Program-made: the position numbers and the translations under genes
The notes under the pieces: generated by a model
Databases searched by the model: none
What the model was told of the DNA's origin: nothing
The model's input: the letters and a program-made list of their open reading frames with translations, nothing else
Shown here: positions 1 through 64,000 of the stretch, piece by piece
Layout: each line of letters opens with the position of its first letter
Position numbering within the stretch: the first letter of the stretch is position 1
DNA from: Myxococcales bacterium
Lineage (GTDB): Bacteria; Myxococcota_A; UBA9160; UBA4427
Assembly (NCBI GenBank): GCA_022563535.1
Contig: JADFNE010000016.1
Span: 9,025 to 73,024, forward strand
DNA: 64,000 nucleotides
Reading direction: 5' to 3'

Positions 1-92
1 ACTACACTCGTGCCCGCGGCCAGCGCCCCGCGGTACGCACCCATGAGTACGAACGCGCCAAACAGGCCAAGCAAAATCACATCGAGAAGCAT
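1..92 (-). CDS. CvpA (colicin V production) family membrane protein, 5' part, runs off window
   Basis: Manual translation from ATG at 92: MLLDVILLGLFGAFVLMGAYRGALAAGTSV; the D-hydrophobic-G-x-x-R-G pattern is typical of CvpA N-termini. Only 30 codons visible. Confidence 0.5.
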   Translation of the reverse strand, partial: MLLDVILLGLFGAFVLMGAYRGALAAGTSV

Positions 93-269
93 GTTCGACC
101 TATCGACCTGCCCGAGACCGGCCTAAAGAGCTCCGGCGCAATCTCTCGGGTGAGATGACCAGCCAGGACCTGGGGGAAACCCCCATCGTGCCCATCGCAA
201 CGACGACCGATGAATACGCCGGAACCTCGAAGCGCGGTCGAGCCAGCGCAATTCCAGTCGAGGCGGTAG

Positions 270-1016
270 GTGTCGTGCGTGACGGAATCGGCGTCAGAAC
301 TCATCATATTCTCCTACGAGTTCTTGCTCTCGGACGACCGGAGGTGGTCGTACCAGGTGCGGCTCGATCCCCTGACGCTGAAACAGGTCCACGAAGCTCC
401 GACGATCCCCTTGCCCGAATGGACACGACTCGAAGTGTCGCAGTGCACCAATTGTCCGCTCTCCCCAGAATCGACGCCCCATTGCCCCGTTGCGGTCTCG
501 ATCGACGAAATGGTCGAGTTCTTCGCCGACTCGTACGCCCACGAGGAAGCTCGGGTCACCGTACACGCAAAAGAGCGCAGTTACGAAAAAGTGTGCTCAC
601 TGCAGATCGGCATTGGTTCGCTGCTTGGTCTCTTGATGGCAACCAGTGGATGCCCGGTGATGGAACCCATGCGACCTCTGGCCCGCAGCCACCTCCCGTT
701 TGCAACCGCCTACGAAACGCTCCCGAGAGTGATCTCACGTTATCTCTTCCAGCAATATCTGAGGTCGCGTCGGGGTGAAGATCCGGATTGGGAGATGAGT
801 AAGCTTTCGCAGGCCTACGAAGGCATCCAACAGGTCAACGAGGGTATTACCAAGCGGCTCAGCCACGTCAAGGTCCGGGACGCCAGCCGCAATGCTGTAT
901 CGAGACTCCACGTGTTTGCTGAGTTGCTGAGTTTTTCGATCGACGAGAACGTCATCCATGAAATCCTGGAAGACTTTCGCAGCGAACGAACGGGGCTCCA
1001 CGACGTCAACCGCTAG
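270..1016 (+). CDS. DUF6901-like conserved hypothetical protein (Cys-rich)
   Basis: PEWTRL..QCTNCPL..HCPVA, SLLGLLMATSGCP, LARSHLPFA motifs; start uncertain; 11-bp convergent overlap with greB. Confidence 0.7.
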   Translation: MSCVTESASELIIFSYEFLLSDDRRWSYQVRLDPLTLKQVHEAPTIPLPEWTRLEVSQCTNCPLSPESTPHCPVAVSIDEMVEFFADSYAHEEARVTVHAKERSYEKVCSLQIGIGSLLGLLMATSGCPVMEPMRPLARSHLPFATAYETLPRVISRYLFQQYLRSRRGEDPDWEMSKLSQAYEGIQQVNEGITKRLSHVKVRDASRNAVSRLHVFAELLSFSIDENVIHEILEDFRSERTGLHDVNR

Positions 1017-1542
1017 CGGTGCTTTTGCTCTCATATTTAATATCGATGATCGTGTAGGTCGTACTTCCGCGCGGGCGCACAACATTGACATCGTCGTCGA
1101 GTTCCCGCCCGAGCAGCGCGCGGCCGACCGGTGAATCGACACTGATGAGAAGGCTTGCGGCGTCGGACTCGTCGGGACCGACCAGCCGATAGCGAACCTG
1201 CTCGCCCTCCGCGTCTTCCAGCGTCACCCAGGCACCAAAGAAGACCTTGTCCTCTCGGTCGGGGGATTCGCGTACCACCGTCAAGTCGTCCAGGCGCTTC
1301 TGCAAAAACCGAATTCGCGAGTCGATCTCGCGCAGCCGCTTCTTGCCGTAGATGTAGTCGGCATTTTCCGATCGATCGCCGAGCGCCGCTGCAACTGAAA
1401 CCGCGTGGGTGACCTTGGGACGCTCAACCTTCCAGAGGTTCTCGTACTCCTCTTGCATGCGCTCGAAGCCTTCGGGGGTGATGTAGCTGCTCGGCCGCGG
1501 GCCGGCCCCCGGGCCAGGCGTTTTTTTGGATCTATCTGCCAT
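1006..1542 (-). CDS. greB: Transcription elongation factor GreB
   Basis: YITPEG, ERPKVT, GDRSENADYIYGKKRLREIDSRIRFL, VFFGAWV, ISVDSPVGRALLG. Confidence 0.95.
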   Translation of the reverse strand: MADRSKKTPGPGAGPRPSSYITPEGFERMQEEYENLWKVERPKVTHAVSVAAALGDRSENADYIYGKKRLREIDSRIRFLQKRLDDLTVVRESPDREDKVFFGAWVTLEDAEGEQVRYRLVGPDESDAASLLISVDSPVGRALLGRELDDDVNVVRPRGSTTYTIIDIKYESKSTASG

Positions 1543-1682
1543 TTCTGCCTGCCATCAGAGAACAATCCCTTGGGTGAGTTCAGCGGTCAAGCCGTCCCCG
1601 TGCCTTGGTCGCGCCGGAGTTCAGTGCAATACGAACACCCAAATGTGCTGCGGGACGCTTGCGAGCATGATATCGTGGCCCA

Positions 1683-1985
1683 ATGCCCGACGCTGACGAC
1701 AAAATCGAGAGTGACTCTTCTGCATCACCACAGACCGAATCGAATTCAACCGAAGTCGCGGAGCAAGAGGAAGAACAAGCCCCGACTCCGTTCGATCACC
1801 CCCTGTTCCTGCCCACACTGCTGACCGGCCTCGCCCTCTGGTTTGGTTACGACGGCTGGCTGACGACCGACCCCAACATGCTCGAGCATGCCACCTTCAA
1901 TCGGGTGGTCTTTGTGCCGTTGTTCCTCGGCGCCATCTATACAGGCATCACCGGCTACAAGGAATGGAAGGAAGACCGGGAGTAA
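1683..1985 (+). CDS. Small membrane protein with acidic N-terminus and two TM segments
   Basis: 100-aa ORF with hydrophobic stretches (LFLPTLLTGLALWFGYDGW; VVFVPLFLGAIY) filling the gap after the divergent greB promoter region. Confidence 0.65.
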   Translation: MPDADDKIESDSSASPQTESNSTEVAEQEEEQAPTPFDHPLFLPTLLTGLALWFGYDGWLTTDPNMLEHATFNRVVFVPLFLGAIYTGITGYKEWKEDRE

Positions 1986-2000
1986 CCGCCAGGCCTTTGG

Positions 2001-2040
2001 CCTCTCTCTTCCTTCCTCTCTTCCCTCCTCTCTTCCTTCC
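2001..2040. repeat. 40-bp pure pyrimidine tract containing 3 x 12-bp tandem repeat CTCTCTTCCYTC
   Basis: Units at 2004-2015, 2016-2027 and 2028-2039 read directly. Confidence 0.85.
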
Positions 2041-2194
2041 GCCCCTCCCAGCGCCTCTCGCAACCCATTCGTATTCTAACGTGCGTTTGGGGTCAAGCAT
2101 CCATTCATTGAATTACGGAATTGTCCGATGAGCATGGACGCGGCCACCTCCCGCGCGGGGTGATTACCGGCCGACAAGGACCTGGGGAGCTTCA

Positions 2195-3001
2195 GTGCGT
2201 CGAATTGCAATCGCCTGCGAGAAAGGCGGCGTCGGAAAGACTTCCACAGTGGTGGGGCTGGCCTGTGGCCTGGCCCAATTGGGGCAGCGCGTCCTCGTCA
2301 TGGATACCGACAGCCAGGCAGCAGCGACCCAATGGTTGGGCCGCGAACACATGCCGGGACTCACTCGCAGCTTTGCGGGAAGCCTGCCTCTCGAACGATT
2401 GATCCAGACGACGTGCGCAGAACGCGTCGACCTGATCCCGGCATCCACCAGCTTGGCCACATTGGAACGAAGCCTCGACGGCGTATCTCACGCCCTGACA
2501 TTTTTGCGACGAGCCATCGACGACCTCGACCCCGATCGCTGGGACTACTTGATTTGTGATACCCCGCCGAACCTCGGGATCGTCGTCAATTCGGTTCTCG
2601 CTGCAGTGCAGGAACTATACGTACCGGTCGAAGCCCGTCCCATGGGGCTGGCCGGCCTGAGCCGCATCCTCTGTACCGCAGGTCGCAATCAGCGCAGACT
2701 CAATCATTCGCTCTGCGAGCCCCGACTCGTCATCTCGCGCACCAACCACACCGGTGTATCTCGCGCGGTCGAGGCGCAGGTGCGAAAGCGGTATGGCGCC
2801 CGAGTTTTCAGCACCGCAATTCCCGAACGCATTTCGATTGCACGCTCCTCCGGACTGGGGGTCCCGGCCAGCGTCCACGAGCCCAAGGGGCCGGTGGCAA
2901 AGATCTATCGAAGTCTGGCCAGGGAGATTCAGTCGATCGAGATTTCGCCCCTGATCCGGCGATCACGCGGGCAGTCTCCCACCGCTACACGATTTCCATA
3001 A
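2195..3001 (+). CDS. ParA/Soj family ATPase (orphan)
   Basis: Deviant Walker A KGGVGKTS, VLVMDTDSQ, DYLICDTPP; no parB adjacent. Confidence 0.9.
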   Translation: MRRIAIACEKGGVGKTSTVVGLACGLAQLGQRVLVMDTDSQAAATQWLGREHMPGLTRSFAGSLPLERLIQTTCAERVDLIPASTSLATLERSLDGVSHALTFLRRAIDDLDPDRWDYLICDTPPNLGIVVNSVLAAVQELYVPVEARPMGLAGLSRILCTAGRNQRRLNHSLCEPRLVISRTNHTGVSRAVEAQVRKRYGARVFSTAIPERISIARSSGLGVPASVHEPKGPVAKIYRSLAREIQSIEISPLIRRSRGQSPTATRFP

Positions 3002-3118
3002 ATTTCGACGACCGCTGGAAAACGATCCTGCAACGATCTCTCCCGACGAACAGAAGATGCAGCACCGATCAACCGATAAACCGAAAGCGCCCGCCACAAG
3101 CGGGTCCGGCATTTCAAC

Positions 3119-4474
3119 ATGACAAAAGTTAGCCCGAACAGCGACCCGGTCGAAGTCGGTACCACGCTCAAAGCAAAGTACCGCTACAAGCTCGTCAAAC
3201 GTCTGGGGGCCGGAAGTTTCGGCAACGTTTTTCAAGGCGAATGTCTCGACACAAGCGAGTCCCATCCCGATGCTCCCCCGCGCGACGTAGCGATCAAGGT
3301 ACTGGGCTCGACCGATGATCCCAAAGCGATGAGCGCACTCAAGCGAGAACTCGCCGCACTGCGACGGATTGGGCATCCACGCATCCCCGTGCTCTACGAC
3401 TTCTGTCTCGATGGACCTGCTGCCTTCGCGGTGATGGAATATTTTCCGAGCGGTAGCTTGGCGGACGCCTGGTCGTTTATCGGACGGCTTGACGTCGATC
3501 AGACCTGGCGCTTGATTTCCGACCTGTTGAGCGCCCTCACTGCGGCCCACAAGGCGTCGATCCTACATCTCGACATCAAGCCCTCCAATGTTCTTCTCGA
3601 CGAGATGGGGGGCTATGTGCTCTCCGATTTCGGAGTCGCCCACTCTTCATGGATGTCGAAGGGATTGCTGGCGCAGGGTCAAATTCCGGTCGGCCTTGGG
3701 ACCCATGGTTACCGCGCACCCGAGCAAGCCAACCAAAGCACGCGAGCATTCGACTTGCGAACCGATCTATGGGGCGTAGGCGCCACCGCCTGGGCTGCGT
3801 TCACCGGGATCGATCTCAACCAGCGAAAGGATGTCCTGCGGCGCGCGGAGGACGGCTGCATCTACGGACTGCAGCGGCTATCCGACGTGCATCTCGGATG
3901 CCCGGCTCCCCTCGAAGAGGTCGTCATGGGATTGCTCTTCCTCGATCCTCAACGCCGGCCCGGTGGCGCAGCCGAAGTCGTGAGTCGGATCAAGGCAATC
4001 GCTGCGGGCTTCGGCATGGGTTCTCAACCCGCGGCAGCAGCAGGCCGGAGCGACGCCTTTGTCGGAGAGGTGTATCAGGTCATCGACGAACTGGTCGACC
4101 CCTTGTGGGCTTCGATCTGTCGCGCCCCGGGCTTCGATCGCTACTTCGCAAAATTTGAGGACGGTGAAATCATCGCGAGTCCGAGCGATCAGTCTCACCA
4201 CACTCACCAACTGATGTCGGGCAAGATTCGCATCGAAAATGGCACGGAACTCGTAGACATTGAAAAGGACGAAGGCGCCTTCCTGGGTGCCATCTCGACC
4301 CTGACCGGCGTCGAGCGGCACTTGACCCTACGCGCCGAGGGCACCGTTTGGGCCTGCATTTACAACGAAGCGGAGTTGGAGCAGCTCATCACCTGCAACC
4401 CCTCGGTTGCGGTGCGAATCCTGCGCGGCATGGCCGACCGCATCGCGCGCGGCCCGAGCCGTCATTCGGATTGA
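3119..4474 (+). CDS. Hanks-type Ser/Thr protein kinase with C-terminal cyclic-nucleotide-binding-like domain
   Basis: GAGSFG, VAIK, HLDIKPSN, SDFG, GYRAPE; C-terminal FEDGEII..SGKIRI..GAFLGAIS..R..NPSVAVRIL matches a cNMP-binding fold. Confidence 0.85.
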   Translation: MTKVSPNSDPVEVGTTLKAKYRYKLVKRLGAGSFGNVFQGECLDTSESHPDAPPRDVAIKVLGSTDDPKAMSALKRELAALRRIGHPRIPVLYDFCLDGPAAFAVMEYFPSGSLADAWSFIGRLDVDQTWRLISDLLSALTAAHKASILHLDIKPSNVLLDEMGGYVLSDFGVAHSSWMSKGLLAQGQIPVGLGTHGYRAPEQANQSTRAFDLRTDLWGVGATAWAAFTGIDLNQRKDVLRRAEDGCIYGLQRLSDVHLGCPAPLEEVVMGLLFLDPQRRPGGAAEVVSRIKAIAAGFGMGSQPAAAAGRSDAFVGEVYQVIDELVDPLWASICRAPGFDRYFAKFEDGEIIASPSDQSHHTHQLMSGKIRIENGTELVDIEKDEGAFLGAISTLTGVERHLTLRAEGTVWACIYNEAELEQLITCNPSVAVRILRGMADRIARGPSRHSD

Positions 4475-4519
4475 GTGGCCAGGGGCCGCGATTTTCGGCT
4501 CGAACTTCTCGCGCAAGCC

Positions 4520-4999
4520 CTACTCTTCAGCGAGTCCGGAAGTCCAGATCCCGAGGACGAATTCTCTTCCACCGCAGGACAAATTGATTCGTAGACCCGT
4601 CGAGGCGGTTTGAGGGGTCACGACATTCTTCTCGCCCTCGATGACTGCGGGAATCGACAGGTTGAAGTGATAACCCGCTTTTCCGAGCTCAGTTTTGGCT
4701 GAGCCCGCGATCATGTTGGTGAGTTCTCCAACGCCGTCCAGAAGGTCCCCGTCGATCTCGCTCTCGTCTTCGCCGAGCATCGCGGCAACAACCTGTCGGG
4801 CCAGGCTGGACTCGAGACTCAACACGAGGAGTCCCTCTTTCTCTCCACACAATCCCATCGTCGCGGTGTAGTCGAGGGTGTTCTCGAGAGCCTGAACCCG
4901 GGAGATCTCCCCTGTCTCGAGTTCGAGCATGGCCATGGTGTTCAACGTCTCGATTGCAGCACCGACGAAGGCCTTCACGATTGGATGATCAACGGTCAT
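4520..4999 (-). CDS. cheX: Chemotaxis phosphatase CheX
   Basis: DGVGELTNMIAGSAK (ExxN), FNLSIPAVIEG; last gene of che operon. Confidence 0.9.
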   Translation of the reverse strand: MTVDHPIVKAFVGAAIETLNTMAMLELETGEISRVQALENTLDYTATMGLCGEKEGLLVLSLESSLARQVVAAMLGEDESEIDGDLLDGVGELTNMIAGSAKTELGKAGYHFNLSIPAVIEGEKNVVTPQTASTGLRINLSCGGREFVLGIWTSGLAEE

Positions 5000-5101
5000 T
5001 TCCCCTGCTCCTCGTTCATTTTTCCCGCCCGGCGGCTATTTACAGACACGCGGGCGTCTCCACTATTACTTCGAGTGTTGTCTGCATCTTGAATACTCTC
5101 T

Positions 5102-5989
5102 CTAAGCCTTCACCAACGCGAGCATCATTTCAGAACGTTCGGCAGCGAGGCTGAAATCGGCGATCACGTCCGGAATCTCGTCCACTCCAATTCCGAGATC
5201 AAACCAGGTCCCTTCGGCGAACCGCGGGGAAGTCCCTTCCACCGAAACACCGAGACCCTCGTGGTCTGCAATCCAGTCCGCGAGATGAATGACTTGCGCC
5301 CAGGTCACAAATTCTTCGGGCGCATCGGTGGGGCTGTGATGAAATTCGGCAGCGACCGCAACTCCCTCTGGCAGACCCCACTCCCGGATCAGCGCCGCAC
5401 CGACTTCGGCATGGGTGTAGCCGAGCTTGTCGTGTTCGGCGCGAATGAGCGTCGTATGGCGTTCGACCGCATCGTTGAGTATGCGCCCGTACTTGCGCGA
5501 CTGACATTGTACGAGCATGAAAATTCCGACGTCGTGCATGAGACCAGCCACAAAATACGGATTGTCGCCGGGAGAGCCACCGAGCTCGATCTTCGGAGAA
5601 CGTGCGGCAAGGGTTCCCGCAGCGATGGCCGAGGTCAGGCAGTGCTTCCAGAACCCCATGTAGTCAAACGGACAGTCGGCAGCGGAGAATGCGTCGATGA
5701 CACCAGTCGTCACGACAATGTTCCGCACCTCGTTGAAACCAATTCTTGCAATGGCATCCGAGAGCGATGCGAACGGAGTCGCGGACGGGTTGTAGATGAC
5801 GCTGTTGGATACGGCCAGCACCCGACTCGCGATCGAAATGTCACTGGCCATCAGATCCGCGATATCTTGAGCATTCGCGAGATCATCGTCGAGAGCCCTG
5901 AGAATTCTCGTCACGGAGGCAGCCAGCGCGGGCAGCGGTTTGCCCCGGCCGCCAACGCGCTCGAGCAATTTTGGACCCGACAACGTCAT
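5102..5989 (-). CDS. HDOD domain signal transduction protein
   Basis: LPAL..., RVLAVSNSVIY, AIARIG, FWKHC, AGLMHDVG, HAEVGA..WGLP, FHH; start ATG 5989 overlaps cheY stop (ATGA), so the 433-aa ORF-track start is rejected. Confidence 0.9.
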   Translation of the reverse strand: MTLSGPKLLERVGGRGKPLPALAASVTRILRALDDDLANAQDIADLMASDISIASRVLAVSNSVIYNPSATPFASLSDAIARIGFNEVRNIVVTTGVIDAFSAADCPFDYMGFWKHCLTSAIAAGTLAARSPKIELGGSPGDNPYFVAGLMHDVGIFMLVQCQSRKYGRILNDAVERHTTLIRAEHDKLGYTHAEVGAALIREWGLPEGVAVAAEFHHSPTDAPEEFVTWAQVIHLADWIADHEGLGVSVEGTSPRFAEGTWFDLGIGVDEIPDVIADFSLAAERSEMMLALVKA

Positions 5990-6360
5990 CCTCCCATCCC
6001 CAAACACTCCAGGATTTTCACCGCAAGAGCCTCTGGAGTGAAGGGTTTGGAACAGTAGTTGTTGGCACCATGCTGAATCGCGGTGGTCATTCGTTCCCGT
6101 TCGGATTCGGTAGTCAGCATCATCACGGGAATGGACGCGAGATCTTCGTCCGCGCGAATCTCCTGCAGACACGTGAGCCCATCCATGATCGGCATGTTCC
6201 AATCGAGTACCACCAAGGCGATATCCTCGTGATGCTCGCGCAACAGATCGAGGGCCACCTGGCCATTTTCGGCACCAATGGGCTCGTAGCCCGCCATCTC
6301 GATCACACCGCTTACGATCTTTCGAATGATTTTCGAGTCGTCGACCGTGAGAATCTTCAT
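5986..6360 (-). CDS. cheY: CheY-like single-domain response regulator
   Basis: ILTVDDS, LDWNMPIMDG, MLTTE, KPF; position in che operon. Confidence 0.9.
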   Translation of the reverse strand: MKILTVDDSKIIRKIVSGVIEMAGYEPIGAENGQVALDLLREHHEDIALVVLDWNMPIMDGLTCLQEIRADEDLASIPVMMLTTESERERMTTAIQHGANNYCSKPFTPEALAVKILECLGMGG

Positions 6361-7223
6361 CCTGTACCTCTCGGCTTTCTTTGGTAGAAAAATTGTCCTT
6401 CACACTGCTTCATACTGAACTTCGTCATACATCCTTGAAGAGATTCTGATGCACCCACCATGAAACTTGCGTTGTCAATGAGCGTCTCGCCGATTCGCCC
6501 GACGATGTCGCGCTTCAAGTCCGCTGAGAAATAAATCAAGACGTTGCGGCACAATACAAGATCAAATTTCCCGAATGAGTCGAAGCTCTCGATCAGATTG
6601 AACTGTTTGAACGCGACCCTGGATTTGACTCGATCACAGAGCGAGTACACGCGCCCCGACTTTTCGAAGTAACGATCTCGCAAATCCGGTTCGAGTCCGC
6701 GACTGATCGAGAGTCCGTCGTAGCGGGCGGATATCGCGACAAACAGCGCCGATGGGGAAAGATCCGTTGCATGGATTTCAAACATTTCTTCCTTGACCCC
6801 GGGCGGTCCGGACTCTTTCAGGTACTCCAAAATCGTAAGCGCGACGGAATAAGGTTCCTGCCCGGTCGACGAAGCGGCCGACCAGATCCGTATCTTATTG
6901 CGCTCACCCGACTGCAACTGTTCGCAGAAACGAGGGAGCAGTGACTTCTGCAAGATGGTCCAGGGACCCGCATCGCGATACCAAAGCGTTTCGTTCGTCG
7001 TCATCGCGTCGATGATCTTGTCTCGCATCCCCGTGCGCTTGCCCTCGGTCACGGTGGTATAGAATTCACCGAACGATTCGCAGCCAGCTTCAATCACCAG
7101 AGTCGAGAGTCGGGTTTCTATCAGGTAACTCTTCTCGTCACCTACAGCGATTCCGCACTCTTTCTTCACGAAGTCACGTAGCTGCTCAAATTCTTCCTTT
7201 GACAGATTCATCTTGTCGCTCAT
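6357..7223 (-). CDS. cheR: Chemotaxis methyltransferase CheR
   Basis: TTNETLWYRD, IWSAASSTGQEPYS, FDLVLCRNVLIYF, GASES; start 7223 overlaps cheB stop (ATGA). Confidence 0.95.
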   Translation of the reverse strand: MSDKMNLSKEEFEQLRDFVKKECGIAVGDEKSYLIETRLSTLVIEAGCESFGEFYTTVTEGKRTGMRDKIIDAMTTNETLWYRDAGPWTILQKSLLPRFCEQLQSGERNKIRIWSAASSTGQEPYSVALTILEYLKESGPPGVKEEMFEIHATDLSPSALFVAISARYDGLSISRGLEPDLRDRYFEKSGRVYSLCDRVKSRVAFKQFNLIESFDSFGKFDLVLCRNVLIYFSADLKRDIVGRIGETLIDNASFMVGASESLQGCMTKFSMKQCEGQFFYQRKPRGTG

Positions 7224-8317
7224 GAGCGACTCTCCGGGGTGGTCCCGAGGGTCCACTCCTCGATACGTGACGCAAATCTGTAGAGCGGCACCATTTCGTC
7301 GACGTGCCCGGCCTCGTACACCGCGCGCGGCATTCCGTAAACTACGCATGATGCTTCGCTCTGGGCAATGCAATATGCCCCTATGGCCTTGAGCTTCCCG
7401 ACTCCATGACAACCATCGTTCCCCATTCCCGTCATGATGCCCGCGAGGATGTTTCCCTTGAAATGGGCTCGCGCAGAATCGAGCAATACGTCGACAGAGG
7501 GCTTGCACTCATTGCGGGGAGCACCGTCGTGCAGACTGATCAACAGGTTTCCGTCGCCCGATGGGCTTGGCTCGATCTCCATATGCTTGCCGCCGGGCGC
7601 GATCAAGACGCGCCCCGGAGTCAGCGATTCTCCTGCCTTCGCCTCCGCAATATCGAGAGCACTCATCCCGTTCAGGGTCTGGGCCAACGAATCCGTGAAG
7701 CCCGGCGGCATGTGTTGAACGATGAGTACGGGACACGAAAGGTCTCGCGAAAAGTCTGCCACCAGGGTCTCGAGCGCCCGCGGTCCCCCCGTCGAAACGC
7801 CGATGATGATCAGTCGCGATTGGTTCGAACCGCTCGCCGCCTTTGCAACTTGGTTCGGCGAAGCAACTCGAGAACGCAGCGGTTCTCCCGCTTCGACTGC
7901 ATTCTTCCGCCGTTTCCGGGCCGCTCGCTGCGCCTTTACGACGCGAACGCCCTTCCAGAGTTGCTTGCGAAGAGCATCCGCTCCGCTGTCCTCGGGTTTG
8001 ACGATGAAATCGACCGCTCCGTGGCTCAGCGCTTTCAGCGTGCGCCGCGCATCGCTCACCCCCGACACCATCAGCACCGAAACATCAGTGTGCTGCTTGG
8101 CGATGATTTCGAGCGCCTCGAGACCGTCCATCTCGGGCATTTCGACGTCGAGCAGGACCAGATCGGGGCGTACTTCTTCAATGACCTCGAGTCCGCGTCG
8201 TCCGTTGTTGGCTGAGCCAACCAACTCAACATCGGGAATCTGCTTGAGAACCCGAGTCAGGATCGCCCGGTAGATCGAGGAATCGTCGACGATCACGGTT
8301 CTGATGGGATCGCTCAT
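7220..8317 (-). CDS. cheB: Chemotaxis response regulator methylesterase CheB
   Basis: REC domain (VDDS, LDVEMPEMDG) plus GVSTGGP, VQHMP, KPSVD, MTGMGNDG, VVYGMP; GAGGAG upstream of ATG 8317. Confidence 0.95.
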   Translation of the reverse strand: MSDPIRTVIVDDSSIYRAILTRVLKQIPDVELVGSANNGRRGLEVIEEVRPDLVLLDVEMPEMDGLEALEIIAKQHTDVSVLMVSGVSDARRTLKALSHGAVDFIVKPEDSGADALRKQLWKGVRVVKAQRAARKRRKNAVEAGEPLRSRVASPNQVAKAASGSNQSRLIIIGVSTGGPRALETLVADFSRDLSCPVLIVQHMPPGFTDSLAQTLNGMSALDIAEAKAGESLTPGRVLIAPGGKHMEIEPSPSGDGNLLISLHDGAPRNECKPSVDVLLDSARAHFKGNILAGIMTGMGNDGCHGVGKLKAIGAYCIAQSEASCVVYGMPRAVYEAGHVDEMVPLYRFASRIEEWTLGTTPESRS

Positions 8318-8416
8318 CGCCGCTCCTCGCCCGGCCACGATCCGTTCCTGGTCTGGCCTCCCATGCGAATCGCCTTCCTGATCATGTTGCTGCCGAACTC
8401 GTCATGCTTGTCGAAC

Positions 8417-8932
8417 CTAGTTTTCGGTGACAGACGGGCTGTACTCGAGCAACCGGCGCACATCGAGAATGCTCATCGTCCCCGAGTCGGTCTTGCAGAC
8501 TCCAGTCAAGTACACCGACCCTGAACCGTCCAGGTTCGGCGGCGGGAGCTCGAGTTGATCGGAGTTCGGTGTGATCACATCCGAGATTCGGTCGACCAAC
8601 AGCCCCACCTTGTCGTCCGTCGAGGCAAGGGCGCAGTTGTCCAGCGCGGCCAATTCTGAATTGGTCTTGAGAATGACGAGTCGGCTCTCCGGTCCGATTT
8701 GATGCCGACCTAGCCCGAGACGTTCGCCGAGGTCGATGACTGTGACGATCTGGCCGCGAAGGTTTACCAGGCCGCTCACGAAACTTTCGGCTTTTCGCGC
8801 TGGAGTTATGTCGAGGTGCGGATTGATCTCGCGCACCAATCTGATGTTGACGCTGAAGAGGTCATCGCCCAGATAGAAGCTCGCGAGTCCATACTCCAGC
8901 GCCTCGTCCTGAGAAGCGGGATCCAAGATCAC
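8417..8932 (-). CDS. cheW: Chemotaxis coupling protein CheW
   Basis: VREIN, GLVNLRGQIVTVIDL, VGLLVDRISDV; GTG 8932 overlaps cheA stop (GTGA) with GGAGA upstream. Confidence 0.92.
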   Translation of the reverse strand: MILDPASQDEALEYGLASFYLGDDLFSVNIRLVREINPHLDITPARKAESFVSGLVNLRGQIVTVIDLGERLGLGRHQIGPESRLVILKTNSELAALDNCALASTDDKVGLLVDRISDVITPNSDQLELPPPNLDGSGSVYLTGVCKTDSGTMSILDVRRLLEYSPSVTEN

Positions 8933-11847
8933 GGCGTATCTCCCAACGCCGATGCGAGCAGCAATTCGGCGTCCAATATGGTGGTCAGCCTGCCCTGGAC
9001 CAGCGCACGACCACTCACGCAAGGTGGGTCGTCCTTGGACTTGTTCAGCTCGATCGCGATATCCACCGTGTCGATCACACGACTCGCGAGAATGCCACCC
9101 GACGTACCATCTCCACTCGGGATCAGGACATAATATTCTTCGCACTCTTCGATTGGATTTACGGAAATTTCATTTTCCAGCCGAATCAAGGGCAAGCCCT
9201 TGCCGAGATGCTGCATGTACTCGGAGCCGCCAATCCTTTCGATCTCGTTGGCTTCGATTTTTTCGAGCCGTACGATCTGTGCGAGATCGACAGCGAACTG
9301 TTCTGATGCCGCATTGGCAAAGAGAATCAGTTCTCGCCGGCTGCCGGTGGTCTCATCAATTTTGCGCTCGCGACGATCCGACTCTTCCGCCAAATCGTGG
9401 AAGCGAAGGTTCGTATCTGCAGCGATGCCCGCAACGTCGAGAATCATCGCCACCCGGCCGTCGCCCATGATCGTGGCACCGGCATAGCAGCGACAACCTT
9501 TAATGAATTGCGAAAGCGGCTTCACCACGATTTCTTCACTGTCTGCAATGCGATCGACAATCAACCCGTAGCGGTGTTCACCCGAGCGCAGCACGACCAC
9601 GTGGATGGCCGATTGATTCTCGTACGTCCTTCTGGTCTCCGAAGTATCGTCCGCATCCCGGGCAGCATCACTCGTGGCGGCCGCGACTGGACGCTCCGCG
9701 AGGTTCTTTCTTCGATCGGGATTCTTGGCTCCAGTCTCTGGGTCCTCGAAATACCTTGGAATTTCGAGGGTATCGGCGAGTCGTACCAAAGGAAGTAAAC
9801 GTCCCCTCAAGCGCAGCACGTCGGCTCCCTTGATCTGCTCGAGGCGTGTTGGGATTTCCGATGCCTTGATCCTCACAATCTCGACCAGGTTTACCTGGGG
9901 GACCGCGAAGCGCTCTTGATCGACGACTACGATCAGAGACGGAACGATCGCGAGGGTGAGGGGTAAGCGGATGCGAATGGTTGCGCCCTTCCCCACCTCG
10001 CTATCGATATCGATTTTGCCGCCGAGTTTTGTGATGTTCGCCTTCACGACGTCCATGCCCACGCCGCGGCCCGAGACCTCAGTGACCTCAGCCGCGAGGG
10101 AAAAGCCGGCGGCGAAGATCAACATCACCGCATCAGAATCGCTGAGCGCTTCGGCTTCTTCTGGGGTCATCATGCCGCGTTCGATCGCCAAAGCGCGGGT
10201 CTTCGCTGGATCGATTCCCCGACCATCGTCACGGATCTCGATATTGACCTGACCGCCCTCGTGATAGGCGTGCAGTTCAATCAGGCCGGATTCGGATTTA
10301 CCCACAAGCAGCCGCTTTGCAGGGGCCTCGATTCCGTGGTCCAACGAATTGCGCACCAGATGTGTCAGGGGATCGGAGAGCAATTCGATGATCGACTTGT
10401 CTAGTTCAACTTCGCTGCCTTCGATCACCAAATCGACCTTCTTGCCGAGTTTTCTCGAAAGGTCTCTCACCACCCGGTGATACTTCTTGAAGACATTCCC
10501 GACCGGTTGCATCCGAGTGTTCATGATGTTGCTCTGCAGATCACTCGTCACGATATCGATGTTCTGCAACACACCCTTGATGCTGGGATCGTCGGTCTGA
10601 TCCAGGCGCGCGAGCAACTGATTTCGACCGAGCACCAATTCACCCGCGAGGTCCATCAATTTGTCGAGCAGGTCGACAGAAACGCGAACCGTTTCAGCCG
10701 CCTCCATCTTTTTGCTTGCGACCTTCGGCTTGCCGCTGTCACCAGAATTGCTTCCTGCGCCTCCAGCGCTTCCGGCAGCGGGTGGATCGGGCTTGCTTTC
10801 CGGTGCCGCCGATACTTCAGCTCCAACAACAGCTCCAACAACAGCTGCAACTGCTGTCTCGGTCGGCTTTGACCCGGCGACAGGAGGTGTCACGGCCTTC
10901 GATTCTGCGACCGCAGCCGGTTTGGACTCTTTGGCCGCCGCGGGCTGACTCTTGGCGCCGTCCTTGCCTGTTTTCTTGTTCGTCACCTGAGCGAGTCGGT
11001 CGTCGGACATCGTCACCCGCTCGCGCAGCAATCGAATGCGGCTTGGATCGATCCCGAGCGCCCCGGCTACCAGGTCGATTTCGAGAACGGAACCAATCTG
11101 AAGAGCGAGACATCCTCCCGTGAGTTCCGCAGGCAAGGCGGACAACACCTTGCCGATCGACCCAGCGCGTTTCTTGGTGTCGTGAACGAGTGATTTTTGC
11201 TCGAGAGGTACGTCGTCGAAGACGATTCCGTATATTCGCTGGCCGAAGCGTGCCACTTCTTCGGCCGCCTCTTCGTTGATGACAAATTCGGGGAACGAGT
11301 CATCGGTCGCCGATTCTCCGGTGCTCTCAGGGGAAACTGCGGTAGCCGGCTCCGGTTGTGGTTCGGGAACGGGTTCGGCCGCCTCGGCCTCTACGGCGGG
11401 AGCGGGAGGGACAGTGGCACTCTCGGCGGGTGCCTCGGCGCTCGCCGCTTCCGGCGACGCACCTTCGCCCTCGATCAGCGGCTTGAGTCTGTCAATTTCT
11501 TCGTCGATCGAGAGATCGACCACTTCGGGCAAGGCTTCGATCAACTGACTGAGCTTGTCGACTCCCGCCAGCAGCGCATCGGTCATGTCCGATTGGAAGA
11601 CCAACTCGCCGTCCCGGACTCGCATCAGGAGATTTTCCATGATGTGAGCGAGATTTTGGATTCGATCCAGACCGAAGAAACCGGCGGCGCCCTTGACACT
11701 GTGCGCAGCGCGAAAAATCTGATTCACAACTTCGAGTTGCGCTTCGCCCTCGAGCTCTTCGATCTCCAAAAATAGAGGCTCGATTTCGGTCATGTGTTCC
11801 AGGGACTCTGTACGGAAATCCTGGAGAAGTTCCTGATCCTCGTCCAT
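8929..11847 (-). CDS. cheA: Chemotaxis histidine kinase CheA with a second C-terminal CheW-like domain
   Basis: Hpt IFRAAHSVKG; VRVSVDLLDKLMDLAGELV; HLVRNSLDHGIE; DDGRGID; SGRGVGMDVV; LPLTLAI; P5 plus extra CheW domain; ATG 11847 with G-rich RBS. Confidence 0.96.
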   Translation of the reverse strand: MDEDQELLQDFRTESLEHMTEIEPLFLEIEELEGEAQLEVVNQIFRAAHSVKGAAGFFGLDRIQNLAHIMENLLMRVRDGELVFQSDMTDALLAGVDKLSQLIEALPEVVDLSIDEEIDRLKPLIEGEGASPEAASAEAPAESATVPPAPAVEAEAAEPVPEPQPEPATAVSPESTGESATDDSFPEFVINEEAAEEVARFGQRIYGIVFDDVPLEQKSLVHDTKKRAGSIGKVLSALPAELTGGCLALQIGSVLEIDLVAGALGIDPSRIRLLRERVTMSDDRLAQVTNKKTGKDGAKSQPAAAKESKPAAVAESKAVTPPVAGSKPTETAVAAVVGAVVGAEVSAAPESKPDPPAAGSAGGAGSNSGDSGKPKVASKKMEAAETVRVSVDLLDKLMDLAGELVLGRNQLLARLDQTDDPSIKGVLQNIDIVTSDLQSNIMNTRMQPVGNVFKKYHRVVRDLSRKLGKKVDLVIEGSEVELDKSIIELLSDPLTHLVRNSLDHGIEAPAKRLLVGKSESGLIELHAYHEGGQVNIEIRDDGRGIDPAKTRALAIERGMMTPEEAEALSDSDAVMLIFAAGFSLAAEVTEVSGRGVGMDVVKANITKLGGKIDIDSEVGKGATIRIRLPLTLAIVPSLIVVVDQERFAVPQVNLVEIVRIKASEIPTRLEQIKGADVLRLRGRLLPLVRLADTLEIPRYFEDPETGAKNPDRRKNLAERPVAAATSDAARDADDTSETRRTYENQSAIHVVVLRSGEHRYGLIVDRIADSEEIVVKPLSQFIKGCRCYAGATIMGDGRVAMILDVAGIAADTNLRFHDLAEESDRRERKIDETTGSRRELILFANAASEQFAVDLAQIVRLEKIEANEIERIGGSEYMQHLGKGLPLIRLENEISVNPIEECEEYYVLIPSGDGTSGGILASRVIDTVDIAIELNKSKDDPPCVSGRALVQGRLTTILDAELLLASALGDTP
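10818..10853. repeat. In-frame 12-bp tandem repeat CAGCTCCAACAA x2 plus a degenerate third copy inside the cheA linker
   Basis: Units 10818-10829, 10830-10841 and 10842-10853; encodes AVVGAVVGA. Confidence 0.75.
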
Positions 11848-11933
11848 CTCCCTCCCCCCTATCACAGGGGTCACCCGTCCGCGCCGTATTCGGCTCGAAT
11901 CCAGGCAAACGATCCGCCCCTGCTGGAACATTC

Positions 11934-11961
11934 TTATCGTTTGGCAGAAAGATCTACTTGA
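11934..11961 (-). promoter_or_regulatory. Candidate sigma28 (FliA)-type promoter of the che operon
   Basis: Minus strand TCAA-N16-AACGATAA, 86 bp upstream of cheA; consensus is T(A/C)AA-N15-GCCGATAA, so imperfect. Confidence 0.35.
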
Positions 11962-12167
11962 ACTGCAATCCCCGGACTTAGAACACTTTCTGGCGAGCCT
12001 GCAATTCGCCCCAGCGTCAGGGTCGGGAAAACACTCCAGCGAGACAGCATGGACCTGGGCGAATGCAATTGATCTGGGTCAGACGGTTTCGTCGGGGAAC
12101 CCGACGACGGATCGGGTGATGGCGACCTGGAGCACTAGAACGCTCTCAAAGCGACGAGTAGCAAAGT

Positions 12168-13643
12168 TCAGAAACTGTATTTTGCACCGGCGAAGAAACG
12201 GTCATTTTTCTCGCTGTTGGCGAAAAAGATGTTGTCTCCGGATTGAAAGAGCAGGAACCCCGCGTTGACACTCAATGCGTCGATTACGTCGTACGCAGCG
12301 GAAAGTCGAACGAAGCTTCCGTCCTGCGCCGCTTCCCCGATCACGAAGCTCAGCATCGTCAGGTGAAGTTGGTCATTCATCAGATCGACGCTGATGCGCA
12401 GCGCTGTTTCGAGCGTGTCCTTCTGGGCGAAATCTGGCAAGCGACCCATCGCGCTCTCAAAGCCGTTGATGTGCCGCTGAGCGATCTCGAGCACGATGTT
12501 GACGTCGCTGATTCCGTAGTATTCAACGCCGATCATCGTGTCGACGCGAGACTTCTTCTCGTCCGCCCAAAAGAATTCGAAACCGTCCAGGTAGGCAATT
12601 TCCGACTTGATCAACCACGAACCAAAGGTGTAGTTCGCGCCACTGCCCAGCATCCAAAGTCGGCTGTGTTCTAATTGCCCATCGCCCGGGTCGAAGTGGG
12701 CGCGGTCATCGTTGTAGCGTGCGGCCTGCAGCGATACATCCCAGCCGCTGAATACCCCCGTGAGGTTGACGGCAAACTCGGTTGCTTTGCCGAAGTCCTT
12801 CTCGATTCTTTCGTCGCTGAGCGCCTCGGCGTTGCCGGTTATTGACATAAACCTGAGCATTTCCGCTGGAGTCAGTGTTGCATTGAGCGCAATGATTACG
12901 TCGATTCCGACATCCGGCGCCTGGTCTGAACCCCGGGCCGGCGAGATGCCGTACCGCACCTCGGGAATCGCGAGCAGCGTGAGAGTCCATGGACCCCAAA
13001 AGACTCCGAGCTTCGCCATCCCTACCGAGCGCCGGATGTCTTCGATATCAACCAGGCCAGGCTCCCGACTATCCAGCGGGTTGATGATGTCCAGCACCCT
13101 GAGCGACTCGCTTCGCCCCCAGTTTACGACCTGGCGCCCGATCTTGAGATCCACCCGCTCGTGCAGGCTTCCTTCGAAGTAGGTGTCCGTGACTTCAAAG
13201 TCGTTCTCGTAGGTGTTCTTCACTTCGCGCGTGTAGCCACGGCGCCCGTTCATCTCGTACGCGAGATCGTAGAAGCCATAGCCCGACGTGCGCAGCTTCC
13301 AGCCTCGGGGCAGGTCGAGATCGAACTGCAGGGCGAGCTTGGTTCGGAAGCGTTGGAGCCCCGAGTAATCGTCGCCGGTTGGCGAATCGTGGTTGTGGAG
13401 ACTTGCCGTCAACCCGAAGTTCAGATCGCCCTGTAGACTCCAAACACGATCTTCCATAGCAGCGGATGGCTCACTCTGTGCCGGGTCGACTTCGAACTCG
13501 TCGCTCTCGTCGAATCCTGCGAGAACGTCGTCCATCGCATCATCCTGGGCAGCGGCCGGGACGACGGAGAACCCCAGTGCGACCCAGATCAAGCTGAGCG
13601 CGAGAATTCTCTTCAGCAGACTGCCTCGAAGCATGGGCGCCAT
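12168..13643 (-). CDS. DUF1302-like outer-membrane beta-barrel protein
   Basis: Signal peptide, LKIGRQVVNWG, DIINPLD, C-terminal aromatic strand (AGAKYSF); follows a LolA-like gene. Confidence 0.8.
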   Translation of the reverse strand: MAPMLRGSLLKRILALSLIWVALGFSVVPAAAQDDAMDDVLAGFDESDEFEVDPAQSEPSAAMEDRVWSLQGDLNFGLTASLHNHDSPTGDDYSGLQRFRTKLALQFDLDLPRGWKLRTSGYGFYDLAYEMNGRRGYTREVKNTYENDFEVTDTYFEGSLHERVDLKIGRQVVNWGRSESLRVLDIINPLDSREPGLVDIEDIRRSVGMAKLGVFWGPWTLTLLAIPEVRYGISPARGSDQAPDVGIDVIIALNATLTPAEMLRFMSITGNAEALSDERIEKDFGKATEFAVNLTGVFSGWDVSLQAARYNDDRAHFDPGDGQLEHSRLWMLGSGANYTFGSWLIKSEIAYLDGFEFFWADEKKSRVDTMIGVEYYGISDVNIVLEIAQRHINGFESAMGRLPDFAQKDTLETALRISVDLMNDQLHLTMLSFVIGEAAQDGSFVRLSAAYDVIDALSVNAGFLLFQSGDNIFFANSEKNDRFFAGAKYSF

Positions 13644-13655
13644 CCGCTCGAACCG

Positions 13656-14477
13656 CTACAAGCCCTTCTCGAGTTTTCGGATGGTAAAGTCGGCTTCGGC
13701 GAGTTGTTGATTGAATCTTATGTTCGAGGTTTTGAGAATGGTCTTGTGCAGGGTGGCTTTGCCCTTTTTGGTCGTCATCGAAAGTTCGGTGGCGACCCAG
13801 ATCCCGTCGATCAACTCGAGGCCCTGGATTTCCATGTAGCGCAGCCGCTTCCCCTTCTTGCGCCAACCCACCGAGCGGATCACCACAAAGTTGTCTTGGC
13901 GTACGAAGGCCACGAACTTCGTGTAGCCGGTTTCGTCGATCTCCTCTTCGGTCTTCGGGATCGATTCAATTTGCCAGACTTTGTGGCCCTTGACCTCGGT
14001 TTCCTTCATCAAAGTGTGGGTGTAATGATCGACCGAGCGCGACGACATGTCCGAGTAGTTGAAATCGCTCCCCATGAAGCTGCCGCTCTTATCCCCTGCC
14101 GCGATCCGCTTCGTCTTCTTGAGCGCGGGCAGGTACAACCACTGATCGTCATCGGCGTCATCGTCGTCGTAGTCGTAGGTGAGAAACCCGGTGTCTTTCA
14201 CGTCGGCCGGCGAAAGAAAAAACATCAGGGTGTAGTCGTCCTTCCCAAAGTTCTTGCTGAAGGTGCGCATTTTTCGAATCCGCTGCTTACCTCGCTTGTC
14301 GATGAGAATCATCTCCATGTCGGACACGCGGTTGTCTCCATCGTCGCGATCCTTGACCTTTTGCATGATCTCCCGAGCCGAGAGGTCATCGGCCATCGAA
14401 CTGCCCCCAGCGGTGAGCCCGCAGAAGACAAGAAGCGAGAGAAACGAGCACGACAGCGAGGGTCGACGTAGCTCCAA
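13656..14477 (-). CDS. Outer membrane lipoprotein-sorting (LolA-like) protein
   Basis: FLSPADVKDTGFL, DDQWLYLPALKKTKRI, SFMGSDFNYSDM; TTG start at 14477 with TAGGAGA RBS gives a signal peptide. Confidence 0.88.
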   Translation of the reverse strand: MELRRPSLSCSFLSLLVFCGLTAGGSSMADDLSAREIMQKVKDRDDGDNRVSDMEMILIDKRGKQRIRKMRTFSKNFGKDDYTLMFFLSPADVKDTGFLTYDYDDDDADDDQWLYLPALKKTKRIAAGDKSGSFMGSDFNYSDMSSRSVDHYTHTLMKETEVKGHKVWQIESIPKTEEEIDETGYTKFVAFVRQDNFVVIRSVGWRKKGKRLRYMEIQGLELIDGIWVATELSMTTKKGKATLHKTILKTSNIRFNQQLAEADFTIRKLEKGL

Positions 14478-14690
14478 GAGAGTTCTCCTATTGCAAAACA
14501 AGCCGAGAGTGTGCCGCGTTTCCAATATCAGGGGAAGTGCCGCTGATCGCTGCATCTCTGCAACTTCGTTCAATCATTTCGTGTCGCGCCCCTTTACGTG
14601 AAGGCATCGGCGTCTCACACTGGAGGCCCGGATGCAGGCCCTGCCGAACCCGCAGCGCCGAGCGAACCCAAGGCGAGAGCAGGAGAAACC

Positions 14691-15815
14691 ATGTCGGACA
14701 GTCCCGTTGCGAAGACCATGCGAGCCGCGCTGCTCGAAGCACCTGACAAGCCTCTGACTCTGGTCGACGATATCGAAATCCGGGCACCCCATGCCGGAGA
14801 GGTTCGCGTCGCGGTCAAACATTGCGGGCTGTGCCATTCGGACGTGAGCATCATCAACGGATCGTTTCCCAGCCCGCTGCCGATCATACTCGGCCACGAA
14901 GCCGCCGGGATCGTGGATGCGGTGGGACCCGGCGTCGTGCGCCTGAAGCCCGGCGACCGCGTCGTTCTCACGCCCTGCCCACCTTGCGGCAGCTGCTACT
15001 GGTGCGTTCGCAACGAGCATTCGCTCTGCGTCAACACGGCGAGCATCATGACGAATTCGCTACCGGACGGATCGACGGGGCTTTCGCGGGGCGGCAGCGC
15101 GGTTTATCGCGGTCTCGGGGTGGGGGCCTTTGCGGAATATGTGATCGCACTCGAGACCGGAGCCATCAAGATTCCAGATTCCGTACCCCTCGACGTCGCC
15201 TGCGTGATCGGTTGTGCGGTGCAGACGGGGGTAGGAGCCGCCCTCAACACCGCCGGGATCAAGGAGGGCGATACGGTGTTGGTGCTGGGCCTGGGCGGGG
15301 TCGGCCTCTCCATTGTGCAGGGTGCCCGGTTGGCGGGGGCGAGCAAGATTCTCGTTTCCGACCCGGTCGCAGAGCGAAGAGAATACGCGCGCAAGTTTGG
15401 CGCCACCCACCTGATCGATCCGACTGAGGTGGAAGACGTCGCTGCCAAAGTCGTCGAACTGACCGAGGTGGGGGCGGATTTTGCGTTCGAAGCCGCGGGC
15501 GTCGGCAAACTCGTGGAGGTCGCAATTGCCGCCATCCGCAACGGAGGCACGACCGTCATGGTCGGGGCGCCGCCACTGACCGACATGGTCAGCTTCCTGC
15601 CCGCGCTGTTGGTGTTCCAGCAAAAGAAGATCAGCGGTTGCACCCTGGGCAGCTGCAACTCGCTGCACGAGGTCCCGCGCTTGATCGGTCTGTATCAAGC
15701 GGACCGACTCGATCTCGAGGGTCTGATCACGCAACGTCGCCCACTCGCAGAGATCAATCTCGCTGTGGAAGATCTCATCGCGAGCCGCGGAATTCGCACC
15801 GTGATCAATCTCTAG
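14691..15815 (+). CDS. Zn-dependent alcohol dehydrogenase (MDR family)
   Basis: GLCHSD, GHEAAG, CGSCYWC..C structural Zn, GCAVQTG, GLGGVG; AGGAGA before ATG 14691. Confidence 0.93.
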   Translation: MSDSPVAKTMRAALLEAPDKPLTLVDDIEIRAPHAGEVRVAVKHCGLCHSDVSIINGSFPSPLPIILGHEAAGIVDAVGPGVVRLKPGDRVVLTPCPPCGSCYWCVRNEHSLCVNTASIMTNSLPDGSTGLSRGGSAVYRGLGVGAFAEYVIALETGAIKIPDSVPLDVACVIGCAVQTGVGAALNTAGIKEGDTVLVLGLGGVGLSIVQGARLAGASKILVSDPVAERREYARKFGATHLIDPTEVEDVAAKVVELTEVGADFAFEAAGVGKLVEVAIAAIRNGGTTVMVGAPPLTDMVSFLPALLVFQQKKISGCTLGSCNSLHEVPRLIGLYQADRLDLEGLITQRRPLAEINLAVEDLIASRGIRTVINL

Positions 15816-16109
15816 CGCAGCCGAGATCGATTCTTTTCAGCCGTCATTTTTGCTGAGAAACAACCGTTTCGCAGTGAACATCGTCAGCGCTGATTCTGGC
15901 TGGCGCGGTCGCGCGGATCGCTTTCTGACATCGACATTGCATCGCGAAGTTCTAACACGCGAAGGCATGCGAGCGCCCCTTCAAGTCCCGCTCGGCACTC
16001 TGAGTGCTGCGGTGAGGCGCAAAACATTGCGAGCGAAAATCGCATTTCTGATCGAGGGCGAGCGGGTGCCCAGTGAGAAGTTCCGATCTCGCGGGAAGGC
16101 AAACTGGAG

Positions 16110-16484
16110 TCAGTCCGAACGGCGCCAGTCGACCACAAAGACATCGCCATCGCGAACTTCGACGGGAACCGATTCCAGGGAATCCCCCGAACAGGGTCCC
16201 GAAAGACAAAAGCCATCATTCACTCTGAACACTGCGCCGTGGGTCGCACAGATGATTTGTTTGCGATCGAGATCGAGAAAACGATCGGGGGTCCAATTCA
16301 ATGGCGTCCCCTGGTGGGGACAGCGATTGACGAAGGCCCGAACGCCGGCACCGTGGCGCACTACGAGAATGCCCGCCTGATTGGGCGCGTCCCCGGCGAA
16401 GCCGACCGCGTCCAACGCCTCGCCTTCGGGCAAATCCGCCAGGCGACACAGACGCAAACTTGGCAGCTCGCTGGGCTGGGACAT
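16110..16484 (-). CDS. Rieske [2Fe-2S] ferredoxin
   Basis: NRCPH and CATHGA motifs, SGPC. Confidence 0.9.
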   Translation of the reverse strand: MSQPSELPSLRLCRLADLPEGEALDAVGFAGDAPNQAGILVVRHGAGVRAFVNRCPHQGTPLNWTPDRFLDLDRKQIICATHGAVFRVNDGFCLSGPCSGDSLESVPVEVRDGDVFVVDWRRSD

Positions 16485-16504
16485 CTTCGGCTCGGTCTCC
16501 GCTT

Positions 16505-16780
16505 TCAGGACAAACCGGCTTTGGGTGCACTCGCCGTAATGGACAGCGCATGGATCTCATGCTTCATCTCGGATTCGAGAATCTGATACACCAGTCGCTG
16601 GGCGGCGACGCGACCGAGCCCCGCGAAGCGTTCGGACACGATACTCACACGAAAATGGCCTCCGCCCTCGCGCGCGCCCACATGTCCCGCGTGAAGATGA
16701 CTCTCGTCGACGACTTCGATCTCGACCGCATCGAGCGCTTCTCTCAACTTGGCTTCGATCTTGTCGCTCCGTTCACTCAT
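16505..16780 (-). CDS. BolA family protein
   Basis: DESHLHAGH, GHFRVSIVSERF, RLVY, IHALSI; ATG 16780 with GGAG RBS. Confidence 0.92.
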   Translation of the reverse strand: MSERSDKIEAKLREALDAVEIEVVDESHLHAGHVGAREGGGHFRVSIVSERFAGLGRVAAQRLVYQILESEMKHEIHALSITASAPKAGLS

Positions 16781-16979
16781 GGAATCTCCAGGATTGTCAA
16801 AAACAGGGAATCGCGAAGCGGCCCCAGGCTCTTGGGCACTACGCGCGAGAGAGACTAGCGCCCTTCCGCGTTTCGAAAGAGACCCCATCGGTCCGCACAG
16901 GAGATTCAGCGGCCAACCGGCTATGCTGTGCCCGCCTGCCATCGGGGCCAAGGGCCCCACTAGATTCGGAGAACCGCGA

Positions 16980-17543
16980 GTGTTGAAATGGATCGGCAAA
17001 TTCTATTTGGCAGTCTTTGGTTGGAAGAGCGAAGCGGGCCGCCCGCTCGAGTCCAGGTACGTGCTGATTGCGGCGCCCCACACCAGCAATTGGGACCTGC
17101 CGTTCATGATGGCGCTCGCCTGGAGCTATGAGATGAAGGTGCGGTGGATGGGCAAGCACGTGCTGTTCTACTGGCCCTACGGATGGTTCATGCGCCTGAT
17201 GGGCGGACTCCCCATCCACCGAGAATCCAGCAACGACCGCGTCCAGGGAATGGCCGACGAGTTTGCGAAGCGAGAAGACTTTATCCTGATTGTCCCTGCC
17301 GAGGGCACCCGTAGCTACACCGCGCACTGGAAGTCCGGCTTCTACCACATCGCCAGGCTGGCCCGAGTCCCCATCGTGATGGGCTATCTCGACTTCGAAC
17401 GCAAGCGAGGTGGCTTCGGCCCGGCACTCATCCCGGGCGAGGACATCACCAGCGACATGAACCAGATTCGTGATTTCTATCGGGACAAGATCGGCAAGCG
17501 CCCGGAGCTATTCGGCCCGGTGCGTCTCAAAGAAGAGATGTAG
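16980..17543 (+). CDS. Lysophospholipid acyltransferase (PlsC-like)
   Basis: APHTSNWD (HxxxxD), PAEGTRS, WKSGFYHIA; GTG 16980 with GGAG RBS. Confidence 0.9.
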   Translation: MLKWIGKFYLAVFGWKSEAGRPLESRYVLIAAPHTSNWDLPFMMALAWSYEMKVRWMGKHVLFYWPYGWFMRLMGGLPIHRESSNDRVQGMADEFAKREDFILIVPAEGTRSYTAHWKSGFYHIARLARVPIVMGYLDFERKRGGFGPALIPGEDITSDMNQIRDFYRDKIGKRPELFGPVRLKEEM

Positions 17544-17567
17544 ACAGCATCCAGCTGGGACCCAACT

Positions 17568-18818
17568 GTGTTCTTTCGAGACGATCAAATTGGCTGGGAT
17601 GCGCTCGCGATCTCGATGGCCATCATGTTCTTCATCGCCCCCATCATCATGACGGTCCACTTCGCACATCGCGGCGAAGATCCCGCCGGACCGGATCCGC
17701 TGGTGGTACGCGGCGGGGATTTGATTCAGTTCTGGACCGGCGCCGCGGTTCTCGACGCCAACATCCCCTCGCGCAATCTTTACGACCGAGAAGCATTCAG
17801 GGAAGCGTTCAAATCCGTCGAGCGCACAGATGCCAATTCTCGCTACAACCCCACCTACCCGCCCCCGATCTACCAGGGCTTCAATGCCCTCGAGGGCCTG
17901 GGGCAGATTCGCGCCAGCAAGCTCCTGCTCTGGGGGTTCCTGCTCGCCTATGGGCTCGGGATCACGCTCCTGCTGCGCAGCGCAGGTTTGGACTTACCCC
18001 GGGGCACTGAGGGCTGGCTATTGCTCTGGGCTGCGCCGGCCAGCCAGCTCGGGATAGCCACTGGACAGCCCGCGGCGCTCTGGCTCGCGCTGTTGGGAGG
18101 GGGGCTCGCGCTGCGGCAAAGCAAGCGCGACATTCTCGCGGGTATCGTTTTGGGGATCCTCTGCATCAAGCCCACCGTCGCGGCCCCTGTCGCGCTGGCG
18201 CTGGCACTCGCGGCGCAATGGCGCATGGTTGGCGGCTTCGTGCTCGGGGGCGCAGGCGTGCTCGCACTTTCGATCGCGGCGGATGGGATCGAGATCTGGG
18301 CTGGGTATGTCGAGATGCTGTTCGACACCCCCGACCTCACACAGCGGTTGTGGTTTCATCTAAATCGACACGTCAGTTTACGCAGTCTTGTAGCGATGCC
18401 TTTTTCGGGCACGTCGTGGGCTATGCCGGTGGGCGTTGCCGGGGGGGGCGCGGCGTTCGCTTTTGCGCTTTGGCTGCGCGGCAAACTCGCTCCGATCTTC
18501 GCGCGCGACACGCACTCGTTTCCCGCGTTCGCGCTTCTGCTCGGGGCCTGCACCTTCGCCACGCCGCATCTTCTCGACTACGACCTCATTCTCTACTACC
18601 CGATGATGATTTGGGCCGCCTATCGAATCGCAGAGAAGCGCGCCCAACGCGCGCGCGTGGGAATCGCGGCCTTGATTTTCTTTTACATCGTCCCCATCGC
18701 CTATCCGATCTCTGAATGGATTCACTTCAGCGTGGCGAGCCTCGCGCTTCTGCTTCTGTTGGGATGGTGTACTGCCGAGATCGATTTCGGCGGGGGTATC
18801 GAGGCGGATGAAGGGTGA
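17568..18818 (+). CDS. Glycosyltransferase family 87 (GT-C) membrane protein
   Basis: GGDLIQFW, NLYD, YNPTYPP, GQ, IKP, PHLLDYD; about 10 TM segments. Confidence 0.8.
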   Translation: MFFRDDQIGWDALAISMAIMFFIAPIIMTVHFAHRGEDPAGPDPLVVRGGDLIQFWTGAAVLDANIPSRNLYDREAFREAFKSVERTDANSRYNPTYPPPIYQGFNALEGLGQIRASKLLLWGFLLAYGLGITLLLRSAGLDLPRGTEGWLLLWAAPASQLGIATGQPAALWLALLGGGLALRQSKRDILAGIVLGILCIKPTVAAPVALALALAAQWRMVGGFVLGGAGVLALSIAADGIEIWAGYVEMLFDTPDLTQRLWFHLNRHVSLRSLVAMPFSGTSWAMPVGVAGGGAAFAFALWLRGKLAPIFARDTHSFPAFALLLGACTFATPHLLDYDLILYYPMMIWAAYRIAEKRAQRARVGIAALIFFYIVPIAYPISEWIHFSVASLALLLLLGWCTAEIDFGGGIEADEG

Positions 18819-20916
18819 AGCCAAAGGGGCGGATCGGGCCCACGATGGATTCCTCCTGGGATCCGTTCACCTGCTCCTGCTCTGCAATCTCTTCATTGCA
18901 CAGCCCACTTACGACGTACTGAGGCGCAGTCCAGAGTTCTTCTTCGCCCATGACGTGGCTCTCATGGATGTGCTCGTGCTGGTGCTCGTCCTCAGTCTGC
19001 TCATCTCACTCCCGCTGATCGTGGCAACGGGGGTGGCGGGACTCTTCGCAGAGGCGGTGCGCCGCTGGGTTCAGACGCTATTGCTCTTTCTCCTCACCAC
19101 ATGCGGATTGCAACTTGCGCTGCGAAGCAGCGCGACATTTGAAACGCTTGCGATCCCTGTTGCAATTGCGGGCGCGCTTTGCTTCTGCGTCACGTACCGG
19201 CGTTACTTGGCGGTGCGACTGAGCATGACCATGGCGTCCCCCGCGGTGCTCGTGATCGCGACGCTCTTTGTCTGGAACCTGGCCTCTACCGGAATCCTCT
19301 CATCCGTCGCCGAGGTACAGCGATCCGTTCGAATCGATGGCGCCAGCCCGAAGTCGGTCGTGATGATCGTATTCGACCAACTTTCGACCTCCAGCCTGCT
19401 CGGCTCCAACGGCGCGGTTGATCGCACGCGGTTACCGGCGTTTGCTCGACTCGCGGATGATTCGATCTGGTTTCGCAACGCGACCACAGTTGCGGAATCT
19501 ACCGTGACTTCGGTGCCGGCCATCCTGACCGGGCGGTTCCCCGTGGAAGCAAACCCGTTCCCACCACCGAGTTCAGTCGGCTACCCCGAGAACCTGATTG
19601 GCTTCATCGCCTCTTCGCACATGGCCAACGTATCCGAGGAGATCACGCGCTTCTCCCCGCGGAGCATGCGCGAGCCGCCTCCGGACTTCATCCAACGCAG
19701 CACGAGGTTGCTGCGAGACGTCGGCATCGTCTCTGCCCACGTGTTGCTGCCCGAACACTGGCGCTTCGGCATTCCCACGATCGAGGGCGAGGTTGCATTC
19801 TTCGGCCTGCGGGAAGGCGACGCCCTCGATCACGCAAATGCGATGAGCGAGGGAGCCCGGATCGCTCAAGTGTCGCGGTTTCTCGATCGCATGCAGGAGG
19901 TGACGCAAAGCGCCGACGGGCTCGCGCCGACGTTCCATTTCTTGCACATCGTTCTCCCACATACCCCCTACAACTTTCGACCCGACCGCAGTCAATACAC
20001 ACGCCGTTGGTGGGTGCCGGGTTTGCGCAGCAGCTGGGGCTACTGGTACCGCGGCGAGGAGCCTGCTCGCCAAGGCTTGCAGCGCTATCTCCTGCAGCTC
20101 CTGCTCGTAGACACGCTGCTGGGCGAGATTCTCGACCGCATGCAGGCACTCGGTCTATACGACGATTCACTGCTGCTCGTCACTGCGGACCACGGATCCA
20201 GCTTCACACCAAAAGCTCACTCGCGTGCGATCACTCCTGAAACCCGAACGGACGTTCTTTACGTCCCGCTTTTCTTGAAGCTCCCGGGCAAAAGGCAGGG
20301 AATCAACGATGACCGCAACGCACAAACGGTAGACATCCTGCCGACGATCGCAGACTTCATTGATGTTCCACTGCCCTGGTCCGTGGATGGACGCTCGCTA
20401 CTCGCGGCCCCACAGACGATGCCCAAGGAAAAGCATGCCTTTATCACCGTTGGATACCGGGGACTGAAGGCCTTCGACGCAACCGATGGAGGAGAGTTTC
20501 ACTCTCTTGTGCCCATGATGGAGAGACTGGTCTACGAGCCTGAACGACGCTGGCTGCGGCTCGCGAGTTCCCGTGACGATCTCTTGGGGCAAAGCCTGAA
20601 GGAGATCGAAGGCCAACTCGAGTCCTCTGGCAAACTTCCTTTGATTCTCTTCGGAGCCGATGAAGCGACGGACGATTCGGACGCCGTCTTCGAATTGCGC
20701 TCTGGATGGATCCAGGGTCAGATTGAAGCGCCCCCCGGGCAGCTACATCATCAGTGGGACGTCGTCATCGCGGTTGAGGGCAAAGTCCGGGCGGTGACGC
20801 GCAGCTTCCGGATCCGGCGCACAAAGCACTATTTCGCAGCGCTGCTGGCTACTGAAGACATTCCAAAAGGCAGCGGCGAGGTCGAAGTTCGAATCTTGAA
20901 GGACGAACGAGAGTAG
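18808..20916 (+). CDS. Membrane-anchored alkaline-phosphatase-superfamily (sulfatase-like/LtaS-like) transferase
   Basis: About 5 N-terminal TMs, VMIVFDQ, T..SVPAILTG (Thr nucleophile, no CxPxR), HIVLPHTPY, VTADHG, VDILPTI. Confidence 0.8.
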   Translation: MKGEAKGADRAHDGFLLGSVHLLLLCNLFIAQPTYDVLRRSPEFFFAHDVALMDVLVLVLVLSLLISLPLIVATGVAGLFAEAVRRWVQTLLLFLLTTCGLQLALRSSATFETLAIPVAIAGALCFCVTYRRYLAVRLSMTMASPAVLVIATLFVWNLASTGILSSVAEVQRSVRIDGASPKSVVMIVFDQLSTSSLLGSNGAVDRTRLPAFARLADDSIWFRNATTVAESTVTSVPAILTGRFPVEANPFPPPSSVGYPENLIGFIASSHMANVSEEITRFSPRSMREPPPDFIQRSTRLLRDVGIVSAHVLLPEHWRFGIPTIEGEVAFFGLREGDALDHANAMSEGARIAQVSRFLDRMQEVTQSADGLAPTFHFLHIVLPHTPYNFRPDRSQYTRRWWVPGLRSSWGYWYRGEEPARQGLQRYLLQLLLVDTLLGEILDRMQALGLYDDSLLLVTADHGSSFTPKAHSRAITPETRTDVLYVPLFLKLPGKRQGINDDRNAQTVDILPTIADFIDVPLPWSVDGRSLLAAPQTMPKEKHAFITVGYRGLKAFDATDGGEFHSLVPMMERLVYEPERRWLRLASSRDDLLGQSLKEIEGQLESSGKLPLILFGADEATDDSDAVFELRSGWIQGQIEAPPGQLHHQWDVVIAVEGKVRAVTRSFRIRRTKHYFAALLATEDIPKGSGEVEVRILKDERE

Positions 20917-20974
20917 CGATCGCAAAGCCAAGGCTTTGTTCCGTCCATCATGCACGCGGGCTTCGTTCTTCCGA

Positions 20975-21514
20975 TCAGCCCTGCCCCGTCAGCTTCGCCA
21001 CGATCTCGTCGATGGCCTTGTCCGCGATCTGCACCATCTCTTCATCCGTGCGGTCCTGGATGGGATGTTCGGTAAAGACGGGTGAGGCTTCGAAGCCAAG
21101 CGACCGGGCTTGCGATGCTGCCGCGCTGACGAACTCGTTCGAGGCGATGAAGACCGACGCTACGCCCTGCTCTTCCAGTGCTTTCGTGTCGTGCACACTG
21201 CACGACGTGCAGCTGCCTCAGTCCGCCAGGGCTTCGACCACCGCCGCGCACTCGTTGGCAATTTGCTGACGCAGGTCGAAGGGTGCGGGTTTCGTGAAGG
21301 TCGGCTTGCGGAAGCGCTTGATCAGGGCGCCGCGTTTGGTCAGCTCGGCTTCGAGGCGATCGAGGAAAATGTCGCCCCGGGCCTTTGAGATGTCGAGCAG
21401 ACCAATGGTCAGTCCCTCGATTGTTTCAGGTCGCGGGATTCGTTCGCGTTGAACGAGAGCCTGTTCGCCGGTCGGGTCGAGGATCACCCGTTCTGCTTCG
21501 GTGTGTGCGCTCAT
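20975..21514 (-). CDS. UGSC-family selenoprotein (179 aa, Sec at codon 99 = TGA 21218-21220)
   Basis: ORFs 21218..21514 and 20975..21196 are in one frame, separated only by TGA: EALAD-U-GSCTSCSVHD; hairpin follows the UGA; ATG 21514 overlaps the upstream stop. Confidence 0.88.
21188..21206 (-). promoter_or_regulatory. Putative bacterial SECIS hairpin
   Basis: GTCGTGCA-GTG-TGCACGAC, 8-bp stem starting 11 nt after the UGA, G-U in the loop. Confidence 0.7.
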
Positions 21515-22953
21515 GCTTGAACCTCCTTCAAGATCACTTGACTTCCCATCTCGCCGCCCACCCAGCCTGCGATGACCGCTGAAAAAAGACCCGCCGAGCC
21601 ACCGCAGTGCACGATGTATATGCCACCGGGCCGAAACTTCGGAACCGTTTCCACGGAGATCGGTCCCTGGGTACCCTCGGCCATGCCGCCAGCGCCGCGC
21701 AATAGTTCTTCGCTGGGAATGGCGCACAACTCGTGCAAGCGCGCGGTCAATTGAGCTTTATCCCAGCCGGCTTCCGCAAAGATCCGGGCGTGTTCCGGCG
21801 ACACGAGCAGCAGGCAGTCAAAAGCCAACACGATCTTTGGGTGGTAGAGCCCGCGCAGGGTCGCGGCAAAACTGCGCGACAAAGATTCGGGTTCGCGCGA
21901 AAGCTGATCGAGGATGGTGCGGGGCCCTTCCCCGGGAAATAGCGTCACGGTGTCGCGCCCCGCCTCGGAACCGAGATCGACGGACAGCGGCTGCCAGGGA
22001 GAATCTTCTTCGTTTTCGGCGATGCAGAATCCCAATTTTCCGGGGTGTCCGAAGACGGCGCGATCGACTTCTCCGGGTCGGCCCCCGCCGACGTTTCGCA
22101 CCACCAACTGCAACGCCCGTCCAATGGTCGCATTGGCACGGTTTCCCTGGCCCAGGGAATTCACTCCGGAATTCATTCCGAGTCGCTTTCGGATCGGGCC
22201 GTTGACGATCAATACCGGCCCAGCACTCAGCGTCGTGGCCAGCAGGCCATGCATGTTGAATTGGTCCGTGCAGGCAGCTTCGACTGCGGCGAGGACAAGC
22301 GGGAGATATTCGGGACGACAACCTGCCATGACTGCATTGATCGCGACTTTCTCGACCGTGCACTCGACCAGGTCCGAGGGCACCACGGCCACCACTTCGT
22401 CGGGTTTGCGCGCCGTCCCTTCGAGCATGGCGAGCACGCGCTTTTCGGTCGGGGGAACCAATGGCAAGCCATCGCTGAAGCCGTGGCCGTAGAGTGCTTC
22501 GATATCGTCTTCGAGTCGCGCCAATGGGATGCGTCGAGAGCGCAGGGTGTCGACTCCGAAGCGCAGCAACAAATCTGTCGCGTGCTCGGGGTCGACCGAG
22601 AGCGAACCGCAGCCGGGCCGCATTGCGGGCAGGTCTGCGCCGAGCCCCCTCATACCGCTGAGGGCTTCCCATTCTTCGCGGTGCCAGCCGAGCACACGTT
22701 CTTTCTCGATGCCGTCTTCGATCCGCAGCAACGTGGGAACAGCTTCGATGTTTTGATGCCAGGAAACTTCGAGGGAGCAGTCGTCCGAAACCTCGATATC
22801 ACTGGGAAAGTCGGGATCGTCTTGACTGTAGACCGTGAGCGCGCCGCCCTGGGCTAGCTGTCGCAAGACCGGGGCCACCAATTCGCAGGTAGGGCAATCT
22901 CGCTTTACGAACGCGACGATGCCGTTGGGTAGCGGTGCACTCGATCGAACCAC
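21511..22953 (-). CDS. Thioredoxin-fold (CPTC) domain fused to a large uncharacterised domain; partner of the UGSC protein
   Basis: VKRDCPTC, AVPTL, RPGCGS, then DGLPLVPPT, VEKVAINAVMAGC, GNRANATIGRA, AENEE; GTG 22953 with GGAGG RBS. Confidence 0.85.
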   Translation of the reverse strand: MVRSSAPLPNGIVAFVKRDCPTCELVAPVLRQLAQGGALTVYSQDDPDFPSDIEVSDDCSLEVSWHQNIEAVPTLLRIEDGIEKERVLGWHREEWEALSGMRGLGADLPAMRPGCGSLSVDPEHATDLLLRFGVDTLRSRRIPLARLEDDIEALYGHGFSDGLPLVPPTEKRVLAMLEGTARKPDEVVAVVPSDLVECTVEKVAINAVMAGCRPEYLPLVLAAVEAACTDQFNMHGLLATTLSAGPVLIVNGPIRKRLGMNSGVNSLGQGNRANATIGRALQLVVRNVGGGRPGEVDRAVFGHPGKLGFCIAENEEDSPWQPLSVDLGSEAGRDTVTLFPGEGPRTILDQLSREPESLSRSFAATLRGLYHPKIVLAFDCLLLVSPEHARIFAEAGWDKAQLTARLHELCAIPSEELLRGAGGMAEGTQGPISVETVPKFRPGGIYIVHCGGSAGLFSAVIAGWVGGEMGSQVILKEVQA

Positions 22954-23101
22954 AATTACGCCTCCGCGATTCCCGACACTGTAGGGGGCAACCGAGGCAC
23001 TCGCCAAATCCGGTCTCCGGGAAGCCGTGTTCCATTCGGACGGCGATCCGGGCTCGTGTTAGTCTCTGCCCCGCTGCTGTTTGAGGGGGGCCGTCCGTTC
23101 G

Positions 23102-24622
23102 ATGCGTAGGTTCGCGATCGCCGCGTGTGTGTTTTTGATCGGACTCGCCGTCTCGTGCAGTCTTCTGCTTCCCGAACGCTTCGTGGTCAATGTGCCTCTT
23201 GCCGGAATGCTGTTCGGCCACACGATCGGCGCGCCTTCTTCGAATCAGATTCAAAGCCGTTTTCAGCTGCAACCGGGCTTTGGCCTCTCGCTCTACGCCA
23301 ACAAGCTGAAGCACGTTCGCTGGCTCCACCCGACGCCCACAGGTGACCTGATTGCCAGCAGGCCGCGATCGGGCGATGTGATCCTGATTGCAGCGGATGC
23401 AGACGGCGACGGCCGCAGTGACGGGACCTTCCCTCTACTCGAGAATTTGAATCGCCCGCAGGGCCTCGAACTCTTCGATGGGTGGTTGTATGTCGCGGAA
23501 ACCAACGCGATCGGCCGGGTGCGCTACGACGCCCAGTCGAGAACAGTGAACGGTGACTTCGAACGCATCGTGACCGGTATCCCTTCGCGGGGCAATCACT
23601 GGAGCCGCACAATCGGCATGGGACCCGATGGGTTTCTGTACTTGAGCATCGGTTCATCGTGCAACGCTTGCACCGAAGATGGTGAGCGAAGGGCTGCCAT
23701 GTACCGCTACCGACCGGACGGAACCGGAGGCGAACTCGTCGCCTACGGTTTGCGCAACGCGGTCGGTTTCGATTGGCAACCCGGAACCCTCGATCTCTAC
23801 GCCACGGACAATGGGCGCGATCTACTGGGGGACGACTTCCCACCCTGCGAATTGAATCTCATCGAGATGGGCGGGTTCTACGGCTGGCCATTCGCAAACG
23901 GTGACCGCGTACCCGACCCGGACTTTGGAGCTGGACAAGAGGCACGAATCCTCGCGTCCATTCCCCCCGTTCACAGCTTTCGGGCCCACAACGCACCGCT
24001 CGGGATCAGTTTCATCCGCGGTGATCGGGTTCCAGCCGCTCTTCGCGGAGCGGCGTTGGTCGCACTCCACGGGTCCTGGAACCGAACGATCAAAGACGGA
24101 TACCGCGTCGTGTCTCTTCGCTGGCTACCCGACGGGACGATTCGCGAAGAAGACTTCTTGAGTGGCTTCGAACAAGACGGGGATGTCATCGGTCGACCCG
24201 TTCATGTCGTCGAGGGCCGTGACGGAGCCTTCTATATTTCTGATGACTACGCGGGTGCAATCTGGCGAGTTGCGTATGGCGAAGAAAACGCCAGCAATCT
24301 CGACCCCACTCGATCGAGGCGAAACCAAGGTTCTTCAGATCCGCTTGCTGGCATCTCCAATACACTTCGCGCGAGCCTGTCCCTGGAGGGAGCGTCTTTG
24401 TACGAGCTTCATCGCTGCGCAACCTGTCACGATCCCGCACAGTCAAAACTCGGCATTTCGGTCAAGCCGCTGGACCATCTCGCGGAGCGCTACGACCTGA
24501 ACGCCCTCGAAGCACTGCTCGCAGCGCCCCCTTCGCCGATGCCGAGCTACCCACTGACCGCAGAAGAAAAGCGCGCACTCGCGGTTTATCTTCTTTCCAA
24601 GATCCACACGTCTGGTCGCTGA
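23102..24622 (+). CDS. PQQ-dependent sugar/sorbosone dehydrogenase-like beta-propeller with C-terminal cytochrome c
   Basis: GSSCNAC, GLRNAVG, DNGRD, YGWP, AHNAPLG, HGSWNR, GRP, SDDYAG; C-terminal CATCH...MP. Confidence 0.88.
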   Translation: MRRFAIAACVFLIGLAVSCSLLLPERFVVNVPLAGMLFGHTIGAPSSNQIQSRFQLQPGFGLSLYANKLKHVRWLHPTPTGDLIASRPRSGDVILIAADADGDGRSDGTFPLLENLNRPQGLELFDGWLYVAETNAIGRVRYDAQSRTVNGDFERIVTGIPSRGNHWSRTIGMGPDGFLYLSIGSSCNACTEDGERRAAMYRYRPDGTGGELVAYGLRNAVGFDWQPGTLDLYATDNGRDLLGDDFPPCELNLIEMGGFYGWPFANGDRVPDPDFGAGQEARILASIPPVHSFRAHNAPLGISFIRGDRVPAALRGAALVALHGSWNRTIKDGYRVVSLRWLPDGTIREEDFLSGFEQDGDVIGRPVHVVEGRDGAFYISDDYAGAIWRVAYGEENASNLDPTRSRRNQGSSDPLAGISNTLRASLSLEGASLYELHRCATCHDPAQSKLGISVKPLDHLAERYDLNALEALLAAPPSPMPSYPLTAEEKRALAVYLLSKIHTSGR

Positions 24623-24672
24623 CACCAGAGTCGTTACGCTTTCTAGCATCAGACATCCGGGGGGACGTCGCC

Positions 24673-26106
24673 ATGGGACACCGAATCCTTCGCAAGACCA
24701 AGATCATCGCCACGATCGGTCCGGCCTCGGACTCGGTCGATACGATCAAGGCCATGATCCGCGCCGGGATGAACGTGGCGCGTCTGAATTTCTCTCACGG
24801 CAGCCACGCCGAACACCGCAAACACATTGATACCATTCGACAGGCCTCTGCCGAACTCGAAACGCACCTCGCCATTCTGCTCGATACCCGGGGCGTCGAA
24901 ATTCGCACGGGGCGTCTCGAAGGAGGCAGCGCGACGCTCACCACCGGCCAAACCTTCGACCTCTATGCAGACAATCGCCTCGGAAACGCCTCCGGAGTCT
25001 CGATCAGCTACAAAAAACTGGCAGATGAAGTCGAGCAGGGTTCGCGAATCTTGATCGACGATGGCGTCATCGAACTACGGGTCAAAGAAATTCGAGACGA
25101 TCATGTCCACTGCACGATCAACCGCGGCGGCCTGCTCGGCGACCGCAAGGGCGTCAACATCCCGGACATCAACATCGCCTACCCCGATATTTCGAGTCAA
25201 GATCGCGACGATATCCTGTTCGCGATTCAACACGACATCACTTACATCGCAGCGTCGTTCGTGCGCAGCGCGGGAGATGTGATCGCCATTCGACGCATCC
25301 TCGAAGAGCACAATGCCGTCATTCCGATCATTGCCAAGATCGAGAACCGTGAGGGAGTTGAAAACCTGGATGAAATCATCGCGGCGGCCGACGGGACCAT
25401 GGTCGCGCGAGGCGACCTGGGGGTAGAGATCGAACTCCAGGACGTCCCAATCATCCAGAAGCGCATCATTCATTCGACGGTCGGGGCTGGCAAGCCCGTA
25501 ATTACCGCGACGCAGATGCTCGACTCGATGGAACGCAACCCGGTCCCGACCCGAGCCGAAGTCAGCGATGTTGCGAATGCGATTTTCGATGGGACTTCTG
25601 CGGTCATGCTGTCCGGGGAAACGGCTTCAGGCGCTTATCCAGTCGAAGCGGTTCGCACCATTGCAGCACTCGCGCTGCGGGCCGAGGCTTCGCTGACCGA
25701 CTACGGCCACTTGCAGCACACCAACACCGAGACTGCGGACAAGGTCACGGATGCGGTCAGTCAGGCCGCCATCACCATGGCCCATCACCTGAACGCGGCC
25801 GCGATCGTGACCCTGACCGAAACGGGCTTCACCTCGCGGTCGATCTCCAAGTTTCGCCCGCGCTGCCCCATCCTCGCCATCACCGTCTCAGCGGACGTGG
25901 TCAGAAAGCTCTCGATGAACTGGGGCGTTACGGGAATCCACTTCGACGGGGAGGGTTCCGACGACGAGATGCTTGCCTTCGCCGTACGCCGCGGCGTGGA
26001 GTTGGGCTACATCGACCCGGGAGACATCATCGTCGCGACCCATGGAGTGGACCGCGAGTCGGGAAGCACGAGCATGATCCGCGTCCTCGATGTGCCCGAG
26101 TCATGA
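24673..26106 (+). CDS. pyk: Pyruvate kinase
   Basis: KTKIIATIGP, ARLNFSHG, IIAKIE, MVARGDLGVE, TATQMLDSM, PTRAE, MLSGETA. Confidence 0.97.
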   Translation: MGHRILRKTKIIATIGPASDSVDTIKAMIRAGMNVARLNFSHGSHAEHRKHIDTIRQASAELETHLAILLDTRGVEIRTGRLEGGSATLTTGQTFDLYADNRLGNASGVSISYKKLADEVEQGSRILIDDGVIELRVKEIRDDHVHCTINRGGLLGDRKGVNIPDINIAYPDISSQDRDDILFAIQHDITYIAASFVRSAGDVIAIRRILEEHNAVIPIIAKIENREGVENLDEIIAAADGTMVARGDLGVEIELQDVPIIQKRIIHSTVGAGKPVITATQMLDSMERNPVPTRAEVSDVANAIFDGTSAVMLSGETASGAYPVEAVRTIAALALRAEASLTDYGHLQHTNTETADKVTDAVSQAAITMAHHLNAAAIVTLTETGFTSRSISKFRPRCPILAITVSADVVRKLSMNWGVTGIHFDGEGSDDEMLAFAVRRGVELGYIDPGDIIVATHGVDRESGSTSMIRVLDVPES

Positions 26107-26131
26107 GACGCCTGCTTCCGGGGCGTCTACT

Positions 26132-26518
26132 CTAGGCTGCGCTAGAGGCCATTGCTTCAAGAAAATCGAGCGTCGAGACAATGCCCACCAGCGAATCGCC
26201 GTCGTACACCAGTACCCGATGCACATGGGCATCGACCATCGTCTTTGCCACGCTCGCAACCGTATCGTCAGTCTGCGCGCAGAGAACGTCCGACGTCATG
26301 ATTTCCCACACCTCGGCACCGCGCTTCAACAGCGTCGGGTCCTCGACATAACCCCCCAGTAAATCGGTCTTCGACACGATGCCGACGAGCTCACCGGTAC
26401 TCGCCACGACGGGAGTGCCACTGATCTGGTGCTGCTTGAGGATCTGTTCAAGTGAGGAGACCTTGAGATTCGGCGAAACCGTCTCCACGGGTCCGTTCAT
26501 GATTTCACTGATCTTCAA
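26132..26518 (-). CDS. CBS-pair domain protein
   Basis: Two CBS repeats ([35 protein letters not shown]); TTG 26518 with GAGGAG RBS. Confidence 0.88.
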
Positions 26519-28112
26519 GGGTAGTCTCCTCTTCGCTTTCAGCGCCCTCGGATTCCAACTCCAGTACAGAAGCAAGGGACCGGACCAGCTCCTTGACCCG
26601 AAGCGGCTTCGTCAAAAAATCGTTCATCCCTTCTCGTTCACATCGCTTGCGATCCTTGACCATGGCATTTGCGGTGAGTGCGACGATGGGGATCTCAGAC
26701 AAAGGGCCGTCCATGGCGCGAATGGCTCGCGTGCAGTCGAATCCGTCCATGTTTGGCATCTGGCAGTCCATCAAAATCACGTCGGGGCAATAGGATTCGA
26801 GGTGACACAGGGCATCACAACCATCCACTGCAACCTGCACGACACAACCCAAGCGCTCGAGAATCTTCCTGGCCACCTTCTGATTGACCGCGTTGTCCTC
26901 TACCAGCAGCACCTGCTTTCCCTGGAGGAGCGACGATTCAAATCCCGCCGCACCGCCGGCGCCCAGATTGTCCGAGGGAGGCATCGCAATTTCGAGGTCG
27001 AGATTGATTGTAAAGGTCGAGCCAACGTCAACTTCACTCGTCAGTGAGAGCGAGCCCCCCATCAGTTCTACCAGCTGGCGCGAGATCGCGAGACCGAGCC
27101 CGGTTCCGCCGTGCTTGCGGGTATTGGAAGCGTCGGCCTGCGTAAACTGTTCAAAGACGAGCTCGATCTTCTCTTCGGAAATACCAATTCCGGAATCCTT
27201 CACGGAGATCGCCAATTGACGGCGCCCATTGGAATCGTCCAAGACGTCCAAATGCACGGTGACGGAACCAGATTTGGTGAACTTGATGCCGTTCGCAATA
27301 AGGTTCAGCAAGACCTGACCGAGGCGTCCCTGGTCTCCGAACACCCAGCAGGATTCGACTTCATGAATGCCGTCGAGTGTCAATCCGCCATCGTGCGCCA
27401 ATGACCGCAGCAAAATGACGGAGTCATCGAGCGACTGACAAAGGTCAAAGGGCAGCCTGTCGAGAACCAGCTTGCCGGCTTCCGCTCTCGAGTAGTCGAG
27501 AATGTCCTTGATGATCGAGAGCAGCGCGTCGCCCGAGCGAGCGATTGTTCCCACGAGATCTCGCTGATCGTCATTCAGGTCGCTATCCAGCAGCAGAGCG
27601 GCCATTCCCACCACCGCATTCATCGGGGTTCGGATCTCGTGACTCATGTTGGCCAGGAATTCGGACTTGGCGACATTTGCGGCCGTCGCCTGTTCAGCCG
27701 CCTTGCTGAGTTCTGCTTCGAGGCGCGCGCGGTGGCTCGTGTCCTCAAGCGTAAAGATCGTATACAGCACTTCGCCCGCAGCCGTTTCGATATAGACCGC
27801 GCGCCCGTGCACCATGATCACTTCACCGTCCGGCCGCATCAGCCTGAAGTCGGTCGACAATTCCCTGCCCTGATCGTGGGATAAATCGAGTTCTTCCTGG
27901 AGCCAATCGCGATCCATGGGGAGGATCAGATTGATCCACGCAGTTCCCATGAGTTCTTCGTCATCAAAGCGGGAGAGTTCGCGCCAGCGCTGATTGACAT
28001 AGATGCAGTGCTGGTCGCGATTGAGGATCATCAACGAAACAGGCAGGCGCTCACAGAAGGTCTCAAAGGAGATCCCCTCGCAAAACTCGATACTGCCGCC
28101 CTGTTTCGCCAT
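26505..28112 (-). CDS. Cytoplasmic hybrid sensor kinase (PAS-HisKA-HATPase-REC)
   Basis: [53 protein letters not shown]. Confidence 0.93.
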
Positions 28113-28300
28113 CAAACTGAACCCATAGGCCGTAGACCGCTCTGCATACCGCGGTACAGGGTCTTCGAAACGGCAAAACGGGGGCGTTAGGCGATGGATG
28201 AATCTCCGGAATCTTGCCCCGAAAACTCCCCAGAGTCGGGGATGCAAGGGTCCTGAATCCAGCAGCCTTTCTCGGGCAACAGGTTGCGAGAATGGAGCGG

Positions 28301-29533
28301 CTACGACTCTGGAGTAAAGACCACTTCCATCTTCTTACAGGTGCGCACCAGGGACGAGGGCTGGAACTGCGGCCCATCGCTTGCGTACTCCATGTCGGGA
28401 AGGCGACGCAGCAATTCGGCAAAGGCGACCTTCATTTCCATGCGAGCGAGATTGGCGCCGAGGCAAAAATGATTGCCAATTCCGAAGGCGATGTGGTGGG
28501 GATTGCGGTCGATATCAAACACCTCGGGCGACTCGAACTCCCTTTTGTCATGGTTGGCCGTGCTGTAGACCATGAAAACCTTGTCGCCCTGACGAATTTT
28601 CTTGTCTCCGAGTTCCGTGTCCTCGACGGCGGTACGGCAGAAGGAGCGGATCGGCGTGACCCAGCGCAACATTTCTTCGACGGCCTGAGGAATCAGACTG
28701 GGATCATCGATCAGGCGCTGTCGCGCTTCCGGGTTTTCGATCAGACATTGCATGCCCCCAGAAATGCCGTTGCGCGTGGTTTCGTTGCCGGCCACGAGCA
28801 ACAGGACCATGAACATCACCAGCTCTTCTTGCGCGACTTCCCCGCCGTCGCCAATGAAGGCCGTGTCCTGCTGTTCCATGTGGGTATGCAGCAGCCCGTC
28901 GGTTTCCGCGCCGACCAAAATGCTCGCCAGATCATCCCGTGGGTTTTCGCGCCGATCGTCGAGAATTTCTCGTATGTAGGAGGTGTATTCGACGAAGGCC
29001 TGGCCTGCGGCCGCGACGATTTCCGGTTTGTCGAGATTTCCGTCGCCGGCAATCATGGCGTCCGACCATTGGTGAAAGCGCTCGCGATCATCGGGGCGGA
29101 TGCCAATCATCTCGGCGATCAACAGCAGCGGCATTGGGACCGCAAGATCGGTGACAAAATCGCATCGGCCCTTCTTCGCGACGGCGTCGATCGTTTCCGT
29201 TGCAATCCGGGTAAAGACTTCTTCTAGCTTCGAGACCATGCGGGGGGTGAAGCCACGATTGATCAGGCCACGCAGCTTGCCGTGACGCGGCTCGTCCTCG
29301 TCGATCAAGCTCAGCTTGATCGGCATTCCCGGTCGCACGCCCTCACCCGAACAGAAGAGCTGATTGTTTTTCGAAACGTAACTGACGTGCTCAAAACTCG
29401 TAACGATCCAGTGGCCACTCTTCTCAGACCAGAAAATCGGCTCATTCTCACACAAGCTGCGCAGCCGGCCTTCCATATCCGGGGTCCAATTGGCTGAACT
29501 CGTAAAATCGATATCCACATCCGTCATTTTCAT
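28301..29533 (-). CDS. Cytochrome P450 (CYP125/CYP142-like)
   Basis: [26 protein letters not shown] 29533 with AGGAG RBS. Subfamily is inference. Confidence 0.92.
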
Positions 29534-29572
29534 CGGGGGCACTCCTGGTTTGTCCACATGAACTGGTTCACT

Positions 29573-29618
29573 TGTCTCTTCGGGCTCTTCTAGCTCTTCT
29601 GTCTCTTCGGGCTCTTCT
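29573..29618. repeat. 19-bp direct repeat (TGTCTCTTCGGGCTCTTCT) with 27-bp period across the TetR stop codon
   Basis: Copies at 29573-29591 and 29600-29618. Confidence 0.8.
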
Positions 29619-30333
29619 GTTTCTTCTTCGTCCGTCGCGGCTCCGAAACTGAATGATCCGGCGCTCGAATGGCTTCCCAGCCAAACTCTGCTGCCTGCAC
29701 GATTTGCTTTTCGACCGGATAACCGGGGTCTGACAACCACGCAGTGACGGTTGCGTTGAGCATCCCGACGACCATTTCTGCCAGAAAGTCGGCGCTCATG
29801 TCGTCGCGCACTTCCCCGCAGTTTTGTCCTTCGCGCAGCATCTCGGCAAAGGGCTGATGGACTCTGAGCAGATAGGGGGGCTCGGCGCCGTCGGTTTCAC
29901 TGCGCACCATGGTGAGTACGACGTCTCGGGCAATTTCGTGGGCTTCCCCGATGTCTGCGCCAGCAGCGCGTGCAAAGCCCAACAGACGCGAACGGGTATC
30001 CGTTTTGCGCTCGAGTTCTTGATCGAGCAGGCCTTGAAGGTGGATCACCACCATGTTGGTCATCTCGAACAGGACTGCCCGCTTGTTCTGGAAGTGATTG
30101 AAAAACGTGGCCGGGGCGATATCGGCGGCCTCCGAAATCTGTTCGACGGTGGTGGCCTGGAACCCCCGGTCCCGGAACATCTTGGTCGCAACATCAAAAA
30201 TGTGCTGGCGTAGCGCCTGTTTGCGGCGTTCCCTGCGGCCGGGAGATGGGGCCGAATCAGGCTCTGGCCCCGTAGCGGTCGCGGCCTGCGGCTGAGGTGG
30301 ACGTTCTGAGCGTTTATCTGGAGAAGTCATCAT
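29590..30333 (-). CDS. TetR/AcrR family transcriptional regulator
   Basis: RRERRK..GFQATTVEQISEAADIAPATFFNHFQNK HTH; start uncertain. Confidence 0.92.
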   Translation of the reverse strand: MMTSPDKRSERPPQPQAATATGPEPDSAPSPGRRERRKQALRQHIFDVATKMFRDRGFQATTVEQISEAADIAPATFFNHFQNKRAVLFEMTNMVVIHLQGLLDQELERKTDTRSRLLGFARAAGADIGEAHEIARDVVLTMVRSETDGAEPPYLLRVHQPFAEMLREGQNCGEVRDDMSADFLAEMVVGMLNATVTAWLSDPGYPVEKQIVQAAEFGWEAIRAPDHSVSEPRRTKKKQKSPKRQKS

Positions 30334-30334
30334 G

Positions 30335-30370
30335 CTTGGAGTCCGAGCTAAACTTAGATAGAACTCCAAG
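30335..30370. promoter_or_regulatory. 36-bp imperfect palindrome, candidate TetR operator
   Basis: CTTGGAGT...CTAA-AC-TTAG...ACTCCAAG centred at 30352/30353, immediately upstream of the TetR ATG. Confidence 0.55.
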
Positions 30371-30464
30371 ATACGTCAAGTACTAGAAGGCGCAATTCTT
30401 CGGACTGCTAGGATGCTCCCGAGATCGCGGCTTCCACGCTCAACCATGTACGGAGACCCCCCCG

Positions 30465-31637
30465 ATGCGCTTCTCGACATCTTCCGCCCGTTCGCTCGTA
30501 GCCGCGCTGACCCTGTTCAGCACTGCGAGTTGCGTCTCTCCCCCACCCCCCACTGAGCCCATCGAGGCGACAATCGTCGAACCCGGCGAGAACACGGCCC
30601 TTCGCGTCGACCAGGCCGTGATCCTGCTCGATGCATCCGGTTCAATGGAAGCTTCCTCTCGCTTCCTCTCTACCCAAAACCTCGCTTCATCGTTCGTCGC
30701 GGGGATGCCCGAGGGCGGCTACGCCACGGCGGTCGTCACCTTTGGCGGCGACGCCAGCGAGATCTTCGGCTTTGCCCCATTCGACCGCGACGATTTGGAA
30801 AACGCGGTGATCGACGGCGAACTGCTCGGCAAGAGCACCGACATTCCCGCGGTGCTGAAAGAAGTACAAGGCTTGTTGAGGGGGCGGACGGGCACCACTG
30901 CGATCGTGCTCTTTTCCGATGGCAAAGCGGCCCGCCACGGTCGCGATCTGGGCCTCGAGCACACGCTTGCAGCCGCGTTTCAATTGGTCGCTGAAAATCA
31001 GGGGGAAGTCTGCTTCTTCACGATCCAGTCGGGTGACGACCCGGCGGGCACGCGACTGATGCAGAGCCTTGCCGCCGTCACGGGATGTGGCCGCTATCGA
31101 CACGCCGACTCGCTGACCAGCACAGCGTCCCTTCACGAACTCGAGCAGTACGTATTCTTCGCAGCGCTGCTCCCCGCCGTCAGCGCGCCGCCGCCAGCCA
31201 TTGTCGTCGTCCAAAAGGTCGACCGTGACGGGGATGGCGTAGAAGACGGAACGGATCAGTGTCTCGACACCCCGCACTTCGCACACGTGAACGACTTCGG
31301 CTGCTGGGTGCTCGACAGCTACACCTTCGACACCCGGCAGTTCCGCATTCTCGATTCGCAGTACGAAGCACTCGACGAAGTCGCAGAAGTACTCAAGATG
31401 AACCCCGAGTTGCGCATCCGCATCGACGGTCACACGGATTCCATGGGGACTGCGCAGTTCAATCAAACCCTTTCGGAGCAGCGGGCCGATGCGGTGCGGC
31501 ACTACCTCGAGGCCACCGGTATCGACGCCGCCCGTCTGATGACCCGGGGTTTCGGCATGAGTTCACCGCTTGCGAGCAACAACACCCAAGAAGGCATGGC
31601 GACAAACCGCCGTTGTCAGCTGACGGTTTTGAAGTAG
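30465..31637 (+). CDS. VWA-domain plus OmpA-like peptidoglycan-binding lipoprotein
   Basis: Lipobox-like TASC, MIDAS DASGS..FSDG, DRDGDGV..DQC repeat, GHTDS..NQTLSEQRA..NRR. Confidence 0.88.
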   Translation: MRFSTSSARSLVAALTLFSTASCVSPPPPTEPIEATIVEPGENTALRVDQAVILLDASGSMEASSRFLSTQNLASSFVAGMPEGGYATAVVTFGGDASEIFGFAPFDRDDLENAVIDGELLGKSTDIPAVLKEVQGLLRGRTGTTAIVLFSDGKAARHGRDLGLEHTLAAAFQLVAENQGEVCFFTIQSGDDPAGTRLMQSLAAVTGCGRYRHADSLTSTASLHELEQYVFFAALLPAVSAPPPAIVVVQKVDRDGDGVEDGTDQCLDTPHFAHVNDFGCWVLDSYTFDTRQFRILDSQYEALDEVAEVLKMNPELRIRIDGHTDSMGTAQFNQTLSEQRADAVRHYLEATGIDAARLMTRGFGMSSPLASNNTQEGMATNRRCQLTVLK

Positions 31638-31701
31638 GGCCCCTCCGCGCTAGAGTCCGACTACTCCGCGCGCCCCGTTGCAATTCGTTAGGCCCAACCT
31701 C

Positions 31702-33042
31702 GTGACCAGATCCCATCCCGAAGAAAGTCTCGGCGCAAACCCCGGCGACGCCGCGCTCAATCCTGCCGACTCCGTCGCCATGGGCGTGCCGGCCAATCGC
31801 GTTCGACCCGTCGATGACAAAACAAGAAGTGGCGGCACGTTCCGAGCGCTGTCCCATCCCTCGTTTCGGCTGCTCTTCATGGCCTTCATCATCAACCAGA
31901 CCGGGTTCTGGCTTTCCCATCTTTCGCTTCAAAAACAGATGACCCTGCTCAGCAACAACGACACGCGCATGGTGGGTCTGCTCTTCTTCTTTCTTTTTCT
32001 GCCGGCATTTCTCTTCGCCCCGCTAGCGGGGGTCGTGGCGGATCAATTCGACCGCAAGACGATCGTCCTCTGCTGCTACGGCCTGATCGCCAGCTGCTGT
32101 GCCACGCTCACCTGGTTGACCGCAATGGACGAGATGACGCCCTACCGCATGATCGCAGTCGCGGCTTTCATGGGTCTGTCCTTCGCGTTCTCCGGCCCGG
32201 CAAGCTTTGCGATCGCGGCGAATACGGTACCCGCTGAGGATCTCCCGAGTGCCGTGTCCCTGCAATCGGCCGCGAACAACCTGACCCGGGTCATGGGCCC
32301 CTTCATCGCGATACCGATCGTGGCCTCAGGCCGCTATGACATCTCGTTTGCGAGTTACCTGGTCGCGGCCCTGGTCGCCGCGTTCCTGACCATGCAGATG
32401 AAGATCGATCGCTTTGTCCCCGGAAATGACGAGAGCGGCATCTGGAATCGCATGCACAACGGCATCGTCCACGCTCAGGAACGTCACCCCGCCGTACCCG
32501 CTCTCAGCCTGGTTGCGATGCTGTCGTTCTTCGGGGTTTCGCATACGGTGCTGCTGAGCGCCTACGCGACAGACGTTTTGAAGGATGGACAGTATTTTAC
32601 CTGGCTCGTGTGCGCGACCGGGATCGGAGCCGTGGCCGGAGCGCTGCGATCTGGACGTGAACAGAACCCGGGAATATTCTCGGCATCTCGCAAACTCATC
32701 GTCTACGGCGCAACACTCGCAGTATTTGGCGCGACGGAAAACCTCACAGTTGCTTTGATCGCACAAATAGTGATCGGATACTGCTACTTCGCCGTGATGA
32801 CCAGCCTCCAAACGTTGATCCAACAAATTGTAGATGATTCGAAACGCGGCCGAGTCATGAGCCTGTTTCAGGTCTGCTGGGCCGGCTTGGTGCCCTTCGG
32901 AAGTCTTGCGATGGGATACCTCGCGGTGCCGCTCGGTGTCTCGACGACGCTCATACTCACGTCCGTGATCTGCGCCGGTTACGGAGCGTTCATGTGTCTT
33001 ATGTCTCGCAACTGGAAGAAGCGCGGGCAAGTTTACGGTTGA
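31702..33042 (+). CDS. MFS transporter
   Basis: About 12 TM segments, GVVADQFDRK motif A, RGRVMS; start uncertain. Confidence 0.9.
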   Translation: MTRSHPEESLGANPGDAALNPADSVAMGVPANRVRPVDDKTRSGGTFRALSHPSFRLLFMAFIINQTGFWLSHLSLQKQMTLLSNNDTRMVGLLFFFLFLPAFLFAPLAGVVADQFDRKTIVLCCYGLIASCCATLTWLTAMDEMTPYRMIAVAAFMGLSFAFSGPASFAIAANTVPAEDLPSAVSLQSAANNLTRVMGPFIAIPIVASGRYDISFASYLVAALVAAFLTMQMKIDRFVPGNDESGIWNRMHNGIVHAQERHPAVPALSLVAMLSFFGVSHTVLLSAYATDVLKDGQYFTWLVCATGIGAVAGALRSGREQNPGIFSASRKLIVYGATLAVFGATENLTVALIAQIVIGYCYFAVMTSLQTLIQQIVDDSKRGRVMSLFQVCWAGLVPFGSLAMGYLAVPLGVSTTLILTSVICAGYGAFMCLMSRNWKKRGQVYG

Positions 33043-33205
33043 GAATTTTCCGATCTCCCGATTCCACAAAAATGGGGGCTTGGCCCGATTGAGGCGCCGA
33101 TCCCCGTACCCGATACCTCGACTCGACACGGCAGTATGAACGCAGGTCCATGGGCGATCCGTCCCCTTGCGAATCGATGCGTTGCGCGCCTGCGCGGGAG
33201 CGAAG

Positions 33206-34747
33206 ATGGCTGAGGTCGAGTGGAAGATCGAGAAGTCGCGTTCTGGCGCCAACACGCTCAGCGTCGCCCGACGCCACGCCCACAGCGCTTACAATCCCCT
33301 GGCCGAAGCCCAACAAGTCGCAAGCCAGGTTCTGGCTGCCATGGCGAATGGAGGTCACGACTCACTCATTTCGATCGGATCGGGCCTCGGCTACATCACG
33401 CGCGCGATCTCCGAGCAGTGGACGGAGTCCATCCTGCACTGGGAACCGTTCCCGCAGCTGTGCGAGGAGATCGCCAACAAGGGATTTCCTGGCAATCTCG
33501 GGTCAACCCGCGAAGTCCTGACCGCAGCGGCGAACCGGGGCACCGGCAAGCGAAAGAAGAGTCCCCATCATCGCGTGAGCGTCAGCACGACGAAGGAATT
33601 CGAACTCGCGCTGGACGCACTCGCGGGTTCTGGCCGCAATCCTTATCTCTGGATTCATCCGGGCTACGAACATGTATGCCGTTTTGAAGCGCGCTACGCG
33701 CTCCGGGCGTTGCGCCAAAGACTGGTCGGCCAGGCGAAGCTAACGCCCCGTGCCGCGATTGTGAGTCAACGCAGTATCGAAGCCGCAAGTCAACTGCCCT
33801 TCACTCCCGTGACCGACGACCTGGCGGACTGCCTCGACGGACAGACTGCAATCATCATCTCTGCGGGTCCATCCATTCATCTGGCCAATCGCGGATTCAC
33901 AAATCACTCAGGCGGCGTTCGGTTTGCCGGAGTTCGCGTTCTGCATGAGCTTCTAGCCACATCGTCTCATGTTCACTTTGCGGTGTGCTCTGATCTGCGT
34001 AACCTGTTCGAAATATTTGGCATCCCAAACGACATCCCTTTCGACCTTCTGCTGGCGGACACCTCCTCGGAGCCAAAGATGCTGCGGGACCATCGGGACC
34101 GCAGCTGCCTGTTTCATGGACGAACCCAGCACGCACATCAACTCCCCTGGCAAGCCAGCGGTCTCGAGATTCTCGACGAGCCGATTGTTTCGGTCAGCGA
34201 GACGTCCATGTTGCTGGCGCACAGGATGGGCGCCCGGCGATTCATCCTGGTTGGAGTCGATCTCGATTGTGACGCCTCGCGCTACGCCGAGCGGTTTTTC
34301 GTGAAGAATCTCGCGGGCGAAACTGTGACCACCAACTCGCACTACTTCCACTCCGCTCGCTATCTAGGTGACTACTGTTCGCGACTGCGAGATGAGGGTT
34401 GTGAAATTTTTCGCCTCAGCGACGGACTCCCCATCGCCGGCTGCCAAGCGATCGGCGTCGACGAATTCGAAACACTCATCGCAGCACTTCCCAGCTTCAC
34501 CACTCCCATTCTGCCGCGAACCGTGCACCCTGGGCGCCTCCGGGCAACCCGCAGGCATTACGAGTGGCTGACCAAAAACACCGGCACTTCTGTGCGCCCC
34601 GTCGGCGGCATCGAGCACAGCGATCCCGGCTGGCAGCCCCTCGACCGCGCAGCTTCCCTGCGATTGGCGAGGCGCGCGCTGCGCGACCTGGACGGGATCG
34701 CCCCGGAACGGCAAGCCGGATCAGGATTGGACTCTCAGCTTCTCTGA
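33206..34747 (+). CDS. Maf/DUF115 (MptE-like domain) family protein
   Basis: HSAYNPLAEA, IGSGLGY, AIIISAGPS, SVSE..MGARRFILVGVDL. Confidence 0.72.
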   Translation: MAEVEWKIEKSRSGANTLSVARRHAHSAYNPLAEAQQVASQVLAAMANGGHDSLISIGSGLGYITRAISEQWTESILHWEPFPQLCEEIANKGFPGNLGSTREVLTAAANRGTGKRKKSPHHRVSVSTTKEFELALDALAGSGRNPYLWIHPGYEHVCRFEARYALRALRQRLVGQAKLTPRAAIVSQRSIEAASQLPFTPVTDDLADCLDGQTAIIISAGPSIHLANRGFTNHSGGVRFAGVRVLHELLATSSHVHFAVCSDLRNLFEIFGIPNDIPFDLLLADTSSEPKMLRDHRDRSCLFHGRTQHAHQLPWQASGLEILDEPIVSVSETSMLLAHRMGARRFILVGVDLDCDASRYAERFFVKNLAGETVTTNSHYFHSARYLGDYCSRLRDEGCEIFRLSDGLPIAGCQAIGVDEFETLIAALPSFTTPILPRTVHPGRLRATRRHYEWLTKNTGTSVRPVGGIEHSDPGWQPLDRAASLRLARRALRDLDGIAPERQAGSGLDSQLL

Positions 34748-34863
34748 GTCAGTCGATTTCTCCGGACCCCGAGCACTGGGCGTGCTTCCATTGGAGGCCC
34801 AGGCGATCTGCACAACGTCTTCACCCTTCCAACGTCGCGGCGCCCCCCTAGCGAGCCTTTTCC

Positions 34864-37536
34864 TTGATTGACATCGACTCCGCATTATCTGGCCCGCTCC
34901 GCCGCTGGGTCCGCGCCGTGCGAGTTCGACCGTGGCAAACGCTCGCGCTCTGTGCCGTCGTCACCCTTGCGTCCGGCTACTACGCCGGGGCAAACCTCGG
35001 CATCAACTCCGACACCATCCAACTGTTTCCCGAAGATCTTCCCGCCCGACGAAATCACGATGCCTTCGTGGCGGTTTTTCCAAATCTTGAAAACGCATTG
35101 TTGATCGTAGTGGACGCGGCGACTCCAGAGGCCGCGCGAAATGCCAGCGAGCAGCTCGTCCAGATCCTCAGTCGCGACCCGGTAAATTTCGAAACGGTCT
35201 ATTTGCCCGGTGGCGGCCCATTCTTCGAACAACACGCACTGCTCTATCAAACCGTCGACGACCTCGACCAGTTTTCGGACCACCTCTTACGCGTCCAACC
35301 CGTCATCGCGGAACTCGACCGCGATGCGAGTATCGCCAACCTGACCTCGCTGATTCAGCAAGGTCTCGACCGGTTTCGACCCCAAAACGGCGACGAAGAA
35401 TTGTGGGGTGAGATTTTTGACCGTCTGGGCGGCGCGAGCGTCGAGGTCTACCGAGAGAACCCACTGGCGATTTCCTGGGAGGGCTTGATGCTCGCGGGAT
35501 CGGCGATCGACGTCGTTACCCGTCGCGTCGTGCTCGCCCATCCGGTGCTCGACTTTGCAGACGCGCTTCCGGCGCGCGCTCCCCTTGAAGCCATTCGCAG
35601 AGTAACTGCCCAACTCATGAGCGAGGGGGACAGCAGTCTGCGAATCCGAGTGACCGGCAATCCAGCGCTCACCCATGAAGAAACCCTCAGCCTGACCTGG
35701 GATATTGGGGTCTCGGGGGGGTTCTGCCTGCTGTTGGTCAGCATCATCCTCTTTCTGGCCTTGCGCTCGGGCCCGCTCGTCGGCGGGGTCGTAATCACTT
35801 TGCTCACGGGGCTGATCTGGACCGGGGGCTTCGCCGCCATTGCGGTCGGCAACCTGAACGTGATCTCGATCGCCGCGGGCGTTCTCTTTCTCGGGCTGGG
35901 GGTCGACTTCGGGTTGCATCTGGGCATGCGCTACGCCGACCTGCTGCGCGGCGGTGACAGCCACGCCGCTGCACTCGACGAAGCAGCAGCGAGTGTCGGA
36001 GGATCGCTCTCGATTTGCACCATCACTACGGCGCTCGGCTTCTTCGCTTTCTTGCCGACGGACTACAAGGGAGTGGCAGAACTCGGACTGATCACGGGCG
36101 TGGGTTTGATCATCATCCTCTTCTTGACCTTGACCTTGCTCCCCGCCCTGCTGACTGCCGTGCTTCACGCGAATCCCGAGCGGTTACGAACGCGAGAATT
36201 GCGATTCGGCGAAATACCTTCGCGATTCATCGCGCGCAATTCGCGCACGATTCGCGCCGCGGCGTTCGTCGCCTTTGCGCTGTCCCTGGTACTGGTCTCT
36301 GATCTTCACTTCGACGCCAACATTGTCGCCATGCGCGATCCGTCGACGGAATCTGTCCAGACCTTCAACGACCTGCTCGCCGACTCGGGAACCAATTCAC
36401 CCTGGTACGCCAACTCGGTGGCCGCGAATCTAAAGGAGGCGGATGGGATCAAGCGCCGAATGCAGCGACTCGACGCAGTCGATCGCTCGATTACGCTCTC
36501 CGACTACATCCCCGACGAACAGGAAGAGAAGCTCGAAATCTTGAGCGACCTTTCGTTTCTATTGGGACCGCGCGGGGGCGGTTCAGACACCCCTCCCAAA
36601 ACCCTGCCGCCCGATCAGCAAATTGCAGCGCTGCGTCTGCTTCGCGACCTGCTCGTGCGAGCCAGCGACGAAGCCGAAGCCCCCCTGCTCGTCGCGAGCA
36701 TGCAGGATCTCACTGGAAAACTCGACGAGTTTCTGGTGCGGGTCGACCGAGATGAAGCCCCCGAGCGCGCCCTCGCCAAGCTCGAGGATCTACTGCTTTC
36801 GACGTTTCCCGAACAGGTGGATCGACTCCACCGCGCGCTCAATGCCTCGCGAATTACCCGAGAATCTCTCCCGGATCAGCTCGTCCGACGCTTGATCGCT
36901 CCCGACGGTCGCGCCCGAGTGCAAACCTTTCCCCGGGAGAACCTCGAAAATCACGAAGCCTTCACTCGCTTCGTCGAAGCGGTGCAGAGTGTCGACCCCA
37001 ATGTCACGGGCATCGCGGTCAATCTCGTCGAGTTTGCGCGCACGACGAAGCAGGCCTTCCGACAAGCCATCGCAACGGCCGTGGTTGCGATCTGCGGAAT
37101 CCTCTGGTTGCTTTGGCGGCGCGTCCGTCAGGTCGTCCTGGTCATGGCTCCGCTCATGCTCGCGGGCACCGCAACCGGGGCGATCATGGTCTTGATTGGC
37201 CTCCCCCTCAACTTCTTCAACGTCGTGGTGGTTCCGTTGCTGCTCGGCGCCGGTGTCGACAGTGGCATCCATCTGGTGGAACAGGCCCGTCGACGCAAAC
37301 CCGACGAGATCGATGTTCTCGGCACGACCACCGCGCGGGCCGTCTTTTTTAGTGCACTCACGACCATCACGAGCTTCGGAACCCTCGCCTTTTCGTCCCA
37401 TGTCGGCCTTTCCGGGCTTGGAACGCTATTGACCGTCGGAATGTCGCTCACGGTGATCTGCAACCTGGTGGTTCTGCCGGCCCTGCTGGCAAAGTTCTGG
37501 CGATATCCAGAAACCCCGACTGAGCCCCGGGCATAA
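34864..37536 (+). CDS. MMPL/RND transporter, HpnN (hopanoid-associated) type
   Basis: GGGPFFEQHALLY, VTGNPAL, LFLGLGVDFGLH, FLPTDYKGVAELG, MRDPSTESVQT, LLLGAGVDSGIH. Confidence 0.88.
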   Translation: MIDIDSALSGPLRRWVRAVRVRPWQTLALCAVVTLASGYYAGANLGINSDTIQLFPEDLPARRNHDAFVAVFPNLENALLIVVDAATPEAARNASEQLVQILSRDPVNFETVYLPGGGPFFEQHALLYQTVDDLDQFSDHLLRVQPVIAELDRDASIANLTSLIQQGLDRFRPQNGDEELWGEIFDRLGGASVEVYRENPLAISWEGLMLAGSAIDVVTRRVVLAHPVLDFADALPARAPLEAIRRVTAQLMSEGDSSLRIRVTGNPALTHEETLSLTWDIGVSGGFCLLLVSIILFLALRSGPLVGGVVITLLTGLIWTGGFAAIAVGNLNVISIAAGVLFLGLGVDFGLHLGMRYADLLRGGDSHAAALDEAAASVGGSLSICTITTALGFFAFLPTDYKGVAELGLITGVGLIIILFLTLTLLPALLTAVLHANPERLRTRELRFGEIPSRFIARNSRTIRAAAFVAFALSLVLVSDLHFDANIVAMRDPSTESVQTFNDLLADSGTNSPWYANSVAANLKEADGIKRRMQRLDAVDRSITLSDYIPDEQEEKLEILSDLSFLLGPRGGGSDTPPKTLPPDQQIAALRLLRDLLVRASDEAEAPLLVASMQDLTGKLDEFLVRVDRDEAPERALAKLEDLLLSTFPEQVDRLHRALNASRITRESLPDQLVRRLIAPDGRARVQTFPRENLENHEAFTRFVEAVQSVDPNVTGIAVNLVEFARTTKQAFRQAIATAVVAICGILWLLWRRVRQVVLVMAPLMLAGTATGAIMVLIGLPLNFFNVVVVPLLLGAGVDSGIHLVEQARRRKPDEIDVLGTTTARAVFFSALTTITSFGTLAFSSHVGLSGLGTLLTVGMSLTVICNLVVLPALLAKFWRYPETPTEPRA

Positions 37537-37575
37537 TTCGGTTGATCAGAGCAGTGCTCCTGCCATACTAACGGC

Positions 37576-38832
37576 ATGGGAGACGCCGAGCTCACTCTCG
37601 AGAACATCGACATCGTCAGCAACGAAACGTTCGCTCGCGATGGATATCCCCACGAGGCCTGGACCCTCCTGCGCCGAGAGGCACCCGTCTTTCGCTATGA
37701 CCGCGGCGTCAAGATTCCCTTCTGGGCCATCACCAAGCACGAAGACATCGTCAAGATCTCGCGCCAGTCCCATGAGAACATCAACGCACCTCGGCTCGCC
37801 GTGTTTCCCGAGTTCAGTCCGCCGACGGAAGAGGAACGGGAGATTCGACATCTGTTGCTCATGGATGCACCCGACCACCCCATTTACCGGAAGATCACCT
37901 CGTCGCACTTCACTCCACGATCGGTTCGCCGTCTTGAAGCGAGCATTGAAGAAATCACCCGGGAAACGATCGACGCCATCGCGAATGGTGGAGAGCACAG
38001 TGAATTCGATTTCGTAACATCGGTCTCCGCGCCAGTTCCCCTCGCAGTGCTGGCCGACCTGCTCGGTGTACCCCGTGAAGACTGGAAGCTGATGTTCGCC
38101 TGGACCAACGCGATTGTCGGTTCTTCCGACCCGGAGTATCAAGATACAGGGAACACGCGTCACACGGCGGATCGCGCCCGGGTGCAACTTTTCGAATACT
38201 TCTGGAACATGGCGGAAGAGCGGCGCAAGCAACCGCGGGAAGACATTTCAAGCGTGCTGGCCAACGCGAGCATCGACGGAAAGGATCTACCGCCGAGAGA
38301 ATTGCTCTCCTACTTCTTCCTGCTGGTCGTGGCCGGAAACGAAACCACGCGAAATGCCATGAGCGGGGGGCTGCTCGCCCTGATCCAGAATCCCGAACAA
38401 CTCGAGAAGCTGCGCAAGGATCCGACCTTGATCGACACTGCGGTAGAAGAGATCCTGCGCTGGACGACCCCGGTGATCCAGTTCTGCAGGACCGCAACCC
38501 GGGACTTCGAACTGCGGGGACAGACCATTCGTTCGGGAGATTCCATGTGTCTCTTCTACCCGTCTGCGAACCGCGACGAGGAAGTATTTGATCAACCCTT
38601 CGAGTTCCGGGTAGATCGACAACCCAATCACCACCTCGCATTCGGCATTGGAGAACACTTCTGCCTGGGCGCAAACCTCGCCCGACTCGAACTGCGAATC
38701 CTGTTTCGTCAACTGGCAGAACGCTTGATCGAAGTCGAACTCACCGAACCCGTCGAGCGCTTGCAGTCGAGTTTTCTCGGCGGTGTCAAGCACATGAAGA
38801 TCCGGACCCGGTTCACGAGTGATGCCATTTAA
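37576..38832 (+). CDS. Cytochrome P450 (CYP125-like)
   Basis: [31 protein letters not shown]. Confidence 0.93.
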   Translation: MGDAELTLENIDIVSNETFARDGYPHEAWTLLRREAPVFRYDRGVKIPFWAITKHEDIVKISRQSHENINAPRLAVFPEFSPPTEEEREIRHLLLMDAPDHPIYRKITSSHFTPRSVRRLEASIEEITRETIDAIANGGEHSEFDFVTSVSAPVPLAVLADLLGVPREDWKLMFAWTNAIVGSSDPEYQDTGNTRHTADRARVQLFEYFWNMAEERRKQPREDISSVLANASIDGKDLPPRELLSYFFLLVVAGNETTRNAMSGGLLALIQNPEQLEKLRKDPTLIDTAVEEILRWTTPVIQFCRTATRDFELRGQTIRSGDSMCLFYPSANRDEEVFDQPFEFRVDRQPNHHLAFGIGEHFCLGANLARLELRILFRQLAERLIEVELTEPVERLQSSFLGGVKHMKIRTRFTSDAI

Positions 38833-38852
38833 TTCCCAAACGGAGCCCCCAG

Positions 38853-39797
38853 ATGAAACCATTCCGCTTTGGAGTCCAGGCCGCCCAACTCCCCAGTGAT
38901 CGCTGGGAAGATGCAGCGCGCCAGATCGAGGCCCTCGGCTATTCGACGCTGTTCTTTCCCGACCACTTCGGCAGCCAGTGGGATCCGATGACGGCGCTTC
39001 CCGCCATCAGCACTGCGACCGAAACACTCAACGTGGGTTCCCTCGTCTACGACATCGACTACCGACACCCGGTCATCTATGCCAAGGCCGCCGCGACGCT
39101 CCACGTACTCTCAGGGGGACGCTTCGAATTCGGCATCGGCGCAGGTTGGATGGAGACCGACTACGTCGAAGCTGGCCTGCATTACGACCGTGCCGGGGTG
39201 CGAATCTCTCGGCTCGACGAGGCGCTGCAGATCATTTTTTCAATGTGGCAGAACGAACGGACGAGCTTTGAGGGGGAGCACTACACGATTCGCGAGATCG
39301 CCCAGGCAGTCGCGTTGCCCGAGGGCCAGCGCCCCAAGGTCCTGATCGGCGGCGGTGGGAAACGCTTGCTAACCCTGGCCGGCCGCTACGCCGACATTGT
39401 GGGCATCAACCCGGCGCTCCCCGAAGGTCGGGTCACTAGCGCGACGCCGGCAGATTCTTCCCCCGAGCGCATCCGCGAAAAAGTCTCCTGGGTCCGCGAA
39501 GGGGCCATCGCAGCGGGACGAAACCCCGACGACATCGAACTCAATTCGCTGACCTTCGTGACTGCGATCGTGGATGACCCTTCGAGCGTTCGCGAGGCGA
39601 TCGCCAAGTCGAGCGGGATGACGGTCGAGCAGGTTGCGGATTGCCCCCTGTTCCTGACGGGCTCGGCCAGTGAGATTCGCGATCGGCTCGAAAAACGACG
39701 CGAGGACACGGGCATCAGCTACACGGTGATTCAGGCGGGGGACGATGCACTGCTCGAAACTTTCGCCAAGGAAATCGTCGAACCCCTGACCCGCTGA
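38853..39797 (+). CDS. LLM-class, probably F420-dependent oxidoreductase
   Basis: KPFRFGV, PDHF, YRHP, LSGGRFEFGIGAGW, IGGGGKRLL. Confidence 0.88.
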   Translation: MKPFRFGVQAAQLPSDRWEDAARQIEALGYSTLFFPDHFGSQWDPMTALPAISTATETLNVGSLVYDIDYRHPVIYAKAAATLHVLSGGRFEFGIGAGWMETDYVEAGLHYDRAGVRISRLDEALQIIFSMWQNERTSFEGEHYTIREIAQAVALPEGQRPKVLIGGGGKRLLTLAGRYADIVGINPALPEGRVTSATPADSSPERIREKVSWVREGAIAAGRNPDDIELNSLTFVTAIVDDPSSVREAIAKSSGMTVEQVADCPLFLTGSASEIRDRLEKRREDTGISYTVIQAGDDALLETFAKEIVEPLTR

Positions 39798-39817
39798 GCG
39801 CTGAATTCAGACTCGAA

Positions 39818-40426
39818 TCAGTCCTTCGTCAAAAAGTGGCGAACGAGTTCAAAGCGATCGTTGCCCCAGAACATCTTGTCTTCGACAAAGATCGTCGGGA
39901 CTCCGAATACGCCCCGTTCAATGGCCTCTTTGGTGTCGATCTCGAGACGCGTCACCAACTCCTCGGACTCGGCACGCGCCAGGGCAGCGTCCGCATCGAG
40001 CCCGGCGTCTTTGAGCAGCGAATGAACCACTCCCGGGTCGGCGGGATCTCTCGGCTGTGCCCAGCGAGCGCGATACATCGGGCCGTGAAACTCATGAAAG
40101 CGTCCCTCGTCCTTCGCCACCAATGCCGCGCGCAACGACAGGCTGGTGTCGCTCTTCATGAACTCGCGCGCATTCGGTGAGATTTCGGCGCCACACAACT
40201 CGGCCCAGTGCAGCAGGCTCGCCATGTAGTCGGCGCGCTTGCGAGGCCCAGATTCTGGCGGCCGGCTGGGCTTTTCCTGGCCCTCGGGAGGTTCGATCAG
40301 CTTGCGGAGCCGGACGGGGCGAAAATCGATCTCGACGTCCAGGTCCCTAAAGTAGGCTTCGACTCGGCAACTGCCGAAGTAGGCCCAAGGTCAAGCGTAG
40401 TCGTAATAAAAGGGAATCGTGCGCAT
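39818..40426 (-). CDS. DsbA/HCCA isomerase/kappa-GST family selenoprotein (202 aa, Sec at codon 12 = TGA 40391-40393)
   Basis: MRTIPFYYDYA-U-PWAYFGSC.. continues without other stops into ORF 39818..40225 (GVFGVPTIFV, FWGNDR); GAGGA RBS before ATG 40426; hairpin after the UGA. Confidence 0.85.
40362..40380 (-). promoter_or_regulatory. Putative bacterial SECIS hairpin
   Basis: AC[T]TCGGC-AGTT-GCCGAGT: 7-bp stem with a bulged U and G-U in the loop, +11..+29 after the UGA. Confidence 0.7.
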
Positions 40427-40481
40427 CGAATTTTTCCTCGGGTTGTCGGTTGGTTGTCGCTTGGTAATCGACGTGGTGCCC

Positions 40482-41201
40482 TCAGGCCTCCAAAGTCTTT
40501 CGTCCCGCCTCACTGCCTCGTCGGCTCAGTTCAATCAGTCGAACCGTGTGCGCGACCAGGGTCGGTCGTTCCGCGAGCATTACGGCACTTCCCGCCATCG
40601 GGCCGTCGCGCATCAACAGCAGCATCCCAAATACTGCGAGATCCGCAACGCTGAGCTGATCGGCGTAGAAATAGGGGCGGCTGCCGAGAAAGCCCACCAG
40701 GTCGTCCAGGCGAGCAGACAACTCTTCCGAAATAATTTCGGTCCCCGGAATGACCTCGTTTGCAGGCTCCGATTCGATTCCCATGCGCTCTTCGACGCGC
40801 TGGTGAATGCGGGTCAGGAGTCCCGGCGAGGAACGAGCCTGCTTTCGCTCGTGTTCATCCCTCGCTGTGCGCCAACGGTTCCAGTAAAAAGCAAAGCTCG
40901 CGTCGGACCAGATGGCCAGGCTCTCCTGTTGCCGACGAATCCGTGGCAGTGCGGAGAACAGTGAGGGCTCTGGAAATAGCTGCTCGAGCCAGACGAGAAT
41001 TTCGCCCGATTCCGAGACTCGCTTTCCGTCCACCTCGAGTACCGGCAGGGTCTGCTTGTCCGGGCTCAGCCGCTTGATTTCCTCGGCATCGCTGACCTCG
41101 ATGCGCCGATAGTCCACCCCCTTGAGCGCGAGCGCACACGCCACTTTTTCGGTGAAGGGGTTCAGGGCCTGGGAATAGAGATTGACGTTGGGCATTGGCA
41201 T
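40482..41201 (-). CDS. Glutathione S-transferase family protein
   Basis: NPFTEKV, LPVL..ESGEI, LSVADLAVFG; alternative start 41225. Confidence 0.85.
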   Translation of the reverse strand: MPMPNVNLYSQALNPFTEKVACALALKGVDYRRIEVSDAEEIKRLSPDKQTLPVLEVDGKRVSESGEILVWLEQLFPEPSLFSALPRIRRQQESLAIWSDASFAFYWNRWRTARDEHERKQARSSPGLLTRIHQRVEERMGIESEPANEVIPGTEIISEELSARLDDLVGFLGSRPYFYADQLSVADLAVFGMLLLMRDGPMAGSAVMLAERPTLVAHTVRLIELSRRGSEAGRKTLEA

Positions 41202-41348
41202 CTTGGGTCTAATTGATTCCGTCAATGCCAGTTGCGTTCTCGCCAGGCTGCGGAATCGGGGGTTGAAAATTGGAGTCTAGCTCGGGGTGCCCGTTTACGC
41301 GACGCCGCTGGGCCGAAGAACAAAGCCACCGGAGCGAAACTCGAAAAT

Positions 41349-42560
41349 TCAGCGAATGGCGCCCGCTTGCTTCAGTTCCGCGATCGCAACGGCTTCGACG
41401 CCGAGTTCCATCAACACTTCGTCCGTGTGTTCGCCCAGGCGCGGAGCGTGTCGTTGGATCGAAGCGGGGGTGCGCTCGAAGCGGACCGGCGGGGAGAGGT
41501 ACTGCACTGTTCCGAACCGCTCGTCCTCGCGGCGAACGACGCACTTGCGATGGACGGCCTGGGGATCGGCGAGAAAGTCGTCAATCGTATTGACTGGCGC
41601 AAAGGGCGCTCCTTCCTTGCGGGTCTTGGCGAGAAACTCGTCGGTCGGAATCTTCAGGATCTCTTCAGCGATCAGTGGCACCATCGCGCGCCAATTCTGG
41701 AAACGCTCGATCATCTTTTGGAAGCGCGAATCCACGGCGAGGTCCGGCCGATTGATGACCCGGCACAGCCCCGCATACTGATCGTCCTGAATGATCAGGC
41801 CCACGACGTGCCCGTCGGCGGTTTCCCAACTGCGGAAGAAGTCCTTGCCCACACTGACATCGTTGCGCAGCGGCGGATAGGAACGCTCCATCATGGATTC
41901 GGGGAGCGCAAACGCACTGTAGGCGTCGATCATCGCAATCTCGACTCGCTGGCCGCGCTTTTCGGGATCGCGCTCCCGGGCCAACAGCGCGGCGAGCACA
42001 CCACCCAAGGCCGTGAGTGCCGTCGACTTGTCAGCCATTGCGCCCTGCACTAGCGCGGGGGGACCGTCACCGCCTTGTTCAGGCATCAAGCCGATCAAAC
42101 CCTGGAGTACCTGGTCGTAGGCTGGCAATTCTGCGTAGGGTCCGTCACTACCGAAACCGCTGATGGCGACGTAGATGAGGCTCGGATTGAGTCGCGACAT
42201 GACCTCGTACCCGAGTCCAAGTCGATTCATCACGCTGGGACGGAAGTTTTCGATCACGACATCGATCTGAGGCAACAGGTCGAGAATCATGTCGCGTCCG
42301 AGTTCGTTCTTGAGGTCGACCACAATGCTTCGCTTGTTGCGATTGAACTGCGAAAGAAAGCCAGAAAATCCCGGCTCGCGAAACGGCGCCCCACTGTGGC
42401 GACTTGGATCGCCGGAGGGCGATTCCACTTTGATCACGTCTGCCCCGAAATCGCCGAGGGACTGGGTGCACATGGGACCCGAAATCACTGTTGTGAAGTC
42501 GAGCACGCGAAGGCCTGAGCAGGGTCCCTGCGCTGCTTGCGATGAACCGTCTTTGCTCAT
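41349..42560 (-). CDS. CaiB/BaiF family III CoA-transferase
   Basis: GLRVLDF, GADVIKVE, NRNKRS, ENFRP, GPY..PAYD, APRLGEHT. Confidence 0.95.
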   Translation of the reverse strand: MSKDGSSQAAQGPCSGLRVLDFTTVISGPMCTQSLGDFGADVIKVESPSGDPSRHSGAPFREPGFSGFLSQFNRNKRSIVVDLKNELGRDMILDLLPQIDVVIENFRPSVMNRLGLGYEVMSRLNPSLIYVAISGFGSDGPYAELPAYDQVLQGLIGLMPEQGGDGPPALVQGAMADKSTALTALGGVLAALLARERDPEKRGQRVEIAMIDAYSAFALPESMMERSYPPLRNDVSVGKDFFRSWETADGHVVGLIIQDDQYAGLCRVINRPDLAVDSRFQKMIERFQNWRAMVPLIAEEILKIPTDEFLAKTRKEGAPFAPVNTIDDFLADPQAVHRKCVVRREDERFGTVQYLSPPVRFERTPASIQRHAPRLGEHTDEVLMELGVEAVAIAELKQAGAIR

Positions 42561-42600
42561 GCGCCCTCCCCTTCGTCAATCAAGAACCCGATCAAGCACC

Positions 42601-42744
42601 TGGGTTCTACCCCTTTTCCACGAACAGTTGAGTTAAGCCTACTTCTTCTTGCCTGCGTTGTTCAGTCCTTCTTGCTCTCCTTGGATTGTGGAATCGTTCG
42701 ATGTAGTCGAAGATATCTGCCCGTGCCTCAGCCCGCGTGCTGTG
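42601..42744 (-). mobile_element. IS3-family remnant: transposase C-terminus plus right inverted repeat
   Basis: Minus-strand translation STRAEARADIFDYIERFHNPRRARR...LTQLFVEKG* and terminus ...CTGTTCGTGGAAAAGGGGTAGAACCCA ending in CA; rest of the element absent. Confidence 0.75.
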
Positions 42745-42942
42745 AAGATCAAGAGGAAAACGATGCGACGCAGAAAAAGAGAGCGCTTGGCCAGCAAAGC
42801 CGCCTAGACTGAAACTGAAAACTGTCTCCTAGGTAAACCCGTCGCGATCAGCAACATCACGCCCGGCCACAGAGTTCGTCAATTCTGGTCGAAGCGAAAT
42901 CATGGCGACGCACGGGTTGCCGGGCGAAGGTGGGGAAGCGAG

Positions 42943-44400
42943 ATGTCGGAGTTGGTGGTTGCGCCCGGTAGCACGGGACGCGCGATGAAGTGGGGCGCGG
43001 TCGGCCTGTTTACGCTTGTCTTGCTTGTATGGCTCGTGAGCTGCACGGGCACCCGGGTCAACATCCTGATCGTTTTGATCGACGACATCGGGCGCGAGAA
43101 CATCTCATCCTATGGACTTGGGGCCCCTGATGCACCGCCAACGCCAACCATCTCAGCCTTGGCTGCCCGGGGAATGCGCTTCGACTACTTCCAGGCGAAC
43201 CCGATCTGCAGCCCTTCCCGAGCAACCCTGCTAACTGGAAAAATACCGCGTCACCATGGCATGACGGCCAACGCCATGACCAAGAGATTCGATCGCACCC
43301 TGGCCGATCAACCGAGCTTTGCCGACGTGGCCCGGGACAATGGCTACTACACCTTCGTGCTTGGCAAGTGGCATCTGGCTGGCGATTCAGCCCCGATGAC
43401 TCACCCGCTGAACTACGGATTCGACTACGCCGATGTCTCGCGCGCGAATCTGAAATCGTACTACCAATGGACGAGCTACCGAAACGGAACCGCGCACGAG
43501 GTCGATACATACGCCACGACCTACGTCACCGATCAAGCGATTGATCGCGTCCAGTCCGCGCGCGGACCCTGGCTGGGATTCGTTGCCTACCACGCGGCCC
43601 ACGAATCCTTCCATGACCCTCCCAGCGAGCTGCTTTCGCGACCGCGCCCCCTGCTGAACAACGCCGAGCGCCATCGTGCGATGATCGAGGCCATGGACAC
43701 CGAACTCGAACGGCTGCTCGCCGCGCTCCCAGCAAATACGCTCGTGTTCCTTCTGAGTGACAACGGTACGCCGAAGGCAGAGGACACCTTCTGGGGAGAT
43801 GGACGAACCAAGGGGACCCCGTACCAGGGAGGCGTAACGGTTCCCGCGATCGTGTTTGGGCCGGGGGTCACAGTGGGGTCGAGTGATCGACTCGTGGGCT
43901 TGATCGACATCTACGCGACGATCGCCGAGTTGGTTGGCAGCACGCAGCCGATACCGGCGAACTCGCGTTCATTGATGAGCATTCTCGGCGGCGAAGATCA
44001 GCCACTGCATCGCTGGATGATGGTGGAGCGCCACGGCTATACCAAGGTATCGCGAGCAGCATGGTGGGGTCGCTGCTACAAGGGGATCACCTTTATCGAT
44101 CCAAAATTTCCCGTCGCCACCGACTTTGCGCTCTTCGACGTGTGCAAGGACCCAGATGAGCGCAACGATTTGGCGCCCGGGCTGGGCGCCGATGGTGGAA
44201 GTTCGGCCAGTCCAACTCGAACGGCATTTCTGACGACTCGACATCTCTTGACCCAGACATTGGAATGTGTCGATTTCCTCGACAACGACGGCGACGGTTC
44301 GACGGATATGAGGGACGCCGAGTGCCAACTCGAGCCCTGGGCTCCCGAGGGTCGTCAGGCTTCACGTCCTGCCGATATTCCTGCCGATATAGTGGAGTAG
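42943..44400 (+). CDS. Formylglycine-dependent sulfatase, secreted or lipoprotein
   Basis: NILIVLIDD, CSPSR, GKWHL, SDNG, KGT.YQGG; C-terminal C..DNDGDG..D..C motif; alternative start 42985. Confidence 0.88.
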   Translation: MSELVVAPGSTGRAMKWGAVGLFTLVLLVWLVSCTGTRVNILIVLIDDIGRENISSYGLGAPDAPPTPTISALAARGMRFDYFQANPICSPSRATLLTGKIPRHHGMTANAMTKRFDRTLADQPSFADVARDNGYYTFVLGKWHLAGDSAPMTHPLNYGFDYADVSRANLKSYYQWTSYRNGTAHEVDTYATTYVTDQAIDRVQSARGPWLGFVAYHAAHESFHDPPSELLSRPRPLLNNAERHRAMIEAMDTELERLLAALPANTLVFLLSDNGTPKAEDTFWGDGRTKGTPYQGGVTVPAIVFGPGVTVGSSDRLVGLIDIYATIAELVGSTQPIPANSRSLMSILGGEDQPLHRWMMVERHGYTKVSRAAWWGRCYKGITFIDPKFPVATDFALFDVCKDPDERNDLAPGLGADGGSSASPTRTAFLTTRHLLTQTLECVDFLDNDGDGSTDMRDAECQLEPWAPEGRQASRPADIPADIVE

Positions 44401-44659
44401 GCATCTTGCTTTCTCTGCCAAGCAGACCTAGGGCATGATGATTCAGTGTTAGGCGACACACGCTCAAGTGCTCAATCAACCGCCATGCGTCTTACCCTCG
44501 CGCTGGGTCCACTCGAACCCTGATTTTGGTCGCCGTGTTTGCCGGCTGCTGTGATACGGCCGGCGACCTGGATCAGAACTACAAGTTGGCATGTTCTCAA
44601 GCCCGAGCGTCTCTGGCTAGATTCAACGGGTTCCGCGGTCACCACTCCAAGCTCCCCGA

Positions 44660-45295
44660 TCAAGCACTCCGATGACGTTCGATCTGCAAAACCAGTGTTT
44701 CCTTCAAGAATTCGAGTTCGCGGTCCCGGGAACGCGCGGGCTTGGGTTCGAGCATTCGGGTCGTCGCCAGGCCGGAGAACACCGACACCGCGTAGAGCAT
44801 GATCTCGATGGTCTGCTGACTCGACGGATCACTCTCGGGGAAATAGCGAGACCAGATGCGATGCCATTCCCCCAACATCTCTCGCTGCCACGGCGGTTCG
44901 ATTTCGTCGGGCAAATTGAGCAGGATCTCGAAGGTCGATCGGTAGAGCGGACTGGAGAAGTGGATCCAGCTCCGCTCGACAAATAGTGCCACGCGTTTTT
45001 CGAGACCTTGGCCTTCGGGGACCTGGCCGAGGGTCTCCGCAAAGCGGTGGAAGGATTCCTCCAGCACCGCCTTCAAGATGCCGTTTTTGTCCCCGAAATG
45101 ATGTTGCACCGCTCCCCAGGTCACCCCCGCTCGCCGGGAGATCTCGACCGCAGTCGCGCGCGTGAAGCCGATATCAGAAATGGCCTCGACCACTGCGGCC
45201 ATCACTCGCTCGCGAGTTTCCGCTGTGCGTTCGGCGTGGGTGCGTCGCGCTCGCACCGGCGGCGGCTTTTTTGCGCGCGGACTCAACGGCGCCAC
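44660..45295 (-). CDS. TetR/AcrR family transcriptional regulator
   Basis: GFTRATAVEISRRAGVTWGAVQHHFGDK HTH. Confidence 0.92.
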   Translation of the reverse strand: MAPLSPRAKKPPPVRARRTHAERTAETRERVMAAVVEAISDIGFTRATAVEISRRAGVTWGAVQHHFGDKNGILKAVLEESFHRFAETLGQVPEGQGLEKRVALFVERSWIHFSSPLYRSTFEILLNLPDEIEPPWQREMLGEWHRIWSRYFPESDPSSQQTIEIMLYAVSVFSGLATTRMLEPKPARSRDRELEFLKETLVLQIERHRSA

Positions 45296-46149
45296 TCATC
45301 GTCGACGTTGTACAGGCGTGCCATCGACTGTGAAACCAACGAACCCACCGGCAATGCGACCCCCGCCTGGCGAGCCAGCTGTAGCGCCCATGCCAGATCC
45401 TTTTCGGCGATCTTCATATGGCCGCGCATCAATTTCTGGAAGCCCTCGCTCTTGCGCGCCTCTTCTGGAATTTTGTGTCCTGCGAGGAAGGAGAGCATCA
45501 TTTCTGTGATCTGGCCGTTTGAACGACCCGCCTCCTCCAGAACTTCCTGAGGCAGGCCGATCGCGCGCGCCAGGGCCATCGACTCGTACGCGGCCGACCA
45601 TTGGATGTACGTAATGAGATTGATGCAGAGCTTCAACTTGGCGCCGTTGCCGAGTTCTCCCGCGTGCACGATTGGCACTTCACTCGTGGCTTCGAAATAG
45701 GGGCGCGCTTTTTCGACCGCGGCATCCGATCCGCCGACCAGGTAGGTGATCTGTTTGGTCAGCGCGCGCGCCTGGCCGCCGGTCACGCACGCATCCAACA
45801 CCGCGACGTCTCTTTCGGACGCCGCCATTGCAACTTTGTTGGCAGTCTCTGGAAGCACGGTGCTATGAATCAAGATCACGCTTCCCGCTTTCATCCCGCT
45901 CAACAGTCCATCTTCGCCGAGGACGACGTCGATGACGTGGGAGTCTTCGGGAACACAGATCCCGACGAGCTCGGCATTGGCACCCACCTCCCGGGGCGAT
46001 CCGGCCGCCTTCGCGCCACCGGCGACCAACTCCTGTACCGGCGCTTCGACGATGTCGAACACCGTCGTCTCGAATCCTGCCGGGGCCAGATGCCCCGCAA
46101 TCGGCAGACCCTGGTTGCCCAACCCGATAAAGCCAACTCGAAGCGTCAT
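45283..46149 (-). CDS. NAD(P)-dependent oxidoreductase, 3-hydroxyisobutyrate dehydrogenase family
   Basis: VGFIGLGNQG, IHSTV, DACVTGG, KLCIN, EKDL. Confidence 0.9.
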   Translation of the reverse strand: MTLRVGFIGLGNQGLPIAGHLAPAGFETTVFDIVEAPVQELVAGGAKAAGSPREVGANAELVGICVPEDSHVIDVVLGEDGLLSGMKAGSVILIHSTVLPETANKVAMAASERDVAVLDACVTGGQARALTKQITYLVGGSDAAVEKARPYFEATSEVPIVHAGELGNGAKLKLCINLITYIQWSAAYESMALARAIGLPQEVLEEAGRSNGQITEMMLSFLAGHKIPEEARKSEGFQKLMRGHMKIAEKDLAWALQLARQAGVALPVGSLVSQSMARLYNVDDEWRR

Positions 46150-46238
46150 CGACACTGTCCTTTTTCATGCGGCCGCGGACGGGCCATCGATGGGTCCGTC
46201 ACCGTCGTTCCGGTCATCAAACCCTATCATAATTTACC

Positions 46239-46255
46239 TTGCAAGCGCATTGCAA
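46239..46255. promoter_or_regulatory. TTGCAA-N5-TTGCAA symmetric site in the divergent promoter region of the cyp51 cluster, candidate operator
   Basis: Hexamers at 46239-46244 and 46250-46255 in an AT-rich patch; assignment to the nearby TetR is inference. Confidence 0.35.
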
Positions 46256-46342
46256 ATTGGATACGGTCGTCTCGACGCTTGAATACTCACTTTCTGCGCA
46301 AGGCTCCATTGCGCTGACAGCCAAGGTCTGAGGATCAATCAA

Positions 46343-47836
46343 TTGCCCCTGTCCCCCCTCGCTCCCGAAACCCGAAATCTGATCGACGGTGAATTGTGTC
46401 ACGCCAGCAACGGCAACACGTTCGATAATCTGAATCCGACCACAGGACAGATACTCGGGCAGGCCGCAGACGGCACCAAGGACGACATGCTCCGCGCGGT
46501 CGAAGTCGCGCGCCGCGCCTTCGACGAAACCGATTGGTCTGTCGACCCTGAATTTCGCAGCCGCTGCCTGCGACAACTCTATGAAGGGTTGGTCGAAGAG
46601 AAAGAACAGCTTCGCGCAATCGTCGTCCACGAGGCCGGCGCACCCATTTCCTTGACCCCCTACATGCACGTGGACGATCCGATCGAGATGATGTCCTACT
46701 GGGCAGATCTCACCGCCTCGTATGAGTACGAAATCCGCATGCCCGACGTGCCCTTCTTGGGCAAGCCCCAGGGCCGCTTGCTGCGCAAGGAGGCGGCCGG
46801 CGTAGTCGGGGCCATCACACCCTGGAACGTGCCGCTGTATCTCAATATCGCCAAGATCGGCCCGGCACTGGGAGCGGGCTGCACCCTCGTGCTCAAGCCG
46901 GCGCCCGACACACCGTGGTCGGCGACGCATATCGGCAAGATCGTCGCGGAGAAGACCGACATTCCCGCAGGCGTATTCAACATCGTCGCCTCCTCGGATC
47001 ACATGACCGGCGAGATCCTGTCCTCGGATCCGCGCATCGATCTGGTGTCGTTTACGGGCTCGACCGCGACCGGGCGGCGCATTATGGAATCTGCCGCGCC
47101 CACGGTGAAGAGTGTGTTCCTCGAGCTGGGCGGCAAGTCCGCAAACATCGTGCTCGACGACGCCGACCTGGCAGCGGTACTTCCCGGGGCCGCCATGACG
47201 TGTGTCCATGCTGGACAGGGCTGCGCGATCACCACCCGCCTGCTGGTCCCCCGTGCTCGCTACGACGAAGCCATCGAGATCCTCATCGGGGCCTTTGAAA
47301 ATTGGAACTACGGCGACCCCACCAACCCAGCCAATCTTCAAGGCCCCCAGATCAGCAAGCGTCAGCAAGAGCGGGTGCTGCGCTACATCGAAATAGGAAA
47401 GCGAGATGGAGCGCGCTGCGTGGTCGGGGGCGGCAAGCCGAGCGGTGACCTCGGAGACAAGGGGTGTTTTGTCGAACCGACTCTGTTCGTCGATGTAGAT
47501 CCCGACTCGACGATCGCTCAGGAAGAAATCTTTGGCCCCGTGCTCTGCGTGATTCCCTACGAGGATGACGATGATGCCGTGCGCATCGCGAACAATTCCG
47601 AGTACGGGCTTTCGGGCGCCGTTCAGACAAATGACATCGAACGCGGGATCGCGGTAGCGCGCAGAATTCGCGCGGGAACCCTGTCGGTCGCGGGCGCTCA
47701 GTGGTTCCATCCCGACACGCCATTTGGCGGCTACAAGCAAAGTGGTGTAGGACGCGAAAACGGAGTGATGGGATTCGAAAGCATGCTCGAAACCAAGGTG
47801 ATCGCCATCCCTGCAGACTCGACAGTGGGCAAGTGA
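46343..47836 (+). CDS. Aldehyde dehydrogenase
   Basis: ITPWN, FTGST, LELGGKS, GQGC, EEIFGP, PFGGYKQSG. Confidence 0.95.
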   Translation: MPLSPLAPETRNLIDGELCHASNGNTFDNLNPTTGQILGQAADGTKDDMLRAVEVARRAFDETDWSVDPEFRSRCLRQLYEGLVEEKEQLRAIVVHEAGAPISLTPYMHVDDPIEMMSYWADLTASYEYEIRMPDVPFLGKPQGRLLRKEAAGVVGAITPWNVPLYLNIAKIGPALGAGCTLVLKPAPDTPWSATHIGKIVAEKTDIPAGVFNIVASSDHMTGEILSSDPRIDLVSFTGSTATGRRIMESAAPTVKSVFLELGGKSANIVLDDADLAAVLPGAAMTCVHAGQGCAITTRLLVPRARYDEAIEILIGAFENWNYGDPTNPANLQGPQISKRQQERVLRYIEIGKRDGARCVVGGGKPSGDLGDKGCFVEPTLFVDVDPDSTIAQEEIFGPVLCVIPYEDDDDAVRIANNSEYGLSGAVQTNDIERGIAVARRIRAGTLSVAGAQWFHPDTPFGGYKQSGVGRENGVMGFESMLETKVIAIPADSTVGK

Positions 47837-49494
47837 GTAGTCAAGCGAGTACCCCGAGCGAATCGGAGCCCCTGGCTCCGTCGCGGGCCGCGCATCCAGG
47901 AGGGCGGGCGCCGCCGGTGCTGTCCCGTTCCCGACCGCTGATCGGCCATCTGGGCGAGTTGCGCCGCGATCCGATCGGATTGTTTCAACGGGTGCGCGAC
48001 GAACTTGGAGAAATCGGAGAAATCAATTTCGCGGGCAACCGCGTGGTAATGATGATCGGAGAGGAGGCGCAAGAGGCCTTCTTCCGCGGAAGTGACGAAC
48101 AACTCGATCAGGCGGCCGCCTATCCCTTCATGACCCCGATCTTTGGCAAGGGCGTGGTCTTCGACGGCACTCCCGAACAACGCAAGCAGGCGATTCGCAA
48201 CCAGTCCCTCACCGCAAAATTCATGAAAGGGCACGCCGAGACGATCTCCGGCGAAGTCCATCGCATGATCGAGCGGCTCGGCGATGAAGGCGAGATCGAC
48301 TTGCTCGACTTCTTTTCCGAACTCACGATCTACACCTCGAGCGCCTGCTTGATCGGCAAGGAGTTTCGGGAAGAGTTGACGCCGGAATACTTCCAGGCAT
48401 TTTACGAGTTGGAGAAGGGAACCGACGCGATCGCATACGTGAACGCCAACCTTCCGCTACCAGCATTTCGCGCGAGAGACCGCGCGCGCCGGCGCCTGGT
48501 CAGTCTGCTCACCGATGTATTCGAGCGGCGACGTCAGAATCCAAACGCGAAACGCGAATTGTTCGATGTGCTGCTCACCCTCGAGGACGAGCACGGTGAG
48601 CCCCGATACCCGATCGACAAGATTACCGGCATGTTCATCTCACTCATGTTCGCGGGGCACCATACGACTTCGGGCAGCGCAGCCTGGACCCTGATCGAAC
48701 TGCTCAAGAACCCTCACATCATGAAGGACGTCGTCAGCGAACTCGACGAACTCTACGCAGATGGGCGCGATGTGAGCTATCAGGCCCTGCGAGAGATCCC
48801 CGCCCTCGAACATTCGATCCTCGAAGCCCTGCGCATGCATCCTCCGCTGATCATCTTGATGCGAAAGGTGATGTACGACTTCCACTACAAAGGTTTCACG
48901 ATCGCCGCTGGCAAACTCGTGGCCGTATCGCCTTCGATTTCGAATCGAATGCCCGAGTGCTTTCCCGACCCCGACCGCTACGACCCGAGCCGCTACGAGC
49001 ACTGGCGCGAAGAAGACAAGCAGAACTTTGCCTGGATCCCCTTCGGCGCGGGCCACCACCGTTGTGTCGGATCGGCGTTCGCGATGATGCAGCTCAAGGC
49101 AATTTTCAGTGAGCTGTTGCGCCACTACGATTTTGAATTGTCCCAGCCGCACGCGAGCTACGAGAACGACCATTCGAAGATGGTGGTCCAGTTGAAACAA
49201 CCGTGCCGGGCCCGCTACCGCCGGCGGCGAACGATCGCAGTTGCAAGCGCCAGTCGTTCGCAGGCCAAGCAAGAACCCCTGGCCCCCGGAGCCTTTCGGA
49301 TCTGCGTCAATATGGACCTCTGTCAGGGCCACGGCGTCTGCGTGGGGGAAGCGCCCGAGATCTTCGAAGTCGAACGCGAAGACAACAAGGTCGTGCTGAA
49401 GAAACGTGATCACGGCGAAGAACAACGCGCGCGGGTTGAACTCGCCGTAGAGCATTGCCCCACACGCGCGTTGTCTATCGAAACAGATGATTGA
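47833..49494 (+). CDS. cyp51: CYP51 (sterol 14-alpha-demethylase family) P450 fused to a C-terminal ferredoxin
   Basis: AYPFMTPIFGKGVVFD, ELTIYTSSACLIG, ISLMFAGHHTT, FGAGHHRCVG, then linker and CQGHGVC...CP; GTG 47833 overlaps the ALDH stop. Confidence 0.9.
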   Translation: MSSQASTPSESEPLAPSRAAHPGGRAPPVLSRSRPLIGHLGELRRDPIGLFQRVRDELGEIGEINFAGNRVVMMIGEEAQEAFFRGSDEQLDQAAAYPFMTPIFGKGVVFDGTPEQRKQAIRNQSLTAKFMKGHAETISGEVHRMIERLGDEGEIDLLDFFSELTIYTSSACLIGKEFREELTPEYFQAFYELEKGTDAIAYVNANLPLPAFRARDRARRRLVSLLTDVFERRRQNPNAKRELFDVLLTLEDEHGEPRYPIDKITGMFISLMFAGHHTTSGSAAWTLIELLKNPHIMKDVVSELDELYADGRDVSYQALREIPALEHSILEALRMHPPLIILMRKVMYDFHYKGFTIAAGKLVAVSPSISNRMPECFPDPDRYDPSRYEHWREEDKQNFAWIPFGAGHHRCVGSAFAMMQLKAIFSELLRHYDFELSQPHASYENDHSKMVVQLKQPCRARYRRRRTIAVASASRSQAKQEPLAPGAFRICVNMDLCQGHGVCVGEAPEIFEVEREDNKVVLKKRDHGEEQRARVELAVEHCPTRALSIETDD

Positions 49495-49513
49495 ATGAGC
49501 CAGAGGAGACGAA

Positions 49514-50074
49514 ATGCCCGCATTCCCCCGAGACGAAATGGAAGAAATGGTAGACCGCTGGGTTGCGGCCAATAACGCTGCTGGCAGTAGTGGCGACTGG
49601 TCGAAGATGTCTGAATTTTATACCGAAGACGCCGTGTACAGCTGGAACATGGGTCCCAATTGGGAGTTCGTCGCCCGGGGACGCAAACAGATTCACGAAA
49701 CAGCCTTTGGTTCGGAAATGAGTGGACTCGAGCACTGGACCTATCCCTACGTGCGGCGCCTGATCGACGATCAGAAGGGAGAGTTCCTCGGAATCTGGCG
49801 TCAGATCGCGCCGATCGAGGATCCCGATGGTGATCCGTACGAGATTCACGGCACGGGCGGCAGTTGGTTTCGTTACGCGGGTGACTTCAAATGGTGCTGG
49901 CAGCGAGACTTCTTTGACCACGGAAATGCTGGCGCGGTGTTTGGCGCCATGATGAAGAACGGCGACCTGAGCGAACGCATGCAAGAACGCATGAAGGCGG
50001 GTAGCAAGATGCCTGGATGGACCCGGCGCTCGGAGTTCGACTGGTTTACGACCCTCGAAGATCCAGACGCCTAG
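49514..50074 (+). CDS. NTF2/SnoaL-like protein (Rv0762c-like)
   Basis: FYTEDAVYSWNMGP, WTYPY, GGSWFRYAG, WQRDFFD; GAGGAG RBS. Confidence 0.85.
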   Translation: MPAFPRDEMEEMVDRWVAANNAAGSSGDWSKMSEFYTEDAVYSWNMGPNWEFVARGRKQIHETAFGSEMSGLEHWTYPYVRRLIDDQKGEFLGIWRQIAPIEDPDGDPYEIHGTGGSWFRYAGDFKWCWQRDFFDHGNAGAVFGAMMKNGDLSERMQERMKAGSKMPGWTRRSEFDWFTTLEDPDA

Positions 50075-50142
50075 AGACGCAACCGCAGTGGTTGAAATCG
50101 TGGTTCGAAATCCTCTGCGTCTTCGCCTGCAACGGGAGACTC

Positions 50143-51426
50143 ATGACATTGCTTGACGATTACTCCGGGCCATTCGATCCCGACGTGGGTCTGGGCAGTT
50201 TTTCGCGCCAGACCCTCGCCCACCTCGGGCGCGAGTTCCTGCTGAGCGGTCATTTGCAGGATCGCGTCGGACTCCCGCTGGTCGCCAAGCTTCTGGGCGG
50301 TCAGTCCTACGTCGATTTTGCGATCGAAGAATGGATGGGCGCGAGTCCGATCTATTCGCAGCGCATGCAACGGGCGATGAATTTCGAGGGGCATGACGTC
50401 GGGACCGTGTTCAAGAATCTACAGCTCGACATTGGCGCCCCGCACCAATTCATGGATTTTCAGTTCCGCCTGGATCGCCCGGACTATGGCGAATTTTGGC
50501 TGCCTCACTGCGGAGCCCTGCTCGACGTCGAACCCTTCGGCGAGAAACGGGTCAAGCTCATGTGTCACAACATCGAAGACCCCACCTTTGATGCCACCGC
50601 CGCCGCCACTCACCCGTGCATGAAGATGCGTCCTATCCACCGCCCACCCCGCTCCCCCGCTGACCGAGTTCCCCATTGTCGCTGGTCGGTGTCGATCGGA
50701 GACGAAGCGGAACCCTTCGAGCAGCATCCCAATCTCGAAATCGTGCGAAAATCAAAAATTGCAAGCGTGCCCGTACTCATTCCCGCCGCCGACTCTGAGC
50801 CCGGCGGAAAACTCGACTACTCGGGCCCCTTCGACCCCGGGTTCCAACTCGAAGATCTCGCTCATCGGGCGCTCGTTGTCGTATGCCAGGAGTTTGCCGT
50901 ACAGAGTCACCTGCTGACCCGGGCCTTCATGCTCTGCGCCGCACAACGAAAAAGTGACTCGGTTGCCATGGATCTGGGAAGCGCCCAGTGGACAGGCATT
51001 GCCGCTTTGACCGCAGAGCGACTCGCGAAACAACTCCAGATCACCGGTGATTCGATTGAAGACGTGGCCAAGATTTTTCAACTTCATCCCTGTTTCTTTC
51101 CGCGCAGCTATGTGGATTTCCGCGTGGAGATCACAGGACCCTTGCGCGCTCGAATCTCGCTTGGAGACTGTCCGGCATTCGAAGAGGGTGACCCCTACTC
51201 GTGGTTCGCAGGTCTCGCTTGCGAACCCCACCGCGCGTTGGATGCGATCGCCGGCGTGATCAATCCCCGAGCACGCTGCCACCCGGTGCCAGATCCCGTA
51301 GACTCGCGATTCGCCTGGGACGTCGTCATCGATCCGAATTCTGCGCCGCAAGAACCACCCAAAGAGCTAGCGCTCGCCAAGCTCAGTCGCGGCGCGACCT
51401 TTGAATTCGAACAGCGACGGCACTGA
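50143..51426 (+). CDS. Conserved hypothetical protein with two homologous halves
   Basis: DYSGPFDP occurs twice, each followed by a similar helix (EF..SGHL / EF..QSHL); GGGAG RBS before ATG 50143. Confidence 0.8.
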   Translation: MTLLDDYSGPFDPDVGLGSFSRQTLAHLGREFLLSGHLQDRVGLPLVAKLLGGQSYVDFAIEEWMGASPIYSQRMQRAMNFEGHDVGTVFKNLQLDIGAPHQFMDFQFRLDRPDYGEFWLPHCGALLDVEPFGEKRVKLMCHNIEDPTFDATAAATHPCMKMRPIHRPPRSPADRVPHCRWSVSIGDEAEPFEQHPNLEIVRKSKIASVPVLIPAADSEPGGKLDYSGPFDPGFQLEDLAHRALVVVCQEFAVQSHLLTRAFMLCAAQRKSDSVAMDLGSAQWTGIAALTAERLAKQLQITGDSIEDVAKIFQLHPCFFPRSYVDFRVEITGPLRARISLGDCPAFEEGDPYSWFAGLACEPHRALDAIAGVINPRARCHPVPDPVDSRFAWDVVIDPNSAPQEPPKELALAKLSRGATFEFEQRRH

Positions 51427-51440
51427 ACCGAAGGGAAGTT

Positions 51441-52307
51441 GTGGATTTCTGCATCGCCGTCGCTTACATCGATCCCAGTGAACTCTGCGACATTGCGCGC
51501 AGCGCGGAAGCTGCTGGGTTCGGGGGCATCGTCGTCTCCGATCACGTTTTCTATCCCGAGGAACTCCGCACCCCCTATCCCTACACCTCCCACGGCCGCC
51601 CACGCTGGCAAGTCGATACACCGTGGCCCGACCCGTTGATCGCCATAGGCGCGATGGCTGCCGTCACCGAGCGCATTCGTTTCATCTCGAGCGTCTACCT
51701 GCTCGGATTACGACATCCGGTGCTCGCCGCAAAGAGTGTGACGACCACGGCAGTGATGTCCCAAAACCGCCTGATCCTCGGTGTGGGCGCGGGATGGATG
51801 CGCGAAGAATTCGATCTGCTCGGCCAGTCGTTTGCCGGACGCGGTCGACGACTCGACGAAGCGATCGAAGTACTGCGCAAACTGTTCGCCGGTGGCATGG
51901 TCGAACACCACGGAGAGTTCTACGACTTCGATCGAATTCAGATGAGTCCCGTGCCGGACCGGCCCGTGCCAATCTACGGCGGTGGCGTTTCGGAACCCGC
52001 CCTGCGCCGAGCCGCCACGTTGTGCGACGGCTGGGCTTCTGAAATCCAAACCACCGAAGAGCTCGACATCATCATGGGCAAACTTCGGGCCTATCGGAGC
52101 GATTCGCCAAAAGCAGACGAACCCCTGGGAATCTGCGCGGCGCTTCGCGACGTCTACGACGTCGATGGGTATCGCAGCATGGCAGAGCGAGGCGTAACCG
52201 AACTCATCACCGTGCCCTGGCTCTTCTACGGCGATGCCAGCCAGAGTTGCACGCAGAAATGCGACGGGATCCGTCGCTTTGCAGACGAAGTCATCAGCAA
52301 GCTCTAG
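51441..52307 (+). CDS. LLM-class, probably F420-dependent oxidoreductase
   Basis: VSDHVFYP, WPDP, RHPV..AK, LGVGAGWMREEF, GGGVSEPALRRAA..DGW. Confidence 0.9.
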   Translation: MDFCIAVAYIDPSELCDIARSAEAAGFGGIVVSDHVFYPEELRTPYPYTSHGRPRWQVDTPWPDPLIAIGAMAAVTERIRFISSVYLLGLRHPVLAAKSVTTTAVMSQNRLILGVGAGWMREEFDLLGQSFAGRGRRLDEAIEVLRKLFAGGMVEHHGEFYDFDRIQMSPVPDRPVPIYGGGVSEPALRRAATLCDGWASEIQTTEELDIIMGKLRAYRSDSPKADEPLGICAALRDVYDVDGYRSMAERGVTELITVPWLFYGDASQSCTQKCDGIRRFADEVISKL

Positions 52308-52543
52308 CCGGGCAAGGACGCCAAGCTCCAACTAGACGCGGGGTCGCGTCCACAAACGCGCATTCCCTGCCAGCGGTGTAATCGAGTACAGCGAACTCGC
52401 GCAGACACCCTCCACTCGCAACTCCCCGCAAGACCGCTCCGGGGATGCGCAGCCGGGTTGCAATAGCCCGCCATATTTACAGCCTGGGTTGACACCCTTG
52501 TCCTCCACTCGGCCACTCACCTTCAATTCCCAATATGCCCTAG

Positions 52544-54616
52544 GTGATGTCGGTGTTTCGCAGTAGATCTCTATCCGTTGTTTTGATTGCGGCCATTCTG
52601 TTTCTGAGCTCGCTCGGCCTGTCCGGCTGCGGGAACCAGGGTGGCGCGTCTCGCGCCGGGTCGAGCGGCGCCGAATCAGATCGCCTGGGTGATGCCGCCG
52701 AAGATCGATCCCGTCCGGTCCCCACCGCTGCGAGCACCCAAGCCTCTCAGGCACCCGTCACGATCGGTGCAGCATCACTTGGCCCGAGTGAAATCAGCGA
52801 TCTCATTGCGCTCCGCAAGCAGCAGGTGCTCGAGGCCTATCTCGACTCGCCCTCCCCCTCGCCGAACTCCAACAACCCATACGACCGCTGCTGGGTACGC
52901 GCCGCATACTCACTTGCCGCCTTCAAATCCGGTTCGGGCACCGCCCTCGCAGAACAATACATTCGCGAAATTCGCAGCGAGTTCAGGTTCAGCGATGACG
53001 CTACTCTCGGCGACCCTCCGTGCTACTTCGCCATTCCCCTCATCTGGCGCAACTACCTCGATCCCGAGTCCCATGCGCGACTGAGCGAGGCGAACCGAGA
53101 AGACCTGCTTGAAATCATGTGGAGCTTCGTATATTCCCGGAGCAAAGTCGCGGATGCCCAGGGTTCTGTCTGGGTCATCACAATGAGCGAAAACCACGAC
53201 GCGCTTCAAAAGTCAGCCTACCTCCTCGCCAGCCGCGCCCTCATGGAAGCCGGGTATCCATACGGCCCGGATACCCTGCTGGCCGACGGGGAAGATCTCG
53301 AGACCCACTATCTGACCTGGCTGGATTATTGGTACGAGTATTTCAAAGAACGTGCGCTCGAAGGCATCAGCAACGAAGTCGCTTCTCCAACCTACGAGAA
53401 GTACACCTTGTCTGCCTACTACGGCGTCCGCGATTTCGCCGGAGACACAGCCCTCGAATCTCGCGCAACCGATTTCCTCGCGCTTTATTGGGCAGACGTC
53501 GCTCAAGATTTCTTGCCCGGTGCGAATGTGCGCGGAGGCGCTGCCACCCGGGCATACAAGAACGCGTATCTGACGAGAGGCTCCCGCCAATCCACGCGAG
53601 ACTGGCTCTACATCTACCAATGGCATGACGAGTTCAGCGGCCGTCCACACCCCATGACACTGATCGCGGCGAGTAGTCCCTACAACCCCCCCGACATCGT
53701 TCGCTATCAGGCGACTAGCCGCGATCGCTCACACATCTATACATCTCGCCGCTACGGCATGGGGACCTCGACTTACATCGATGGACTGCTCTCCTATCCC
53801 ATCCGCTTCGACGGCGAGCACGGTTCGCGAATCCTGCGCATAACCCACGTCACTAAAGACTACGCATTGGGCGCGATGAGCTACTCGTCGTCCCACAGCT
53901 ACAACGGCCTGACGGGCCAGAACCGCTCGATGGGCGTTCAGTTCGCAAGCGGCCCCGACGACCTAATCGTCATTCATGGGCGCGGGCTCGACGACAATGG
54001 ACGGATCGGCTTCAACGAAATCAACGGACTGGTCAGCGAGGGCGTATTGGTCGTTGCCCGCGACCCGTCCGTCACGCGCTCTGGCGCGACTCGAGTCTTT
54101 ATCTCCAACGGAGCGCTGTGGAACAACCGGGTGGTCCGGAACGGTTGGTTCTTCACTCGCGCCGGAGATGCCTACTGCGCAATTCGCATGCCCGACGCGG
54201 GTTATGCTGTCCGCAGCGTCGGCGAAGGAAAGATGCTCGATCAAATCGACAGTTGGACGCCGATCGTCGTCCAGATGGGACAGGCGCGTCACTACGCCAG
54301 CTTCCAGGCATTCCAGGACTCGGTACTTCAGAACGAGCTAGCCGTCGAACGCGAAAACAGGCCGATCACGAAGGGAACTCTCTCGTCCGATCGCTACGCA
54401 CTGATTCAGAGCGAACTCAGCTACCGGACTGAAGCGGGGGATGCTCTCGTGGTCCACAGCCACGGCCGCACTAGCTCGACAATCAACGAAATCCCACTCG
54501 ATCTCGCGCCGAGCAAGACGTATTCGAGCCCGTATCTGTCCAACGTCTATGGAAGCGATACCATTGAACTCAGTCATCCACTGTTCGAAACTTTGCTTCT
54601 GGACTACTCCGACTGA
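52544..54616 (+). CDS. Large secreted lipoprotein of unknown function
   Basis: Signal peptide with lipobox LSGC, S/A/P-rich linker, aromatic-rich helical region with SENH, beta-rich C-terminus. Confidence 0.75.
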   Translation: MMSVFRSRSLSVVLIAAILFLSSLGLSGCGNQGGASRAGSSGAESDRLGDAAEDRSRPVPTAASTQASQAPVTIGAASLGPSEISDLIALRKQQVLEAYLDSPSPSPNSNNPYDRCWVRAAYSLAAFKSGSGTALAEQYIREIRSEFRFSDDATLGDPPCYFAIPLIWRNYLDPESHARLSEANREDLLEIMWSFVYSRSKVADAQGSVWVITMSENHDALQKSAYLLASRALMEAGYPYGPDTLLADGEDLETHYLTWLDYWYEYFKERALEGISNEVASPTYEKYTLSAYYGVRDFAGDTALESRATDFLALYWADVAQDFLPGANVRGGAATRAYKNAYLTRGSRQSTRDWLYIYQWHDEFSGRPHPMTLIAASSPYNPPDIVRYQATSRDRSHIYTSRRYGMGTSTYIDGLLSYPIRFDGEHGSRILRITHVTKDYALGAMSYSSSHSYNGLTGQNRSMGVQFASGPDDLIVIHGRGLDDNGRIGFNEINGLVSEGVLVVARDPSVTRSGATRVFISNGALWNNRVVRNGWFFTRAGDAYCAIRMPDAGYAVRSVGEGKMLDQIDSWTPIVVQMGQARHYASFQAFQDSVLQNELAVERENRPITKGTLSSDRYALIQSELSYRTEAGDALVVHSHGRTSSTINEIPLDLAPSKTYSSPYLSNVYGSDTIELSHPLFETLLLDYSD

Positions 54617-54636
54617 TAGCCTTGTCCGCGGACGAT

Positions 54637-56031
54637 CTATAGAACGACCAGCAAATAGATTACGGCGATTCCCAGCTGAACCAATGCATAGGGCAACGCC
54701 CGCCCTACGAAGCCCGCAAAGGACAGCGTGATTCCGCTCTTGTGGATGATCGTTACGGCCACCAGGGTCGATGCTGAACCGATCGGGGTGATGTTGCCAC
54801 CCAGGTTCGCACCGAAGATGACTGCCCACCAATACGGCGAGTCCGCAGCGAGATCGAGTCCGCCCAAGATACTTGCGAGCATTGCGGCCAGCGGGATGTT
54901 GTCGGTGACGGAACTCGCCGCCGCGGAGGCCACGAGCAAGACTCCGGGCCCCGTGCTCTCGCCCATGTTCAGGATCGGCATCAGGAATTGACCAATCAAA
55001 TGCAGCACCTGGGCGTGTTCCATCACGTTGATGACGATGAACAGCGCCGCAAAGAAGCCGAGCAGATCCCAGTCGATTTCACGATAGAACCGGTCTGCGG
55101 TGGCCTTGTGTTGGAGCAACGCAAGAATGGCAAATGAGAGCGCCACGTAGCCCATTCCGAGATCATTCAGCAGGGTGTCGGGGATGGACGCACTCGCAAT
55201 GACGACGATGAACGCCATCAACGAAAATGCACCCACCCAGAATCGCCACGGCGATTCAATGCCGTCGTTCTCGTCGAAACCGGACACCATGCGAAGCGCT
55301 TCGGCCCGCTCTTCGTCACCGGCTAGCCGGTGAATTCCAAACAACTTCGCGCCCATTGCAATGGTGATCGCAGTCGTGACAACGACATAGGGTGCTGCAG
55401 CGATAAAGAATTCGGCAAAGCTGATACCGGCTGCATTGCCGACGATGATGTTTGGCACCGAACTGATCAGCGTAAGCAGGCCGCCCACATTGGTCAAAAG
55501 TCCTTCGATTAATAGAAACCCGAGCAGCTTGTCTGAAATTTTCAGGCGGCGCAGAGAAACGCCCGTCAACGAGCCCACGATGATCATTGCTGTGACGTTG
55601 TTGAGCACCGCAGAGAACAGCACGGTCATCGTCCCGTAGGCGACGAGAAGAATGAGCGGATCGCCCTTGGAAGCCTTGGTGAGCCGCAGCGCGATCCAGG
55701 TAAAGAGTCCGGACTTTGCCGTGACATCCACGAACAGCGACGACCCCAATATGATCGAGATCACACCCCAGTCGATCGCCGGAATGTAGATGGGCAGGTG
55801 GATGGCCGTCTCACCGACTTGCAGATACATCTCCGAAAATGGCAACAGTCCGAACAAGCCGCCGAGCAGCAGCGAGATGACCGCGAAGACGCCCACGATG
55901 ACGGACTTTTTCGCGTGAAGCTTCTCTTCCAACGCCAGGCACAGAATCATCGACACGAGCAGGCCGGCAAAGAACAACGTGACGCCGGTAGATACCTCAT
56001 GACTAACAGCGGTCATCACAGGGTCAGTCAT
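54637..56031 (-). CDS. ArsB/NhaD/SLC13-family ion transporter permease
   Basis: IDW, SAVLNNVT, NVGGLLTLISSVPNII, SVTDNIP, GANLGGNITPIGS. Confidence 0.9.
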   Translation of the reverse strand: MTDPVMTAVSHEVSTGVTLFFAGLLVSMILCLALEEKLHAKKSVIVGVFAVISLLLGGLFGLLPFSEMYLQVGETAIHLPIYIPAIDWGVISIILGSSLFVDVTAKSGLFTWIALRLTKASKGDPLILLVAYGTMTVLFSAVLNNVTAMIIVGSLTGVSLRRLKISDKLLGFLLIEGLLTNVGGLLTLISSVPNIIVGNAAGISFAEFFIAAAPYVVVTTAITIAMGAKLFGIHRLAGDEERAEALRMVSGFDENDGIESPWRFWVGAFSLMAFIVVIASASIPDTLLNDLGMGYVALSFAILALLQHKATADRFYREIDWDLLGFFAALFIVINVMEHAQVLHLIGQFLMPILNMGESTGPGVLLVASAAASSVTDNIPLAAMLASILGGLDLAADSPYWWAVIFGANLGGNITPIGSASTLVAVTIIHKSGITLSFAGFVGRALPYALVQLGIAVIYLLVVL

Positions 56032-56040
56032 CACAACACA

Positions 56041-56081
56041 ATCTCATTTCAACATCTCATATATCATCATCTCATATCAAC
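56041..56081. repeat. Three imperfect AT-rich repeats starting ATCTCAT
   Basis: ATCTCATTTCAAC (56041), ATCTCATATATCATC (56054), ATCTCATATCAAC (56069). Confidence 0.7.
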
Positions 56082-56926
56082 AACAGCGGTATAGCCCGCA
56101 GTTCCACAGCGAGGGAGTAAGCCTGTCCCTGCATTGCAGGCTGGCCGCCTTCCCATGTATTGAGCACGAGCAGATCACAGCGATGGTCTTCGACGAGTCG
56201 CCGGTATTCCGCCACGCGGTCACCCATCTCTACGATGGCTTCGAGTTTGACGGGCAAAGCCCTTGCTTCGATCTCCCTGCGGCATGATTCGATGTAGTCC
56301 GCCGGTTCCTTGAGCAGCTGCGCCTCGACCAGCTGCCGCACGTCGTCGGTTTCAATCTCTGAAATTTTTTCGACTGCAGACACGAATTGAGCGAACTGTC
56401 GTCGGCTCTCGATATGCGTGAGCCAACAAGTTCCCGACGGTGCCGTGAATCGCAGCGCGTAGTTGACCAGGCGCGCATCCGCCGTCAGATGATTCGTTAT
56501 GGCCATTACGGTGTCTGTATTTGCAATGGTGTGCGGAAGCGCGTAGTTCGCTTCGGGGTGTGGCAGAACGAGTATTGGAAACGGGGTCACTTGCAAAAGT
56601 ACGTCGAGGTACTCCCCAAGGCCGTGCGGCCACTGCCATGCATTCGAATGCAGGTGCCGATAGGTCACGACCAGATCGGGAGCCTCCTCCTCGATCCGCC
56701 CCAGCAAGTCCCCGACACTCGCATAATCCGGCCCGCCGACGTGACGCCACTCCGGATCATCGCCGAGCACGGACAAGAAGGTGCGCAGGTGGGAGAGCAG
56801 GGGCGCAGCTTCGGCGTCACTCAAATCCGTCACGACCACGACACGGGACAGTTCGATCCGACTGAATTCGTAGACGGGCTTGTCGGCTGACTTGAATACG
56901 GATTCGAAGGTATCGAGTTTGGTCAT
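56072..56926 (-). CDS. Tandem universal-stress-protein-like protein
   Basis: Two USP-like halves (VVVVTDLS..PDLVV..PILVLP; CDLLVLN..IPLLLI). Confidence 0.65.
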   Translation of the reverse strand: MTKLDTFESVFKSADKPVYEFSRIELSRVVVVTDLSDAEAAPLLSHLRTFLSVLGDDPEWRHVGGPDYASVGDLLGRIEEEAPDLVVTYRHLHSNAWQWPHGLGEYLDVLLQVTPFPILVLPHPEANYALPHTIANTDTVMAITNHLTADARLVNYALRFTAPSGTCWLTHIESRRQFAQFVSAVEKISEIETDDVRQLVEAQLLKEPADYIESCRREIEARALPVKLEAIVEMGDRVAEYRRLVEDHRCDLLVLNTWEGGQPAMQGQAYSLAVELRAIPLLLI

Positions 56927-56962
56927 CTCGGTGCAGATCGTACCGAACTCGTCACCACCGTG

Positions 56963-57412
56963 TCATCGCCGCAGACGCTGATAGGCCTGCTGGATATCGA
57001 TGGATCTGCGGTGGGCGAGTTCCTGCAACTCTTCTCCGAGATGGGCCACTTTGTCCGGGTGATACTCTCGCATTCGCGCGCGATAGGCGGATTGGATTTC
57101 ATCTTGACTGGCCCCCGGCGAGATTCCGAGAATCGCATGCGGATTGAGGTCTGCTCTGGAAGCGTCAGAGGACGAGTCGTGCCCCAGCGGCATTCCGGAT
57201 CCGGGACCCCCCGGGTTCTGCCCGGCCATGTACTTTCGTGCGTAACCGCGAAAATAATGGGCCAGGAGGCCCATCACCACCAGGTCGTCCAGCAACCCGA
57301 GCCCGCGACCCATGTAATCGGGAATCAGATCGCGCGGAAACACCAGGTACAGGATCGCCACGAGGAGCAACCACTTCTTGAGATCCTTGGGATCCATCTT
57401 CGACACGGCCAT
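56963..57412 (-). CDS. DUF1232 membrane domain fused to a J domain
   Basis: [16 protein letters not shown] then PHAILGI..IQSAYR..YHPDKV. Confidence 0.88.
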
Positions 57413-57448
57413 GATCGCCGAAGGGTAGGCGATTGTGGACTGGGGATC

Positions 57449-57802
57449 CTACTCGATCTCGAGCTGGTTCTTCACACGGGTCACACCCTCGACACCGCGC
57501 GCGAGGGATGTGGCCTTGCGCCTTGCCGACCGGGATTGGATTTTCCCGTGCAAAGTCACGACACCATTGTGAGTGTCGACGTTGATCTGGAGCCCTTTGA
57601 TGTCCGAGTCTCCGAGCAACTTCGACTTGACGCTCGCCGTGATGGCCGCATCGTTCATGATGGTGCCGACGCTGCGACTATCCGAGCCCACGTAATAGCC
57701 ACCGGTACCAGCGGCGCCAATCGCCAGTACTGCGCAGCCGAGTGAACTACCAAGAACCAGGAAACCCAGAACGAAAACGGCTGGGACGAGAAATCGACGC
57801 AT
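57449..57802 (-). CDS. BON domain lipoprotein
   Basis: Lipobox SLGC, DAAITASVKSKL, INVDTHNGVVTLHG, VEGVTRVKNQL; GGAGG RBS. Confidence 0.9.
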   Translation of the reverse strand: MRRFLVPAVFVLGFLVLGSSLGCAVLAIGAAGTGGYYVGSDSRSVGTIMNDAAITASVKSKLLGDSDIKGLQINVDTHNGVVTLHGKIQSRSARRKATSLARGVEGVTRVKNQLEIE

Positions 57803-57993
57803 GACTACCTCCGTTCTTGGAGGGGGGAGGCAAGAATCTAACCGACATAGGACCCAGGGCCAACGAATCCGCGACTCGGCGTGCGCCCAGGCTGGAGCTA
57901 GACCAACCGCTTGATCCCCCAGAGGACAGTTGCGATACTTGAACCCCGGCCTGTCAACCGAACCGTTTTGCGGGCAAATGTGAGGCTCGAATT

Positions 57994-60168
57994 GTGAGTA
58001 TTGCAAGCGCTCGAAGCCTCTTTTCCGATCACTGCGATCCGCAGGAATATATTCCGCGACGGGCGACCGAAGACATCATCCGGAACCTGACTTCGCTGGT
58101 GCGCGAAGGCGAACCCGCCATTGTGCTGCGGGGGCCAGCGGGAATTGGCAAGTCCATGTTGTTGCAGATTCTCGCCGAGCGACTGTCCGATGAGCGCAGG
58201 GTCGCGTACGTGTCGGTTTCATCGACGCCGGAGCCGGAACTCTGCCACCGAGTGCTGGAGTTCCTGGACGAGCCCGCGGCGGAAGATCCCGTCGGGGCGC
58301 TGATCTCGGCTGCGCAACTCGCGGCAGATGGTCACCGACGACTGCTGCTACTGATCGATCACGCAGAGAGAACCCCGATCGCCTCATCCCAACAGCTGGT
58401 ACGAGCCGCTGCGAGTGCCGCTCCCCACCTGACAGTAATCTTCGCCGTCCGCGATGGCGAAGGAGCCGACGATTTCATCCAGGCTCTCGAAGCGCAATTG
58501 TGCGGCATCCTCGTAGCCTTCGACCAGGCCATGAATGAGGCTGAGTCCTTGGACTACTTGCGCCGCACCCTGGCCCGCGGCGAACTTCCCGAGGATCTGC
58601 GATCTCGACTCGACCCGCCGACGCTGGCCTGGATCATTCAGGGATCCAAAGGTCTGCCCGGGGAAATCAACCGCTGGGCCCTCGATTTGTTCGACCGGTA
58701 CGAACGCGGAGAGAACCCGCTCGTCCCCGAGAGTCCGGAGCAGAAAGTTGCGGAGCCGGAATCGGAATCGACTGGCACCGCGGCCTCGTCACTGGCCAGG
58801 CCAATGAGCCTCGGAGGGATGTTGCTCGGTCCGCGAAAAACCGCGGAGTACGATCTGAATATTGACCTCAATTTCGTGCCGAACATGGGTTCCACGCCGA
58901 TCAAATCGTCGCCGACTCCGCCTGCAGCGAAGCGCGACGGAGATCCGGTAGCGCTACCCAAAGGCGTGAAGCCGGGTCCGGTACCCAGGGTACAACCGAG
59001 GTCCGGTAGACTGAAAATACCTGCTCTCGGTCACCGCCCCCTGCTCCTGACGTTCGGGTTCGTCACAATCCTGGGTGTCGTGATTGCTCTGGGATATCTG
59101 GCGAGCCAACTCCCCGACCTCGCTCCCGCCGATCCAGCAGCGGGCCCGAGTCTCGAACCCCCCATAGCAGTACCTGGCGTTGCTGAGCTCCCGGATGCCG
59201 AGCCTCCCGTAATCTTGGCGCGCACGGTCGAGACTCCCCCTGCCGTCGTGGAACCGCCCACACCGGAGGAGAACACCGCAGCGACGCCCGAGGTCGAGGA
59301 CTCGCAAGTGCCTGAGCCCCAGGAGCTGAAGCTCCCGGCGCTGACCCCAGCACCTCAACCCGACACTGCAAAGGTTCAGTCGGCCCAACCTGAGCCTCCT
59401 CTCGCCAAGACCGAGTTACCAGAGCGCCAGGAACTTTCCCTCGCCGAAGCGGACCTGCTATTGACCAGCACCTTCGACAATTTATACGGCTCCGATCAGA
59501 TCCAGACCGTGACGTTCTACGCTCTCCAGGACGACGTGGAGCTACCCGTCGAAACCCTCAGGCTGGCGCGAAAGCACATTAGCGATCGCATCCATACCCT
59601 GGGATTCTTGACAGGTGTCGGCCAACTGCCCAAGATCCGCATCCTCAGTATCGAGAGCGGCTCCAGCCAGGACGAACGTTACGCCTACCTCCCGGGCGAG
59701 CAGAAGGCTCTTCGGCTTTCGGGCGACGACGCGCTGGACCCCTTCGAGGGAACCCATTTCAGCTATGAAGACTTCCGACCGCGAAGCCTGAAAAGCTTTC
59801 GGGTCGCAAAGCTCGAGCAGAGCACGTTGGGCTACGAGCCCGTCTACGTGATCACTGCCCTTCCGCTCTTCGAAGCCGACTACGACACGGTCGAACTCTT
59901 CGTCGGCTGGGAAGACCAGGCGCTCCTCGAACAGCGCTACTTTCGAAGCGGGCAAGAGCAGCCCTATCGCTCGATCGGCCATCCCCGGGAGTACATGGAA
60001 ACGGTGAGGGGATCCATCCTGCCCAACCGCGTCATCGTCAACAATTTCGATAGCGGGACCACGGCTCTAGCGCGCATCCAATACAGTCGCACGGCAGACG
60101 ATCTCGACGATAGCCTGTTCACCCTCAGCAGTTTCGAGGCACAGGACTTTCGTTTCCCGAGTCCCTGA
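57994..60168 (+). CDS. ExeA/GspA-like AAA ATPase - TM - Pro-rich linker - LolA-like domain fusion
   Basis: GPAGIGKS, LLLIDHAE, SKGLPGEIN; TM LLLTFGFVTILGVVIALGYL; C-terminal DERYAYLP..PFEGTHFSYEDF..DDSLFT. Confidence 0.75.
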   Translation: MSIASARSLFSDHCDPQEYIPRRATEDIIRNLTSLVREGEPAIVLRGPAGIGKSMLLQILAERLSDERRVAYVSVSSTPEPELCHRVLEFLDEPAAEDPVGALISAAQLAADGHRRLLLLIDHAERTPIASSQQLVRAAASAAPHLTVIFAVRDGEGADDFIQALEAQLCGILVAFDQAMNEAESLDYLRRTLARGELPEDLRSRLDPPTLAWIIQGSKGLPGEINRWALDLFDRYERGENPLVPESPEQKVAEPESESTGTAASSLARPMSLGGMLLGPRKTAEYDLNIDLNFVPNMGSTPIKSSPTPPAAKRDGDPVALPKGVKPGPVPRVQPRSGRLKIPALGHRPLLLTFGFVTILGVVIALGYLASQLPDLAPADPAAGPSLEPPIAVPGVAELPDAEPPVILARTVETPPAVVEPPTPEENTAATPEVEDSQVPEPQELKLPALTPAPQPDTAKVQSAQPEPPLAKTELPERQELSLAEADLLLTSTFDNLYGSDQIQTVTFYALQDDVELPVETLRLARKHISDRIHTLGFLTGVGQLPKIRILSIESGSSQDERYAYLPGEQKALRLSGDDALDPFEGTHFSYEDFRPRSLKSFRVAKLEQSTLGYEPVYVITALPLFEADYDTVELFVGWEDQALLEQRYFRSGQEQPYRSIGHPREYMETVRGSILPNRVIVNNFDSGTTALARIQYSRTADDLDDSLFTLSSFEAQDFRFPSP

Positions 60169-60223
60169 CTGCGATCGCCCAGCCAAAACTACGAGTGACT
60201 GAACCACCGTACCGGTCGCCGAA

Positions 60224-63200
60224 TCAGAGCATGTATCGCGCCCGGCATTCCTTGACCACTTCGCGCAACAGTCGCTCTGCGTCTCGGTCGCAACCAAAGA
60301 AGACCACGCCGACTCCGGGGACCCGGTAGACCCGCTCCGAATCTTCGCGTTGTTGGTAGACCACCCGAGCAAATCCGCGAAAGCGTTCATTGCCTAGATC
60401 AAATTCGACACGCAGCTGCGCACCAACCCCGGGAAGCTCCTTCATTTCGATAAACGCGCCACGCTCGGAGAGGCTCGAGATCACCGCGACTTCTCTTCGA
60501 GTACCCATGCGCAGGCTCGCCATCAGGTTGATGGGGAATCGGACGTTCTTCCTTTCGGACACTTCGGCGGGGAGCGCCATCGCACATTTCACTAGAAAAC
60601 GCAGCTCTTCATCGTCGAAGGGTGCCCATAGCACCCAGTCCGCACCGGCCTTTCGAATTTCCGCCTTCCGCTTCGCATCCGGCTCTACACCGAGCACGAC
60701 AAGAGGAGGTCGGGCCCCAATCTCTCGGGCCATGTGCTCGAGAACTTTGCCGGCTTCTTCGAGATCGCAGTCCGGAGAGATTGCCAGAAGTCGGATCAGC
60801 TCCTTCTCCTGATTGATGAAGAGATGGGCTTCGTCCAGAGCGGTAGCGTGGTGCATGTCGACCCCGAGGCGCCCCAGGCGCAGGGCCACGGGACCGAGCG
60901 AACCGTTCTGATCGTCGACGATCAGAACTCGGCTGCTCACCTCAGCCCGCGATATCGCAGCTTCGAGGGAGGGGCCGGTGCTCGAATCGTCCGCAAGGGA
61001 CTTGGGAATCGGCAACATGTCATCATCGAGGCTTTCGCCCCGGGAATCTTCTCCGATGGACTGCACTTCAAGGGGCCCCAGGTTCGGTCGGGCGATGGGC
61101 GGCCTCTCGCCCTCGCGCGCGAGGTAGCGATACGCTTCGTCCGCGGGAAGCGCCGGGGCATAGATAAAGCCTTGAACCTGATCGCACTTCATCCTGCGAA
61201 GAGGTTCGAGCTGACTTTCGAGGTCGATGCCCTCGGCCACTACCGTCAACCCGAGGCTATGCGCCATGGCGACCACGGCGCTTGCGATTCCCTCGGCGGA
61301 TCCGCTGGTAGCGATGTCTCGCAAAAGTGAGCGATCCATCTTCAGTACGTCGAGGGGAAAGCGATTGAGGCACGTGATGGCTGAATATCCGGTACCAAAG
61401 TCGTCGAGTGCGACTCGCAAACCGATCGAGCGCAGGTCGCGGAGCGAGACTTCGGTGGTTTCTCCTTCCTCGAATAGCAGGCTCTCGGTCAATTCCAACT
61501 CGAGGAGCTGCGGATCGATATTGAACTTCTTCAGCGCGTCGCAAACGACACGTTGAAGATCCATTTCCGCAAATTGAATACTGGAAACATTGACCGAGAT
61601 CGGAACCGTGACGAGACCGCTGTCCTGCCAGCTTCGCAATTGCTGGCAAGTCTGGTCGAGACACCAGGCACCCAGCTCACAGATCAGCCCTTGTCCTTCG
61701 GCGATCGGGATGAATTCGGCGGGAGTGACGACACCAAGCTCTGCGCTCGTCCAGCGCAGCAGCGCCTCGAAACCAGCCACGGTTCCCGACGCGAGGTCGA
61801 TCTTCGGCTGGTAGTGGACTCTGAGTTCGCCCAGATCGATCGCGTTGGCGAGGCCCTCCTTGATGAGTCGCTCGCGGTCAGATTTCTCTTCAAACGCACG
61901 CTCGAAGCGAGCGACCCGTTTACGACCTCGGTGCTTGGCGACGTAGAGCGCGGTGTCGGCATGGCGTATGAGCGTCTCGGCGTCCGATCCATCCTCGGGG
62001 TAGACGGAGATTCCAACGCTGCCAGAACTCGTGAGCGTCTGGCTCGCGAGCTTTACCGGCTTGTTCAGGAGAGCGAGGATCTTTTCCCCGAGTTCATTGG
62101 TGGCTTCGAGGCCCTTGATACCCGGTGCGATCAGGGCAAACTCGTCTCCGGCCAACCGAGCGAAGCAGATCTCACCGCAGCTCTCATCGCACAGCGCCAA
62201 GAATTCTTCTTTGCGGATATGGCTACTGAAACGTTCGGCCAATGTCTGAAGAAAGGCGTCGCCGGTAGCGTGTCCAAAGGAATCGTTGATTCCCTTGAAG
62301 TGATCGAGATCAATGTAGTAGATCGCAACGGAACTCTCTTCGATCTCCGCGGCCTCTAACGCCTGCACAAGGTTGTCCAAAAACTGGCGACGGTTTGCCA
62401 GACCCGTCAGGCTGTCGTTGTGGGCGAGATGAACCAGTCTTCGCTCATTGCGATGTCGCGATGTGACATCGCGAATCAATACGCCACGCAGTCCCTTCAG
62501 TGGACCCGATGATTCCAAGGGACTCGTCCAGGCTTCGAAGACACGCCCCGACGCCGACTTCATTCGCTGCCGTCGCTGCTTCGGATCTTCCAGCACATGG
62601 CGTATGGCTTTGGGAGCCATTGGCGGACTTTCGGGCCACAAGACCGGGGGAGGCAAGTTGAGCGTCGAGCGCGCAATCGGGTTTGCATCCACCAGGTGCC
62701 CGGCCTGGTCCACCACAAGAATGCCGTCGTGGGTCGCCTCGATCGAAGCGGCTCGAGCATGGGCAATTCGTATGGCCCAATTTCCGGGTGACACAATCAA
62801 GGCACACAGGACTGCGGCTATGATTCCAAGTTCGATCGGCGCCAGCACGGGTTGCTGACCCAGCATCAAGAGCGCCTGGCCGACTGCCGCGGGTACCAGG
62901 CTCGCGACGCCGGTCGCCAAGAGGATCCAGGGTCGCTGAGATGGCTCGCCGTGGAAAAAAAGCAATAGGGCGATCACGCAGCCCGCGGTGACCAATTCGG
63001 GCGGAACAATTTGATCCCACTGAAATGACGGCGTCACATCCCCGATTAGCCAGATCACCGCCGAGGCAACTAGAACCAGCAGGCTGCCGGAGAAAAGGCC
63101 GGCGATCACAGCACTCGCAGGGGCCGAGCCGTGGTGCGTCTCTGGACTTCGAGAAGGCGCTTGCAGAATACGATGGAGCCGACCGAAGACCCCAAGAACT

Positions 63201-63256
63201 GAGGACACGACGGACTTTAGGGCTTGTTTTGCATAGGGCTGTGGCGATCTCTGCAT
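60224..63256 (-). CDS. Membrane PAS-GGDEF-EAL protein with C-terminal REC-like and PilZ domains
   Basis: DSLTGLANR, DLDHFK, RLAGDEF, YQP, EALLRW, DDFGTGYS; C-terminal ERKNVR and SLSERG; start uncertain. Confidence 0.88.
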   Translation of the reverse strand: MQRSPQPYAKQALKSVVSSVLGVFGRLHRILQAPSRSPETHHGSAPASAVIAGLFSGSLLVLVASAVIWLIGDVTPSFQWDQIVPPELVTAGCVIALLLFFHGEPSQRPWILLATGVASLVPAAVGQALLMLGQQPVLAPIELGIIAAVLCALIVSPGNWAIRIAHARAASIEATHDGILVVDQAGHLVDANPIARSTLNLPPPVLWPESPPMAPKAIRHVLEDPKQRRQRMKSASGRVFEAWTSPLESSGPLKGLRGVLIRDVTSRHRNERRLVHLAHNDSLTGLANRRQFLDNLVQALEAAEIEESSVAIYYIDLDHFKGINDSFGHATGDAFLQTLAERFSSHIRKEEFLALCDESCGEICFARLAGDEFALIAPGIKGLEATNELGEKILALLNKPVKLASQTLTSSGSVGISVYPEDGSDAETLIRHADTALYVAKHRGRKRVARFERAFEEKSDRERLIKEGLANAIDLGELRVHYQPKIDLASGTVAGFEALLRWTSAELGVVTPAEFIPIAEGQGLICELGAWCLDQTCQQLRSWQDSGLVTVPISVNVSSIQFAEMDLQRVVCDALKKFNIDPQLLELELTESLLFEEGETTEVSLRDLRSIGLRVALDDFGTGYSAITCLNRFPLDVLKMDRSLLRDIATSGSAEGIASAVVAMAHSLGLTVVAEGIDLESQLEPLRRMKCDQVQGFIYAPALPADEAYRYLAREGERPPIARPNLGPLEVQSIGEDSRGESLDDDMLPIPKSLADDSSTGPSLEAAISRAEVSSRVLIVDDQNGSLGPVALRLGRLGVDMHHATALDEAHLFINQEKELIRLLAISPDCDLEEAGKVLEHMAREIGARPPLVVLGVEPDAKRKAEIRKAGADWVLWAPFDDEELRFLVKCAMALPAEVSERKNVRFPINLMASLRMGTRREVAVISSLSERGAFIEMKELPGVGAQLRVEFDLGNERFRGFARVVYQQREDSERVYRVPGVGVVFFGCDRDAERLLREVVKECRARYML

Positions 63257-63317
63257 CGATCATGCCCACTTCAAGGGAAGCCACGGGATCTGACCGAGAA
63301 CCCCCAGATTCAAGTCA

Positions 63318-63344
63318 TTATCGTCCGATCGTGCACAGATCTGA
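63318..63344 (-). promoter_or_regulatory. Candidate sigma28-type promoter upstream of the GGDEF-EAL-PilZ gene
   Basis: Minus strand TCAG-N15-GACGATAA. Confidence 0.35.
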
Positions 63345-63357
63345 AGCGGATGGCAGC

Positions 63358-64000
63358 CTAGGTCCGGATTCGAACGCCCTTGGGGTCGTACATCGGTCGC
63401 AGGGATGGCTTGGCGGGATAGCGCGTTCCGGAGACTTCGATTTCATAATGGCCGCTCTTGATGAAATCGATCGACACCCCGGCTTCGTTCGCGACGGGCC
63501 CCAGGCCCACGGCACCGCCTAGGGTATGGCCGTAGCCCCCAGCCTTGATGTAACCAACCCGAACGCCGTCGCGAAAGATGGTTTCGTTGTGGTGCATTAC
63601 CGGCTCCGGGTCCTCGAGCAGAAACTGCACGAGGCGAGTCTTCGGTAAACCGGCGTCCTTCTGCTTCAACAACGCTTCTCTGCCAATGAAGCCACCCGGC
63701 TTGTCCCACGAGACTGCAAATCCGAGCCCGACTTCCAGCGGGGTGTCTTCGTTGTCGATGTCAGCGGCCCAGTCGCGATAGGCCTTCTCGAGGCGCAGCG
63801 TTTCGAGCGCTGCGAGCCCTGCATGCTTGAGCCCCACCTTCTTGCCGGCTTCCATGAGCAGGTCGAAGACATGAAGCGTCTGCTCGGTCGGTACATACAG
63901 CTCGTAGCCCAGCTCGCCCACGTAGGTGATTCGCATGGCCTTGACCATCGCATACCCGATCTCGATCTCCTGCATGGACGGGTACGGGAAGGCCTCTGTC
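63358..64000 (-). CDS. GcvT-family (dimethylglycine/sarcosine dehydrogenase-like) protein, 3' part
   Basis: RITYVGELGYEL, LRLEKAYR, FIGREAL, YDPKG; 5' end is outside the window. Confidence 0.9.
   Translation of the reverse strand, partial: TEAFPYPSMQEIEIGYAMVKAMRITYVGELGYELYVPTEQTLHVFDLLMEAGKKVGLKHAGLAALETLRLEKAYRDWAADIDNEDTPLEVGLGFAVSWDKPGGFIGREALLKQKDAGLPKTRLVQFLLEDPEPVMHHNETIFRDGVRVGYIKAGGYGHTLGGAVGLGPVANEAGVSIDFIKSGHYEIEVSGTRYPAKPSLRPMYDPKGVRIRT

Follow-up and report, generated by a model that had tools for sequence, protein, structure and literature searches.

The window, by which we mean the whole 64,000-nucleotide stretch of DNA analysed here, almost certainly carries one UGSC-family gene with an in-frame TGA that is very likely read as selenocysteine. 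The gene lies on the minus strand and is probably co-translated with a partner gene immediately upstream. The following features are referred to below.

20975-21514, minus strand: UGSC-family selenoprotein gene, 179 aa, ATG start, terminal TGA at 20977-20975
21188-21206, minus strand: candidate SECIS hairpin, 8-bp stem with a 3-nt GUG loop 19 nt after the UGA, proposed from conservation, covariation and geometry
21218-21220, minus strand: in-frame TGA, codon 99, very likely selenocysteine, at a conserved TGA/Cys site
21511-22953, minus strand: partner gene, 480 aa, GTG start, a thioredoxin-like domain followed by an 'Unknown_1' (DGLP-motif) domain
21514-22587, minus strand: 358-aa core of the 'Unknown_1' domain, in which the motifs DGLPxxPPT, AGC (Cys212 of the full protein), RAN and GRA are near-invariant
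21522-21528, minus strand: AAGGAGG, resembling a Shine-Dalgarno sequence, 7 nt upstream of the UGSC start codon and within the end of the partner gene
22588-22953, minus strand: thioredoxin-like domain at the N-terminus of the partner, containing C20-P-T-C23 and matching TIGR01068 at E 3.6e-5, short of the cut-off

Read on the minus strand from 21514 to 20975, the frame comprises 98 amino acids, the TGA (21220-21218), 80 further amino acids and the terminal TGA. Translation verified the original prediction that an in-frame TGA joins two open reading frames into one of 179 aa, and the frame and codons quoted there were correct; the strand had been left unstated. An ORF caller reported the halves as separate ORFs. 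The read-through protein contains the motif U99-G-S-C102-T-S-C105 and scores above cut-off with both the NCBIfam UGSC model NF041046 (148.4 bits, cut-off 125) and Pfam PF24696 (147.7 bits, cut-off 25), in agreement with the family assignment made earlier from the letters alone. Taken separately, the halves score 50.1 and 76.8 bits with NF041046, at model positions 2-68 and 70-147. Since only the read-through frame passes the NF041046 cut-off, we conclude that this is one gene and not two. Standard annotation had been expected to split it, and the gene calls of 113 of the best 120 database matches do indeed end at the residue before the UGA. The closest relatives are from Myxococcota metagenome-assembled genomes (81–84% identity), and UGSC was found in 51 of the 61 genomes of the same order. 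The copy in the window is an ordinary family member with no distinguishing feature, one of the UxxCxxC clade, in which the partner bears its own thioredoxin domain; both genes are single copy in this genome. On the plus strand, a GT87 glycosyltransferase gene and a membrane sulfatase-like gene (17568-20916) converge on the UGSC operon with a 58-nt gap; clustering of the neighbourhoods of 95 loci did not find these two conserved beside UGSC elsewhere. A search of the window against Rfam gave no match at the gathering score.

Comparison of homologues makes it very likely that the codon-99 TGA is read as selenocysteine. The TGA is present in all 109 loci that align over residue 99 (115 loci from several phyla were searched, and a few genomes are present twice), and Cys occupies the site in all of the best 120 sister-subfamily matches to a natural Cys homologue. 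The Cys expected opposite U99 was also seen as a TGC codon in four locus genes and in the database proteins P0005 and P0006. A non-Cys residue at this position had been named as evidence against selenocysteine; here natural homologues have Cys, and W, R or G occur at the protein level in three single-contig database proteins (P0003, P0004 and P0034). Each of these three residues could have arisen from TGA by a single base change, and the best database matches further include one deletion and one frameshift. Among the UGSC matches listed from genomes of the same order, each has one TGA except eight, namely four full-length Cys forms and four that are fragments or weak. On a tree of 43 rows the Sec/Cys label switches six times, with at least four of the switches forced by strong branches. 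Positions 99, 100 and 102 are invariant across 87 UGSC sequences and S101, T103 and S106 are conserved at 90% or above; other subfamilies have W, S, G, R or Y in place of C105. Residues G100-S106 precede the GTG of V107, the earliest codon past the UGA at which translation might restart, and since they show this conservation although upstream of any restart we infer that they are translated.

The machinery for selenocysteine insertion, which the original prediction proposed to look for, was found in the genome (97.9% complete): selA, selB and selD score 540, 283 and 336 bits, all above cut-off, and a tRNA-Sec lies on contig C43. RF2 is present and ordinary genes such as that for pyruvate kinase end in TGA, and a genome-wide reassignment of TGA was therefore rejected. 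The same genome holds other likely selenoprotein genes. The selD gene on G000:C1 has its own in-frame TGA followed by a hairpin of the UGSC geometry (loop at 20 nt, 8 bp, 3-nt loop), and two DsbA-type UxxC genes with F-Q-U-P-x-C, on G000:C66 and C74 (+), have a geometry identical to that of the UGSC gene (19 nt, 8 bp, 3-nt loop). A PrdB-like selenoprotein with U-P-M-C is encoded on G000:C74 (L130:1231-1950, minus strand), again with a similar hairpin; PrdB-like genes occur in 43 of the 61 genomes of the order, with up to five matches each. The window itself contains a second likely selenoprotein gene at 40426-39821 on the minus strand with a TGA at 40393-40391; its read-through product is a DsbA-like protein of 202 aa that scores 129.5 bits with PF01323 and has U-P-W at codon 12. 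The hairpin after this TGA is weaker than that of UGSC, with 6 bp, −7.5 kcal/mol and its loop at 18 nt.

The 8-bp hairpin described earlier was located at 21206-21188, its stem beginning 11 nt past the UGA. It fits the bacterial SECIS model as published in PMC13188914, and this fit, with the frozen codons and covariation detailed below, upholds the view that a SECIS element lies just 3' of the UGA. The 41-nt stretch with the hairpin has a minimum free energy of −12.4 kcal/mol and the hairpin as fitted to the SECIS model one of −10.9 kcal/mol; over four stretches the folding energy was not beyond chance (z from +0.58 to −1.09). Geometry is similarly weak evidence by itself, a loose SECIS model fitting 787 of the 13,330 TGAs of the genome; a strict one, defined after the UGSC hairpin had been seen, fits 23. 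The same geometry check found no such hairpin at the terminal TGAs of the UGSC and partner genes. It is by conservation, not by energy, that the hairpin is beyond chance in our sequence comparisons. Among 91 distinct genes of the UxxCxxC clade, codons +6, +7 and +8 are fixed (TGC in 91/91, AGT in 91/91 and GTG in 90/90), so that the same one of six Ser codons is used at +7 in every gene; outside the stem the commonest synonymous codon mostly accounts for 39–86%, Ile codons reaching 92–96%. The hairpin codons are thus frozen across phyla. In an alignment of 98 distinct 42-nt rows, 95.4% of stem cells pair, slid controls pairing at 4–59%, and double changes are seen at four of the eight stem pairs; 12 rows have G-C instead of C-G at the pair adjoining the top one, and the encoded amino acids change on both arms with it. 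The covariation score was reached by none of 500 shuffles, a figure that kinship among the rows inflates and that is therefore not a probability. All eight pairs are kept in 84 of 113 TGA genes, and the four Cys genes keep 4, 5, 6 and 8. The divergent TGA paralogues L120, L124, L125, L127 and L129 keep only four to six of the eight, and some divergent TGA paralogues have no G-first loop in the same register; such paralogues may use a shifted hairpin.

The start of the UGSC gene overlaps the stop of the partner gene (ATGA, 21514-21511), and the GTG start of the latter agrees with a 480-aa database protein of 98% identity. The partner accompanies UGSC on the same strand in 123 of 126 UGSC matches (109 just upstream, 8 just downstream and 6 further off or fused); the three matches without it have 38, 755 and 1473 nt of upstream sequence. 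One of the 126 (L119:4486-6249) is itself a 588-aa UGSC-partner fusion with C-U-G-S-C, and a fusion of the Unknown_1 domain to UGSC was published in 2008 (PMC2398784). The partner family is large, with 5297 clusters at 50% identity. Among its best 150 representatives, 84 stand alone, 31 carry a thioredoxin-type domain, 12 are tandem duplicates and 23 are fusions, 18 in the order UGSC+partner and five in the order partner+UGSC, a subset of which was confirmed by Pfam. The upstream partner gene, which the original prediction did not mention, is the real handle on UGSC function. Some relatives have many divergent UGSC paralogues, each with a partner paralogue (seven matches in G027 and six in G059).

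The partner gave no match to Pfam and, at E<=0.01, only weak thioredoxin matches to NCBIfam. Its N-terminal domain matches thioredoxin structures by sequence at a best E of 0.002, and CxxC is present in 81 of the 84 homologous thioredoxin domains parsed. The Unknown_1 core has no Pfam family and agrees by eye with the Unknown_1 alignment in Fig. S1A of PMC2398784, where the domain is listed for Mycobacterium leprae and Methanothermobacter. A protein atlas gave for the partner unnamed clusters only, and one cluster of which 16% of members carry PF24696; one atlas cluster is commonest in Methanobacteriota. A single Cys is conserved family-wide (94%), in a glycine-rich motif. A third Cys in UGSC accompanies the Trx-fused partner in 85 of 92 genes as against none of 23 without the fusion, a pattern that comes largely from one clade and not from independent events. 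We saw seven apparent internal stops in partner genes, all of them gene ends or starts and none at a conserved position, and hence no sign of selenocysteine there. Neighbourhood clustering of 95 loci found neither a third gene shared across phyla beside the pair nor a cysteine desulfurase or sulfurtransferase gene conserved nearby; the next neighbour clusters comprise at most 38 loci, mostly actinobacterial, and the window is in none of them.

In the UGSC structure model, built from 87 sequences (pLDDT 95.0), five strand-helix units follow one another with no beta-hairpin, and residue 99 marks where helix 100-115 begins. The model thus predicts a flavodoxin-like (beta-alpha)5 fold rather than a thioredoxin-like one. 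A thioredoxin fold runs beta-alpha-beta and then through a beta-beta-alpha unit with a beta-hairpin, an order of elements that this model, as a prediction and not a solved structure, does not follow. Its structural matches are flavodoxin-like and Rossmann-type domains. The top one, at Z 11.5 and rmsd 3.3 over 133 residues, is chain H of the activation complex of methyl-coenzyme M reductase. Since this match is tied with sugar-binding and other unrelated domains (Z 10.5–11.2), it indicates the fold class only and no function. Thioredoxins are absent among the listed fold matches, an absence that proves no different or new fold. For the partner model (150 sequences, pLDDT 94.6), none of 48,161 chains matched at Z>=5, which likewise proves no new fold. 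Its best neighbours are class I Fe-S fumarate hydratases (Z 4.1–4.3, rmsd 5.0–5.6 over 174–191 residues, the top one having Z 4.3 and rmsd 5.6), also matched by Foldseek (E 8.5e-4, TMq 0.30). Searches of solved structures by sequence returned nothing useful for UGSC, the partner core or the PrdB-like family.

The motif of UGSC recalls that of GrdB, which also has UxxCxxC (PMC13188914). At E<=0.05, 63 of 87 UGSC members match GrdF (best E 2.8e-6), 55 match GrdB and 11 match PrdB. Compared by hhalign with one true GrdB (L162), the UGSC profile aligned over 78 columns with U on U (92.7%, E 4.2e-7), also pairing the two Cys after it, the turn E-x-x-G-x-P and an H-P further on; two subfamily HMMs scored 17.2 and 17.5 bits with this protein, against a maximum of 6.5 bits in 2000 shuffles. 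The comparison covers this single GrdB sequence and the NCBIfam models, over some 78 columns around the motif. On the GrdB/GrdF/GrdH models UGSC reaches 14.3–16.8 bits, far from the cut-offs of 602–800. From these comparisons UGSC itself is no GrdB, although a distant kinship with the GrdB Sec domain is probable. PrdB-like proteins resemble UGSC only weakly (hhalign 41.9%, E 2.7e-4), and HMM cross-searches between the two gave no match at E<0.01. The full-length GrdB-type selenoprotein L162 (G283:C182:3910-5214) is unusual for its group, being present in one of 301 genomes of the phylum, and a search of 200 genomes gave none; TIGR01918 at E<=1e-25 had no match in the genome of the window.

In proline reductase, PrdA holds the substrate and the PrdB Sec attacks it (PMC11229817). 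Reasoning by analogy, we give about even chances to UGSC and its partner forming a two-subunit, thioredoxin-recycled selenium reductase with UGSC as the small Sec subunit. From established knowledge, SelB on the hairpin would deliver Sec-tRNA to codon 99. The Unknown_1 domain of the partner would, as in GrdB/PrdB systems, bind and activate a small substrate, and the selenolate of U99 could then attack it, breaking a carbon-heteroatom or sulfur-heteroatom bond. C102 would resolve the adduct to leave an Se-S bond, which C105 and the CPTC thioredoxin domain of the partner might re-reduce, with cellular thioredoxin reductase feeding that domain.

Other explanations bear either on the TGA or on what the pair does. 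That the TGA is a true stop (because there are two small genes, the gene is a pseudogene or the sequence contains an error), or that every TGA is read as a residue, is highly improbable. Gene callers do cut the protein in nearly all of the best matches, 557 of 1004 long open frames in this genome end in TGA, more than in any other stop, and the hairpin alone is not unusually stable. A true stop is nevertheless hard to reconcile with the same TGA at every aligned locus from several phyla, Cys in homologues, and a frozen, covarying hairpin that is absent at the terminal TGAs of both genes; RF2 and the pyruvate kinase stop speak against reassignment. As for function, UGSC and its partner could instead be a metal or Fe-S enzyme (a lyase, dehydratase or maturation factor) with U99, C102, C105 and the partner Cys as ligands, a reading we regard as unlikely. 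The fumarate hydratases found for the partner in both structure searches and the methyl-coenzyme M reductase activation complex found for UGSC point this way, yet both matches are within the range of common arrangements, the replacements of C105 in other subfamilies and the one family-wide Cys of the partner are difficult to square with a ligand set, and the fused CxxC thioredoxin domain suggests thiol recycling. The alpha subunit of class I fumarate hydratase has three Fe-S cysteines, and the partner one family-wide Cys.

Somewhat less likely again is that UGSC is a stand-alone general thioredoxin-type thiol/peroxide oxidoreductase, the view taken in PMC2398784, with the partner a client or a co-regulated gene. 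The position of UxxC at a helix N-terminus in the UGSC model would agree with this. Such a position is the usual arrangement in thiol oxidoreductases. However, the confident alternation of strand and helix and the flavodoxin-like and Rossmann-type matches of the model do not favour it, and near-constant pairing with fusion in both orders would not be expected of it. We consider it more doubtful still that UGSC is a sulfur or selenium carrier, holding a persulfide or selenopersulfide on U99 for a partner that inserts or removes sulfur. A small alpha/beta domain exposing its nucleophile where a helix begins would suit such a role, as would the one conserved partner Cys in its glycine-rich motif, but the 95 loci have no conserved desulfurase or sulfurtransferase gene nearby and the invariant C102 fits a resolving role.

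The UGSC family has been in print since 2007–2008 (PMC1976440, PMC2398784) and recurs in PMC7539508 and PMC13188914; in the Global Ocean Sampling data it ranked with the most abundant selenoproteins, at 255 sequences in 37 samples (PMC2398784, Table 2). Its description as named yet functionally uncharacterised holds, the family having its own NCBIfam and Pfam models and a 2026 review calling its function largely uncharacterised (PMC13188914). The predicted flavodoxin-like fold disagrees with the Trx-like fold guessed in PMC2398784. In CC-licensed PMC and bioRxiv text, a scope that does not prove absence, we found no statement of a UGSC-GrdB link or of a model-based UGSC fold. For this one gene, what follows is a routine correction of the annotation; the UGSC family matters more, and the weight lies in a testable two-gene module, not in the hidden UGA. 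The locus is a compact test case, with one UGSC gene and one partner bearing a thioredoxin domain, and natural Cys versions of UGSC, which need no recoding, can stand in for it in expression. The size of the partner family and its lack of a Pfam model and of a solved match at Z>=5 make it a good target for structure determination.

Returning to the selenium reductase reading, we tentatively extend it, at less than even confidence, to the proposal that UGSC and Unknown_1 constitute a further branch, the third and a very widespread one, among selenoenzymes of the glycine/proline-reductase type. It would combine a minimal GrdB-like Sec domain, a substrate-binding subunit of unsolved fold in place of the pyruvoyl subunit, and a built-in thioredoxin, with paralogous pairs acting on different organic substrates. 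GrdB, GrdF and GrdH (TIGR01917, NF040794, TIGR01918) share with UGSC the UxxCxxC motif and, in the proposed reductase, the division into a Sec subunit and a larger subunit, but are about 435 aa long against 179 aa for UGSC. The UGSC partner, moreover, matches no Pfam or NCBIfam reductase model and is therefore not a pyruvoyl proprotein of the GrdE/PrdA type. PrdB and stand-alone PrdB-like proteins resemble UGSC in having UxxC followed by a similar helix-strand unit, whereas PrdB works with PrdA and no PrdA-like partner adjoins UGSC. The Trx-, Prx- and DsbA-like UxxC selenoproteins, finally, have UxxC at a helix start in common with UGSC, and differ in placing it in a thioredoxin fold where UGSC is predicted to be flavodoxin-like (beta-alpha)5.

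Follow-up and report, generated by a model that had tools for sequence, protein, structure and literature searches.

A gene on the minus strand at positions 40426-39818 of the window (the whole 64,000-nucleotide stretch of Myxococcales DNA analyzed here) very likely encodes a selenoprotein, judging from comparison with its orthologs. Together with these it would form a well-supported selenoprotein subfamily on the scaffold of HCCA isomerases and kappa glutathione S-transferases (GSTs), and the subfamily is likely uncatalogued. Serine, cysteine and selenocysteine (Sec) all occur at one catalytic site of this one scaffold. The reason for having Sec instead of Cys becomes testable without engineering, as the Cys and Sec orthologs occur in genomes that are nearly all Sec-capable. 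The subfamily is truncated by gene callers, and it provides a clean natural series in which the SECIS element is on or off. Precedent limits the novelty: DsbA-like selenoproteins without CxxC have been catalogued, Cys/Sec exchange is routine, and the function proposed below is a prediction.

The gene, its in-frame TGA and the downstream hairpin

The gene and the elements near its start are listed here.

40426-39818, minus strand: full gene, 202 aa with Sec for the TGA at codon 12; a PF01323 member of the HCCA-isomerase/kappa-GST group
40436..40439, minus strand: GAGG, likely ribosome-binding site, 9 nt 5' of the ATG; comparable purine tracts precede the TGA orthologs
40393-40391, minus strand: in-frame TGA, codon 12, in the context D-Y-A-U-P-W-A; in HCCA isomerase and GSTK1 the aligned residue is the catalytic Ser
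40353..40387, minus strand: SECIS-type hairpin that spans +4 to +38 from the TGA and has an apical loop A-G-U-U beginning 18 nt past the codon
40365..40376, minus strand: hairpin core of 12 invariant bases, CGGCAGTTGCCG, at +15 to +26, coding for G18-S19-C20-R21

The standard ORF list covers just 39818-40225, the last 135 aa of the 202-aa gene. The original prediction had placed the true start at an upstream ATG with a ribosome-binding site, and translation of 40426-39818 confirms an open frame with a single internal TGA plus the terminal TGA (MRTIPFYYDYA, the TGA, then PWAYFGSC...FWGNDRFELVRHFLTKD). Neither a sigma-70 promoter nor a minus-strand terminator was found for this gene. A contig from one sequencing run is identical over 39696-40700 and may be the source sample itself. 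Contigs of other runs span the TGA, and none of the listed differences (40 rows) falls on it; these contigs were not counted as evidence.

Orthologs were collected from 41 relatives, 401 genomes of the phylum, 193 genomes of the order, one genome-collection scan and 13 further stretches. Among the matches fetched from these sets, 70 loci exceeded 45% identity and reduced to 63 distinct genes. The prediction had called for a search for homologs with TGA, Cys or Ser at codon 12; 22 carry TGA, 41 carry TGC or TGT, and none encodes Ser. Both flanks of the codon are conserved in the ortholog alignment, and silent differences outnumber replacements over codons 1-11 in 10 of 11 comparisons. The same codon is TGA in 21 other genomes, so that the TGA is not peculiar to this assembly, and its recurrence is far beyond chance. 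Cys and Sec orthologs are 55-70% identical. More distant paralogs mostly have Ser at the site, including a separate Ser-type paralog in the same genome.

Matches at E 1e-30 or better occur in 29 of the 401 genomes of the phylum sample, where close orthologs come from the same order and from a single further family within the class. Most of the close records that bear a name are assemblies of Myxococcota or Deltaproteobacteria, and a few have other labels. A pattern scan of metagenomes recovered 25 loci, all with frames that stay open for 200-225 codons; they encode 24 distinct proteins, of which 21 are new. The pattern required the TGA and most of the hairpin, leaving the frame, the last hairpin bases and the downstream residues as the free tests. 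In one TGA ortholog (L116, G491:C18) the hairpin is intact and there is an apparent mid-gene frameshift, reflecting either an assembly error or decay.

Published criteria for bacterial SECIS elements comprise a loop of 3-9 nt, a G in the first two loop positions, a spacing of 16-37 nt and an energy of -7.5 kcal/mol or lower, as given in PMC13188914. The codon-12 hairpin agrees on all four counts, with a 4-nt AGUU loop, 18 nt of spacing and a folding energy of -14.3 kcal/mol for +1 to +42 after the TGA. The core CGGCAGTTGCCG is present in 22 of 22 TGA genes, including all the TGA relatives in which the prediction had expected a hairpin, versus none of the 41 Cys genes, and it is absent from all 27 Cys genes that code for the identical G-S-C-R. 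The loop requires AGT for Ser19; this codon is used there in 22/22 TGA genes versus 10/190 of the other Ser codons in the same genes. Several Cys genes are a single silent base away from the core hairpin. Stem changes are few and one-sided with pairing kept, and no two-sided compensatory change occurs among 8 sequences. The related genes are not independent, yet the Sec forms make three separate groups and the core is common to all of them. This pattern indicates that the hairpin is under selection solely where the TGA is present.

The proof of recoding is comparative because a hairpin in one genome alone proves little: the single-genome fold statistic is uninformative (z-score 0.18), and 78 of the 127,103 TGA triplets in the genome are followed at the same spacing by a GU-loop stem of at least 5 pairs. 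Rfam gave no match in the 64-kb window.

The original prediction had made its case dependent on selC and selB. Both are in the genome: tRNA-Sec (selC) was found by ARAGORN and by Rfam RF01852, and selA, selB and selD are above their cut-offs, selD itself having an in-frame TGA. A selA gene was found in 21/21 other TGA genomes and 32/36 Cys genomes; the 4 of 57 genomes without selA all have Cys forms.

Other selenoprotein genes are also present. Two further PF01323 genes of the genome (L158 G000:C66 and L159 G000:C74) have an in-frame TGA in D-F-Q-U-P-x-C. Both of these UxxC DsbA-like genes have strong hairpins, with G-U at the same +20/+21 as the codon-12 hairpin, and are nearest to NF041057, yet fall under its cut-off. 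The window itself includes a gene of the known UGSC selenoprotein family (20975-21514, minus strand; TGA at 21220-21218; NF041046 at 148 bits, cut-off 125), which overlaps a 498-aa thioredoxin-domain gene (21511-23007) at the latter's end.

Fold, placement and history of the site

Residues 3-199 of the readthrough protein match positions 1-190 of the 191-position Pfam DSBA model (E 1.8e-37). The 202-aa protein begins straight away with the first beta strand, leaving no room for a signal peptide, and inspection of the sequence start revealed no export signal. Among PDB entries, HCCA isomerase scores best (E 5e-13), followed by GSTK1 (9e-7) and then FrnE (4e-5). Three motifs of the scaffold are relevant.

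40238..40249, minus strand: G-P-R-K, residues 60-63; in GSTK1 the motif reads L-P-R-K, with its Lys at the place of K63
39896..39913, minus strand: G-V-F-G-V-P, thioredoxin-fold cis-Pro loop, by alignment
39854..39868, minus strand: W-G-N-D-R, the GxDR motif; identical in PDB 2IMD and absent from the five FrnE-type sequences compared

The Lys of GSTK1 that K63 matches is presumably a glutathione contact from the partner subunit, and we take the GxDR residues to be glutathione contacts as well; the cis state of the Pro in G-V-F-G-V-P is assumed from the fold. Near-invariant in the family are K63, P177, G188, D190 and R191, whereas R62, H114 and R121 are conserved residues specific to it. The alignment bears out that the Sec site corresponds to the Ser that is catalytic in HCCA isomerase and kappa GST, and the expected HCCA-isomerase-like C-terminus is evident in W-G-N-D-R. 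Ser16 is the catalytic residue of GSTK1 according to PMC2757866, PMC13573697 and PMC10295636.

In a 52-row tree, five sequences of FrnE type, among them three UxxC selenoproteins, are separated from the GxDR group by a branch with support 100/100, which carries a long-branch warning. The Sec/Cys family is one clade (95/80) and the first to branch within the GxDR group, with weak support (91/68). Sec or Cys in 63/63 orthologs means that these are not classical D-x-x-S-P serine enzymes. The arrangement D9-Y-A-U12-P13 is that of DxxUP in PF01323. The UxxC or CxxC of DsbA/FrnE is missing: as foreseen for U-P-W-A with no resolving Cys at +3, that position is Ala in 41/41 Sec forms (20 full-length from genomes and 21 from metagenomes) and 40/40 DNA-verified Cys forms, thus in all 81 DNA-verified members. 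Taken together, sequence and tree place the protein with the HCCA isomerases and kappa GSTs, apart from the FrnE-type DsbA selenoproteins. Among the NCBIfam models, 0 families matched the 202-aa protein at E 0.001, and one Cys ortholog reached 18 bits against a cut-off of 190.

A large family of ~400-440 aa proteins contains two kappa-type domains (P0122-P0128, P0136-P0280); in 76 of 81 such tandem proteins one domain has DxxCP and the other DxxSP, much as if a Cys/Ser heterodimer had been fused, and neither of the two that were tested reached the cut-off of any NCBIfam model. In several relatives (G003:C267, G024:C55, G010:C186, G005:C80, G012:C21), distant PF01323 paralogs lie side by side in pairs, ~700 bases apart, and are possibly the unfused version of the tandem proteins. 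Longer forms of the protein were sought as well: none of the 10 matches is a crotonase fusion, though this counts as weak evidence.

The history of Sec was followed in a tree of 20 full-length Sec and 40 Cys forms from which the Sec, hairpin and Cys78 columns were removed (2 Sec genes and 1 Cys gene were too short and were left out). The Sec forms make groups of 11, 8 and 1 among the 40 Cys forms, and at least 3 changes are needed. A single Sec clade was rejected (AU p 0.005, under LG+G4 without mixture). Repeated gain and repeated loss are indistinguishable on this tree. At the outgroup GxDR domains with Cys or Ser at the site, 98 of 223 have Cys and 125 have Ser. Because Cys is so common at the site across the GxDR group, the change appears to be the usual Cys/Sec exchange and not a direct jump from Ser to Sec, and Cys may be ancestral. 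A direct path from Ser to Cys to Sec was also considered and set aside, as the Sec/Cys family is not nested inside the Ser forms with support.

Predicted chemistry and its alternatives

We predict, at about even chances, a cytoplasmic glutathione-dependent reductase or peroxidase that works via a Sec-glutathione intermediate on the kappa scaffold. SelB would read the hairpin and place Sec12 where helix 1 begins. The selenolate would attack a glutathionylated or peroxide substrate, and a mixed intermediate of Sec and glutathione would form in the retained kappa-type glutathione site. A second glutathione would then free the Sec, and glutathione reductase would recycle the GSSG; gshB and glutathione reductase of the genome pass their cut-offs. 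Such a cycle would be the one described for cysteine GSTs, transferred to a kappa scaffold. Cysteine GSTs, some with a CPWA motif, have a proposed cycle via a mixed disulfide with glutathione, as described in PMC4138524. GSTs engineered from Ser to Sec gain peroxidase activity, as reported in PMC9944854, and GSTK1 has peroxidase and disulfide-reducing activity that depends on Ser16, as reported in PMC10295636.

Two features of the family may qualify this prediction. Position 70 is Asp in 40/40 Cys forms and Ser, Asn or Thr in 24/41 Sec forms, and Sec and Cys forms may thus differ in mechanism. The family-specific R62, H114 and R121 could mean another substrate or cofactor.

The gene surroundings offer no pathway clue, as no conserved gene neighbors were identified across 63 loci, most with ~1.5 kb of flank. 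A gene with a GST domain and a CoA-transferase gene precede the TGA gene on the same strand, and the gene for an F420-dependent oxidoreductase is convergent. The gene directly upstream (40482-41225, minus strand) encodes a GST N-domain and recurs nearby in just 3 loci, all of the same genus. Also encoded in the window (28301-29740, 37576-39797 and 46343-50074) are several cytochromes P450, an F420-dependent LLM oxidoreductase and an aldehyde dehydrogenase. The frame at 47701-49494 resembles what we take to be a CYP51-like P450 joined to a ferredoxin.

The point against a purely glutathione-resolved cycle is a cysteine that tracks Sec and is not needed in such a cycle.

40193..40195, minus strand: codon of Cys78, candidate distant resolving Cys; 40/41 Sec forms versus 5/40 DNA-verified Cys forms
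40367..40369, minus strand: codon of Cys20, within the hairpin; 41/41 Sec forms, 30/40 Cys forms

Oxidized Sec12 could instead pair with Cys78, of the same or the partner subunit, or with Cys20, to form a selenenylsulfide that thioredoxin or glutathione then reduces. We regard this as unlikely, though the distribution of Cys78 speaks for it. The residue is present in 20/20 full-length genome Sec forms, 20/21 metagenome Sec forms and 12/12 N-truncated database matches, in all three Sec groups, versus few of the Cys forms (13/108 of the database proteins with C at position 12, whose codon is unverified). Selenoprotein MsrB1 sets a precedent: its resolving Cys is Sec-specific and missing in Cys forms, as described in PMC1278935. 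Against this, there are just 3 phylogenetically independent pairs (sign test p 0.5), by which a statistical link between Sec and Cys78 is not established. Cys78 is also found in the earliest-branching Cys member and may be ancestral and passive, and the bulky hydrophobic residues at position 78 in the outgroups suggest a buried site. As for Cys20, it varies among Cys forms and its codon is part of the hairpin; the RNA, and not a catalytic role, may account for its conservation. The co-occurrence of Cys78 with Sec is a lead, not a result. The original prediction of a mono-selenol enzyme therefore stands as to the missing Cys at +3 and is unsettled otherwise, since Cys78 tracks Sec.

It is improbable that the protein keeps the classical work of HCCA isomerases and kappa GSTs, namely conjugation or the cis-trans isomerization of an unsaturated carbonyl, with Sec activating glutathione or serving as the nucleophile. 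HCCA isomerases are the closest solved structures and GxDR is intact; many orthologs are automatically annotated as HCCA isomerase, although such names merely follow the family. The use of Cys or Sec by every ortholog, with Ser in none, points to redox chemistry, and the genome has a separate Ser-type paralog. Moreover, no recurrent aromatic-degradation neighbor appears among the clusters common to at least 3 loci.

A DsbA/FrnE-like disulfide oxidase or isomerase that acts on protein thiols without glutathione is a still more doubtful candidate. The Pfam DSBA match, weak FrnE matches and the broad tree, in which the family splits off first among the GxDR sequences and stands closest to the FrnE outgroup (91/68), are in keeping with it, but no member has a Cys at +3, GxDR replaces the C-terminal motif of FrnE, and a sequence that begins at the first strand has no export signal.

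That the TGA reflects faulty sequencing or really ends translation, and that the gene is a pseudogene or the source of an N-truncated product, is extremely improbable and effectively refuted: gene callers do give truncated versions (12 N-truncated among the best 120 matches) and one TGA ortholog (G491) appears frameshifted, but 22 genomes share this TGA, as do another 21 genes from metagenomes, and their frames run open to the usual length; the hairpin is strictly tied to the TGA, and differences in the codons before it are mostly silent.

Returning to the glutathione-dependent selenoenzyme, a broader and tentative picture, in our estimate rather unlikely to hold in all its parts, is that of a natural seleno-kappa-GST, the counterpart of the engineered peroxidase-mimic seleno-GSTs and uncatalogued as a distinct family. 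In it, Sec would have been switched on more than once since the G-S-C-R codons need one or two silent changes to become a working SECIS, and the Sec forms would have a dedicated distant Cys78 that the Cys forms let decay.

Comparison with known systems

Literature searches within open-access scope found no work joining selenoproteins with 2-hydroxychromene-2-carboxylate isomerase, and none joining selenoproteins and selenocysteine with Myxococcota. The accessible text of PMC1088965, PMC12013277, PMC9312934 and PMC5029168 has no entry for a kappa-type selenoprotein. BSepDB (PMC13326102), going by its description, may already include kappa-type genes under the DsbA label.

The closest catalogued relatives are DsbA-like. 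The listing in PMC13188914 has 119 prokaryotic selenoprotein families, including DsbA-like form 1 (UxxC) and form 2 (PF01323, DxxUP), and "DsbA 3" of the GOS data, with UxxV, is listed in PMC2398784. Form 2 and GOS DsbA 3 share with the family the PF01323 fold, Sec in D-x-x-U-P and the lack of a Cys at +3, as far as these listings describe them. Unlike the family, GOS DsbA 3 has printed sequences (PMC2398784) that end in another motif without GxDR, a comparison made by eye only. The DxxUP form 2 group, known by description only, seems to be a different branch from the kappa-type family; the word "crotonase" is absent from the text and five supplements available for its cited source (PMC5029168). 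The UxxA subtype had at first seemed impossible to place. That claim holds insofar as the published sequences compared lack the kappa motif, whereas the motif type itself (DxxUP) is already listed in PMC13188914.

DsbA-like form 1, of FrnE type, likewise belongs to PF01323 and has Sec at the same position, but it has the Cys at +3, lacks GxDR and lies across the 100/100 branch. Form 1 UPWC genes with hairpins of their own were identified in three related genomes (L125 G022, L126 G003, L127 G005).

In scaffold the protein is most like HCCA isomerase (PDB 2IMD, 3FZ5) and kappa GST (GSTK1; 1YZX, 3RPN, 1R4W), with which it aligns over its full length and shares D-x-x-[site]-P where helix 1 begins, the cis-Pro loop, GxDR and Lys 63. 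It differs from them in having Sec or Cys for the catalytic Ser, and in its own R62, H114, R121, C20 and C78. In its predicted mode of action it resembles the cysteine GSTs (omega, lambda, DHAR and glutathionyl-hydroquinone reductases with CPWA), in which a single catalytic thiol lies in C-P-W/F/Y-A, as described in PMC4138524. Theirs is the canonical two-domain GST fold and not the DsbA-type kappa fold, so that the comparison is one of working and not of membership. Finally, the engineered seleno-GSTs (theta, zeta and others) described in PMC9944854 also have Sec at the position of the catalytic Ser on a glutathione-binding scaffold. Those proteins are artificial and built on canonical GST scaffolds, whereas the family here appears to be natural, genetically encoded and kappa-type.
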